Positions 1 to 36,000 of a stretch of DNA of 36,000 bases are shown one piece after another (positions within the stretch are counted from its first letter, which is position 1; every line of letters begins with the position of its first letter). The translations under genes were made by a program, and so were the position numbers. The notes under the pieces were generated by a model. That model saw only the letters and a program-made list of their open reading frames with translations, had not been told where the DNA came from and ran no database searches. Where the stretch lies: the NCBI GenBank assembly GCA_964441745.1, contig CAYTYR010000017.1, positions 1 to 36,000 of the forward strand, written 5' to 3'. Source of the stretch: an uncultured Clostridia bacterium. Lineage in GTDB: Bacteria; CAYTYR01; UBA6262.

Positions 1-477
1 TTGAGCCGGCACGCCAAAATCAATTTCTTTTTCCGCGCGGTTAATAATTGCTCCAACTCCGAGAACCTGGCCGCTAGTTCCCTTTACCACTTCGATAACT
101 TCCTTGGTTGATTTGCCAGTCGTAAAAACATCTTCGATCACGATCAATTTCTCTCCAGGTGAAATAGTAAATCCCCGGCGGAGGGTCATTTGTCCGTCTT
201 GTCTTTCCGTAAAAATAAATCTTACTCCCAAGGCCTTGGCCACTTCATGCCCGATTATCAAGCCACCCATAGCCGGGCTAATGACCACATCAACAGCTGC
301 TGCTTTAAACTGCTCGGCTAAGGCCTGTCCAAGTTTTTTAGCCAGCTTTGGATACTGCAGGACCAAGGCACATTGCAGGTATCTTTCACTATGCAATCCG
401 CTGGATAATAAAAAATGACCTTTTAACAGGGCATTATTATTTTGGAACATTTCCAATACTGCTTTTGGAGTGATCAT
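1..477 (-). CDS. pyrE: Orotate phosphoribosyltransferase (3' end runs off the window)
   Basis: Manual translation from ATG 477 (ATGA overlap with pyrF stop): MITPKAVLEMFQNNNALLKGHFLLSSGLHSERYLQCA..., PRPP-binding IVIEDVFTTGKST; not in ORF track because it is truncated. Confidence 0.95.
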   Translation of the reverse strand, partial: MITPKAVLEMFQNNNALLKGHFLLSSGLHSERYLQCALVLQYPKLAKKLGQALAEQFKAAAVDVVISPAMGGLIIGHEVAKALGVRFIFTERQDGQMTLRRGFTISPGEKLIVIEDVFTTGKSTKEVIEVVKGTSGQVLGVGAIINRAEKEIDFGVPAQ

Positions 478-1154
478 CTTTCACCTATATCTTCTAAGAT
501 GGATAAGGTCGCCGCGCGAACGTCAGCTGCTTCCAGCACCGGCCTGCCAACAACGATAAAATCAGCTCCGGATTTAACTGCTTCAGCCGCGCTCATCGTT
601 CTTTTCTGGTCATCACTGCTTTTCTTAGTTCTTACTCCAGGGGTGACAATAGTAAAGGTATCGCCGACGAGAGTACGCACATGGCTGATTTCCTGAGGCG
701 AACAGATAATACCATCAAGATGGCTGTCTTTGGCCATCTTAGCGAACGTAAATACCTGAGTTTTTACCGTATTGCTGTAACCTATTTGTTTCAGGTTGTC
801 ATCATTCAAGCTGGTTAATACAGTGACACCCCATAGTTGCGGTCTGGGCTGTACCGCGGCAGCGGCCAGGAGCATTTCCTTTCCTCCCGCTACATGCAAG
901 GTCATCGCCATTGCTCCCATTTTCTGGCCGGATTCTACCGCTTTGGCCACAGTATGCGGAATATCATGGAGTTTGAGATCCAGGAAAACCTTAGATCCTT
1001 TATCGATAATCATTTTAACAATATCCGGGCCAGCAATGGTGAACAGTTGGAGGCCCACTTTAAAGACATCGGTGATATCTGCCAGCTGATTGACTAAGGC
1101 AACTGCTTTTTCTTTAGTATCAACGTCGAGCGCGACGATCAGTTTGCTGAGCAT
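474..1154 (-). CDS. pyrF: Orotidine-5'-phosphate decarboxylase
   Basis: IVALD, FKVG, FLDLKLHDIPHTV, VTPGVR, DDQKR, VVGRP motifs. Confidence 0.97.
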   Translation of the reverse strand: MLSKLIVALDVDTKEKAVALVNQLADITDVFKVGLQLFTIAGPDIVKMIIDKGSKVFLDLKLHDIPHTVAKAVESGQKMGAMAMTLHVAGGKEMLLAAAAVQPRPQLWGVTVLTSLNDDNLKQIGYSNTVKTQVFTFAKMAKDSHLDGIICSPQEISHVRTLVGDTFTIVTPGVRTKKSSDDQKRTMSAAEAVKSGADFIVVGRPVLEAADVRAATLSILEDIGER

Positions 1155-1159
1155 AGTAG

Positions 1160-2068
1160 TTAGTCTAAACTCCCTATAAGTTCTTTGATCTGCCTGATCT
1201 TGTTTTCTTTAATGTAATGCTGCAGTCCATTAATGATGTTGATCGGTATTTTGGGATCTACAAAATTACCGACCCCGACCGCGACCGCACTGGCCCCGGT
1301 AATAATGAACTCCAGCGCGTCATTTACATTCATGATGCCGCCCATACCTATAACCGGTATCTTAACCGCGTTTTTTACTTCATATACTTTATAGAGGGCT
1401 TGCGGCTTGATCGCCGGTCCGCACAAGCCAGCAACAATATTCTTAAATACCGGTTTTTTAGTTTTCAGATCAAGAGCCATAGCATTGAACGTATTAACTA
1501 CGGCGATCGCCTCGGCCCCGGCTTTTTCACAAGCTTTGGCAATAATGGTAATATCAGTTATATTTGGCGTCAATTTGGCAATTACTGGTTTACGGCTAAA
1601 GCGAACCACCTTTTTAATGATCTCATAACTAAGATCTTTATCCTGCGCGAATAATCCTTTTTTCTTATGACGCACATTGGGGCAGGATATATTCACTTCC
1701 AGAGCGTCAAAAGTTTCTTCCTTCAGGGCCTGCGCCAGCTGGCAATATTCGGCCACGCTTTCACCGGCGATACTAACGATCACCCTGGTATCATATTTTT
1801 GCAGATACGGCAATTTCTCATCTATAAAAGTTGCCAATCCTACATTTTGCAGGCCAATAGAGTTAAGCAGGCCGCCTTGGGATTCCCAAAGCCGCGGCTG
1901 GGGATTACCCAGCCTGGGCTTTAGCGTTATGCTCTTGGTAACAATAGCTCCAAGCTCATTTAAATCGATCAACTGAGCATATTCTTCGCCATAACCGAAA
2001 GCGCCGCTAGCTACCATCACCGGATTTTTTAATTTAAGAGAACCTATTTTGACGTTTAATCCGTCCAT
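1160..2068 (-). CDS. pyrD: Dihydroorotate dehydrogenase (family 1B), catalytic subunit
   Basis: NPVMVASG, KSIT, GNPQPR, NSIGLQN, EVNISCPN, KLTPN, GPAIKP; next to pyrK. Confidence 0.96.
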   Translation of the reverse strand: MDGLNVKIGSLKLKNPVMVASGAFGYGEEYAQLIDLNELGAIVTKSITLKPRLGNPQPRLWESQGGLLNSIGLQNVGLATFIDEKLPYLQKYDTRVIVSIAGESVAEYCQLAQALKEETFDALEVNISCPNVRHKKKGLFAQDKDLSYEIIKKVVRFSRKPVIAKLTPNITDITIIAKACEKAGAEAIAVVNTFNAMALDLKTKKPVFKNIVAGLCGPAIKPQALYKVYEVKNAVKIPVIGMGGIMNVNDALEFIITGASAVAVGVGNFVDPKIPINIINGLQHYIKENKIRQIKELIGSLD

Positions 2069-2838
2069 TATAAGGCAACCTCGTTGATATTAAATACTGG
2101 GCCATCTTTGCAAACCCGCAGGTATTCGCCCTTTACGCCCTTGACCACACAACCCATGCAGGCGCCTACACCGCAACCCATATGTTCTTCCAAAGAAACT
2201 TCACAGGGAATACGAAAATGCCGGCACAGCTTTATAAGTTCTCGTAACATCGGTAAAGGGCCGCAAGCATAGACCATACTGGGATGGGTACTAAAGATTG
2301 CTACTATTTCCCGGAATAATTCAGTGACTAGTCCTGGCTGTCCCTGGCTCCCGTCATCAGTAGCTGTTTTTACCGTACAGCCGAGCTGGGCAAAGACTTC
2401 AGCACATAAAAGCTCAGTCTTAGTTTTAGCGCCGATTAGCGCCATTGGTGGCTGATGGTATTTACTTTTTAAAGCTGCCGCCAGAAAAGCCAGCGAAGCT
2501 ATTCCTGTGCCGCCGCCGACCAATATTGTTTTTCCTTCAGTCAGCGTATAACCGTGTCCCAGGGGGCCGATCACATCGATCTGCTCTTGTACTTTAAACT
2601 GAGCTAGTTTTTCGGTCCCCCGCCCTACTACTTTATAGATAATTTCCAGTTGATCGCCTTTTACCAGGTGAATACTTAAAGGCCGGCGTAACAGTAGGTC
2701 TGATCCTTTATCCACCCGGATATTCACGAACTGGCCTGGCTTGGCCTTGGCGGCCATACTTTTATTCGGCAGGACCAATTTATAAAAATTACCACAAAGA
2801 AGCTGATTGGCGGCTACCCGGCATTTAGCCTGCAACAA
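2068..2838 (-). CDS. pyrK: Dihydroorotate dehydrogenase electron transfer subunit
   Basis: PGQFV, RRPLSI, GPLGHG, GGGTG, ACGP, [2Fe-2S] motif MGCGVGACMGC...VCKDGPVF. Confidence 0.95.
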   Translation of the reverse strand: MLQAKCRVAANQLLCGNFYKLVLPNKSMAAKAKPGQFVNIRVDKGSDLLLRRPLSIHLVKGDQLEIIYKVVGRGTEKLAQFKVQEQIDVIGPLGHGYTLTEGKTILVGGGTGIASLAFLAAALKSKYHQPPMALIGAKTKTELLCAEVFAQLGCTVKTATDDGSQGQPGLVTELFREIVAIFSTHPSMVYACGPLPMLRELIKLCRHFRIPCEVSLEEHMGCGVGACMGCVVKGVKGEYLRVCKDGPVFNINEVAL

Positions 2839-4117
2839 GTTCGCCCTCCGCCATGCAGATCCTGCCGCCGACTATGGTATAGACGGCATGCCCCTTCAGA
2901 GTATAGCCGATAAAAGGAGAATTGTTACTTTGGCTTTCAAATTTTTCGATTTTACGGCTGGCTTTAACATCAATAATAGTAATGTCAGCATCTGCTCCAG
3001 GGGATAAGGCGCCCTTGTTCAGGCCTAGAATATGAGCTGGGTTCACGGTCAGTTTCTTGATCGCTTCGCGCAAGGTCAGGAACTTTTTATCAACCAACTC
3101 GGTGATGATCAGGGGCAACATAGTCTCCAACCCGATGATCCCAAAAGGCGCCAATTCGTATTCCTGGTTCTTTTCGTCTTCCAGATGCGGCGCATGATCG
3201 CTGGCAATGCAATCAATGGTTCCGTCCTGCAGCCCGTGTTTAATGGCCTGGACATCTTTTTTGGTACGCAGCGGCGGATTCATTTTGGTATTAGTGTTAT
3301 AGGTTTTGACCGCTTCATCAGTCAGGGTGAAATAATGCGGCGCGGTTTCCGCGGTAATCTTGATATTCATGCGTTTGGCGCGCCTGATCATGCCTACACT
3401 GCCTTCGGTTGATACATGGGCAATATGCAAGTGTCCGCCGGTCATTTCCGCTAGCTGAATATCCCGGGAAACAATAACCTCTTCAGCCTGGCGCGGGATC
3501 CCGCGCATGCCCAGGATAGTTGAAATATAGCCTTCATTGATCAGCCCCTCGGCTGAAAGGTCAGTGTCTTCACAATGTGAGATGACCGGTAATTTAAACA
3601 TTTTTGAATATTCCAGCGCCCGGCGCATGATCAGTGAGTTATAGACGGTTTTGCCATCATCGGTAATCCCGGCTACACCGGCCTTCTTCAATTCCCCGAT
3701 AGGAGCCATTTCCTCTCCCAGCAGTCCTTTCGTAATCGCTCCGATCGGATAAACATTGACCCAGCCCTCTTTTTGCGCTTTGGAAAGAATCAACTCTACC
3801 TGCGCCTGGTTATCAGTGACTGGTTGGGTATTGGGCATACAGCAGATGCTCGTAAACCCGCCTTTGCAGGCGGCACGGGTACCGCTGGCAATAGTTTCTT
3901 CATCTTCCCGGCCTGGTTCACGCAGGTGCGTATGCATATCGATCAATCCAGGAGTGACTACTTTGCCCCGCGCATCGATAACCTTAACATTAGGCTTATT
4001 TACTTTAATGTTTGAGCTTACTTTTTTAATAATGCCTTCTTCAATATAAATATCTTTTTGCGCATCAATCCTATTCGCCGGATCAATTACCCTGCCGCCT
4101 TTGATCAGAATACGCAT
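2825..4117 (-). CDS. pyrC: Dihydroorotase
   Basis: PGLIDMHTHLREPG, MPNT, HCED, HIAHVST, KMNPPLR, SDHAPH. Confidence 0.97.
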   Translation of the reverse strand: MRILIKGGRVIDPANRIDAQKDIYIEEGIIKKVSSNIKVNKPNVKVIDARGKVVTPGLIDMHTHLREPGREDEETIASGTRAACKGGFTSICCMPNTQPVTDNQAQVELILSKAQKEGWVNVYPIGAITKGLLGEEMAPIGELKKAGVAGITDDGKTVYNSLIMRRALEYSKMFKLPVISHCEDTDLSAEGLINEGYISTILGMRGIPRQAEEVIVSRDIQLAEMTGGHLHIAHVSTEGSVGMIRRAKRMNIKITAETAPHYFTLTDEAVKTYNTNTKMNPPLRTKKDVQAIKHGLQDGTIDCIASDHAPHLEDEKNQEYELAPFGIIGLETMLPLIITELVDKKFLTLREAIKKLTVNPAHILGLNKGALSPGADADITIIDVKASRKIEKFESQSNNSPFIGYTLKGHAVYTIVGGRICMAEGELVAG

Positions 4118-5059
4118 TTATTCACCTTCCTCTACTTTTTCCGCTCCGCCAGCCAGCAGGTACAGGACCGCCATCCTGATGGCAATACCGTTGGTTACCT
4201 GCTCGGTGATCACTGAAAAACTGCTGTCTGCTACTTCGCTGGAGATTTCAATACCCCGGTTCATCGGGCCGGGATGCATAACGATCACGTCTTTCTTGCA
4301 TTTTTTCAGCCGGTCCATGTCAACCCCGTATAATTCGCTGTATTCACGAAGCGACGGGAAGTGATGCTGTTTCTGCCGCTCGCGCTGTACCCGGAGGACA
4401 TAGATCACATCAGCGTTGGGCAGGACATCATCCAGCTTGTACGCTACCTTTACCTTCAGGTTTTCTATATGCGCGGGAATAAGTGTGACCGGCCCGACTA
4501 CGGTTACTTTCGCTCCCATTTTAGTCAAGGCCCAGATATTAGACCGGGCTACCCGGGAGTGCAGTATATCTCCCACGATCACCACATTCTGGTTCTCTAT
4601 TTTTCCTTTTTTATCCCTGATAGTGAAGAGATCAAGCAGAGCCTGTGTCGGATGTTCATGCATACCGTCGCCGGCATTGATGATGCTGGCATTAATAGTT
4701 CTGGCCACTAAATGCGGCGCCCCGGCCATGCTATGGCGGATGACCACAAAATCAGCTTTCATCGCTTCAATGGTCTTAGCCGTGTCGATCAGGCTTTCAC
4801 CTTTGACGATGCTGGAGGTATTTACCGAGATGTTAACAACATCGGCGCTTAATCTTTTTTCGGCTAATTCGAATGAGGTCCTGGTCCTGGTGGATGGTTC
4901 ATAGAAGAGGTTGACTACGGTTTTACCGCGTAAGGTGGGAACTTTTTTAACAGAGCGGGTAAAGATTTCCTTAAAAGGTACCGCTGTATCCAGAATTAAT
5001 TTGATCTCTTCGGGAGTAAGCGTTTCGATACCGAGCAGATTCCTATCTCTTAGTCTCAC
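4118..5059 (-). CDS. pyrB: Aspartate carbamoyltransferase catalytic subunit
   Basis: [50 protein letters not shown] start with AGGAGG RBS. Confidence 0.97.
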
Positions 5060-5080
5060 CCGTAAGACCTCCTTTTGACC

Positions 5081-5638
5081 TTACGTACTCATTTGTTCAT
5101 TTAATGTGATCTGGTCCTGCTGGTCTAGTTCCTTGAAATTTACGCTGATCATTTCGGTTTTTGCAGTTTTGAATACCTTGCCGCAAAAATCAGCCTGGAT
5201 CGGCAATTCCCTGTGGCCGCGGTCAACCAGGACGGCCAGTTGGATACTTTTTGGCCGCCCGAAGTCAATGATCTCATCTAAGGCTGCCCTGATGGTCCGC
5301 CCGGTGAATAACACGTCATCAACCAGGATAATGTTCTTCTCTTCTATATGAAATGGTATCTGGGTTTCTTTCACCAGCGGCATCTCAGACAGGCTGGTAA
5401 AATCATCCCGGTATAAGGTTATATCCAGGACCCCGATCGGAATGGTCTTACGGGATATTTTCTTAATTTCCGCAGCCAGGCGTTCAGCCAGGAAGACTCC
5501 CCTGGTCCTGATCCCGATGATGACCAGATCTTTAGTGCCATGATTCTTTTCGATTATTTCCATCGCTAACCGTTTGATCGTAATATTAATTTCATTCTTG
5601 CTCATGATCACTTTTTTAGTTTGATAGCTGTTAGTCAT
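5081..5638 (-). CDS. pyrR: Pyrimidine regulatory protein / uracil phosphoribosyltransferase PyrR
   Basis: [41 protein letters not shown]. Confidence 0.96.
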
Positions 5639-6099
5639 TTCTTGCTCCCGGCCGCCAGCTTTTGCTTAAAGGCTTTTAGCTTATTATTTAATACTGGCTC
5701 ATTAACGGCTAATATCTGGCAGGCTAAGATAGCCGCATTTTTAGCCCCATTGATCGCTACGGTAGCTACAGGCACGCCATTGGGCATTTGCACAATTGAC
5801 AAGAGAGAATCCAATCCTGCCAAATCTTTGGTATTGATCGGCACTCCAATGACCGGCAGCTGGGTATAAGCGGCAATCACTCCTGGCAGATGTGCTGCTT
5901 TGCCAGCACCGGCAATGATCACCTTGAAACCATTTTTCTCAGCAGCGCTTGAAAACTGTGCGACTGGCTTTGGAGTTCTGTGAGCGGACATGATCTTTAG
6001 CTTATAAGGGATACCGAATTCTTTTAACATCTTTGCTGCCTCGGTCATTATTCCCAGGTCTGATTCACTGCCCATAATTATTGCTACCTTATACTTCAT
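5635..6099 (-). CDS. purE: N5-carboxyaminoimidazole ribonucleotide mutase
   Basis: [35 protein letters not shown]. Confidence 0.97.
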
Positions 6100-6117
6100 T
6101 GCTGATCTCCAAGTTTT

Positions 6118-6294
6118 AAATTCTAATATCTAATATCGAAATACTAAACAAGACCTAAACTCCAAATTCAAATTTCTAAACTTCGTGCTATTTATATTTT
6201 GAACATTAGATATTGTTTACCTGTCCCCGCGTCTTTGATTTGTACCTTAGTACAAATCAGCAGGGGAGATTTTAGATATTCGGATTTCGTATTT
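6118..6294. repeat. Imperfect palindrome built of degenerate heptamers (AAATTCT/AATATCT/AAATACT...TAAACAA), family shared with 21396-21525 and 25249-25283
   Basis: Left arm aaattctaatatctaatatcgaaatactaaacaa; right arm attagatattgttta...ttagatattcggatttcgtattt is its approximate reverse complement. Confidence 0.75.
6220..6266 (+). repeat. CCTG-footed hairpin mini-element (REP-like) nested in the palindrome
   Basis: CCTG-t-CCCC...TGATTTGTAC-ctta-GTACAAATCA...GGGG; perfect 10-bp inner stem. Confidence 0.6.
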
Positions 6295-6295
6295 G

Positions 6296-7624
6296 CTATA
6301 AGCCTCTTCGTCCTATATCTTTTCGCCACTGGGCACCTTCAAATTTGATCAAAGGTACTGCGGCATAAGAATTATCGATCGCCTCTTGCAGGGTTTCCCC
6401 TGTCGCTGTTACTCCTAAAACCCTTCCTCCTGAAGTGACTATACGGGAACGATCATACTCGACGAGCCCTTCGGCTGTTTCTTTTTGCGGAAAAGCCGTC
6501 CCGGCATGAAAAACCGTGACCTCACTCAAAGCCTCAGCCTGTTCCAATCCGGTTAATATCTTACCCTTGCTGAAACCTCCCGGATAACCCATGCTGGCCA
6601 TAATTACGCAAACGCAATGTTTCTGTTCCCATTCGATCTTAAGATCTTTTAATTTACCCAGATTGATATACTCAATAATTTTTAAAATATCTGTTTTTAA
6701 AAGAGGCATAATAACTTGTGTTTCAGGGTCCCCAAATCTAACATTGTATTCTAACACAAAAGGGTCGCCTTTGACAATCATTATTCCTGCGTAAATCACT
6801 CCGCGGTAGACTATTTTTTCCTGTTTTAGGCCGGCAATGGTCGGCAACAATACTTTTTCCCTTATTTTCCGGTGCAGTTCATCATTCAGTTTGGTAACCG
6901 GAGCATAACATCCCATCCCGCCGGTATTTGGACCCTGATCATCGTCGTAGATCCTTTTATGATCCTGCACCGGGACCATCGGCACAATGGTTTCACCATC
7001 GGTAAAACAGAGAATGGAAGCTTCTTCTCCGCCGATAAATTCCTCGATCACCAGCTTATCACCGGCAGTCCCAAATACCTTTTTCAACATGATCACATCA
7101 ACTGCCTTTTCTGCTTCGGCCAAGGTATGGCAGATCATCACCCCTTTCCCTGCCGCCAGTCCGTCTGCCTTGATCACGATAGGATAGCCGGATGGGCTAT
7201 GAGCATTACTGAATTTAGGGTTTTTGATGAAATCAAGGGCTTGCTTGGGCGAGGTGAATATTTCAAAACCAGCGGTAGGTATGCCGCATTTCTGCATGAA
7301 AGTCTTGGCAAAAGCTTTACTGCCTTCCAATTGGGAGGCTAGCTTATTGGGTCCAAATACTTTAAAACTTCTTTTTTCAAAATAATCAACAAAACCTTTA
7401 ACCAGCGGAACTTCCGGTCCGACAATGATCAAGCCAATATTATTGCTCTTGCAGTATTTTTCAATATAGGGAAAATCATCAACTGGTTTATCACTACATT
7501 TGGCGAGCTGGGAGATCCCGGCATTACCGGGAATACAAAATATTTCAGTGGTGGCCGAACTTTGCTTTAATTTCCAGATTAAAGCGTGTTCCCTTCCTCC
7601 ACCGCCGATCACCAGAATGTTCAT
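6296..7624 (-). CDS. purD: Phosphoribosylamine--glycine ligase
   Basis: GGGGREHAL, PGNAG, VGPEVPL, LEGSK, KADGLAAGKGV, QDHKR, GPNTGGMG, EYNVRFGDPE, SGGRVL. Confidence 0.97.
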   Translation of the reverse strand: MNILVIGGGGREHALIWKLKQSSATTEIFCIPGNAGISQLAKCSDKPVDDFPYIEKYCKSNNIGLIIVGPEVPLVKGFVDYFEKRSFKVFGPNKLASQLEGSKAFAKTFMQKCGIPTAGFEIFTSPKQALDFIKNPKFSNAHSPSGYPIVIKADGLAAGKGVMICHTLAEAEKAVDVIMLKKVFGTAGDKLVIEEFIGGEEASILCFTDGETIVPMVPVQDHKRIYDDDQGPNTGGMGCYAPVTKLNDELHRKIREKVLLPTIAGLKQEKIVYRGVIYAGIMIVKGDPFVLEYNVRFGDPETQVIMPLLKTDILKIIEYINLGKLKDLKIEWEQKHCVCVIMASMGYPGGFSKGKILTGLEQAEALSEVTVFHAGTAFPQKETAEGLVEYDRSRIVTSGGRVLGVTATGETLQEAIDNSYAAVPLIKFEGAQWRKDIGRRGL

Positions 7625-7649
7625 TATTGTCTCCTTGCCATAAAGCTGC

Positions 7650-7737
7650 GAGTTTCGGGTTCCGAGTTTCGAGTTTAGGTATAATACTTTTTATATCAAC
7701 AATAATTATTATTAACCCGCAACCTGAAACTAGTAAC
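7650..7737. repeat. Heptamer-repeat palindrome (GAGTTTC)n ... (AACYNGN)n
   Basis: gagtttc gggttcc gagtttc gagttta (7650-7677) and inverted aacccgc aacctga aactagt (7714-7734) in the purF-purD spacer. Confidence 0.65.
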
Positions 7738-7742
7738 ATCTT

Positions 7743-9098
7743 TTATTTAATTGGGTATTCATCAGTAAAACAAGCGCAGCAAAAATTAGCTGCCGAAACT
7801 TTAGTCGCTTTCAGCAATCCGGCCATGCTTAAATAATGCAGGCTGTCTACTCCTAAATATTCTTTTATTTGCTTAACAGAGTAGTTACTGGCAATTAATT
7901 CTTTTTTATCCGGGGTATCAATACCGTAAAAACAAGGACCAATTATAGGTGGGGAACTGATGCAGAGATGAATCTCTTTAGCGCCGGCCGCGTAAAGCAT
8001 TTTAACCAGTTTTTTGGAAGTTGTTCCTCTGACTATTGAGTCATCGATCACAATAACTTTTTTATTTTTCAGAACTTCCCGGATCGGGTTGTATTTAATC
8101 TTAGCGCCAAAATCACGAATTTGCTGATCAGGTTCAATAAAGGTCCGGCCAATGTAATGATTGCGGATCAGGCCGGTTTCAAACGGGATACCAGACTCTT
8201 CAGCAAAACCGACCGCCGCGCTGTTAGCGCTATCAGGAACCGGAATGACCAGGTCTGCCTTGAGCTTGGTTTCCCGGGCTAACTGCTTTCCGTATTCCCG
8301 ACGGACCATATGCACATTGCGTCCAAAAATATAGCTATCGGGACGGCTAAAATAGATAAATTCAAAAATGCACATCGCTGATAATTTTTCTTGGGCAAAC
8401 TTCACGCTTTTCAGGCCTTTTGCAGTGATGGTCAGGAGTTCCCCCGGCTCAACATCACGAATATACTTGGCATTGATCAGGTCCAGAGCGCAAGTCTCAC
8501 TGGCGACGACATAAGCATCCCCTAATTTGCCCAGGCACAGTGGCCTGACGCCAAAGGGATCACGGACAGCAAACAATGTATTTGGAGTGCTGATCAACAA
8601 AGAATATGCGCCTTTAACCTGCCGCAATGATTTAATAATAGCTTCTTCCAGTGGTACGCCATTGGCTTTAGCGATAAGATGCAGTATGACTTCAGTATCA
8701 CTGGTGCTTTGGAAAATTGAGCCTTCTTTCTCCAGGCGGGTCCTGATCATATCAGTGTTTATCAAATTACCATTATGGGCAATAGCCATTTGGCCCTTAG
8801 CGTATTTGATCAACAGCGGTTGCGCGTTTATTAGGAAACTCATTCCAGTCGTGGAATAACGGTTATGTCCAATCGCCAGGTGTCCCGGCAATTTATCGAG
8901 AGTATCACGATTAAAAATATCAGATACCAGGCCCATACCTAGATGAGGATACATCTGCTGGCCGTCTCCGGTGACGATACCAGCTGATTCTTGGCCCCGA
9001 TGCTGCAGTGAATATAAACCAAGATAAGTAAGACGGGCTGCTTCATGATGCCCGAATATTCCGAACACTCCACATTTTTCATTTAATGTTTTAAACAT
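7743..9098 (-). CDS. purF: Amidophosphoribosyltransferase
   Basis: Propeptide then CGVFG, QHRGQESAG, RYSTTG, HNGNL, SDTE, CIFEFIYFSRPDS, DDSIVRGTT, Fe-S Cys CFYGID/CCACF. Confidence 0.97.
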   Translation of the reverse strand: MFKTLNEKCGVFGIFGHHEAARLTYLGLYSLQHRGQESAGIVTGDGQQMYPHLGMGLVSDIFNRDTLDKLPGHLAIGHNRYSTTGMSFLINAQPLLIKYAKGQMAIAHNGNLINTDMIRTRLEKEGSIFQSTSDTEVILHLIAKANGVPLEEAIIKSLRQVKGAYSLLISTPNTLFAVRDPFGVRPLCLGKLGDAYVVASETCALDLINAKYIRDVEPGELLTITAKGLKSVKFAQEKLSAMCIFEFIYFSRPDSYIFGRNVHMVRREYGKQLARETKLKADLVIPVPDSANSAAVGFAEESGIPFETGLIRNHYIGRTFIEPDQQIRDFGAKIKYNPIREVLKNKKVIVIDDSIVRGTTSKKLVKMLYAAGAKEIHLCISSPPIIGPCFYGIDTPDKKELIASNYSVKQIKEYLGVDSLHYLSMAGLLKATKVSAANFCCACFTDEYPIK

Positions 9099-9113
9099 GT
9101 CTAACCTCTAGTT

Positions 9114-9170
9114 TAGTGATAAGTGGTATAGTGGTAAAGTGGTATAGGGCAAAACAAAACTCTATCACTA
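9114..9170. repeat. Octamer tandem repeat (AGTGGTAW)x3 with short inverted end
   Basis: agtggtat agtggtaa agtggtat at 9122-9145; tagtgata at left mirrored by tatcacta at right. Confidence 0.6.
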
Positions 9171-9962
9171 TTTTACGAAGTTCACGGCGTTAATGAATAT
9201 TACCAATCCATCGCCTTCCTCAGGTAGTTTTATTCTGGTCCATTGAGGATGATTATATTTAGTTACATGCCGTTCGGGATGAGGCATCAAGCCAAAAATA
9301 TTCCCCGCCGGATTACAAATGCCGGCAATATTTTCAACTGAGCCGTTTGGGTTAGAGGGATAGCCGGCCATTTTCCCTTTTTCATCTACATATTGCAATA
9401 CTATCTGTCCATTTTTCTTTAGCTGCTTGAGAACTTCCTCATCCTTGGGAATGAATTTCCCTTCCCCATGCGCCACCGGTAAATAAATAGTTTTTTTGAT
9501 CCCCTTTGTCCATAAACACTTGTCGCGCGTCGCGCGTCGCGCGTCGCGCGCAAGATAAACCCAGCGGTCTTCAAACTTGGCTGAATCATTGAAACTGAGC
9601 GTAGCCTGTAATTCCTGGTCGATGGTTTCAAATCCAGGCAGGATCCCTGATTTTACTAATACCTGAAAGCCGTTACAGATGCCAATGACTGGTTTGCCGC
9701 TTTCGGCAAAAGACCTGATCTGGTCATATAATTTATAGCGTAATTCATTAGCCAATACTTTGCCGCTGGCTATATCATCGCCGTAGGAAAAGCCGCCAGG
9801 GATCGCCAGGATGCCATAATCACTTAATTTTACCTGTCCGTCGATGAACCTGTTAATGTGTACCCTTTCCGGTTCTCCGCCTGCCAGGCTGAAAGCCTGC
9901 GCTGTTTCCACGTCGCAATTAGTCCCGGCAGTTCTTAATATGAGTACTTTAGGTTTGTTCAT
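9168..9962 (-). CDS. purQ: Phosphoribosylformylglycinamidine synthase, glutaminase subunit
   Basis: GTNCD, PGGFSYGD, GICNGFQ, AHGEG, NPNGS, MPHPER. Confidence 0.96.
   Translation of the reverse strand: MNKPKVLILRTAGTNCDVETAQAFSLAGGEPERVHINRFIDGQVKLSDYGILAIPGGFSYGDDIASGKVLANELRYKLYDQIRSFAESGKPVIGICNGFQVLVKSGILPGFETIDQELQATLSFNDSAKFEDRWVYLARDARRATRDKCLWTKGIKKTIYLPVAHGEGKFIPKDEEVLKQLKKNGQIVLQYVDEKGKMAGYPSNPNGSVENIAGICNPAGNIFGLMPHPERHVTKYNHPQWTRIKLPEEGDGLVIFINAVNFVK
9522..9549. repeat. Perfect heptamer tandem repeat (GTCGCGC)x4 inside purQ
   Basis: gtcgcgc x4 read directly; encodes ARDARRATRD. Confidence 0.9.
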
Positions 9963-9992
9963 GATTTATCTGTGTAATCTCGCTTTCTAATC

Positions 9993-10014
9993 CCTGCCCC
10001 GATGCCCATCGGGG
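9993..10014 (+). repeat. CCTG-footed hairpin mini-element (REP-like)
   Basis: CCTG-CCCCGATG-cc-CATCGGGG, perfect 8-bp stem, within a (TGTAATC)-type repeat tract. Confidence 0.65.
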
Positions 10015-10033
10015 TGAATGTAATCGTACTTAA

Positions 10034-12466
10034 TTACCATCTGAGAGTACCCTGCCAGGCTTCTTTGAGCGCGGCAATATTTTCTTTTAGGATAATCGTA
10101 TTCTTTAATCCTTTAACAACGAAATTCTTTTCAGATTTTATCTTGCCGAGACAAATAAAACCTGACCCCATCATTGCTTTTTCAAACGCTTTAGCTTTCT
10201 TTGGTTCCACTTCTACCAAGAATCGCGAATTACTTTCAGAAAACAAGATAGTTGTATCATTCTTATCTTTATCTGCTATCGGCCATCGGCCATCGGCTAA
10301 CCGGATTTCCATCCCCAATCCTCCCGCCAAAGCCATCTCCGCCGCAGCTACGGCTAAACCGCCTTCACTGAGATCATGACAAGAGCATACCAGTTTCTGA
10401 GAGATAGCTTGGCTTAGAGAGATCATCAATGCCCTGGCTTTTATAAAATCAACCTTGGGAACAGTATGGCCAAGATTGTTGGACAGGGCCAGATATTGAG
10501 ACCCTCCCATTTCATTATACGTATCCCCTAACAGGTACACCAGATTACCGCTTTCTTTAGCATCCATGGTCACGCAATTCCGCACATCATTAAGCACGGA
10601 AATAGCAGAAATAAGCATGGTCGGAGCGATGGAGATAGATTTCCCTTTAAGTGAATATTCATTGTTTAGACTGTCTTTACCGCTGATAAAAGGCGTGCCA
10701 TAGGCCATAGCGGCATCATAACAGGCCTTGGCTGCCCTGACAATACCACCCAGTTGTTCTTCTTTGTTGGGATTACCCCAGCAGAAATTATCCAGCAAGG
10801 CAGTTTTTTGCAGGTTCCCGCCAACACAGGTAATATTGCGTAAAGCTTCGTCAATGACGCTGGCTGTCATCCAATATGGGTCGATCAATCCGTAGCGGGG
10901 ATTAATCCCATTAGCTACGGCAAATCCCTGCCAGGAATTAAGGTCTGGCCTGTTGACAGCAGCATCGCTTGGACCATCATTATCAATACCGGTCAAAGGC
11001 TTGATGATACTGCCGCCTTGTACTTCATGGTCATATTGCCTGATGATCCATTCTTTGCTCGCTACCGTCGGCAAGGCAAGAATTTCTTTTAAAGTCTTAC
11101 CAAAATCCTTGCTGTTAACTACCGTCCGCTGCCTGCCCGCCGAAGTTTTAGTGGCGGGACCGCCGTCCGCTGACTTTGGTTCCTTCCAGACCGCTTTTCG
11201 TGTATATTTCGGAACGCCATCATGCAAAAACTGCATCTCCAGGTCAGCAACCTGGTCAGAGCCATAATAAAGTTCTAAACGATGATTATTGGTGAATTCA
11301 CCGATAACTGTGGCTTCCACATTTTCACTGGAAAATATCTTTAAAATTGCCGCTATTTTATCTGGCGGTACCGCCAGCACCATTCTTTCCTGCGATTCAC
11401 TGACCCATATTTCCCAAGGCAGCAGGCCCTGATATTTTAAGGGGGCTTTATCCAGGTAGACTTTAGCGCCGCCTTCTTCTCCCAGTTCTCCCACGGCTGA
11501 AGAAAATCCACCGGCTCCGCAATCAGTGCAGGCATTATAAAGTCCCGCGTCACGGGCCTGCAGTAAAGTATCAGTTACCTTCTTTTCTATGATCGGATTG
11601 CCGATCTGCACGGCGGATATTTCCGTATCTTTATCCAATTCGATTGAAGAAAAAGTAGCTCCATGGATTCCATCCCGGCCGGTTCTTCCTCCCACCGCTA
11701 ACACCAGGTCTCCTGGATATACTTTTTTTTCTATGTGTTTCTTAGGCATTATGCCGACTGTCCCGCAAAACACCAAAGGATTATAAATAAAGTCTTCGGC
11801 AAAAACCACCGCGCCGTTAGCCGTCGGGATACCCATCCGGTTACCGTAGTCACGGACGCCAGACACTACTCCTTTGGCAATTCTTTTAGGATGCAAAATG
11901 TGCTCACTAATACTTTTGAAGGAAGTGTCCGGGGGACCAAAGCAAAATACATCAGTATTCATAACCGGCTTAGCGCCCAATCCTACCCCTAAGATGTCAC
12001 GAATTACTCCGCCAATACCAGTACCTGCTCCACCGTATGGCTCTAACGCTGAAGGATGATTATGGGTTTCCACTTTGAAGGCCAAGGCATTGTCCTGATC
12101 GAAATCAATGACCCCGGCATTATCCTTAAAGACTGAAAGACACCACGGCAGATTCAATTCTTTAGTCGCTTTCATCACGGTTTGTTTCAATAAATTGTCT
12201 ATTTTTTCTGTCCGCTGACTGCCGTCCGCTGACCGCTGACTATACTCAATTATTCCCCGCAGGGTCTTATGTTTGCAGTGTTCGCTCCAGGTCTGGGCCA
12301 ATGTTTCCAGCTCCACATCAGTTGGGTCCCGTTGCAGCTTCTGGAAATATGCCTGGATAGTCTTCATTTCCTGGATGTTTAAAGCCAGCAGATTAGCTGT
12401 AGAAATGGTCAGGAGTTCGCCATCTGTCTTCTTTAATATTTCGATAATTTTAACATTGCTATTCAT
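10034..12466 (-). CDS. purL: Phosphoribosylformylglycinamidine synthase subunit PurL
   Basis: QTWSEHCKHK, KVETHNHPS, GGVIRD, DCGAGG, SESQERM, QYDHEV, SGKDSL, HDLSEGG; ATG 12466 preferred over TTG 12484. Confidence 0.96.
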   Translation of the reverse strand: MNSNVKIIEILKKTDGELLTISTANLLALNIQEMKTIQAYFQKLQRDPTDVELETLAQTWSEHCKHKTLRGIIEYSQRSADGSQRTEKIDNLLKQTVMKATKELNLPWCLSVFKDNAGVIDFDQDNALAFKVETHNHPSALEPYGGAGTGIGGVIRDILGVGLGAKPVMNTDVFCFGPPDTSFKSISEHILHPKRIAKGVVSGVRDYGNRMGIPTANGAVVFAEDFIYNPLVFCGTVGIMPKKHIEKKVYPGDLVLAVGGRTGRDGIHGATFSSIELDKDTEISAVQIGNPIIEKKVTDTLLQARDAGLYNACTDCGAGGFSSAVGELGEEGGAKVYLDKAPLKYQGLLPWEIWVSESQERMVLAVPPDKIAAILKIFSSENVEATVIGEFTNNHRLELYYGSDQVADLEMQFLHDGVPKYTRKAVWKEPKSADGGPATKTSAGRQRTVVNSKDFGKTLKEILALPTVASKEWIIRQYDHEVQGGSIIKPLTGIDNDGPSDAAVNRPDLNSWQGFAVANGINPRYGLIDPYWMTASVIDEALRNITCVGGNLQKTALLDNFCWGNPNKEEQLGGIVRAAKACYDAAMAYGTPFISGKDSLNNEYSLKGKSISIAPTMLISAISVLNDVRNCVTMDAKESGNLVYLLGDTYNEMGGSQYLALSNNLGHTVPKVDFIKARALMISLSQAISQKLVCSCHDLSEGGLAVAAAEMALAGGLGMEIRLADGRWPIADKDKNDTTILFSESNSRFLVEVEPKKAKAFEKAMMGSGFICLGKIKSEKNFVVKGLKNTIILKENIAALKEAWQGTLRW
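10271..10298. repeat. Heptamer tandem repeat (ATCGGCC)n inside purL
   Basis: atctgct atcggcc atcggcc atcggct; encodes ADGRWPIAD. Confidence 0.8.
11132..11158 (+). repeat. 27-nt CCTG-footed hairpin inserted in frame in purL, inside a (CCGCTGA)-type repeat tract
   Basis: CCTG-CCCGCC-gaagttttagt-GGCGGG flanked by ccgtccgctg and accgccgtccgctgac. Confidence 0.7.
12210..12240. repeat. Heptamer tract (CCGCTGA)n inside purL
   Basis: gtccgctgactgccgtccgctgaccgctgac; encodes SQRSADGSQRT. Confidence 0.8.
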
Positions 12467-13076
12467 ATTTTTCAGCAGCTCCAATAAAATAATCCTGTAC
12501 GATATTATTAGCTAACAGCTTGGAAGCAATGGCTTCTGCTTCTTTTGCTTGAATTTTGCCGTAGACAATATACTTGGCTCCGGTGTGCACGGTGATCTGT
12601 TCCGGCTGCAAACCAAGATCCCTGACCCCGGTAATCACGGTATCAGCAACCGCGTCGGTGACCCCTTTTTTAAACCATACTTCAATCACAAAGTGTTTTT
12701 CACTGGCCGCACCGTCGATAGTCTTATTAATGACATATTCCTGGGTGATCGGGTCGATCAGTAATTTACAGCAAAGGTTATCGATTTGGGCAAAATTTAA
12801 GCCGGCGTCTATTTTATAAATCTGCACCGACTTAATTTTAGAAACCTTGCTTATCCCCAGGTCGTGAATATCCTTATTGATACTTTCTCCCAGGGCATCA
12901 AGGATATTATCCTTATAGCCAATTTCTATGACATATTGCTTTATACCCATACTCCGAGATTGGATTGCGGGATCTGACAAAAAACTCCTGCAATCTTTCG
13001 TCGAAAATGTCTCAACCGTACTTTTCAAGTACGCTTTCATCATTTTCGGCAAAATATTATTGGATTTTTTCTTCAT
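12459..13076 (-). CDS. purS: Tandem double-PurS protein (FGAM synthase accessory subunit); start is either 13076 or 12950
   Basis: Two PurS-like repeats: IEIGYKDNILDALG...LLIDPITQEY and IEVWFKKGVTDAVA...LLANNIVQDY; located between purC and purL. Confidence 0.8.
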   Translation of the reverse strand: MKKKSNNILPKMMKAYLKSTVETFSTKDCRSFLSDPAIQSRSMGIKQYVIEIGYKDNILDALGESINKDIHDLGISKVSKIKSVQIYKIDAGLNFAQIDNLCCKLLIDPITQEYVINKTIDGAASEKHFVIEVWFKKGVTDAVADTVITGVRDLGLQPEQITVHTGAKYIVYGKIQAKEAEAIASKLLANNIVQDYFIGAAEKYE

Positions 13077-13101
13077 ATCCTCACAACCAATCTCGGAGTA
13101 T
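12949..13101. mobile_element. 153-bp MITE-like palindromic element with perfect 15-bp terminal inverted repeats
   Basis: ATACTCCGAGATTGG (12949-12963) / CCAATCTCGGAGTAT (13087-13101); imperfect pairing continues inward to a central CGTACTT..AAGTACG hairpin. Confidence 0.7.
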
Positions 13102-13104
13102 AGG

Positions 13105-13989
13105 TTAGAGTCCTTTTCCAGTCAGTAATTTATGCGCGGTCAGGTATTTTAGCCTGGTTTTCGCTACAATATCAGCAGGCAGGGTTGGCACCGGCGGCTG
13201 TTTGTTCCATTTGATATGTTCCAGGTAATCACGGATAAACTGCTTATCGTAGCTGGCTTGCGGCGCTCCCGGCTTATAGCTGCTGACCGCCCAAAACCGC
13301 GAGGAATCAGGAGTAAAAATCTCATCAATCAGGATCATCTTATTGTTCAGTAAACCAAACTCAAATTTGGTATCGGCTAAGATGATGCCCTTGCTTCTGG
13401 CATACTCACTGGCTTTTTTATAGATGGCCAGGCTTTTAGTTTTTAGCTCTGCGGCCAGGGCGGCGCCGACTAGTCTCTCAACTTCAGCCATGGTGATATT
13501 CTCGTCATGCAGTCCCTGTTCGGCCTTACTGGAAGGAGTAAATACATCGTTCGGCAGTTTGTCTCCCTCCACTAATCCCGGAGGGAATTTAAGGCCGCAG
13601 ATAGACTGGGTTTTCTGATAATCTTTCAGGCCGCTGCCAGCCAGATATCCCCTGACCACGCATTCTACATCCAGGCGCCGGGCTTTTTTGACCAGCATGC
13701 TGCGGCCAGCCAGGATTTCCCGGTAAGCCTGCAGATTGACTGGATATTTAGCTATATCGGTAGTGATCACATGATTTGGGATGAGGTCTTTGGTCAGGTC
13801 AAAAAAAAAGCTGCTGATCTGAGTGAGTATGCGGCCTTTATCAGGTATAGGAGTAGGCAAGACAAAATCAAAAGCGCTGACGCGGTCAGTGGCCACGATC
13901 AGCAATTCCTGGCCCAAGTCGTAAACATCACGTACTTTGCCTCTGGTCAGTAACGGATATTCTTTTATATTCGTCTCTGTGACGATCAT
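13105..13989 (-). CDS. purC: Phosphoribosylaminoimidazole-succinocarboxamide synthase
   Basis: GKVRDVY, TDRVSAFD, ECVVRGYLAGSG, ADTKFEFG, DEIFTPDSSRFW, DKQFIRD. Confidence 0.97.
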   Translation of the reverse strand: MIVTETNIKEYPLLTRGKVRDVYDLGQELLIVATDRVSAFDFVLPTPIPDKGRILTQISSFFFDLTKDLIPNHVITTDIAKYPVNLQAYREILAGRSMLVKKARRLDVECVVRGYLAGSGLKDYQKTQSICGLKFPPGLVEGDKLPNDVFTPSSKAEQGLHDENITMAEVERLVGAALAAELKTKSLAIYKKASEYARSKGIILADTKFEFGLLNNKMILIDEIFTPDSSRFWAVSSYKPGAPQASYDKQFIRDYLEHIKWNKQPPVPTLPADIVAKTRLKYLTAHKLLTGKGL

Positions 13990-14002
13990 AAGGCTCCTTA
14001 GA

Positions 14003-14587
14003 TTATAATATTTCCTTGTAATCTACTTCAACGCCGTCTTTAAGCTTATCATAATATATCATTTTAACTTTGATTTTTTCTTGCAATGATGCCTTTGAAA
14101 CGTAAGATGATGGTTTTATCGATACCGGAATATCGCCAATCAATCCATCTATTCCATATGATTCTTCTTGGGGATTTGACAGTCTGTATGACGTTCTTCT
14201 AATTTCAGCACCCTTCTTAAGGATAGCTTCCTGAAATTTAAGCCCTACGAAGGTTTTTACTACTATTAAGTCTTTTACCCATTTTTCTATCATTTCTTTA
14301 TCAATAGTCCCAATGACTTCTTTCAAATCATTTACTTTTAATAAAATCTTCTCTGTGGCATTTTTTATTGCGCTTGGATTTTTCTCTAAATACCATCTTT
14401 CCCATTCTGGCAGTGATTTTCCAGAGAATTCTTGGATAAGTTCACTCATTTGCCCTACCACTTTTGGGCGAGTTCCTTGAGCATATTGGTTTGCCAGATT
14501 AATTAAAGGTGATGTATATTTAGGTAATTCAAGATCATTAATATCAAGATATTTTCTAATTTCCTCTGTGCTAATTATTACTTTCAT
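14003..14587 (-). CDS. Putative type II restriction endonuclease, MjaI-like family
   Basis: PKYTSPLINLANQYAQGTRPKVVGQMSELI, EESYGIDG...PVSIKP (PD-(D/E)xK variant); ATGA-coupled to upstream MTase (ORF track start 14602). Confidence 0.75.
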   Translation of the reverse strand: MKVIISTEEIRKYLDINDLELPKYTSPLINLANQYAQGTRPKVVGQMSELIQEFSGKSLPEWERWYLEKNPSAIKNATEKILLKVNDLKEVIGTIDKEMIEKWVKDLIVVKTFVGLKFQEAILKKGAEIRRTSYRLSNPQEESYGIDGLIGDIPVSIKPSSYVSKASLQEKIKVKMIYYDKLKDGVEVDYKEIL

Positions 14588-15888
14588 ATTAACCGCAGAC
14601 AACTCATTTTCTGAAAATCAAGAAACTTATCCTTGTATTTATAATCTAATTGCTCATCTACATTAGCAAGTCCATTTTTAATCAGATGAGCATTTAAAAA
14701 TGTTTTATTCCATAAGTATAAATAGCAAAGTAAATTATTATTACTGTCGAATTTTACTGTATCATATTTCATGAATACTCGTTGTCCAGATGTTAATTTC
14801 GACAGAAACTCAATTGCTTCTTTGTCTTTACTTTGGATTTCCCTTACTCCTATTAATTTAACCTTCTGCCCATTGCTTAATACTAATAATTCCGGTGATA
14901 TAATATCCTTAACTTTATAATATTTCTGTTCTCCACTGCTATTAGAATCTATTTTAGATCCAAATTGTAACGTTTTTGGGTCGATTTTCTTATCAAATTT
15001 TATGGGGTCTTTAAAAATGTAAGGAAGTTTAGTTATTTCAGCATTAAAATCAATTGCTATCTGATCTTGAGTTACTATTTCAAAGCTTGTATCTTTTAAT
15101 ATATCCGTTTGACAAATATCAAGTTTTTCTTTGATAACTGGGAGGAAATCCTTATTTATCTCATAGCCAATGGAATTTCTATTAAGGTTCCTGGCTGCTA
15201 ATGAGGCAGTTCCACTACCCATAAAGGGATCAAGTACTGTTTCTCCGGTAAAGCTAAACATTTTAATAAGCCTTTTAGGTAATTCTTCAGGGAACATCGC
15301 TAAGTGTTTATCTTGCTTCTCACCAGCGAAATTCCAGTGACCCGTAAAATATTGATTCCATTCTTCCGTGGTCATTTCTGATTTTCTCTTGACTTCACCA
15401 TCTACTTTTGGGGCTTCGCCATATTTTTTAAACAATAATATAAATTCATAATCCAATTTTACGATTCCGTTTCTCGGATACGGGAATGATCCCATTATAG
15501 TAGCCCCGCCAGTTGTATTGCACGTTGTTACCTTCTGCCAAATGATGGCCCCCATATAATCAAACCCAATATTCTCGCAAAACTTAATGATTTCTGTTCG
15601 TATAGGGATAATCTTATATCTGCCATAGTATACAGAGCGTGCAAATTGATCGCCGATATTAATGCAAAGACGGCATCCACTATGTAAAACTCTATGACAT
15701 TCTTTCCAAACCAGGTTAAGGTTATTAATATATTCCTCATAGGAATGGTCATAGCCAATCTGGTTCTCATGGCCATAGTCCTTTAGCTGCCAATATGGAG
15801 GAGATGTAACTACAAGATGAACAGATTCATCTTTCGTTTCCTTCATCCATCTTGAATCGCCTATAACAATCTTATGCATAGTTTTCAT
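14584..15888 (-). CDS. N4-C/N6-A DNA methyltransferase (beta class) with C-terminal thermonuclease (SNase)-like domain
   Basis: TSPPY, HLAMFP, VLDPFMGSGT; C-terminal ~110 aa resembles SNase fold (VKLIGV, LLCYLYL, LNAHLIKNGLA). Confidence 0.88.
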   Translation of the reverse strand: MKTMHKIVIGDSRWMKETKDESVHLVVTSPPYWQLKDYGHENQIGYDHSYEEYINNLNLVWKECHRVLHSGCRLCINIGDQFARSVYYGRYKIIPIRTEIIKFCENIGFDYMGAIIWQKVTTCNTTGGATIMGSFPYPRNGIVKLDYEFILLFKKYGEAPKVDGEVKRKSEMTTEEWNQYFTGHWNFAGEKQDKHLAMFPEELPKRLIKMFSFTGETVLDPFMGSGTASLAARNLNRNSIGYEINKDFLPVIKEKLDICQTDILKDTSFEIVTQDQIAIDFNAEITKLPYIFKDPIKFDKKIDPKTLQFGSKIDSNSSGEQKYYKVKDIISPELLVLSNGQKVKLIGVREIQSKDKEAIEFLSKLTSGQRVFMKYDTVKFDSNNNLLCYLYLWNKTFLNAHLIKNGLANVDEQLDYKYKDKFLDFQKMSCLRLI

Positions 15889-15944
15889 AAAAATATCGCC
15901 TTCATATATTTTAGTAGTATTAAAGTTTTAACTCTATTTGATAT

Positions 15945-16365
15945 TTATTTCTTTTTGTCAGTACCAGTAGCTTGGTTATTTGATGTAGTGTTTGATGAGC
16001 TTCCGAATAAAATAGATAAAATAATACCTGCTATAAAAGACCAAAAACCTATGGAGTCTATTATTCTTAAATATTTTCCTAATTTATTTTTAGTTATATC
16101 ATTTCCTTGTATTACAGACTCTAAATAAGGCTTGTTTATATCATAAAACTAAACAACATATTATAGTAACTAAAAATGAGAACAAGCCGAGATAGCAAGA
16201 GATCATTCCATAGAGATTAAAACTAAAACTAGTGATTAATGTTACTAAGAGACCTATACCACCGCAAGATAAGGAAAAAAGGCTTTTATCACGTTCCATG
16301 GCGCTATTAATCCACGCATTACATAATGCAGAGTAATATGTAGGATCTTTTTCCTTATTAGTCAC
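15945..16365 (-). pseudogene. Frameshifted small multi-TM hypothetical membrane protein
   Basis: ORF 16141-16365 stops at TGA; a shifted frame continues YDINKPYLESVIQGN...IDSIGFWSFIAGIILSILFG...KKK to TAA at 15945, adding a further hydrophobic helix. Confidence 0.6.
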
Positions 16366-16378
16366 TTTATTTGTTTAC

Positions 16379-16498
16379 TCACTCCCATTTTCGGTCTGTG
16401 GCTATGATCAACAGTTCCTGGCCAAGGTCATATACATCCCGGACTTTACCCCTGGTCAGTAACGGATATTCTTTTATATTCGTCTCTGTGACAATCAT
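16379..16498 (-). pseudogene. purC: Truncated duplicate of the purC 5' end (39 codons)
   Basis: Translates MIVTETNIKEYPLLTRGKVRDVYDLGQELLIIATDRKWE*; 35 of the first 36 aa match PurC. Confidence 0.9.
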
Positions 16499-16530
16499 TT
16501 TTCCTCTTTTCCTGACCGCTATACGCTGAT

Positions 16531-18057
16531 TCATTCCCATTCTATGGTCGCTGGCGGTTTGGAGCTGATGTCATAAACTACCCGGTTGACGCCTTTTACT
16601 TCATTGATAATGCGGTTAGATATGGTAGCCAGTATTTCATAAGGCAAGCGGACCCAGTCAGCGGTCATGCCGTCAAGGCTATTAACCGCCCGGAAAGCAA
16701 TAGTATTTTCATATGTTCTCTCGTCACCCATTACTCCTACACTTTTCAAGGGCAAAAGAATGGCAAAAGACTGCCAAATTTGGGTATAGAGAAGAGCTTT
16801 CTTAATTTCTTCGATGATGATCGAATCTGATTTACGGAGAATTTCCAGTCGTTCCTTAGTCACTTCCCCGATGATCCTGATGGCTAAGCCAGGCCCTGGG
16901 AATGGCTGCCTGGTAATAATTTCTTCGGATATACCCAACTCCCGTCCCAGTAATCTTACTTCGTCTTTAAAGAGAAATCTTAAAGGCTCGATCAATTTGA
17001 AATTCATTTTTTTCGGCAGGCCGCCAACATTATGATGGCTTTTAATTACTGCCGAAGGACCTTTAACCGAGATACTTTCGATAACATCAGGATATAAAGT
17101 GCCCTGCGCCAGGAATTTCGTGCCTTTTACGCGCCTGGCCTCTTTTTCAAAGATGTTGATAAATTCATGACCAATGATCTTCCGCTTTGTTTCCGGATTA
17201 GTTATTCTTTTTAGTTTGCCTAAAAAGTATTTCTCCGCGTCTACATAGCGCAAACTTAAACCCAGATGTTTTTTAAACACCTTTTGTACTTTATCTGCTT
17301 CGTTGGCGCGTAATACACCATTATTGACAAACACACACGTTAATTGTTTACCAATTGCTTTGTGTACCAAAACAGCGGTAACACTAGAATCAACGCCGCC
17401 GGAAAGACCGCAGATCACTTTGCTCTTGCCCACTGTCTTCCGGATCTCTTCTGTTGCTGTCTTGATAAAGGAATGCATGGTCCAGGTAGGGAATTCTTTG
17501 CAGATGCGTAAGACAAAATTATGCAAGATCTGGGTGCCGTTGGGCGTATGCATTACTTCCGGGTGGAATTGCACGCCATATATTTTCCTGAAAGGATCAT
17601 ATATAGCCGCTTGCGGCGCATTGGCAGTATAGGCAATGATAGAATAGCCAGCAGGCAACCTGGTAATTTTGTCACCATGGCTCATCCATACTTTTTGTTC
17701 TTTGTCCAAACTATAAAAAAGGTCTGTGGGTTTGTTAATAACAAGCTGGGCTGCTCCATATTCACGTTTGCTGGATTTATCTACTTTTCCTCCTAGCAAG
17801 TGAGCAATGATCTGCATACCATAACAAATACCCAAAACAGGTATCCCTAATTCAAAGATTCGTTGATCCGGTATAGGCGCCCCTTTGGCATAAACGCTGG
17901 CTGGCCCGCCGGACAAGATCAATCCCTTCGGATCTTTGGCACGCAACTCTGGTAAAGGGATATTAAATGGCCATATTTCGCAGTAAACATTCTGCTCCCT
18001 GATCCGCCGTGCGATCAATTGCGTGTACTGCGACCCAAAATCAAGAATTATAATCAT
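16531..18057 (-). CDS. guaA: GMP synthase (glutamine-hydrolysing)
   Basis: [62 protein letters not shown]. Confidence 0.98.
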
Positions 18058-18072
18058 GTTAGTTATTCACCC

Positions 18073-18618
18073 TTAAAAATTGACTAAAATTATTTTTACA
18101 GGTACTGCCGGGAAATGTCGTTTAAGTCTTTCGATGTCGAATATAAGTTGTTCGCCATAAGACACCCCGGAAGACATATCTTTGTGTAATGAATGACAAG
18201 GGACAATTTCGATTCCTACATCCGCTTTGTTTTCATTGAAAAAGTATTGAAATTTTGCCATGTCATAGAACATGAAAGCATATTTTCCAAATTGCACCTC
18301 AACAAGTACCTTGCTTTTAACAAAGTCAACCTGCTTATAACAACCTTCAACTACCGTTGAGTAATTTGGTAGTTTTATACTATAACGAACTCTAAGTTCT
18401 TTATATTTTAATTTGTGAAATTTCTGACTAAAACATTCGTTTATCTCGATTGGCGAATAAAGCATTTCTCCCTTCATTGTCTTTTCTTTGCTAATTTTGT
18501 TTTTGCTAATTGATTTTATACTTGCTATTACATTGTCAATTTCTTTTTCAATATCAGGATATCTAACTTTTAGAATCTCACTGCCGCCTAGATGGGAGTA
18601 CTCATATACTTTTTGCAT
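18073..18618 (-). CDS. Putative type II restriction endonuclease, BglII/BstYI family
   Basis: YEYSHLGG...QVDFVKSKVLVEVQFGKYAFMFYD (BglII-type D...ExQ active site); downstream of MTase (ORF track start 18657). Confidence 0.8.
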   Translation of the reverse strand: MQKVYEYSHLGGSEILKVRYPDIEKEIDNVIASIKSISKNKISKEKTMKGEMLYSPIEINECFSQKFHKLKYKELRVRYSIKLPNYSTVVEGCYKQVDFVKSKVLVEVQFGKYAFMFYDMAKFQYFFNENKADVGIEIVPCHSLHKDMSSGVSYGEQLIFDIERLKRHFPAVPVKIILVNF

Positions 18619-19543
18619 AGAGTCTACCTTTTTTAAGATTTGATCTGTTCTTATCAAGTAACAAAAGCTCTTTTATGTTAATTTTCTCTATGTCTTTTGA
18701 ATAGATTGGCTTATTCATTGGCCTGGTTTTAAGAATACCTCTGGAAGCTAGTAAAAGCCTATTTCTTGCTATATCTATGTATTCTTGGTTTAATTCTGCG
18801 CCAGCACATTTCCTTCCGTGCATCATAGATGCTATTAAAGATGAACCAACCCCTGCGAAGGGATCTAAAATCCAATCATCTTTATCGGTCATTGATAGCA
18901 CAAGTCTTTCAACTAGTTCAACTGGAAATTGACAAGGATGAATTGTTTTTTCAGGATGATTACATTTAACGTTTGGTATATCCCAAACATCTCCTGGATT
19001 CTTCCCTAAAGGGTTGCAAGATAATTGCCCCTTTTTTGGGCCTTTAAAATATTTCTTTTCAGGGTATTTTTGAGGTATTCTTACAGGGTCCAAATTAAAT
19101 TTATATTCATCCGTTTTTGTAAACCACATAATTGTCTCATAACGTCCGGAAAACCTTTTACTACAATGTAAACCGTGATTAAAATGCCATATTATTCTAT
19201 TTCTCATCTGCATTCCGATATCTTGAAAAATTGGGTATAGTAATATATCAAGAGGAGCAATCATTCCATTTTCTACATAATTTCCAACCTGCCAACAGAT
19301 ATGGCCGTCATTTCGCAAAACCCTATAGCATTCCTGAATGACATTTCTTTGTAACGCCAAATATTCATTAAGTCTAATAACAGATTCATAACTTTTACCG
19401 ATATTATATGGTGGAGAAGTAACAATCAATTGAATTGCATTATCTGGTATTTGCCTGAGAAGTTCTAAGCAATTACCAGGGTAAAGAACTATATTGCTAT
19501 TTTTACTGAAAGTATCTTTTATTTTTACTTCTCTACTAATCAT
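18602..19543 (-). CDS. N4-C/N6-A DNA methyltransferase (beta class)
   Basis: IVTSPPYNIG, NPGDVW, HPCQFP, ILDPFAGVGS. Confidence 0.92.
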   Translation of the reverse strand: MISREVKIKDTFSKNSNIVLYPGNCLELLRQIPDNAIQLIVTSPPYNIGKSYESVIRLNEYLALQRNVIQECYRVLRNDGHICWQVGNYVENGMIAPLDILLYPIFQDIGMQMRNRIIWHFNHGLHCSKRFSGRYETIMWFTKTDEYKFNLDPVRIPQKYPEKKYFKGPKKGQLSCNPLGKNPGDVWDIPNVKCNHPEKTIHPCQFPVELVERLVLSMTDKDDWILDPFAGVGSSLIASMMHGRKCAGAELNQEYIDIARNRLLLASRGILKTRPMNKPIYSKDIEKINIKELLLLDKNRSNLKKGRLYAKSI

Positions 19544-20021
19544 GATTTGGCCAGATAATCCTTTTTGTGGTTTCGCTAATAATATCTACCAAAATATCTC
19601 TGACAGCTCCTGCTGTAGTTTTTCCTGCCTTTGTCATAATTTTCTTTATCTTATTTGCTGCAACTTGAGCTTGTGGTCCATTTTTAACAACATTTCTAAA
19701 ACTTTCTTCTAAAACTGCCTTATCAGTTGCGTCAAGTTTCCCTTCTTCCATTGAAATAGTTAAAGCTGCCTGAATTGAGGTTTCTGTCCAAGGAAAAGCA
19801 CTACCACAGTACTGACAATATAATGGTTTAATATATTCTTCAAAATTAGGAAGTTCATCTTCAATAATCTCTCCTTTTATTGGCCGATCACATTTTGAGC
19901 ACGTCGTAATAGTTTGCTCTCCGCATTTTTCACAAAAGTTTGTGTTAAGGTGCGGAGCTCTTTGAAAATTACTATTTATTACATGGCCATTTAAACAGAT
20001 TTGAGCTATATCATAACTCAT
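19536..20021 (-). CDS. DUF2321-like zinc-ribbon protein
   Basis: YDIAQICLNGH, FCEKCG, CSKC, YCQYCGSAFPWT, then helical C-terminus. Confidence 0.75.
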   Translation of the reverse strand: MSYDIAQICLNGHVINSNFQRAPHLNTNFCEKCGEQTITTCSKCDRPIKGEIIEDELPNFEEYIKPLYCQYCGSAFPWTETSIQAALTISMEEGKLDATDKAVLEESFRNVVKNGPQAQVAANKIKKIMTKAGKTTAGAVRDILVDIISETTKRIIWPNHD

Positions 20022-20035
20022 AAAAACTCCTGATA

Positions 20036-20200
20036 AGGTTTCTGAAGCTGAGCTCTTTACGTAGCGAGAATTAATATTTTTGAGCGAGACTATGAATGAG
20101 CGACGAAGCTTATCTACACCGTGATAAGTTAGGAGCGAATGAAGCCGTCGTAGCCGAAAAGATTAATTCGCAGTAGTAAAAGAGCTTACTTCAGAGACCT
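20036..20200. mobile_element. 165-bp MITE-like long imperfect palindrome
   Basis: AGGTTTCTGAAG / CTTCAGAGACCT termini; inner arms agctctttac/gtaaaagagct and gaattaat/attaattc; central cttatc/gataag stem. Confidence 0.7.
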
Positions 20201-20204
20201 GGGG

Positions 20205-21365
20205 TTACTTGCCCATGCCTATTTTCTGTGCTTTTTGGAACTGCTTACCTTCGTGCTTAAAGTCTGGAGCAATAATAATCTCTACTAATTGCATCTCTTT
20301 GATATTTTTAGCTCCCAGAGAACCCATACTTGTTTTTAGTGCCCCGACCAGGTTCTGACTGCCATCATCTATCTTGGCTGGTCCTAACAGAATTTCCTGT
20401 AAAGTACCTGAAGTGTTTATCTGAATCCTGGTGCCGCGCGGCAAATAACGGTCCGGTGTGGCCATGCCCCAATGGAAGCCTTTACCCGGAGCTTCAATGG
20501 CCCTGGCCAGGGAAGAACCGATCATGACTGCATCAGTCCCGGCGGCAAAGGCTTTACAAATATCTCCGCTATAGCTCATCCCCCCATCAGTAATGATCGG
20601 CACATACCGGCCGGTTTTTTTGTAATAGAAATCCCGGGCCGCAGCGCAATCTACAGTAGCCGTGATCTGGGGTACGCCAATACCTAGCACTCCCCTGGAC
20701 GTACAAGCAGATCCTGGGCCGATACCAACCAGCAGCCCATCAATTCCGCTTTCCATTAATTCCAGGGAAACATCATAGGTCACACAATTACCGATCAAGA
20801 CCGGTATTTTTAGGCTTTTGCATATTTTAGCAAAATTTACTTCCTCGTATTCACTGGACACATGATGCACCGTAGTCACTGTAGCCTGGATCACAAAAAT
20901 ATCTGCTCCAGCCTCTTGGGCGATCTGTCCAAAACGTTCCGCTCTTTTCGGGATAGAAGATACGGCGCAGGGTACCCCGGCTTTTTTAATCTCCTTGATC
21001 CTTTTACTGATCAATTCTTCTTTGATCGGTTCTTTATAAATGCTTTGAATGATCTTGGTGGCATCAGCCGGCGCTGCCGCCACGATCTGTTGAATGATCT
21101 CATCAGGGTTTTCATAACGGACCTGAATACCTTCCAGGTTAAGAACAGCCAACCCTCCTAGTTTTCCCATTTCGATCGCGAATTTAACATCTACGACCCC
21201 ATCCATAGCGCTGGCGATAATAGGAATATTAAATTTTATATCCCTTATTTTCCAGGATACGTCAATCTCATTGGGATTAATAGTGAGAAGTCCCGGGACC
21301 AGAGCCACGTCATCGAAGCCATAAGCTTTCCGTGCTTCCCTGTCTCTGCCGATAAAAAAAGCCAT
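20205..21365 (-). CDS. guaB: IMP dehydrogenase family protein (short GuaB3-type, no CBS domains)
   Basis: YGFDDVALVP, ASAMD, GIGPGSACTSR catalytic Cys loop, GVPQITA, DGG, WGMA. Confidence 0.88.
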   Translation of the reverse strand: MAFFIGRDREARKAYGFDDVALVPGLLTINPNEIDVSWKIRDIKFNIPIIASAMDGVVDVKFAIEMGKLGGLAVLNLEGIQVRYENPDEIIQQIVAAAPADATKIIQSIYKEPIKEELISKRIKEIKKAGVPCAVSSIPKRAERFGQIAQEAGADIFVIQATVTTVHHVSSEYEEVNFAKICKSLKIPVLIGNCVTYDVSLELMESGIDGLLVGIGPGSACTSRGVLGIGVPQITATVDCAAARDFYYKKTGRYVPIITDGGMSYSGDICKAFAAGTDAVMIGSSLARAIEAPGKGFHWGMATPDRYLPRGTRIQINTSGTLQEILLGPAKIDDGSQNLVGALKTSMGSLGAKNIKEMQLVEIIIAPDFKHEGKQFQKAQKIGMGK

Positions 21366-21395
21366 ATTAACTTAACCTCCGTTAGTTTTAATAAT

Positions 21396-21525
21396 AATTT
21401 CTAAGCACTAATATCTAATTTCTAAACAATTTCAAAATATTAAATTCTAATGACCAAAACGTTTTAAAATTTGGATTTATACAATTCGATATTGTTTAGA
21501 GCTTGGGATTTCGAATTTGGAATTT
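21396..21525. repeat. Heptamer-built palindrome, same family as 6118-6294
   Basis: aatttctaagcactaatatctaatttctaaacaat...attgtttagagcttgggatttcgaatttggaattt; TCTAAACAAT/ATTGTTTAGA perfect 10-bp inverted pair. Confidence 0.75.
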
Positions 21526-21530
21526 GACTC

Positions 21531-21968
21531 TCATTTGTGTCCGGTTGACCCAAACCCGCCTTCATTACGGCTGGTTTCATCCAATTCATCAACAACATTC
21601 CACTCTATTTCCTCCACTTTTTTTAAAACTATCTGGGCTATCCGGTCTCCCTTTTTAATCGTGACCGCCTCATCGCCGGATGCATTAAAGACAATGATCC
21701 CGACTTCCCCGCGGTATCCGGCATCGATAGTGCCTGGAGTATTAAGAACAGTCAGCCCCTTTTTCAAAGCCAGGCCGCTTCTGGGCCGGACCTGCAATTC
21801 ATATCCTGCCGGAACAGCAACTTTCAATCCAGTCGGGATTAATCCCCTGGCGAGTGGTTTTAGAACAACTTCCTCTCCCATATTATACAGATCCATCCCG
21901 GCATCTCCGGGATGGCTGTATTGAGGGAGAAGCACATCAGGATGTAGTTTTTTGATTTTTACGATCAT
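21531..21968 (-). CDS. dut: dUTP diphosphatase (trimeric)
   Basis: AGMDL, QVRPRSGL, GTIDAGYRGE, GDRIAQ, RNEGGFGSTG. Confidence 0.97.
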   Translation of the reverse strand: MIVKIKKLHPDVLLPQYSHPGDAGMDLYNMGEEVVLKPLARGLIPTGLKVAVPAGYELQVRPRSGLALKKGLTVLNTPGTIDAGYRGEVGIIVFNASGDEAVTIKKGDRIAQIVLKKVEEIEWNVVDELDETSRNEGGFGSTGHK

Positions 21969-21974
21969 TGTAAT

Positions 21975-24500
21975 TTAAACTCCAGCTGGAGCCATCTCCT
22001 TTTCGGTTTCCACCTTAGCTTCTGTGGATTGCTTAGCTTGTGGTGATACAGGTTTGGCGGTTTCCTGCGGCCCAAAATTAGCATAACTTTCTTTTTGGCT
22101 ATGGCGATCCCGCAGTTCACCGATCTTGGATAGGTTCCAATTATCAGTCCGGCTATAATAACCGACGATCCTGGTAATACCATAGACATCTTTTGATCCG
22201 CAAGAAGGACAATCATTAACTAGCCCCCGGTTCATTTCCTGGCAATTATTACAGATGGTAAATTCCGGGGAAATAGTGATCTGCGCGGCAGAAGTGTTAT
22301 TCCAGGATTTGGTCACCAGGCTTAAAATAGCGCTGGGATCCGGTTTATGCTCTCCGATGAACGCGTGATTGATCGCGCCGGCTTCGATAATACTGTGGAA
22401 TTTACTTTGCTTGATGATCCGGTCGATCATGGAAACAGGAGCATTGGCGGCCAAATGAATGCTATTGGTATAATAATACTGGTCCTGCTCGATATTGCCT
22501 TTGATCACGCTGCGTGATTCCGGATACTCGCGCATGTCGATCTTGGCGAAGCGCCTGGTCGCTGATTCAGCGGGAGATTCTTCCAGTACAAACTTTAAGC
22601 CATGCTTTTTTTCATGTTCCTTAACCTTTAGGAACATATGGGAAATAATCTTCAAACCAAGTTTGTACACATCCTCATCTTCGTGCAGTTGCTTGCCAGT
22701 CAGAAACTGAACACACTCATTCAAGCCATTCATACCAATGATGTAACTGGCCTTATCCAGGTTGATGTACGGCTTCCCGTCAGCCGCTGGTTTGCCTACC
22801 TGCCAGAGCGGCAATCCTTTACGGTTCATCAATTTCGAAATAAAGGACCGTTTCTGCAAATGCGCTTGTACCGCCAGGTCCAGGACTTTATCCATTTCTT
22901 CCAGGGCCTTATCAGTGTTTCCCTTGCCGGCTTTAAAAGCCAGCTGGGGCAGGTTAATGGTCACATTCTGGAAGCCGCAGAAACGCAGGCTTTCCGGATG
23001 ATTGATCATATAGGCATCTTCGGCCTTGCTCAGGTCCAGTGTGGTTTTTAAGCGGCAGCACTGCGACAGGGTGACCTCATCGCGGTCAAATACAAAATAA
23101 GGCGAACCATTTTCGCTGGCAATCAGGCAGGCATGTTTGAGCAATTCAAACTGCGCCGGATCGTCAAAAGACGACTGGTTGATATGCAGGTCCATCTTCG
23201 GGAATTCAAACATATGGCCATGCGCGTCACCGGCCCGCCAGACATCCATCATGGCTTTGGCAAAAGCCTGCACTTCTTTTTCGTATTCAGAGTATTTTTT
23301 GCCGGTATACCTGCCACCCGGACCGATAGCTTCGATATTCTTGAGGTACGACGGCACGCTCAAATGGATATTGAAATCAATAAATAAGGTTTGGCCGCCG
23401 CGGCTGAACGCATTCTGGGCGCAGGAGAAAAGTAAATACTGCGCTTCCTGTTTCATTTCTTTTTCACTCATACCGACCAGGTACGGCGCATAAAGGACAT
23501 TAGTAAAAGCTACTCCCAGCGCTCCGGCATAATACGCCTGCATGCTGGCCAGGAAAGTATTTAAATGCCCGGTAAGTGTCCGGGCATGTTTTGCCGGCAC
23601 GGAACGGATATTAAGATTTTCCAGGTCCAGGCCATATTTCTTGATGTATTCCAGTGAATGGCTGGAACAGTAGACCCTGGTGGGATATCCCAGATCGTGA
23701 AGGTGCATGGCTCCTTTCAGATGGGCATTAGCAACTTCTTCTGAAAATATTTTTTCCAAGGCATACTGTTTAAGAGTATTCTCGGCGATAGCCAGGTTAA
23801 TGGCTTCCGGGCTGTTAGCCGCGATATTGGAATTTTCATCACTCTTGGAGAAGATCAGTTCTTCCAGGTCGTAGATCGGGATACCTAAAGCCCGCTGTCT
23901 TTTTAATTTTCCATTACGATAACCGAGATTGAAAAGCTCATTATCTACCATTTCGCGGATAAAGGAAGTAGTTACCTGGCGGGAACCACTGGCCAGGATC
24001 TTCTGTTCCACTGCGTCAGATATTTTCTTGGCCAGTTTTTTATCGATGTTAGCTTCCTTGACCAGGGCGGCGCAGATAGCTTCTTTGTTCCAGGGCAATA
24101 TTTCTTCATGAGCCGGGGTTGTGACCATGAGCGCCAGGTCGGTAGCATTGGTTTTGGCCGCTACTTCTTTCCTAACCTTAAGCACTTTTCTCATGCGGGC
24201 ACGTTTGTGCCGGTATAAGATAAATGCTTTAGCAGTGGCAGCATGGCCTTCTTCGATCAATACTTTCTCGACAGCGTCACCGATCATCTTAGTGGTAAGG
24301 ATTTTTTCATTACGGTATTTCTTCTTCAGGTACGAAATTACCTCATCTGCCAGCACATCGGCTATGCGCCTGTTCTTGCCGCCTACTTCCTTGGCTGACT
24401 TAAAAATACCATCGACAATATTTTCCTTACTAAATGGTTCGGTGATGCGTTCACGTTTGCGGACTTTTACGGAAAAAACAACCCCTTTTCTCTTGGCCAT
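21975..24500 (-). CDS. nrdD: Anaerobic (class III) ribonucleoside-triphosphate reductase with two ATP-cone-like domains
   Basis: HLHDL, YC, SQCCRL finger loop, ESPAES, YYTNS, CNNC...CPSC, RIVGY glycyl-radical loop. Confidence 0.95.
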   Translation of the reverse strand: MAKRKGVVFSVKVRKRERITEPFSKENIVDGIFKSAKEVGGKNRRIADVLADEVISYLKKKYRNEKILTTKMIGDAVEKVLIEEGHAATAKAFILYRHKRARMRKVLKVRKEVAAKTNATDLALMVTTPAHEEILPWNKEAICAALVKEANIDKKLAKKISDAVEQKILASGSRQVTTSFIREMVDNELFNLGYRNGKLKRQRALGIPIYDLEELIFSKSDENSNIAANSPEAINLAIAENTLKQYALEKIFSEEVANAHLKGAMHLHDLGYPTRVYCSSHSLEYIKKYGLDLENLNIRSVPAKHARTLTGHLNTFLASMQAYYAGALGVAFTNVLYAPYLVGMSEKEMKQEAQYLLFSCAQNAFSRGGQTLFIDFNIHLSVPSYLKNIEAIGPGGRYTGKKYSEYEKEVQAFAKAMMDVWRAGDAHGHMFEFPKMDLHINQSSFDDPAQFELLKHACLIASENGSPYFVFDRDEVTLSQCCRLKTTLDLSKAEDAYMINHPESLRFCGFQNVTINLPQLAFKAGKGNTDKALEEMDKVLDLAVQAHLQKRSFISKLMNRKGLPLWQVGKPAADGKPYINLDKASYIIGMNGLNECVQFLTGKQLHEDEDVYKLGLKIISHMFLKVKEHEKKHGLKFVLEESPAESATRRFAKIDMREYPESRSVIKGNIEQDQYYYTNSIHLAANAPVSMIDRIIKQSKFHSIIEAGAINHAFIGEHKPDPSAILSLVTKSWNNTSAAQITISPEFTICNNCQEMNRGLVNDCPSCGSKDVYGITRIVGYYSRTDNWNLSKIGELRDRHSQKESYANFGPQETAKPVSPQAKQSTEAKVETEKEMAPAGV

Positions 24501-24535
24501 GTAGCGTATTGCCCCCTTTCCCGTATTATTTGTTA

Positions 24536-25237
24536 TTATCTGATCCGGGCGTTGCTAATGTACTGCTTGCAGGCTAATTCAGTTTCTTTCAGGTAGTTCA
24601 TGGTATAGGGAACCAGGCGGCTCAAGCTGTTATCCAGTGTTTCTTCCGGGCTGAATTGTTGGATATAAAAACGCTTGGTTCCTTGTAAATACATAGCGAT
24701 CTCTACCAGGTCATTCTTTTCCAGCATATTAGGCACAAAGGTAGTGCGAAATTCATGTTCTACCCCGGAGGTGCGTAAAAGCCCTACGCTTTGCTTAATG
24801 CGGTCCAGGTTTACCTTAATGCCGCATAGTTGCTTATATTTATCATTAAGCGGCGCTTTGATATCCATTGCTACATAATCTACCAGTTTTTGCTTGATCA
24901 GGATTTTCAGCATCCGGGGGAGGTAACCATTGGTATCCAGCTTGATCGGCAGTCCGATCTCTTTAACTTTTTTAATAAGGTCAAAAAGCTCATGATAGAG
25001 GCATGGTTCGCCGCCGCTGATAACGACACCATCAAGCCAATTCTTTTTTTCCTGTAAGATCTGTAAGACCTTCTCTGGGGGGATATCGGCAATAGCTTCA
25101 TTGCTTTTGACTAAAACACCATTATGGCAAAACGGGCAGGAAAAATTACAGCCGGCGACGACAATAACCGCGCTGATCCTGCCCTCCCATTCAATCAGGG
25201 AGTTATCGATAAATTTTTTAATCTTTAATTCACCCAT
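24536..25237 (-). CDS. nrdG: Anaerobic RNR activating radical SAM protein
   Basis: GCNFSCPFCHN, SGGEP, KLDTNG, MDIKAP, EFRTT; adjacent to nrdD. Confidence 0.93.
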   Translation of the reverse strand: MGELKIKKFIDNSLIEWEGRISAVIVVAGCNFSCPFCHNGVLVKSNEAIADIPPEKVLQILQEKKNWLDGVVISGGEPCLYHELFDLIKKVKEIGLPIKLDTNGYLPRMLKILIKQKLVDYVAMDIKAPLNDKYKQLCGIKVNLDRIKQSVGLLRTSGVEHEFRTTFVPNMLEKNDLVEIAMYLQGTKRFYIQQFSPEETLDNSLSRLVPYTMNYLKETELACKQYISNARIR

Positions 25238-25248
25238 TGTTTTAACCC

Positions 25249-25283
25249 AAATCCTAAATACTAATATCTAAATACTAAACAAT
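25249..25283. repeat. Left half only of the heptamer palindrome family
   Basis: aaatcctaaatactaatatctaaatactaaacaat matches left arms at 6118 and 21396; no matching right arm seen. Confidence 0.7.
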
Positions 25284-25311
25284 TCCGCATTTATTCTAAT
25301 TTAAGCCAGCT

Positions 25312-25737
25312 TCAAATTACTTTACAATTCAATAGCTGCTTAATTTTCTCAATTTTATTTACCGTACTTTTACCATTCTTTTTCAATTCATGCTCCCAGA
25401 ATCTATAAACCATCCAACCTATTTTTCTGAGAGAAACTGACGCTTTTTTATCTCGTTCTTTATTTCTGCTTATTTTGTCTTTCCAATACTTTCTATTACT
25501 ACTTGGCAGTCTTAGATGTTTTGGACAGCCATGCCAAAAACACCCGTCTATAAAAATTGCTATTTTCATTTCATTGAACACAAAATCTGGAGATCCTATT
25601 TCTTTTGAATTTCTTCTCCATCCTTTTATATTTAAACTCTTAAGTAATTTTATAAACTTCAACTCTGTCGTTTTATTTCTGTTAGAGCGAACACAAGACA
25701 TTATCCTAGAACGCTCTTTTACTGTTAAAGTATCCAT
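25312..25737 (-). CDS. vsr: Very short patch repair endonuclease
   Basis: MDTLT..ERSRIMS, GSPDF, FIDGCFWHGC, YWKDKISRNKERD, GW..RFWEHE. Confidence 0.93.
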   Translation of the reverse strand: MDTLTVKERSRIMSCVRSNRNKTTELKFIKLLKSLNIKGWRRNSKEIGSPDFVFNEMKIAIFIDGCFWHGCPKHLRLPSSNRKYWKDKISRNKERDKKASVSLRKIGWMVYRFWEHELKKNGKSTVNKIEKIKQLLNCKVI

Positions 25738-25739
25738 GT

Positions 25740-26471
25740 TTATTTAATTATTTGAATCCAGGAATTATCAATTTTAAGAGTTTTTAATATAGTTTCTTTA
25801 TCCAGATTAGGAGGTTTTTTTATGCGGATTGCCACTCTTTCCCTAGGAACTTTCTCAACCACTGTGAATTGAGAACCATGAGGCTGCCAGGTAAAAATAT
25901 GTTCCTTAGTGTTTAAGTTATAACCTTCAAGGTTTTTGTTTTTATTCCATTTCCAATAATATTTATCTATAAATTCTACAGTTTCAAATTCAAACACGGA
26001 AAGATCAAGCAAATCATCTGATTTAATTAAAACTATAGTTCTTAGATGCTTAAAAGACTTTCTAACGTCTTTGACTCTCGCATTCCAAATAGACAATATC
26101 ATTTTCCCTAATTTATTGGGCTCACAATTATTAATTTTCCCTTCCCCAAAAAAATATAAAGGAGAATTATGTCCAGATATTAATCTAACAAAGCCTGTTT
26201 CGAAAGGATTGTTGCTCTTTACGGTTTTCGCCCCCCAGGCAGTCTGACCAAAAACAATATCGTCAAGTCCTACATTCGAAGGTTTCCATTGAGCGCCTAT
26301 TAATCCAGCAAATATTTCTTCCCAATCTGAACCTTCAAGCCTAGAAGTGTTTCTAGATGCTATAAAATAAATGATCTCTCTCCCTAATTTCAATGCGAAA
26401 TTACCAGGAAAGTTATTTAGCTTGTACGGAGAGGCATATTTATCTACTTTCCTTAATTTTGGATTCTTCAT
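25740..26471 (-). CDS. Putative restriction endonuclease (cognate of adjacent C5 MTase)
   Basis: Position between dcm and vsr, ATGA-coupled to dcm; E..F...GLDDIV...WGAKTVK resembles a PD-(D/E)xK variant; family not recognised. Confidence 0.55.
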   Translation of the reverse strand: MKNPKLRKVDKYASPYKLNNFPGNFALKLGREIIYFIASRNTSRLEGSDWEEIFAGLIGAQWKPSNVGLDDIVFGQTAWGAKTVKSNNPFETGFVRLISGHNSPLYFFGEGKINNCEPNKLGKMILSIWNARVKDVRKSFKHLRTIVLIKSDDLLDLSVFEFETVEFIDKYYWKWNKNKNLEGYNLNTKEHIFTWQPHGSQFTVVEKVPRERVAIRIKKPPNLDKETILKTLKIDNSWIQIIK

Positions 26472-27460
26472 TTTATGCCATCATAACAATATGACTGATT
26501 GTTTATTTCATAATAGTTGTATTTATAATTAGATTTGCTATTTTTAAGAGCCCTTAAAACATTTTCAAGAACGGCTTGAGCAACAGGGACCGGCAAGCTA
26601 TTCCCAGCCTGTTTTCTTGCTTGCGAATCATTGCCAATGATAGCAATATGGTCTGGAATGCCTTGCAGTCTAAACATTTCTCTAGGAGTTAATCTCCTTT
26701 CTCCATTCACTAAAAGATAATTATATGAAGCGCCAGCTCTTAAAGCGCAAGAATATGGATAAGCGCTTATATGCCCTGATTTATTTTCATGCCATATAGT
26801 TGGCTCATCCTTAGGTTTCATTTGTTTGAGTCTTTTTAATCTTATTGTTTTAGAGGCATAATATTTATTAGCTACATTTCTTTCAAGTATTTTAGAAAGT
26901 TTCTTCATAGGAACTCCCCCGGTTGGCCATTCAAAAGACATCGGTTTTCTGAATCCAACAATGAAAATCCGCTCCCTCTTTTGAGGTAATCCAAAATCTA
27001 ACGCGTTTAGAACTTTATAATCAACATAATAATCTAATTCTCTCAAAGTTGACATGATTTTTCTTAGAGTTTTCCCTTTATTATGTTTTTCCAATAATTT
27101 TACATTTTCTAATATAAACGCTTCAGGTTTTTTATCTTTTAATATTCTAGCTATATCAAAAAATAAAGTTCCTCTTATATCGGAGAACCCTTTTCTATGC
27201 CCTATAATACTAAAGGGTTGACAGGGGAATCCGGCCAAGAGGATATCGTGATTTGGGATCTTATCTGTATCAATTTTGGTTATATCTCCCCAAGGTTCTT
27301 CTTGGAAATTGATTTTATAATGCTTTTGGCAATAAATATCTATATCACTAGAAAAGACACATTTTGGCTTTATATTCATTTTTTCACAAGCATTTTTGAA
27401 GGCGATTCGAAAAGCTCCAATTCCACAAAACAAATCAATGAAACTTAAATTATTTTTCAT
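26468..27460 (-). CDS. dcm: DNA (cytosine-5)-methyltransferase
   Basis: DLFCGIG, GFPCQPFS, ENV, PQKRERIFIVG, RRLTPRE, QAGNS (ORF track start 27478). Confidence 0.95.
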   Translation of the reverse strand: MKNNLSFIDLFCGIGAFRIAFKNACEKMNIKPKCVFSSDIDIYCQKHYKINFQEEPWGDITKIDTDKIPNHDILLAGFPCQPFSIIGHRKGFSDIRGTLFFDIARILKDKKPEAFILENVKLLEKHNKGKTLRKIMSTLRELDYYVDYKVLNALDFGLPQKRERIFIVGFRKPMSFEWPTGGVPMKKLSKILERNVANKYYASKTIRLKRLKQMKPKDEPTIWHENKSGHISAYPYSCALRAGASYNYLLVNGERRLTPREMFRLQGIPDHIAIIGNDSQARKQAGNSLPVPVAQAVLENVLRALKNSKSNYKYNYYEINNQSYCYDGIK

Positions 27461-27547
27461 CGTTTCCTTGCCCCTCATTAAATAATCTTAGCGCCATTAA
27501 AACTTTTATCGAAAATCTTTTCTAAATTTAATCCATTAGGTTATAAG

Positions 27548-27871
27548 TTAACTTCTTATTTCAAAAAATTGCTTGAATTCCTGGCTGGTAGGCACGGTTT
27601 TTTTCCAGCGGGCCAGTTCCTGCCCATCTTTTTCCAGAATTGTGGTCGGGAATTCCAGGGCATCGGAATAAGCCCCCTGGCTCAAACCATCAACCGTATC
27701 CAGGTCAATATAGATGATCTCAGCCCGGTCGGCTAAGCCCCAATGATTTAAAAAGAAATTGAATTTTTCTTTGACCGCTTTGCAGGCATCACAAGTGGTT
27801 TTGCCAAATATTTTGATCTTCACCCCGCCCTTCTTTCCCGGGTTATTAGGTGATTTTTCTTTTGATTCCAT
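27548..27871 (-). CDS. Thioredoxin/glutaredoxin-like protein (CxxC)
   Basis: IFGKTTCDAC, FPTTILEKDG.E.ARW; RBS CAGGAG before ATG 27871 (ORF track start 27892). Confidence 0.75.
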   Translation of the reverse strand: MESKEKSPNNPGKKGGVKIKIFGKTTCDACKAVKEKFNFFLNHWGLADRAEIIYIDLDTVDGLSQGAYSDALEFPTTILEKDGQELARWKKTVPTSQEFKQFFEIRS

Positions 27872-27925
27872 AATAATACCACTCCTGTACATAATTATAT
27901 TTTATATTCTTTATGAAGGGCGGGA

Positions 27926-28420
27926 TTAATTTCCCTCTTCGTTTTTCCCGGTTAGTTCCTGGTTATCTTTTTCTTTTTTTAATTTTTTCAGTTCTTGCAT
28001 AAAGGTGTTAATATCCTTAAAATTGCGGTGCACGCTGGCAAACCGGATATACGCCACTTCATCCAGCTCTTTCAGCCTTTTCAGTACTTTCTGCCCGATA
28101 GCTGAGGAAGGCACTTCCATAAGGTAGTAATTATGCATTTCATATTCAATTTCGCTAATGATTTTTTCAATTTTGTCGATGCTGATGGGTCGTTTGTCAC
28201 AGGCCCTCAATAATCCGGCCCGAAGCTTTTCGCGGCTGAAAGGCTCCCGGCGGTTGTCGCTTTTAATGACCATTAAAGGTACTTCTTCCAGGCGTTCATA
28301 GGTGGTAAAACGCTTTTGGCAGGCCAGGCACTCTCGTCTTCTTCTAATGATGGAAGCTTCTTCCAGCGGGCGGGAGTCGATTACTTTATCATCAAGCGAG
28401 CCGCAAAATGGGCACTTCAA
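27926..28420 (-). CDS. nrdR: Transcriptional repressor NrdR
   Basis: [31 protein letters not shown] cone, VAYIRFASV. Confidence 0.97.
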
Positions 28421-28463
28421 GAGAAAGTCCTTCTTTCCTGATCACTATCACGATACACCTTAT

Positions 28464-28510
28464 ATACTATATAAAGGAGTAAAAAGAGTGTAACATACTA
28501 TATCTTGTAT
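28464..28510. promoter_or_regulatory. Tandem NrdR boxes
   Basis: atactatataaaggag (28464-28479) and atactatatcttgtat (28495-28510) resemble acaCwAtATaTwGtgt; 31-nt start-to-start spacing; directly upstream of nrdR. Confidence 0.75.
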
Positions 28511-28516
28511 TGTCAA
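28487..28516 (-). promoter_or_regulatory. Sigma70-type promoter
   Basis: TTGACA (28516-28511), 18-nt spacer, extended -10 TGtTACACT (28495-28487); an NrdR box fills the spacer. Confidence 0.7.
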
Positions 28517-28545
28517 GGAAAAAAATATAGGCAAAATTATTATTT

Positions 28546-29028
28546 TTATCCGGTTTTTAATTTCCAGTACTTATTTACTAATTTATCCGATATTTCGTAC
28601 GAAAAACCCTGCCGGAGCAGGTAATTCCTGGCCCGCCGGGAGCCCTTTTCGGCAGGAGCTTTCAGATAACTGCCTAATTTTCTCTGCAGAGCTTTTTCGG
28701 CCAAGCCCTGGTCATCCAATCCTTCTTCAGCTATTATTTTGGCAATTTTTTCTTTGGCCAGTTCCTGGGTAATACCTTTTAGTTTTAATTCTTTCAAAAG
28801 AATGCGCCGTCCGCGCGGCTTTAAGCGCAATCTTTCACGGATATATAATTCAGCAAAATTATCGTCATCAAGGTAGCGCCAGGAAACTAATTTAGCCAAT
28901 ACCTCATTGATGACTGCCTGTGAATAATCCTTTTTTTTCAATTTATCCTGCAGCTGCCGGCGGGTGTAATTTTTCCGGCCGAGCAGGTAAAGACTGTAGC
29001 GTACTGCTTTAGTAATCAATTGTTCCAT
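28546..29028 (-). CDS. recX: Regulatory protein RecX
   Basis: LYLLGRKNYT..QL..KL, YLDDDNFA, GRRILLKELKLKGI, YLLRQGFS. Confidence 0.9.
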   Translation of the reverse strand: MEQLITKAVRYSLYLLGRKNYTRRQLQDKLKKKDYSQAVINEVLAKLVSWRYLDDDNFAELYIRERLRLKPRGRRILLKELKLKGITQELAKEKIAKIIAEEGLDDQGLAEKALQRKLGSYLKAPAEKGSRRARNYLLRQGFSYEISDKLVNKYWKLKTG

Positions 29029-29735
29029 AGGAAAAGAGTTTTGTCTTTAAGAATAAGGTCCTTAAACTCGACTAGTGTTTCCCCGATCCAGATCCAGATT
29101 GACTTGCAGGTCAGCAGGCTTTCCCTGGCAAAAACAGCTACCTGAATAGTATCAGGGACCATCAGCTTTAAAATGAGAACAGCCACTATGATATTAAAAA
29201 GGGCTACTAATGTCAAGGAAAAAACACGGCCGGTTTTTTTCACGTCAGATTGTCCTAAACTAAAAGCATAGATCAGCAAAGCGATATGAAAAGAAAAGGT
29301 AAATCCCAGGGCGAAGATGATGTAGCTGAAGAATTTCCGGTCGAGGTCAAAAGCCTGCAATATAGTATAAATAATAAACACGATGAAAGTATACAGCGGG
29401 AAAAAATAAGGAGCTAAATTAATGAGAAAATTAGTCTTGGTCAGCGCCACCTTCCCGCTGGTAGCTTTAACCGTAAAATCCTTGACCCTGCCCCCGAACA
29501 TCAGGCTCCAAAGAGCATGGGTCAATTCATGGCCAAAAACATAGGTGCGCATCGGTTTAAAAAAGATAAACTGGAAGACTAAATAGCTTAAAAACCCGCC
29601 AAAAAAATAGTATTGGACGCCTCCCTGATAGTTAGTGAAAGCGCCCAATTGCGTTAAAAATGCCCTGAATGCGGCCAGGACCAGCGGCCATAACAGCAAT
29701 CCGGACAGCAATTTAATGAGCTTTTTAGTTTTCAT
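29016..29735 (-). CDS. Multi-TM membrane protein with HExxH (M50-like metallopeptidase)
   Basis: YVFGHELTHAL, LINLAPYFFP, several hydrophobic helices. Confidence 0.65.
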   Translation of the reverse strand: MKTKKLIKLLSGLLLWPLVLAAFRAFLTQLGAFTNYQGGVQYYFFGGFLSYLVFQFIFFKPMRTYVFGHELTHALWSLMFGGRVKDFTVKATSGKVALTKTNFLINLAPYFFPLYTFIVFIIYTILQAFDLDRKFFSYIIFALGFTFSFHIALLIYAFSLGQSDVKKTGRVFSLTLVALFNIIVAVLILKLMVPDTIQVAVFARESLLTCKSIWIWIGETLVEFKDLILKDKTLFLWNN

Positions 29736-29756
29736 TCCTTATTTTTTTGCCTATCA

Positions 29757-29862
29757 AGTAAGTTGTTAGGTTAGGAAGTAAGCTTGGTCTGAGGTCTATG
29801 GGTGTTAGGCTTTAAACCAATAACTTTAGACTTACTTCCATACCTACTTCTACACCCAATAC
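29757..29862. repeat. Degenerate ~6-nt-periodic palindromic tract
   Basis: taggttaggaagtaag..ggtctgaggtct..gggtgt versus agacttacttccatacctacttctacaccc; GGAAGTAAG/CTTACTTCC perfect pair. Confidence 0.55.
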
Positions 29863-29875
29863 CAAAAATCCAGTT

Positions 29876-31123
29876 CTAATATTTCAACAGTTCCTTAATT
29901 TCCTGCGCGGCAGCATTCATCTGTTTATGCAATAATTTTGTATCAAACTGTCCCTGGTTCTGGCCGATATCCATATAGATCTCGAATAGCCGGTTAACCA
30001 GCACTTCTTCTATTTTACCCCATTGACTTAAAACTGGATAATACTTGACTTGCTTCAAAATATCATTAAAAGCCACAAAGCGCGGATTAGTTAAAAAATA
30101 ATGGGTGTTAAAAGCTTTCTTGACCGCCGGTATGGCGCCGCAGGATTTAGCATAGTAGATCTGGGCTTCGACTCCAGTAAGAAAACGCAGGAATTCCCAG
30201 GCTTCTTTAGGATAAAGGGAATTTTTCATGACTCCCAGGGCGCTGCCGCCGCCAAAGGAAAAGCTCCCTTTGGGGCCAGTTGGGAAATTGGTAGCCAGGC
30301 AATGCTTGGCAATGTCAATATTATAAAAAGATTCGGTATAAGCCATGCTAAAGACATCAATGACATTAGTAACGCAAATAGAATAAGCTCCCTGGAAATA
30401 TTCAAGGGTAAGCTGGGCGCAGTCCAATCCCAGGCAATGAAGAGGAATCAACCCCTGGCTAAATAGGTTGAAGAAAAACTCCAGGCCCTTAAAAGTCGCT
30501 TCGCTATTAACTACTACTTCTTTTGTTTCTTCATTGTAGATGTCTCCACCTGCCGCCCAAACAAAGGGCATCACATTATGCAATAACTCCCCGCATTTGG
30601 CACCGCCCCCCATCCCCAGGGCTGGCACCTTTTTACCTTTTAACTCTATATTATTGATCTTGGCGCAAGTATTGACAAAACTATCCCACGTAGATAAGTC
30701 CTTTACTGATAAGTCTTTTTTTTGCATAATATCGTCGCGATAATATAACCCCCGGACATCTATGAACCAGGGTAAGGCGTATATTGCGCCGGTCTCAGGC
30801 TGGACGCAGGTTTTAAACATGTTATTATCAAAGGCTTCTGTCCCGCCGACTTCTTTTAGGATATCGTTAAGACCCAGCAAATAACCCTGCTGACCAAGAT
30901 AGCCGATCCAGGTAGAACCTATCTGCACTACATCCGGGGCCCGGTTACTTCCTTTAGCGCTTAATAACTCCTCCCAGACAGTGTTCCAGTGTTTAAGTTC
31001 AAGATTGATCTTGATCTGCGGATGATCTTTTTCAAACAAGTCCACAAAAAGAGTGATCACATCGTTCATATAGCTGTTATTACTGGAGATAAACCAAACA
31101 TTCAGGATACTGCGCTCGTTCAT
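29876..31123 (-). CDS. Sugar-type ABC solute-binding family protein lacking a signal peptide
   Basis: FEKDHPQIKINL, APDVVQIGSTW, YALPWFIDVRGLYYR, GGSALGV, EAWEFLRFL. Confidence 0.8.
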   Translation of the reverse strand: MNERSILNVWFISSNNSYMNDVITLFVDLFEKDHPQIKINLELKHWNTVWEELLSAKGSNRAPDVVQIGSTWIGYLGQQGYLLGLNDILKEVGGTEAFDNNMFKTCVQPETGAIYALPWFIDVRGLYYRDDIMQKKDLSVKDLSTWDSFVNTCAKINNIELKGKKVPALGMGGGAKCGELLHNVMPFVWAAGGDIYNEETKEVVVNSEATFKGLEFFFNLFSQGLIPLHCLGLDCAQLTLEYFQGAYSICVTNVIDVFSMAYTESFYNIDIAKHCLATNFPTGPKGSFSFGGGSALGVMKNSLYPKEAWEFLRFLTGVEAQIYYAKSCGAIPAVKKAFNTHYFLTNPRFVAFNDILKQVKYYPVLSQWGKIEEVLVNRLFEIYMDIGQNQGQFDTKLLHKQMNAAAQEIKELLKY

Positions 31124-31134
31124 GATGCCTCCGG

Positions 31135-31785
31135 TCAGGTTTTAAAGGTCAGCAGGATACCCCAGATGATTAAAAAAGTTCCGCAAACCGTGGTTAATAT
31201 TTTTTGTCCGATCTTTATCTCCCGCTTATAGCTCTCTACCATTCTGGATGATAGGACTCCCAACAGCAGGATGATGATCATGTTTCCCAAGCCAAAACAG
31301 CCGGCATAGATCATACCTTGCCAGGGAGAAGCTGCCTTAACCGCGATATACGTCAACACACCGATCAGCGGAAAACATGGAGCAAAACCAAGTAATATAC
31401 CTAGAATAAACACACTTTTATGGTTTTTGTCAATGAAATATTTTATAAATCGCCCACAAAACGGATCTGAAACATCACGGCCAAGAATAATAATCAGGCC
31501 AGTTATAATAACAATTACCGCCGCGCCAGTCCTGATCACCGCGGGTAGAAAAGAGCTGTGTTGAAATATATCCAGTAACCGGATCGACCAGCCAGCCAGC
31601 CAGCCCAAGATAAGATAAGCTGCTATTCTGCCAGCGACAAATGAAGCCGTAGCCGCTATCCCCTGCTTCTGCTCAGTAACTGTTGCTGTTAAGAGAGGAA
31701 ATAAAACCGGAGCACAAGAAAGCAGGCAAGGGCCTGCTCCATAACTGAAGCCAGTGAGAAACATCTTCAGATATTCAGCCAGCAT
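31135..31785 (-). CDS. TauE/SafE- or DsbD-like membrane protein with paired Cys motifs
   Basis: GPCLLSCAP, GRIAAY..LG, GFAPCFPL, FGLG; about 6 TM helices. Confidence 0.7.
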   Translation of the reverse strand: MLAEYLKMFLTGFSYGAGPCLLSCAPVLFPLLTATVTEQKQGIAATASFVAGRIAAYLILGWLAGWSIRLLDIFQHSSFLPAVIRTGAAVIVIITGLIIILGRDVSDPFCGRFIKYFIDKNHKSVFILGILLGFAPCFPLIGVLTYIAVKAASPWQGMIYAGCFGLGNMIIILLLGVLSSRMVESYKREIKIGQKILTTVCGTFLIIWGILLTFKT

Positions 31786-31787
31786 GT

Positions 31788-33257
31788 TTACTCACTTTCC
31801 TTAAAAACCTGGGCGCTAAAAGTGTATAATTCTGTATCTTGATCTTTCCAGGCATCTTCCGGCAATCCAGCTTTCTGGGAACATAGTTCTCTCATAAACT
31901 GTTCTTTGGTCCAGCCTGTTTCTGTCGCTACCTGTGGTAAAAATACGCCACCGCGTCCGCCTTTCCTGACAATTACACCATGAGTACCCAATATAATATC
32001 ATCTGGTTTATGTATTCGTTTCGGAACGCTCAGGACCGAGATTTCAATTTCCAGCTGGGATAATTCATCTTTAGTTACTGGCGTAAACCGCGGATCGCCG
32101 GTCGCTGCTTCGATAGCCATTTTGCTTACGGCCCGGAAAAGCTGTTCCATGGGCATGATATAACCAATACACCCGCGCAGCTGCCGGCCTTTATTCAGGG
32201 TCACGAATACTCCCCTTTTTTCTTTTAACAAAGGATCAGTTACTATAAATTCAGGCACAGTACCAGGACTAATATATGATTCTATGGTTTTCCTGGCTAT
32301 GGTTAATAGCTCCTTTTGCTGTTCTCTTGTGAGCATCCGGTCCTCCTTATTGTTCACTTTGTTTTCCCTGCAAATCACTGCTGAAGCATACCCGACAACG
32401 CGGTCCAATTCTCCAGTTACATCTCCGCTGGTAGCATATTTTAATACCTGTACTTTAGCCGGTCCTTTTAAACGGGCTACTTCCAGAGCAGTAAGCACCG
32501 CGCCCTGGCCGCAAAGTTCGCATGATCCTGCAGCCAATCCGGCGGTTAAACCTGCAAGATCCTGCTTTTCCAGCAACGCCAGCGCCAGCCTATCCATCGC
32601 CCTGGCTTTTTCTTGCGGGTAATAGTGGCTCAGATCGGTAGAAGCGATTATTAAATACTTTTTCCGCGGGTCACAATTTTTAACTATAGCCTGGGCCAGC
32701 AAGGCGCAATTAGCGAGCGTAGGATCACTCAGCAGAATAGGCACGATCTTAAAATCACGTAATGTTTTTTGCAAAAAAGGCAATTGCACTTCCAGGGAGT
32801 GTTCTGGTTGATGGGCCCGGGCGGAACAAGCGAATAGTTTATTTTCTGCGGCAATAGCTTTGGCTAGTGAAGTGTCTATCGGCACTTTCCCCAACGGGGT
32901 CTCCCAGCTGCCTGCAGGAATGATACTAGCCACATTCAGGTACTGATGATGGCTTGGGCCGATCAGAATCACCGTATCATAAGATTTATTGGCCAAGAGC
33001 TTATAGCCAGAGGCAGCGACAGGACCGCTGTAAATATACCCGGCATGCGGCACGATCAAAGCAATAATCTCTCCGGTAATGTTTTGCTCTGGTGCGGCTT
33101 TTAAATACTGGTCGATAAGCGCGCTTAGTTTGCTCGGGACAGCCGGGTAAAAAGTACCAGCGGCTGCTGGTGGCCGGCAGATTTCATTGCTCTTGCCCGT
33201 ACAACTGGTGAATAAAGTGACCAGGGCTAAAATAATAATCCGGTTTTGATATTTCAC
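31788..33257 (-). CDS. AmmeMemoRadiSam protein B (MEMO1-like) fused to protein A (AMMECR1-like)
   Basis: RPPAAAGTFYP, PHAGYIYSG, GPSH, EHSLEVQLPFLQ, STDLSHY, VVGYAS; then GVFVTL, LRGCIG, DPRF, EISVLS, FLPQVA, KAGL; GTG 33257 overlaps upstream stop (ORF track start 33299). Confidence 0.92.
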   Translation of the reverse strand: MKYQNRIIILALVTLFTSCTGKSNEICRPPAAAGTFYPAVPSKLSALIDQYLKAAPEQNITGEIIALIVPHAGYIYSGPVAASGYKLLANKSYDTVILIGPSHHQYLNVASIIPAGSWETPLGKVPIDTSLAKAIAAENKLFACSARAHQPEHSLEVQLPFLQKTLRDFKIVPILLSDPTLANCALLAQAIVKNCDPRKKYLIIASTDLSHYYPQEKARAMDRLALALLEKQDLAGLTAGLAAGSCELCGQGAVLTALEVARLKGPAKVQVLKYATSGDVTGELDRVVGYASAVICRENKVNNKEDRMLTREQQKELLTIARKTIESYISPGTVPEFIVTDPLLKEKRGVFVTLNKGRQLRGCIGYIMPMEQLFRAVSKMAIEAATGDPRFTPVTKDELSQLEIEISVLSVPKRIHKPDDIILGTHGVIVRKGGRGGVFLPQVATETGWTKEQFMRELCSQKAGLPEDAWKDQDTELYTFSAQVFKESE

Positions 33258-34384
33258 TGGCCCCACCTGCCGGCAATAACTGCGCCGCAGTACGCACATG
33301 AACCATTGGCAAGGTGCTTTTCCAGAATATTATAGCCAACCCGTTTTATGACCGTTTTCCGGCAGTGAGGGCAATAGGTATTTTCTCCGGGATGGCCAAC
33401 TACATTACCGATATAAACGTAATGCAGGCCTTCCTTGAGCGCAATCTCCCGCGCCATTTCCAGGGTTTTTATGGGGGTGGGAGATGAATTTTTTAATTGA
33501 TAGGTAGGATAAAAGCGGGAAAAATGGATGGGCACATCAGGCCCGAGATTTGCCACTATCCATTGACACATTTTACGAATATCCTCCGGCTGGTCATTTT
33601 CTTTAGGCACGATCAAGTTAGTGATTTCCAGCCAGATCCCATTTTGTTTAAGGATGACGAGTGAATCCAGAACCGGCTGGAGACGGGCGCCGCATATTCT
33701 CTGGTAATAATCTTCTCTAAATCCTTTAAGATCAATATTAGCGGCATCCAGGTATTTGCACAGTTCTTTTAATGGTTCGGGATTAATATAGCCATTAGAG
33801 TGATAAACATTTTTAATACCCCTCTTCCTGGCTAATTTGCAGAGATCCAGCATATATTCATAAAAATTGGTGGGTTCAGCATAGGTATAGGCAATTACTT
33901 GGCATTTTTCCTTGATCACCTGATTGATTATATCCCGGGGTGACAAGTTGTAATTATTTGTTTCCAGCGGGGAGACCTGTGAAATTTCCCAATTTTGGCA
34001 GAATTTGCAGCGCAGGTTACAGCCCGCGCTGGCAATGCTGAAAGCAGCAACGGCAGGATAATAGTTAAAGAAAGGTTTTTTTTCAATTGGATCGATGTGG
34101 ATAGAACAAGGAGCGCCATATCCTAAAGCCACTAAAGTGCCGGCTATATTTTTTCTGGCCCGGCAAAAACCGAGTTCTCCCCGGCCGATCAGGCACTGCC
34201 AGGGACAGAGCCGGCATTGCACCTTATTCCCCGGCAATTTATCATAATACCTGGCTTCCTGGTTGTTTAAAAGCTGGCTGGAATAGACCTGCCAGGCGGC
34301 TATACTAATGCCTAACACGATCAGAAATACTAAGAGGAGGTAACGGAATATTCTTCTTTGCTTCATTGCATTCATGATAGGCAT
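33254..34384 (-). CDS. amrS: AmmeMemoRadiSam system radical SAM enzyme
   Basis: CRLCPWQC, DPIEKKP, GCNLRCKFCQNWEISQ, ANIDLKG, HFSRFYP, YVYIGNV, C-terminal CxxC pairs. Confidence 0.92.
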   Translation of the reverse strand: MPIMNAMKQRRIFRYLLLVFLIVLGISIAAWQVYSSQLLNNQEARYYDKLPGNKVQCRLCPWQCLIGRGELGFCRARKNIAGTLVALGYGAPCSIHIDPIEKKPFFNYYPAVAAFSIASAGCNLRCKFCQNWEISQVSPLETNNYNLSPRDIINQVIKEKCQVIAYTYAEPTNFYEYMLDLCKLARKRGIKNVYHSNGYINPEPLKELCKYLDAANIDLKGFREDYYQRICGARLQPVLDSLVILKQNGIWLEITNLIVPKENDQPEDIRKMCQWIVANLGPDVPIHFSRFYPTYQLKNSSPTPIKTLEMAREIALKEGLHYVYIGNVVGHPGENTYCPHCRKTVIKRVGYNILEKHLANGSCAYCGAVIAGRWGQ

Positions 34385-34516
34385 CCATACTGTTTAAATC
34401 TTTCAGGAGTTTTCCCAATGCGCCCCTGTTAGAATATCTTATCACAAAAAGCGCGATATGAAAACTGTTTTATTGATATTCGACGCGCAAACTGCGGTCT
34501 AAAGCCATTAGTTTTT

Positions 34517-34557
34517 GCTATAGGCTATAGGCTATAGGCTATAGGCCATAAGCCATA
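34517..34557. repeat. Heptamer tandem repeat (GCTATAG)x4 plus degenerate units
   Basis: gctatag x4 then gccataa gccata. Confidence 0.85.
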
Positions 34558-34680
34558 TGCGTTGTTCTTGTAGTAATAACCAACTGTGAATTTCGCAAGT
34601 TGACAGTTGGGTTAAAGTAAGCTGAATGTCCCTGATTTTGCCACCTTCAATGCGGGTTTGAAGGTGGCACAAGTAAATGT

Positions 34681-34713
34681 GAAAAGGCTGATGAATTAAT
34701 TCCACCAGCCTCT
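34681..34713 (-). terminator. Probable intrinsic terminator after the immunity gene
   Basis: Minus strand AGGCTGGTGGAATTAATTCATCAGCCTTTT: stem followed by short U-run. Confidence 0.45.
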
Positions 34714-34753
34714 TAACTTCAAAAGGAAACTATGCAACTCCGTCACCTATAGC

Positions 34754-35053
34754 CTATACTTTTTTTATTTTTAATATTGTTTGTTCTAATTGATCTAAAA
34801 ATTCTCCTATTAATATATCTACCGATTTATAGTCTGGCCGTTCAAATATTTTCCAATCCTTATTATTTAACATATAACCAGCTTCGTCTTCATATATATA
34901 AATATCAATAACAGAATCAACCAAACTAATTTTCGCATGATAATATAATTCATCTCTTCCTTCTTGAGTAAAACTAATATCATCTTTGAAATATTTAATG
35001 AGCAAATTCTTACATTTTTCAATAACTATTTCTTGAAATCTTGTTTTATTCAT
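34754..35053 (-). CDS. Putative immunity protein of the RHS toxin
   Basis: Small, AT-rich, acidic/aromatic protein; TAATG-coupled to the toxin stop (ATG 35053; ORF track start 35074). Confidence 0.65.
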   Translation of the reverse strand: MNKTRFQEIVIEKCKNLLIKYFKDDISFTQEGRDELYYHAKISLVDSVIDIYIYEDEAGYMLNNKDWKIFERPDYKSVDILIGEFLDQLEQTILKIKKV

Positions 35054-35931
35054 TATAGAGACCCGCCCTTCCACAAATCTATGTGTGCTTTCCCGGTAAA
35101 CCTCTCAAGCCATTTCCCAGCTATTCTAAATACCCGCTCCCCACCTTTTCTTCCTACTCCTATTCTTAAATATTCATTTGAATTTACTAAACCACCTTTA
35201 CCAAATAAAGCCCCTGGTGTTGCTTTTAAAGCTCCCGCGAATCCCATTGATGCAGTATCTATCATCAAGTCACCAATCCAACTTGATTGTAGCGCTTCAT
35301 TATTAACTGAAGGCACCCTCCAGTAATCGCCACCCCCATCCATTATTATACTGCTTTGAGAAGCACTGGCATACATCGGGAATTGACTTATATCAAGACT
35401 ATTAGCAGCTGCTTCAGTATACATCTTAGCTAATTCGTGGGCTCTTTGCGAACTTTGATACGCATTCATTCCCTGCTGTATCCCCCATATCACTCCCGCA
35501 GTAGCCGCACCCATAGATGCGCCTTGATAAGCGGCTTCCCAAGCGTTTGCTCCGCTTTGGCCGCTCATGATGGCCACGGCTCCGCCAGAAGCAAAACCAG
35601 CTCCAGCTCCTTGCGCTAATGTGCCAAAGAAACCATTCCCTACTCCGGCGCCTATGCCCTGAGCCACTCCTTGGCCTATACCGGAAGAGATCAAGCCAAT
35701 CGTGCCCGCATTCATGGCATCATCTAAGTGTCCGCCTTGTAAGCCAGCCTGCGCCATACTGCTGCCAGCGGCAAACATCATTGCCGCTCCAGGAGAAAAT
35801 CCGGCAAACATAGAGGCATAGCTTGCTACTTGCAAGGTAGATACCAGAAAATTATCCAGTCGCCAATGACCTGAGGGATCAACATAAATCAGTGGGTTGT
35901 TTCTACAATAAGCATAACGATTAAGGGATTG
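35053..35931 (-). pseudogene. Orphan RHS C-terminal module: core end, Gly/Ala-rich linker, toxin tip
   Basis: In frame upstream of ORF 35053-35835: QSLNRYAYCRNNPLIYVDPSGH (RHS core signature); in-frame TAA at 35976-35974 and no ATG before the core. Confidence 0.85.
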
Positions 35932-36000
35932 TTTTTGAGGGACGTTTTTGAGGGACGGAGTTAAGAAGTCAACTTAAAACCTTTTGCTTTTACCAGACTC

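Follow-up and report, generated by a model that had tools for sequence, protein, structure and literature searches.

A window of 36,000 nucleotides from an uncultured Clostridia bacterium (contig CAYTYR010000017.1 of assembly GCA_964441745.1) carries three short hairpins on the same strand, each starting with CCTG and lying amid short repeats among pur genes. Are these hairpins chance structures, signals of the neighboring genes or copies of something mobile, and if mobile, what moves them? A preliminary description had proposed a REP-like family mobilized in trans by a nuclease encoded elsewhere.

Results

Three hairpins among the pur genes are members of multi-copy families

We confirmed that the three hairpins are real members of multi-copy families (E, D and C2). 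All lie where they had been placed, with element 1 ending one base later, at 6267. The hairpins and the repeats around them are as follows.

6100..6295, purD-purE spacer: heptamer-type arrays in inverted orientation, flanking element 1
6220..6267, + strand, purD-purE spacer: element 1, a 48-nt member of family E
7649..7676, purF-purD spacer: CGAGTTT period-7 array (TRF), one arm of an inverted pair
9522..9550, inside the purQ ORF (9168-9962): GTCGCGC array of 4.1 copies (TRF, 100% matches), encoding ARDARRATRD
9963..10033, purL-purQ spacer: module that reads, on the minus strand, GATTACA-type units, a hairpin and CAGG GATTA..GATTACACAGATAAATC
9993..10014, + strand, purL-purQ spacer: element 2, a 22-nt member of family D (CCTG CCCCGAT gccc ATCGGGG)
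10034..12484, minus strand: purL ORF (Pfam), containing element 3 and the tract at 12210-12240
10278..10297, inside purL: ATCGGCC period-7 array of 2.9 copies (TRF), encoding LADGRWPIAD
11104..11180, hypervariable linker of PurL: 14-mer (2 x 7) tandem tract split by element 3
11132..11158, + strand, antisense within the purL ORF: element 3, a 27-nt member of family C2 (CCTG CCCGCC N11 GGCGGG)
12208..12240, inside purL: uninterrupted period-7 tract of the CTGACCG type (TRF, 4.7 copies)

Element 1 follows the layout of family E, in which CCTG and TCCCCGC are followed by an inner hairpin and then GCAGGGGA. None of 200 shuffles equals its fold (-13.7 kcal/mol, z -5.8), and the segment 6150-6295 gives a z of -3.4. 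Family E has 21 copies in the 2.07-Mb genome, including a 48-mer at C10:3043 identical to element 1. Its pairing is conserved: both sides have changed in 5 of the 16 consensus pairs, and only 3 of 256 pair cells are unpaired. The element has heptamer-type arrays on both sides (period 7 at 6122-6137 by TRF). It is absent from the purD-purE site in all four relatives with anchors. The spacers of the relatives hold unrelated arrays; that of G002 is equal to the last 55 nt of ours, and 141 nt including element 1 are missing.

Element 2 folds at -7.1 kcal/mol (z -3.2), and family D has a second, near-identical copy at C33:2110, flanked by the same sequence. The purL-purQ spacer measures 71 nt in this genome and 65 nt in G004, whose module houses another hairpin, TCCGCCAGAGGCGGACAGG. 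The module is absent from four of the five relatives in which purQ still adjoins purL; the spacer is only 1-5 nt in these four (G001, G002, G003 and G006), so the module is dispensable there. The proposed tract interruption held in part at this site: the element lies between GTAATC/TAATC units (9974, 9988 and 10020), but these form no simple tandem tract.

Element 3 (-7.2 kcal/mol, z -2.95) codes for part of ...GGPATKTSAGRQ... in PurL and belongs to a 13-copy family in which 10 copies measure exactly 27 nt. When it is taken out, TACCGTCCGCTGAC meets CGCCGTCCGCTGAC to form a tandem of two 14-mers that agree at 12 of 14 bases. The resulting tract resembles the one at 12208-12240, as had been claimed. 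All six relatives lack the element at the purL site, where each has a different heptamer array; in G002, with the same heptamer type, the site is 27 nt shorter (93 versus 120 nt). The tract at 12208..12240 encodes QRSADGSQRTE, and relatives carry other arrays there.

The interiors of the three elements had been called unrelated, which proved incorrect for their 5' arms, all of which share CCTG-YCC. Each element has a single hairpin. A scan of both strands of 5900-12600 for intrinsic terminators, in which a GC hairpin precedes a T run on the transcribed strand, lists none of the three; one row at 11152-11172 (+ strand) overlaps element 3 but represents a different pairing, antisense to purL.

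The CCTG foot marks several families of GC-closed hairpins

The idea that CCTG is enriched at hairpin feet holds for GC-closed hairpins but not for hairpins in general. Among perfect hairpins with a stem of at least 6, CCTG feet number 252 against 198.8 expected (rank 9 of 256), and the observed and expected counts are 58 and 57.6 for stems of at least 7 and 22 and 18.5 for stems of at least 8. Among GC-closed hairpins, the type named in the preliminary description and taken here to have G/C in at least 5 of the 6 outer pairs, the tetranucleotide CCTG is first in rank among 256: it forms 85 of the 3246 feet, where 20.2 would be expected. In five genomes simulated with a third-order Markov model the counts were 19, 30, 17, 17 and 20. 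Five families account for 64 of the 85 feet (A, 17 copies; C2, 13; D, 2; H, 9; B, 23 feet at ~15 loci), and the other 21 are at chance level. CCTG is not a universal foot, since sister families show other feet or none: of 143 strand-wise TCCGCC hairpin matches, only 17 have it, and the doublet families F and G, whose doublets are direct neighbors rather than inverted pairs, lack it.

The elements span 19-50 nt and differ in their settings. Most copies of families A, D and E are intergenic, while 7 of 13 C2 copies lie inside ORFs according to a crude call of ORFs of at least 100 codons, with purL and the two sites in ORF C2:53211-56048 (here C2 is a contig label) checked against relatives. AATC precedes 15 of the 17 family A copies in this genome, and C2 copies come after (C/G)TG at a fixed heptamer phase. 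Of 26 co-oriented spacers with family E/H members, 21 have them antisense (p 0.0025), and C2 members are antisense in 11 of 13 cases (p 0.02), a bias inseparable from transcription direction; the mRNA therefore mostly carries hairpin-CAGG. Family A has no strand bias (8/15).

The tracts that the elements interrupt belong to a sevenfold genome-wide excess of period-7 arrays (365 TRF rows versus 49 simulated), and congeners carry entirely different units at one and the same site. The purF-purD spacer, for example, measures 8-136 nt and has other units in relatives; its fold here reaches a z of -1.5 only. Nesting in short-period tracts was borne out for families C2 and E, with a period-7 identity across the junction of 0.48-0.49, compared with 0.31 for random intergenic positions. 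No period-7 junction is seen in families A, B, C1 and D.

Exact insertion differences separate congeners

Copy numbers in this genome (G000) and six relatives vary in lineage-specific bursts, and reversed sequences, used as a control, gave 0 in every genome.

Family E: G000 21, G001 9, G002 11, G003 6, G004 4, G005 25, G006 0
Family A: G000 17, G001 4, G002 1, G003 10, G004 4, G005 1, G006 0
Family C2: G000 13, G001 7, G002 2, G003 3, G004 4, G005 3, G006 1

Many of the family E copies in G005 are identical. The 20-mer CCTGCCTACCGACAAGCAGG in G002 has an exact empty site in G004 (GCTAT|CATTCG), a 19-mer in G003 is exactly absent in G005, and a 30-nt double hairpin in the purL array of locus L002 (G003) is absent from L004 (G005). 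Two sites in ORF C2:53211-56048 have 27 nt more in this genome than their counterparts in relatives: one measures 107 nt where three relatives have 80 nt, and the other compares with 77-103 nt in five relatives. These exact filled and empty pairs, together with the exact 27-nt gains in ORFs, support the earlier statement that insertion leaves no target-site duplication. Precise empty alleles in related genomes had been named as a check; they were found for family members in congeners, but not for the three window copies, and no strain-level relatives were found. Public contigs yielded no excision joints. The lack of duplication at the empty sites also sets the elements apart from MITEs, which combine terminal inverted repeats with a target-site duplication.

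An identical 19-mer occurs in another phylum

Of 401 genomes from another phylum, 32 also contain the 19-mer CCTGTCCGCCTCTGGCGGA, which is again nested there in tandem arrays or in the loops of partial tRNA copies. This cross-phylum occurrence was unexpected. In one such genome, the four bases before the family A 19-mer are AACT in 13 of 30 cases and ATAG in 6, with others in the rest. A 56-nt stretch with family A gave only chance-level matches against 72,556 plasmids, whatever their hosts.

Partial tRNA copies are occupied in several genomes. In this genome, elements lie in the D-loop of partial copies of tRNA-Arg and tRNA-Thr; a partial tRNA-Ser copy in G015 has elements in the D-loop, the anticodon loop and one further site. 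The T-loop (TTC^GA) is occupied at four loci in three other-phylum genomes.

RAYT-like genes are present but show no CCTG hairpins in their near flanks

As had been stated, the window contains no nuclease gene. Elsewhere the genome has 9 Y1_Tnp matches at 8 places, amounting to 7-8 RAYT-like Y1 genes, one of which (C8:5396-6343) scores 87.8 bits against NF047646 (cut-off 80). RVT_1 and the TnpB zinc-ribbon domain were not found in this 98% complete genome. The expectation that such genes would be flanked by the same motif failed: the ~220-nt flanks of all 8 Y1 places contain no CCTG hairpin, and the flanking repeats, where read, are of other kinds (TTTCACGATTCAGTGCCTGACCCCRTTG, TGACCCCATTGTTTA and further palindromes). 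The only IS200-type tnpA remnant (C1:53369-53725, with stops) has different hairpins beside it. Three Y1 genes examined in other-phylum genomes have no flanking CCTG hairpin either.

Among the other-phylum genomes, a Y1 match is found in 25 of 32 with the 19-mer and in 161 of 369 without it (odds ratio 4.6, Fisher p 1.7e-4, uncorrected for kinship or genome size). Seven of the 32 carriers have no Y1 match, and two of the seven hold 3 copies each. The HUH/REP interpretation offered initially is supported in part: it agrees with the CCTG families, the lack of target duplication and the nesting in tracts, but not with the absence of CCTG hairpins at the Y1 flanks, the single-hairpin structure, the sister families with other feet or the copies in ORFs.

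Discussion

Our results indicate that the elements are probably mobile mini-elements. One might instead suppose that the hairpins arise on the spot as by-products of array formation, through slippage or fold-back synthesis and with no copying. Their tight association with arrays in two phyla, the excess of period-7 arrays and the perfect 20-nt palindrome of family B, as expected from fold-back synthesis, would fit such an origin. Yet identical 19-48-mers occur at unrelated loci in arrays of quite different units, the hairpin sequence is unrelated to the surrounding units and four families lack a period-7 junction; we regard this origin as very improbable. As far as the cataloged copies indicate, the balance leans towards new copies matching distant copies rather than their own flanks. 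It is also improbable that the hairpins are selected RNA or DNA structural signals (mRNA stabilizers, processing sites or protein-binding sites), spread by recombination and kept by selection with no selfish mobile DNA involved. Compensatory changes that maintain pairing, the predominance of hairpin-CAGG in mRNA for E/H and C2 and the positions between operon genes speak for this view, whereas the three hairpins are not terminator-like on either strand, family A occurs in both orientations, copies lie within ORFs and the very same 19-mer turns up across phyla, in contexts that are unrelated. The dispensable purL-purQ module, moreover, parts purQ from the end of purL and has no visible ribosome-binding site.

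As for the route of movement, it is possible, but we propose it only tentatively, that families E, D and C2 form one superfamily of 19-50 nt non-autonomous mobile hairpins whose transfer includes an HUH step. Movement by a non-HUH route, either through an unrecognized enzyme or through replication or repair that pastes copies into single-stranded loops or slipped tandem repeats, seems rather unlikely. The elements do occupy loops of hairpin-forming DNA (partial tRNA-Arg, -Thr and -Ser copies, and T-loops), RAYT-like genes have no flanking elements, seven carriers lack a Y1 match and the 19-mer is identical in very distant genomes, all of which favor such a route. Against it, a candidate enzyme was not found, nor were a reverse transcriptase or TnpB, and a hairpin with an invariant tetranucleotide at its 5' foot, inserted with no target duplication, is the established signature of HUH enzymes in REP/RAYT and IS200/IS605 systems.

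The closest known counterparts are the small dispersed repeats (SDRs) of cyanobacteria and REPs. SDR4-6 and heptameric STRR arrays of Nostoc and other cyanobacteria were reportedly described by Elhai et al. in 2008. Cyanobacterial SDRs are hairpin-forming sequences of ~20-30 nt, nested in heptamer repeats and in each other, whose mobility was judged by differences in insertion and for which no transposase is known; cyanobacterial heptamer arrays also occur inside genes. Compared by features alone, the 19-50 nt hairpins here are likewise nested in heptamer arrays and in each other and differ by insertion between relatives, and heptamer arrays lie within genes. Unlike SDRs, they belong to an uncultured groundwater lineage with relatives labeled Elusimicrobia bacterium UBA6262, a common CCTG foot unites several families and one 19-mer spans phyla. 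IS200/IS605 ends are hairpins that carry guide bases at the foot, and they insert without target duplication. Our elements share the foot-bearing hairpin, the lack of duplication, a strand bias in some families and possibly a preferred short sequence at insertion (AATC in family A of this genome), but comprise one hairpin with no distinct left and right ends, and there is neither an autonomous copy with tnpA between such ends nor a TnpB. Rickettsia palindromic elements are selfish palindromic repeats of ~100-150 bp found in-frame inside protein-coding genes. Coding copies here similarly add a peptide segment in-frame at tolerant sites, but are 27 nt long and lie in pre-existing heptamer tracts.

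The cyanobacterial work is cited in the available parts of PMC3116915 and PMC2884548. Like the REP/RAYT systems in the part of PMC3116915 available, the elements are short GC-rich palindromes with a conserved tetranucleotide at the 5' foot and no target duplication, in a genome with RAYT-like genes, one of them above the NCBIfam cut-off. They differ in that these genes are flanked by other repeats, copies number tens rather than hundreds, Y1 genes number 7-8 rather than one, the doublets found are direct neighbors, and many copies lie in ORFs, as opposed to extragenic REPs. For over-represented heptamers, such as GGGNATC in Xanthomonas and Nostoc, the part of PMC4692102 available gives polymerase slippage as a proposed cause; their intergenic period-7 arrays also vary in length and sequence between close relatives, whereas nested hairpins and in-ORF arrays are not described in that part and the whole unit sequence changes between congeners at one site here.

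We then propose a model for the tentative superfamily with an HUH step. Its elements consist of a 5' CCTG followed directly by a GC-closed hairpin starting with YCC and ending with GGR, so that the opposite strand reads hairpin and then CAGG. A trans-acting nuclease may recognize the hairpin and foot on single-stranded DNA; the sole candidate enzymes found are the RAYT-like Y1 (HUH) proteins, whose genes lie elsewhere in the genome. Copies would be pasted without target duplication into tolerant DNA, including partial tRNA copy loops, other elements and permissive protein linkers, where a length of 27 nt would preserve the reading frame. The period-7 arrays and GTAATC-type units that fill the spacers of this lineage would be further DNA of this tolerant kind.

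CCTG-footed hairpins in the purine operon

The genome comprises 2.07 Mb in 39 contigs (G+C 44.6%). In the window, three hairpins with a CCTG tetranucleotide at their 5' foot lie in a purine operon:

5635-13989, minus strand: purine operon (purE, purD, purF, purQ, purL, purS, purC; Pfam)
6220-6267: element 1, purD-purE spacer, family E
9522-9550: period-7 array within purQ
9993-10014: element 2, purL-purQ spacer, family D
10278-10297: period-7 array within purL
11132-11158: element 3, within the purL ORF, family C2
12208-12240: tandem tract, within the purL ORF

The three hairpins fold as the preliminary description had claimed (-13.7, -7.1 and -7.2 kcal/mol; z-scores -5.8, -3.2 and -2.95, 200 shuffles each). 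Their interiors, described there as unrelated, are not, since the 5' arms are akin (CCTG-YCC), although the loops and inner stems differ; a catalogue of similar short hairpins places the elements in families E, D and C2. Deleting the 27 nt of element 3 leaves two adjoining 14-mers with 12 of 14 bases identical. The interruption of tandem tracts holds for elements 1 (heptamer-type arrays on both sides) and 3, but not for element 2, which is surrounded by TAATC/GTAATC units without a plain tandem.

An Rfam search of 12 short loci and 10 genome stretches returned tRNAs and weak chance rows only, and no RNA family covers the hairpins. Intrinsic terminators were ruled out, as the three hairpins are absent from a terminator scan of 5900-12600 on either strand.

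CCTG enrichment at GC-closed stems

The expected enrichment of CCTG did not appear over all perfect hairpins of the genome with stems of at least 6 bp (n = 15,962), where it ranks ninth of 256 (252 feet, 198.8 expected), and stems of at least 7 or 8 bp showed no excess. At GC-closed hairpins (n = 1,623) CCTG ranks first of 256 feet, with 85 against 20.2 expected; this restriction follows the preliminary definition, yet was imposed after the all-hairpin test came out null. Five third-order Markov genomes contained 17-30 CCTG feet each, and chance was rejected as an explanation. Five families account for all of the 85 except 21 singletons, which is the chance level.

Hairpin families with CCTG feet in the genome (family; pattern; number)
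A; CCTG TCCGCC tcw GGCGGA; 17
B; CCTG CCTGCC ggca GGCAGG; 23 feet at about 15 loci
C2; CCTG CCCGCC N GGCGGG; 13
D; CCTG CCCCGAT gycc ATCGGGG; 2
H; CCTG TCCCCC..; 9

Family E, with its bulged stem, adds 21 further copies outside the 85, including a 48-mer identical to element 1 at position 3043 of contig C10. Both sides of the stem have changed in 5 of its 16 pairs, and pairing is hardly ever lost. Family C1 and the doublet families F and G are small hairpin families without the CCTG foot. A conserved stretch of about 200 nt occurs as two paralogues upstream of tRNA genes (locus L163, 700-960, contig C5; locus L164, 660-930, contig C2); each contains one C2 hairpin, with differing loops, and neither has an Rfam match.

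Copy numbers and empty sites in relatives

Copy numbers vary among this genome (G000) and its six relatives (G001-G006), with the reversed-pattern control giving 0 in all genomes. G005 contains many identical copies of an E variant that is rare in G000.

Copies per genome
Family E: G000 21, G001 9, G002 11, G003 6, G004 4, G005 25, G006 0
Family A: G000 17, G001 4, G002 1, G003 10, G004 4, G005 1, G006 0
Family C2: G000 13, G001 7, G002 2, G003 3, G004 4, G005 3, G006 1

Exact empty alleles were found for copies outside the window. The 20-mer CCTGCCTACCGACAAGCAGG is present in G002 and missing from G004 (GCTAT|CATTCG), while a 19-mer between GATTACA units and a 30-nt double hairpin in a purL ATCAACA array are present in G003 and missing from G005. 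An ORF on contig C2 (53211-56048) holds two C2 copies; one site measures 107 nt in G000 versus 80 nt in three relatives, and the other measures 77-103 nt, with no hairpin, in five relatives. The absence of target-site duplication was confirmed in every filled/empty pair compared, and MITEs were thus ruled out.

Such exact alleles were not obtained for the window copies, for which no strain-level relatives were found: a metagenome scan with PurL returned relatives of at most 62% identity and no strain-level alleles. Element 3 is missing from all six relatives, and G002 has the same heptamer type in a stretch 27 nt shorter. In G002 the purD-purE spacer corresponds, with one mismatch, to the final 55 nt of that in G000, so that element 1 and 93 more bases are missing. 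The entire 71-nt module containing element 2 is missing from four relatives (spacers of 1-5 nt), and G004 has a purL-purQ module with a different hairpin. In the window, the purQ ATG follows this module (9963-10033), and no ribosome-binding site is apparent before it (GATAAATCATG); in relatives, 1-5 nt separate the purL stop from the start of purQ.

In public contigs from four runs, depth climbs from roughly 12 to 92 over 6124-6347, and element 1 marks a point where contigs break, in line with its being a repeat; others have just 11126-11163, around element 3, in common. These contigs identify elements 1 and 3 as repeats and show nothing further, and no clean excision joint was seen in them. 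A search of 72,556 plasmids with a 56-nt stretch containing family A gave chance-level matches only. Together, we consider the CCTG-footed hairpins to be probably mobile mini-elements.

Period-7 arrays surround many elements

TRF reported 365 period-7 rows among 1,261, compared with 49 rows in a simulated genome; the 365 merge into 292 arrays. By a crude ORF call, 176 arrays are intergenic though 90% of the genome is ORF. Another 78 of the 292 lie within ORFs, in 49 cases at a distance of over 90 nt from both ORF ends, and specify 7-residue periodic peptides such as QRSADGS, SGQRSAV and ADGRWQM.

The PurL linker (window 11104-11180 and 12208-12240; loci L002-L007) carries period-7 arrays in the six relatives, with units that differ by genome (ATCAACA, CAGATGG, GCGAGTC, GCCATAA or GTCAGCG) and a total length of 102 nt identical in four of the six. 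The linker arrays are thus rewritten, beyond mere lengthening or shortening. Inverted pairs with an AT-rich centre between the arms are common among spacer arrays (7625-7742, 6100-6295, 21366-21530), allowing the spacer to form a long imperfect hairpin, with fold z-scores of only -1.5 to -3.4; relatives retain the layout with other unit sequences. A dispersed repeat at 29736-29875 (..GTAGAAGTAGGTATGGAAGTAAG.. and its complement; core 16-mer in about 30 copies) is likewise paired in inverted orientation within a spacer, and was rejected as a CRISPR array.

We computed period-7 identity across the junction left once an element is deleted. It is 0.48 for family C2, 0.49 for E/H, 0.65 for G, 0.31 at random spacer positions, and 0.22-0.30 for A, B, C1 and D. 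The surroundings of these last four are AATC[TG]GTGTAATC units, the commonest 12-14-mers of the genome. A strict search for interrupted period-7/14 arrays found 13 gaps, three of them hairpin elements, under criteria too strict for counting nesting.

Hairpins in the loops of partial tRNA copies

At four loci in three genomes of other phyla (L061, L062, L064, L066), the 19-mer CCTGTCCGCCNNNGGCGGA interrupts the T-loop (TTC|GA) of partial 3' tRNA copies just downstream of an intact tRNA. In G000, a 30-nt double hairpin (TCAGCC..GGCTGA TCCGCC..GGCGGA) occupies the D-loop, between AGTT and GG, of partial 5' tRNA copies. The partial tRNA-Arg (39 nt) and tRNA-Thr copies, on contig C1 at 256480-256680 (L162, 980-1180) and contig C2 at 61580-61715 (L166), lie just upstream of intact genes. 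An unrelated genome (L187, contig C41 of G015) has a partial tRNA-Ser copy with three hairpins, two of them in the D-loop and anticodon loop. This placement suggests that single-stranded loops serve as targets, whether favoured or tolerated.

Y1 nucleases as candidate mobilising enzymes

In their build the elements carry the established HUH signature of a constant tetranucleotide (CCTG) at the 5' foot of the hairpin and insertion without target duplication. A preferred neighbour, a further part of this signature, may be present as AATC, found directly before 15 of 17 family A copies. The genome also encodes Y1 proteins: Y1_Tnp gave nine matches at eight places, in ORFs of 217-331 codons in which H-x-H (e.g. 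NHYHLL) and the Tyr of RY(I/V)HLNP are visible by eye, which we take to be the Y1 motifs. One ORF scores 87.8 bits as an NCBIfam REP-associated tyrosine transposase (cut-off 80), and two others 65-67 bits. RVT_1 and TnpB domains were searched for in the genome and not found. The RAYT-like genes are of two kinds, one of about 315 codons whose C-terminal part is DnaA-like, the other of about 217-241 codons lacking such a part:

Contig C8, 5396-6343
Contig C1, 182.9 kb
Contig C1, 186.8 kb
Contig C22, 25815-26810
Contig C6, 4808-5533, minus strand
Contig C8, 48198-48851

Other observations argue against HUH mobilisation. The small nuclease genes flanked by the CCTG motif that the preliminary description envisaged were not found in the roughly 220 nt on each side of the eight Y1 places; the Y1 genes are instead bracketed by their own inverted repeats, with TTTCACGATTCAGTGCCTGACCCCRTTG in about a dozen of the matches listed, and each element has a single hairpin. 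Strand bias in three families speaks for the HUH reading: E/H runs antisense in 21 of the 26 co-oriented spacers (p 0.0025) and C2 in 11 of 13 (p 0.02), and C1 favours the C-rich strand (18 of 24, p 0.02). Transcription could account for such bias equally well, however, and family A shows none. Weighing these points, we hold mobility itself to be likely, and its attribution to a Y1 HUH nuclease, the candidate enzyme, to be tentative and somewhat doubtful.

CCTGACCCC in RAYT-gene flanks bears a short likeness to the CCTG-YCCCC elements, and TCAGTGCCTG is common to one C2 copy and RAYT-gene flanks; both are leads only. A palindrome in the window at 34580-34610 (CCAACTGTCAACTTGCGAAATTCACAGTTGG) is similar to a hairpin directly downstream of the RAYT-like gene on contig C6.

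A 19-mer shared between phyla

The exact 23-mer AATCCCTGTCCGCCTCWGGCGGA occurs at 24 loci in a species-genome collection. Sixteen are in MAGs that bear the labels Elusimicrobia bacterium UBA6262, 'uncultured Clostridia' or STB_115/132, with GTAATC flanks as in G000, and two of these are orthologous to G000 loci. The remaining loci have unrelated flanks and belong, by label, to Dojka-, Woese-, Doudna- and Buchananbacteria, Paceibacterota, Gammaproteobacteria and Bdellovibrionales MAGs. UBA6262 is also a placeholder phylum name (PMC11484514).

Among 401 sampled genomes of another phylum, to which one MAG bearing AATCCCTGTCCGCCTCWGGCGGA belongs, 32 contain the 19-mer CCTGTCCGCCNNNGGCGGA (32 copies in one genome, 9 in a second and 6 in a third), with the reversed control in 0 of 401. 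In the 32-copy genome, it splits short-period arrays of widely differing sequence, such as AAGTAACT|..|AAGTAACT and GGTTCTAGG|..|TTCTAGG. A Y1 match is present in 25 of the 32 carriers and 161 of the 369 others (odds ratio 4.6, p 1.7e-4, uncorrected for kinship or genome size). This spread of the 19-mer across phyla was unexpected.

Discussion

Our results show that the CCTG-footed hairpins are real and richer than first described, being SDR/REP-like mini-repeats. The nearest description is reportedly that of Elhai and colleagues (2008), of Nostoc, where heptamer arrays harbour very small mobile repeats; our likening of the elements to these cyanobacterial small dispersed repeats (SDR) is based on the description. 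With REP/RAYT and IS200/IS605 they have in common the foot-plus-hairpin logic, but two defining features of those systems fail here, namely an element-flanked nuclease gene and an extragenic location. Titles and abstract openings yielded no description of such elements outside cyanobacteria or in this lineage, which is no proof of absence. Heptamer repeats are over-represented in bacteria and turn over fast (PMC4692102).

It is tempting to read all of this jointly, though we consider it unlikely as a whole, as mobile DNA at the very bottom of the size range: a unit of 19 nt (CCTG foot, 6-bp stem, 3-nt loop) and its relatives, spreading within genomes and between distant phyla. Such a unit would paste into single-stranded loops and slipped tandem repeats without target duplication, with tRNA-like hairpin loops and protein linkers among its targets. 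The spacer-filling period-7 arrays may then belong to the same process and not be just passive landing pads.

If mobile, units of 19-27 nt would be among the smallest known, and a 19-mer common to at least two phyla points to a mobilising activity that is either shared or transferable. Since the substrate is defined and the Y1 candidates are few, the old question of how tiny repeats move becomes directly testable. Assemblies break at these repeats, and for annotation the arrays and hairpins explain why conserved proteins in these lineages have odd low-complexity inserts. The hairpin elements reshape compact genomes of uncultured bacteria, lengthening operon spacers, as where purQ is parted from purL, and adding peptide segments to enzymes such as PurL.
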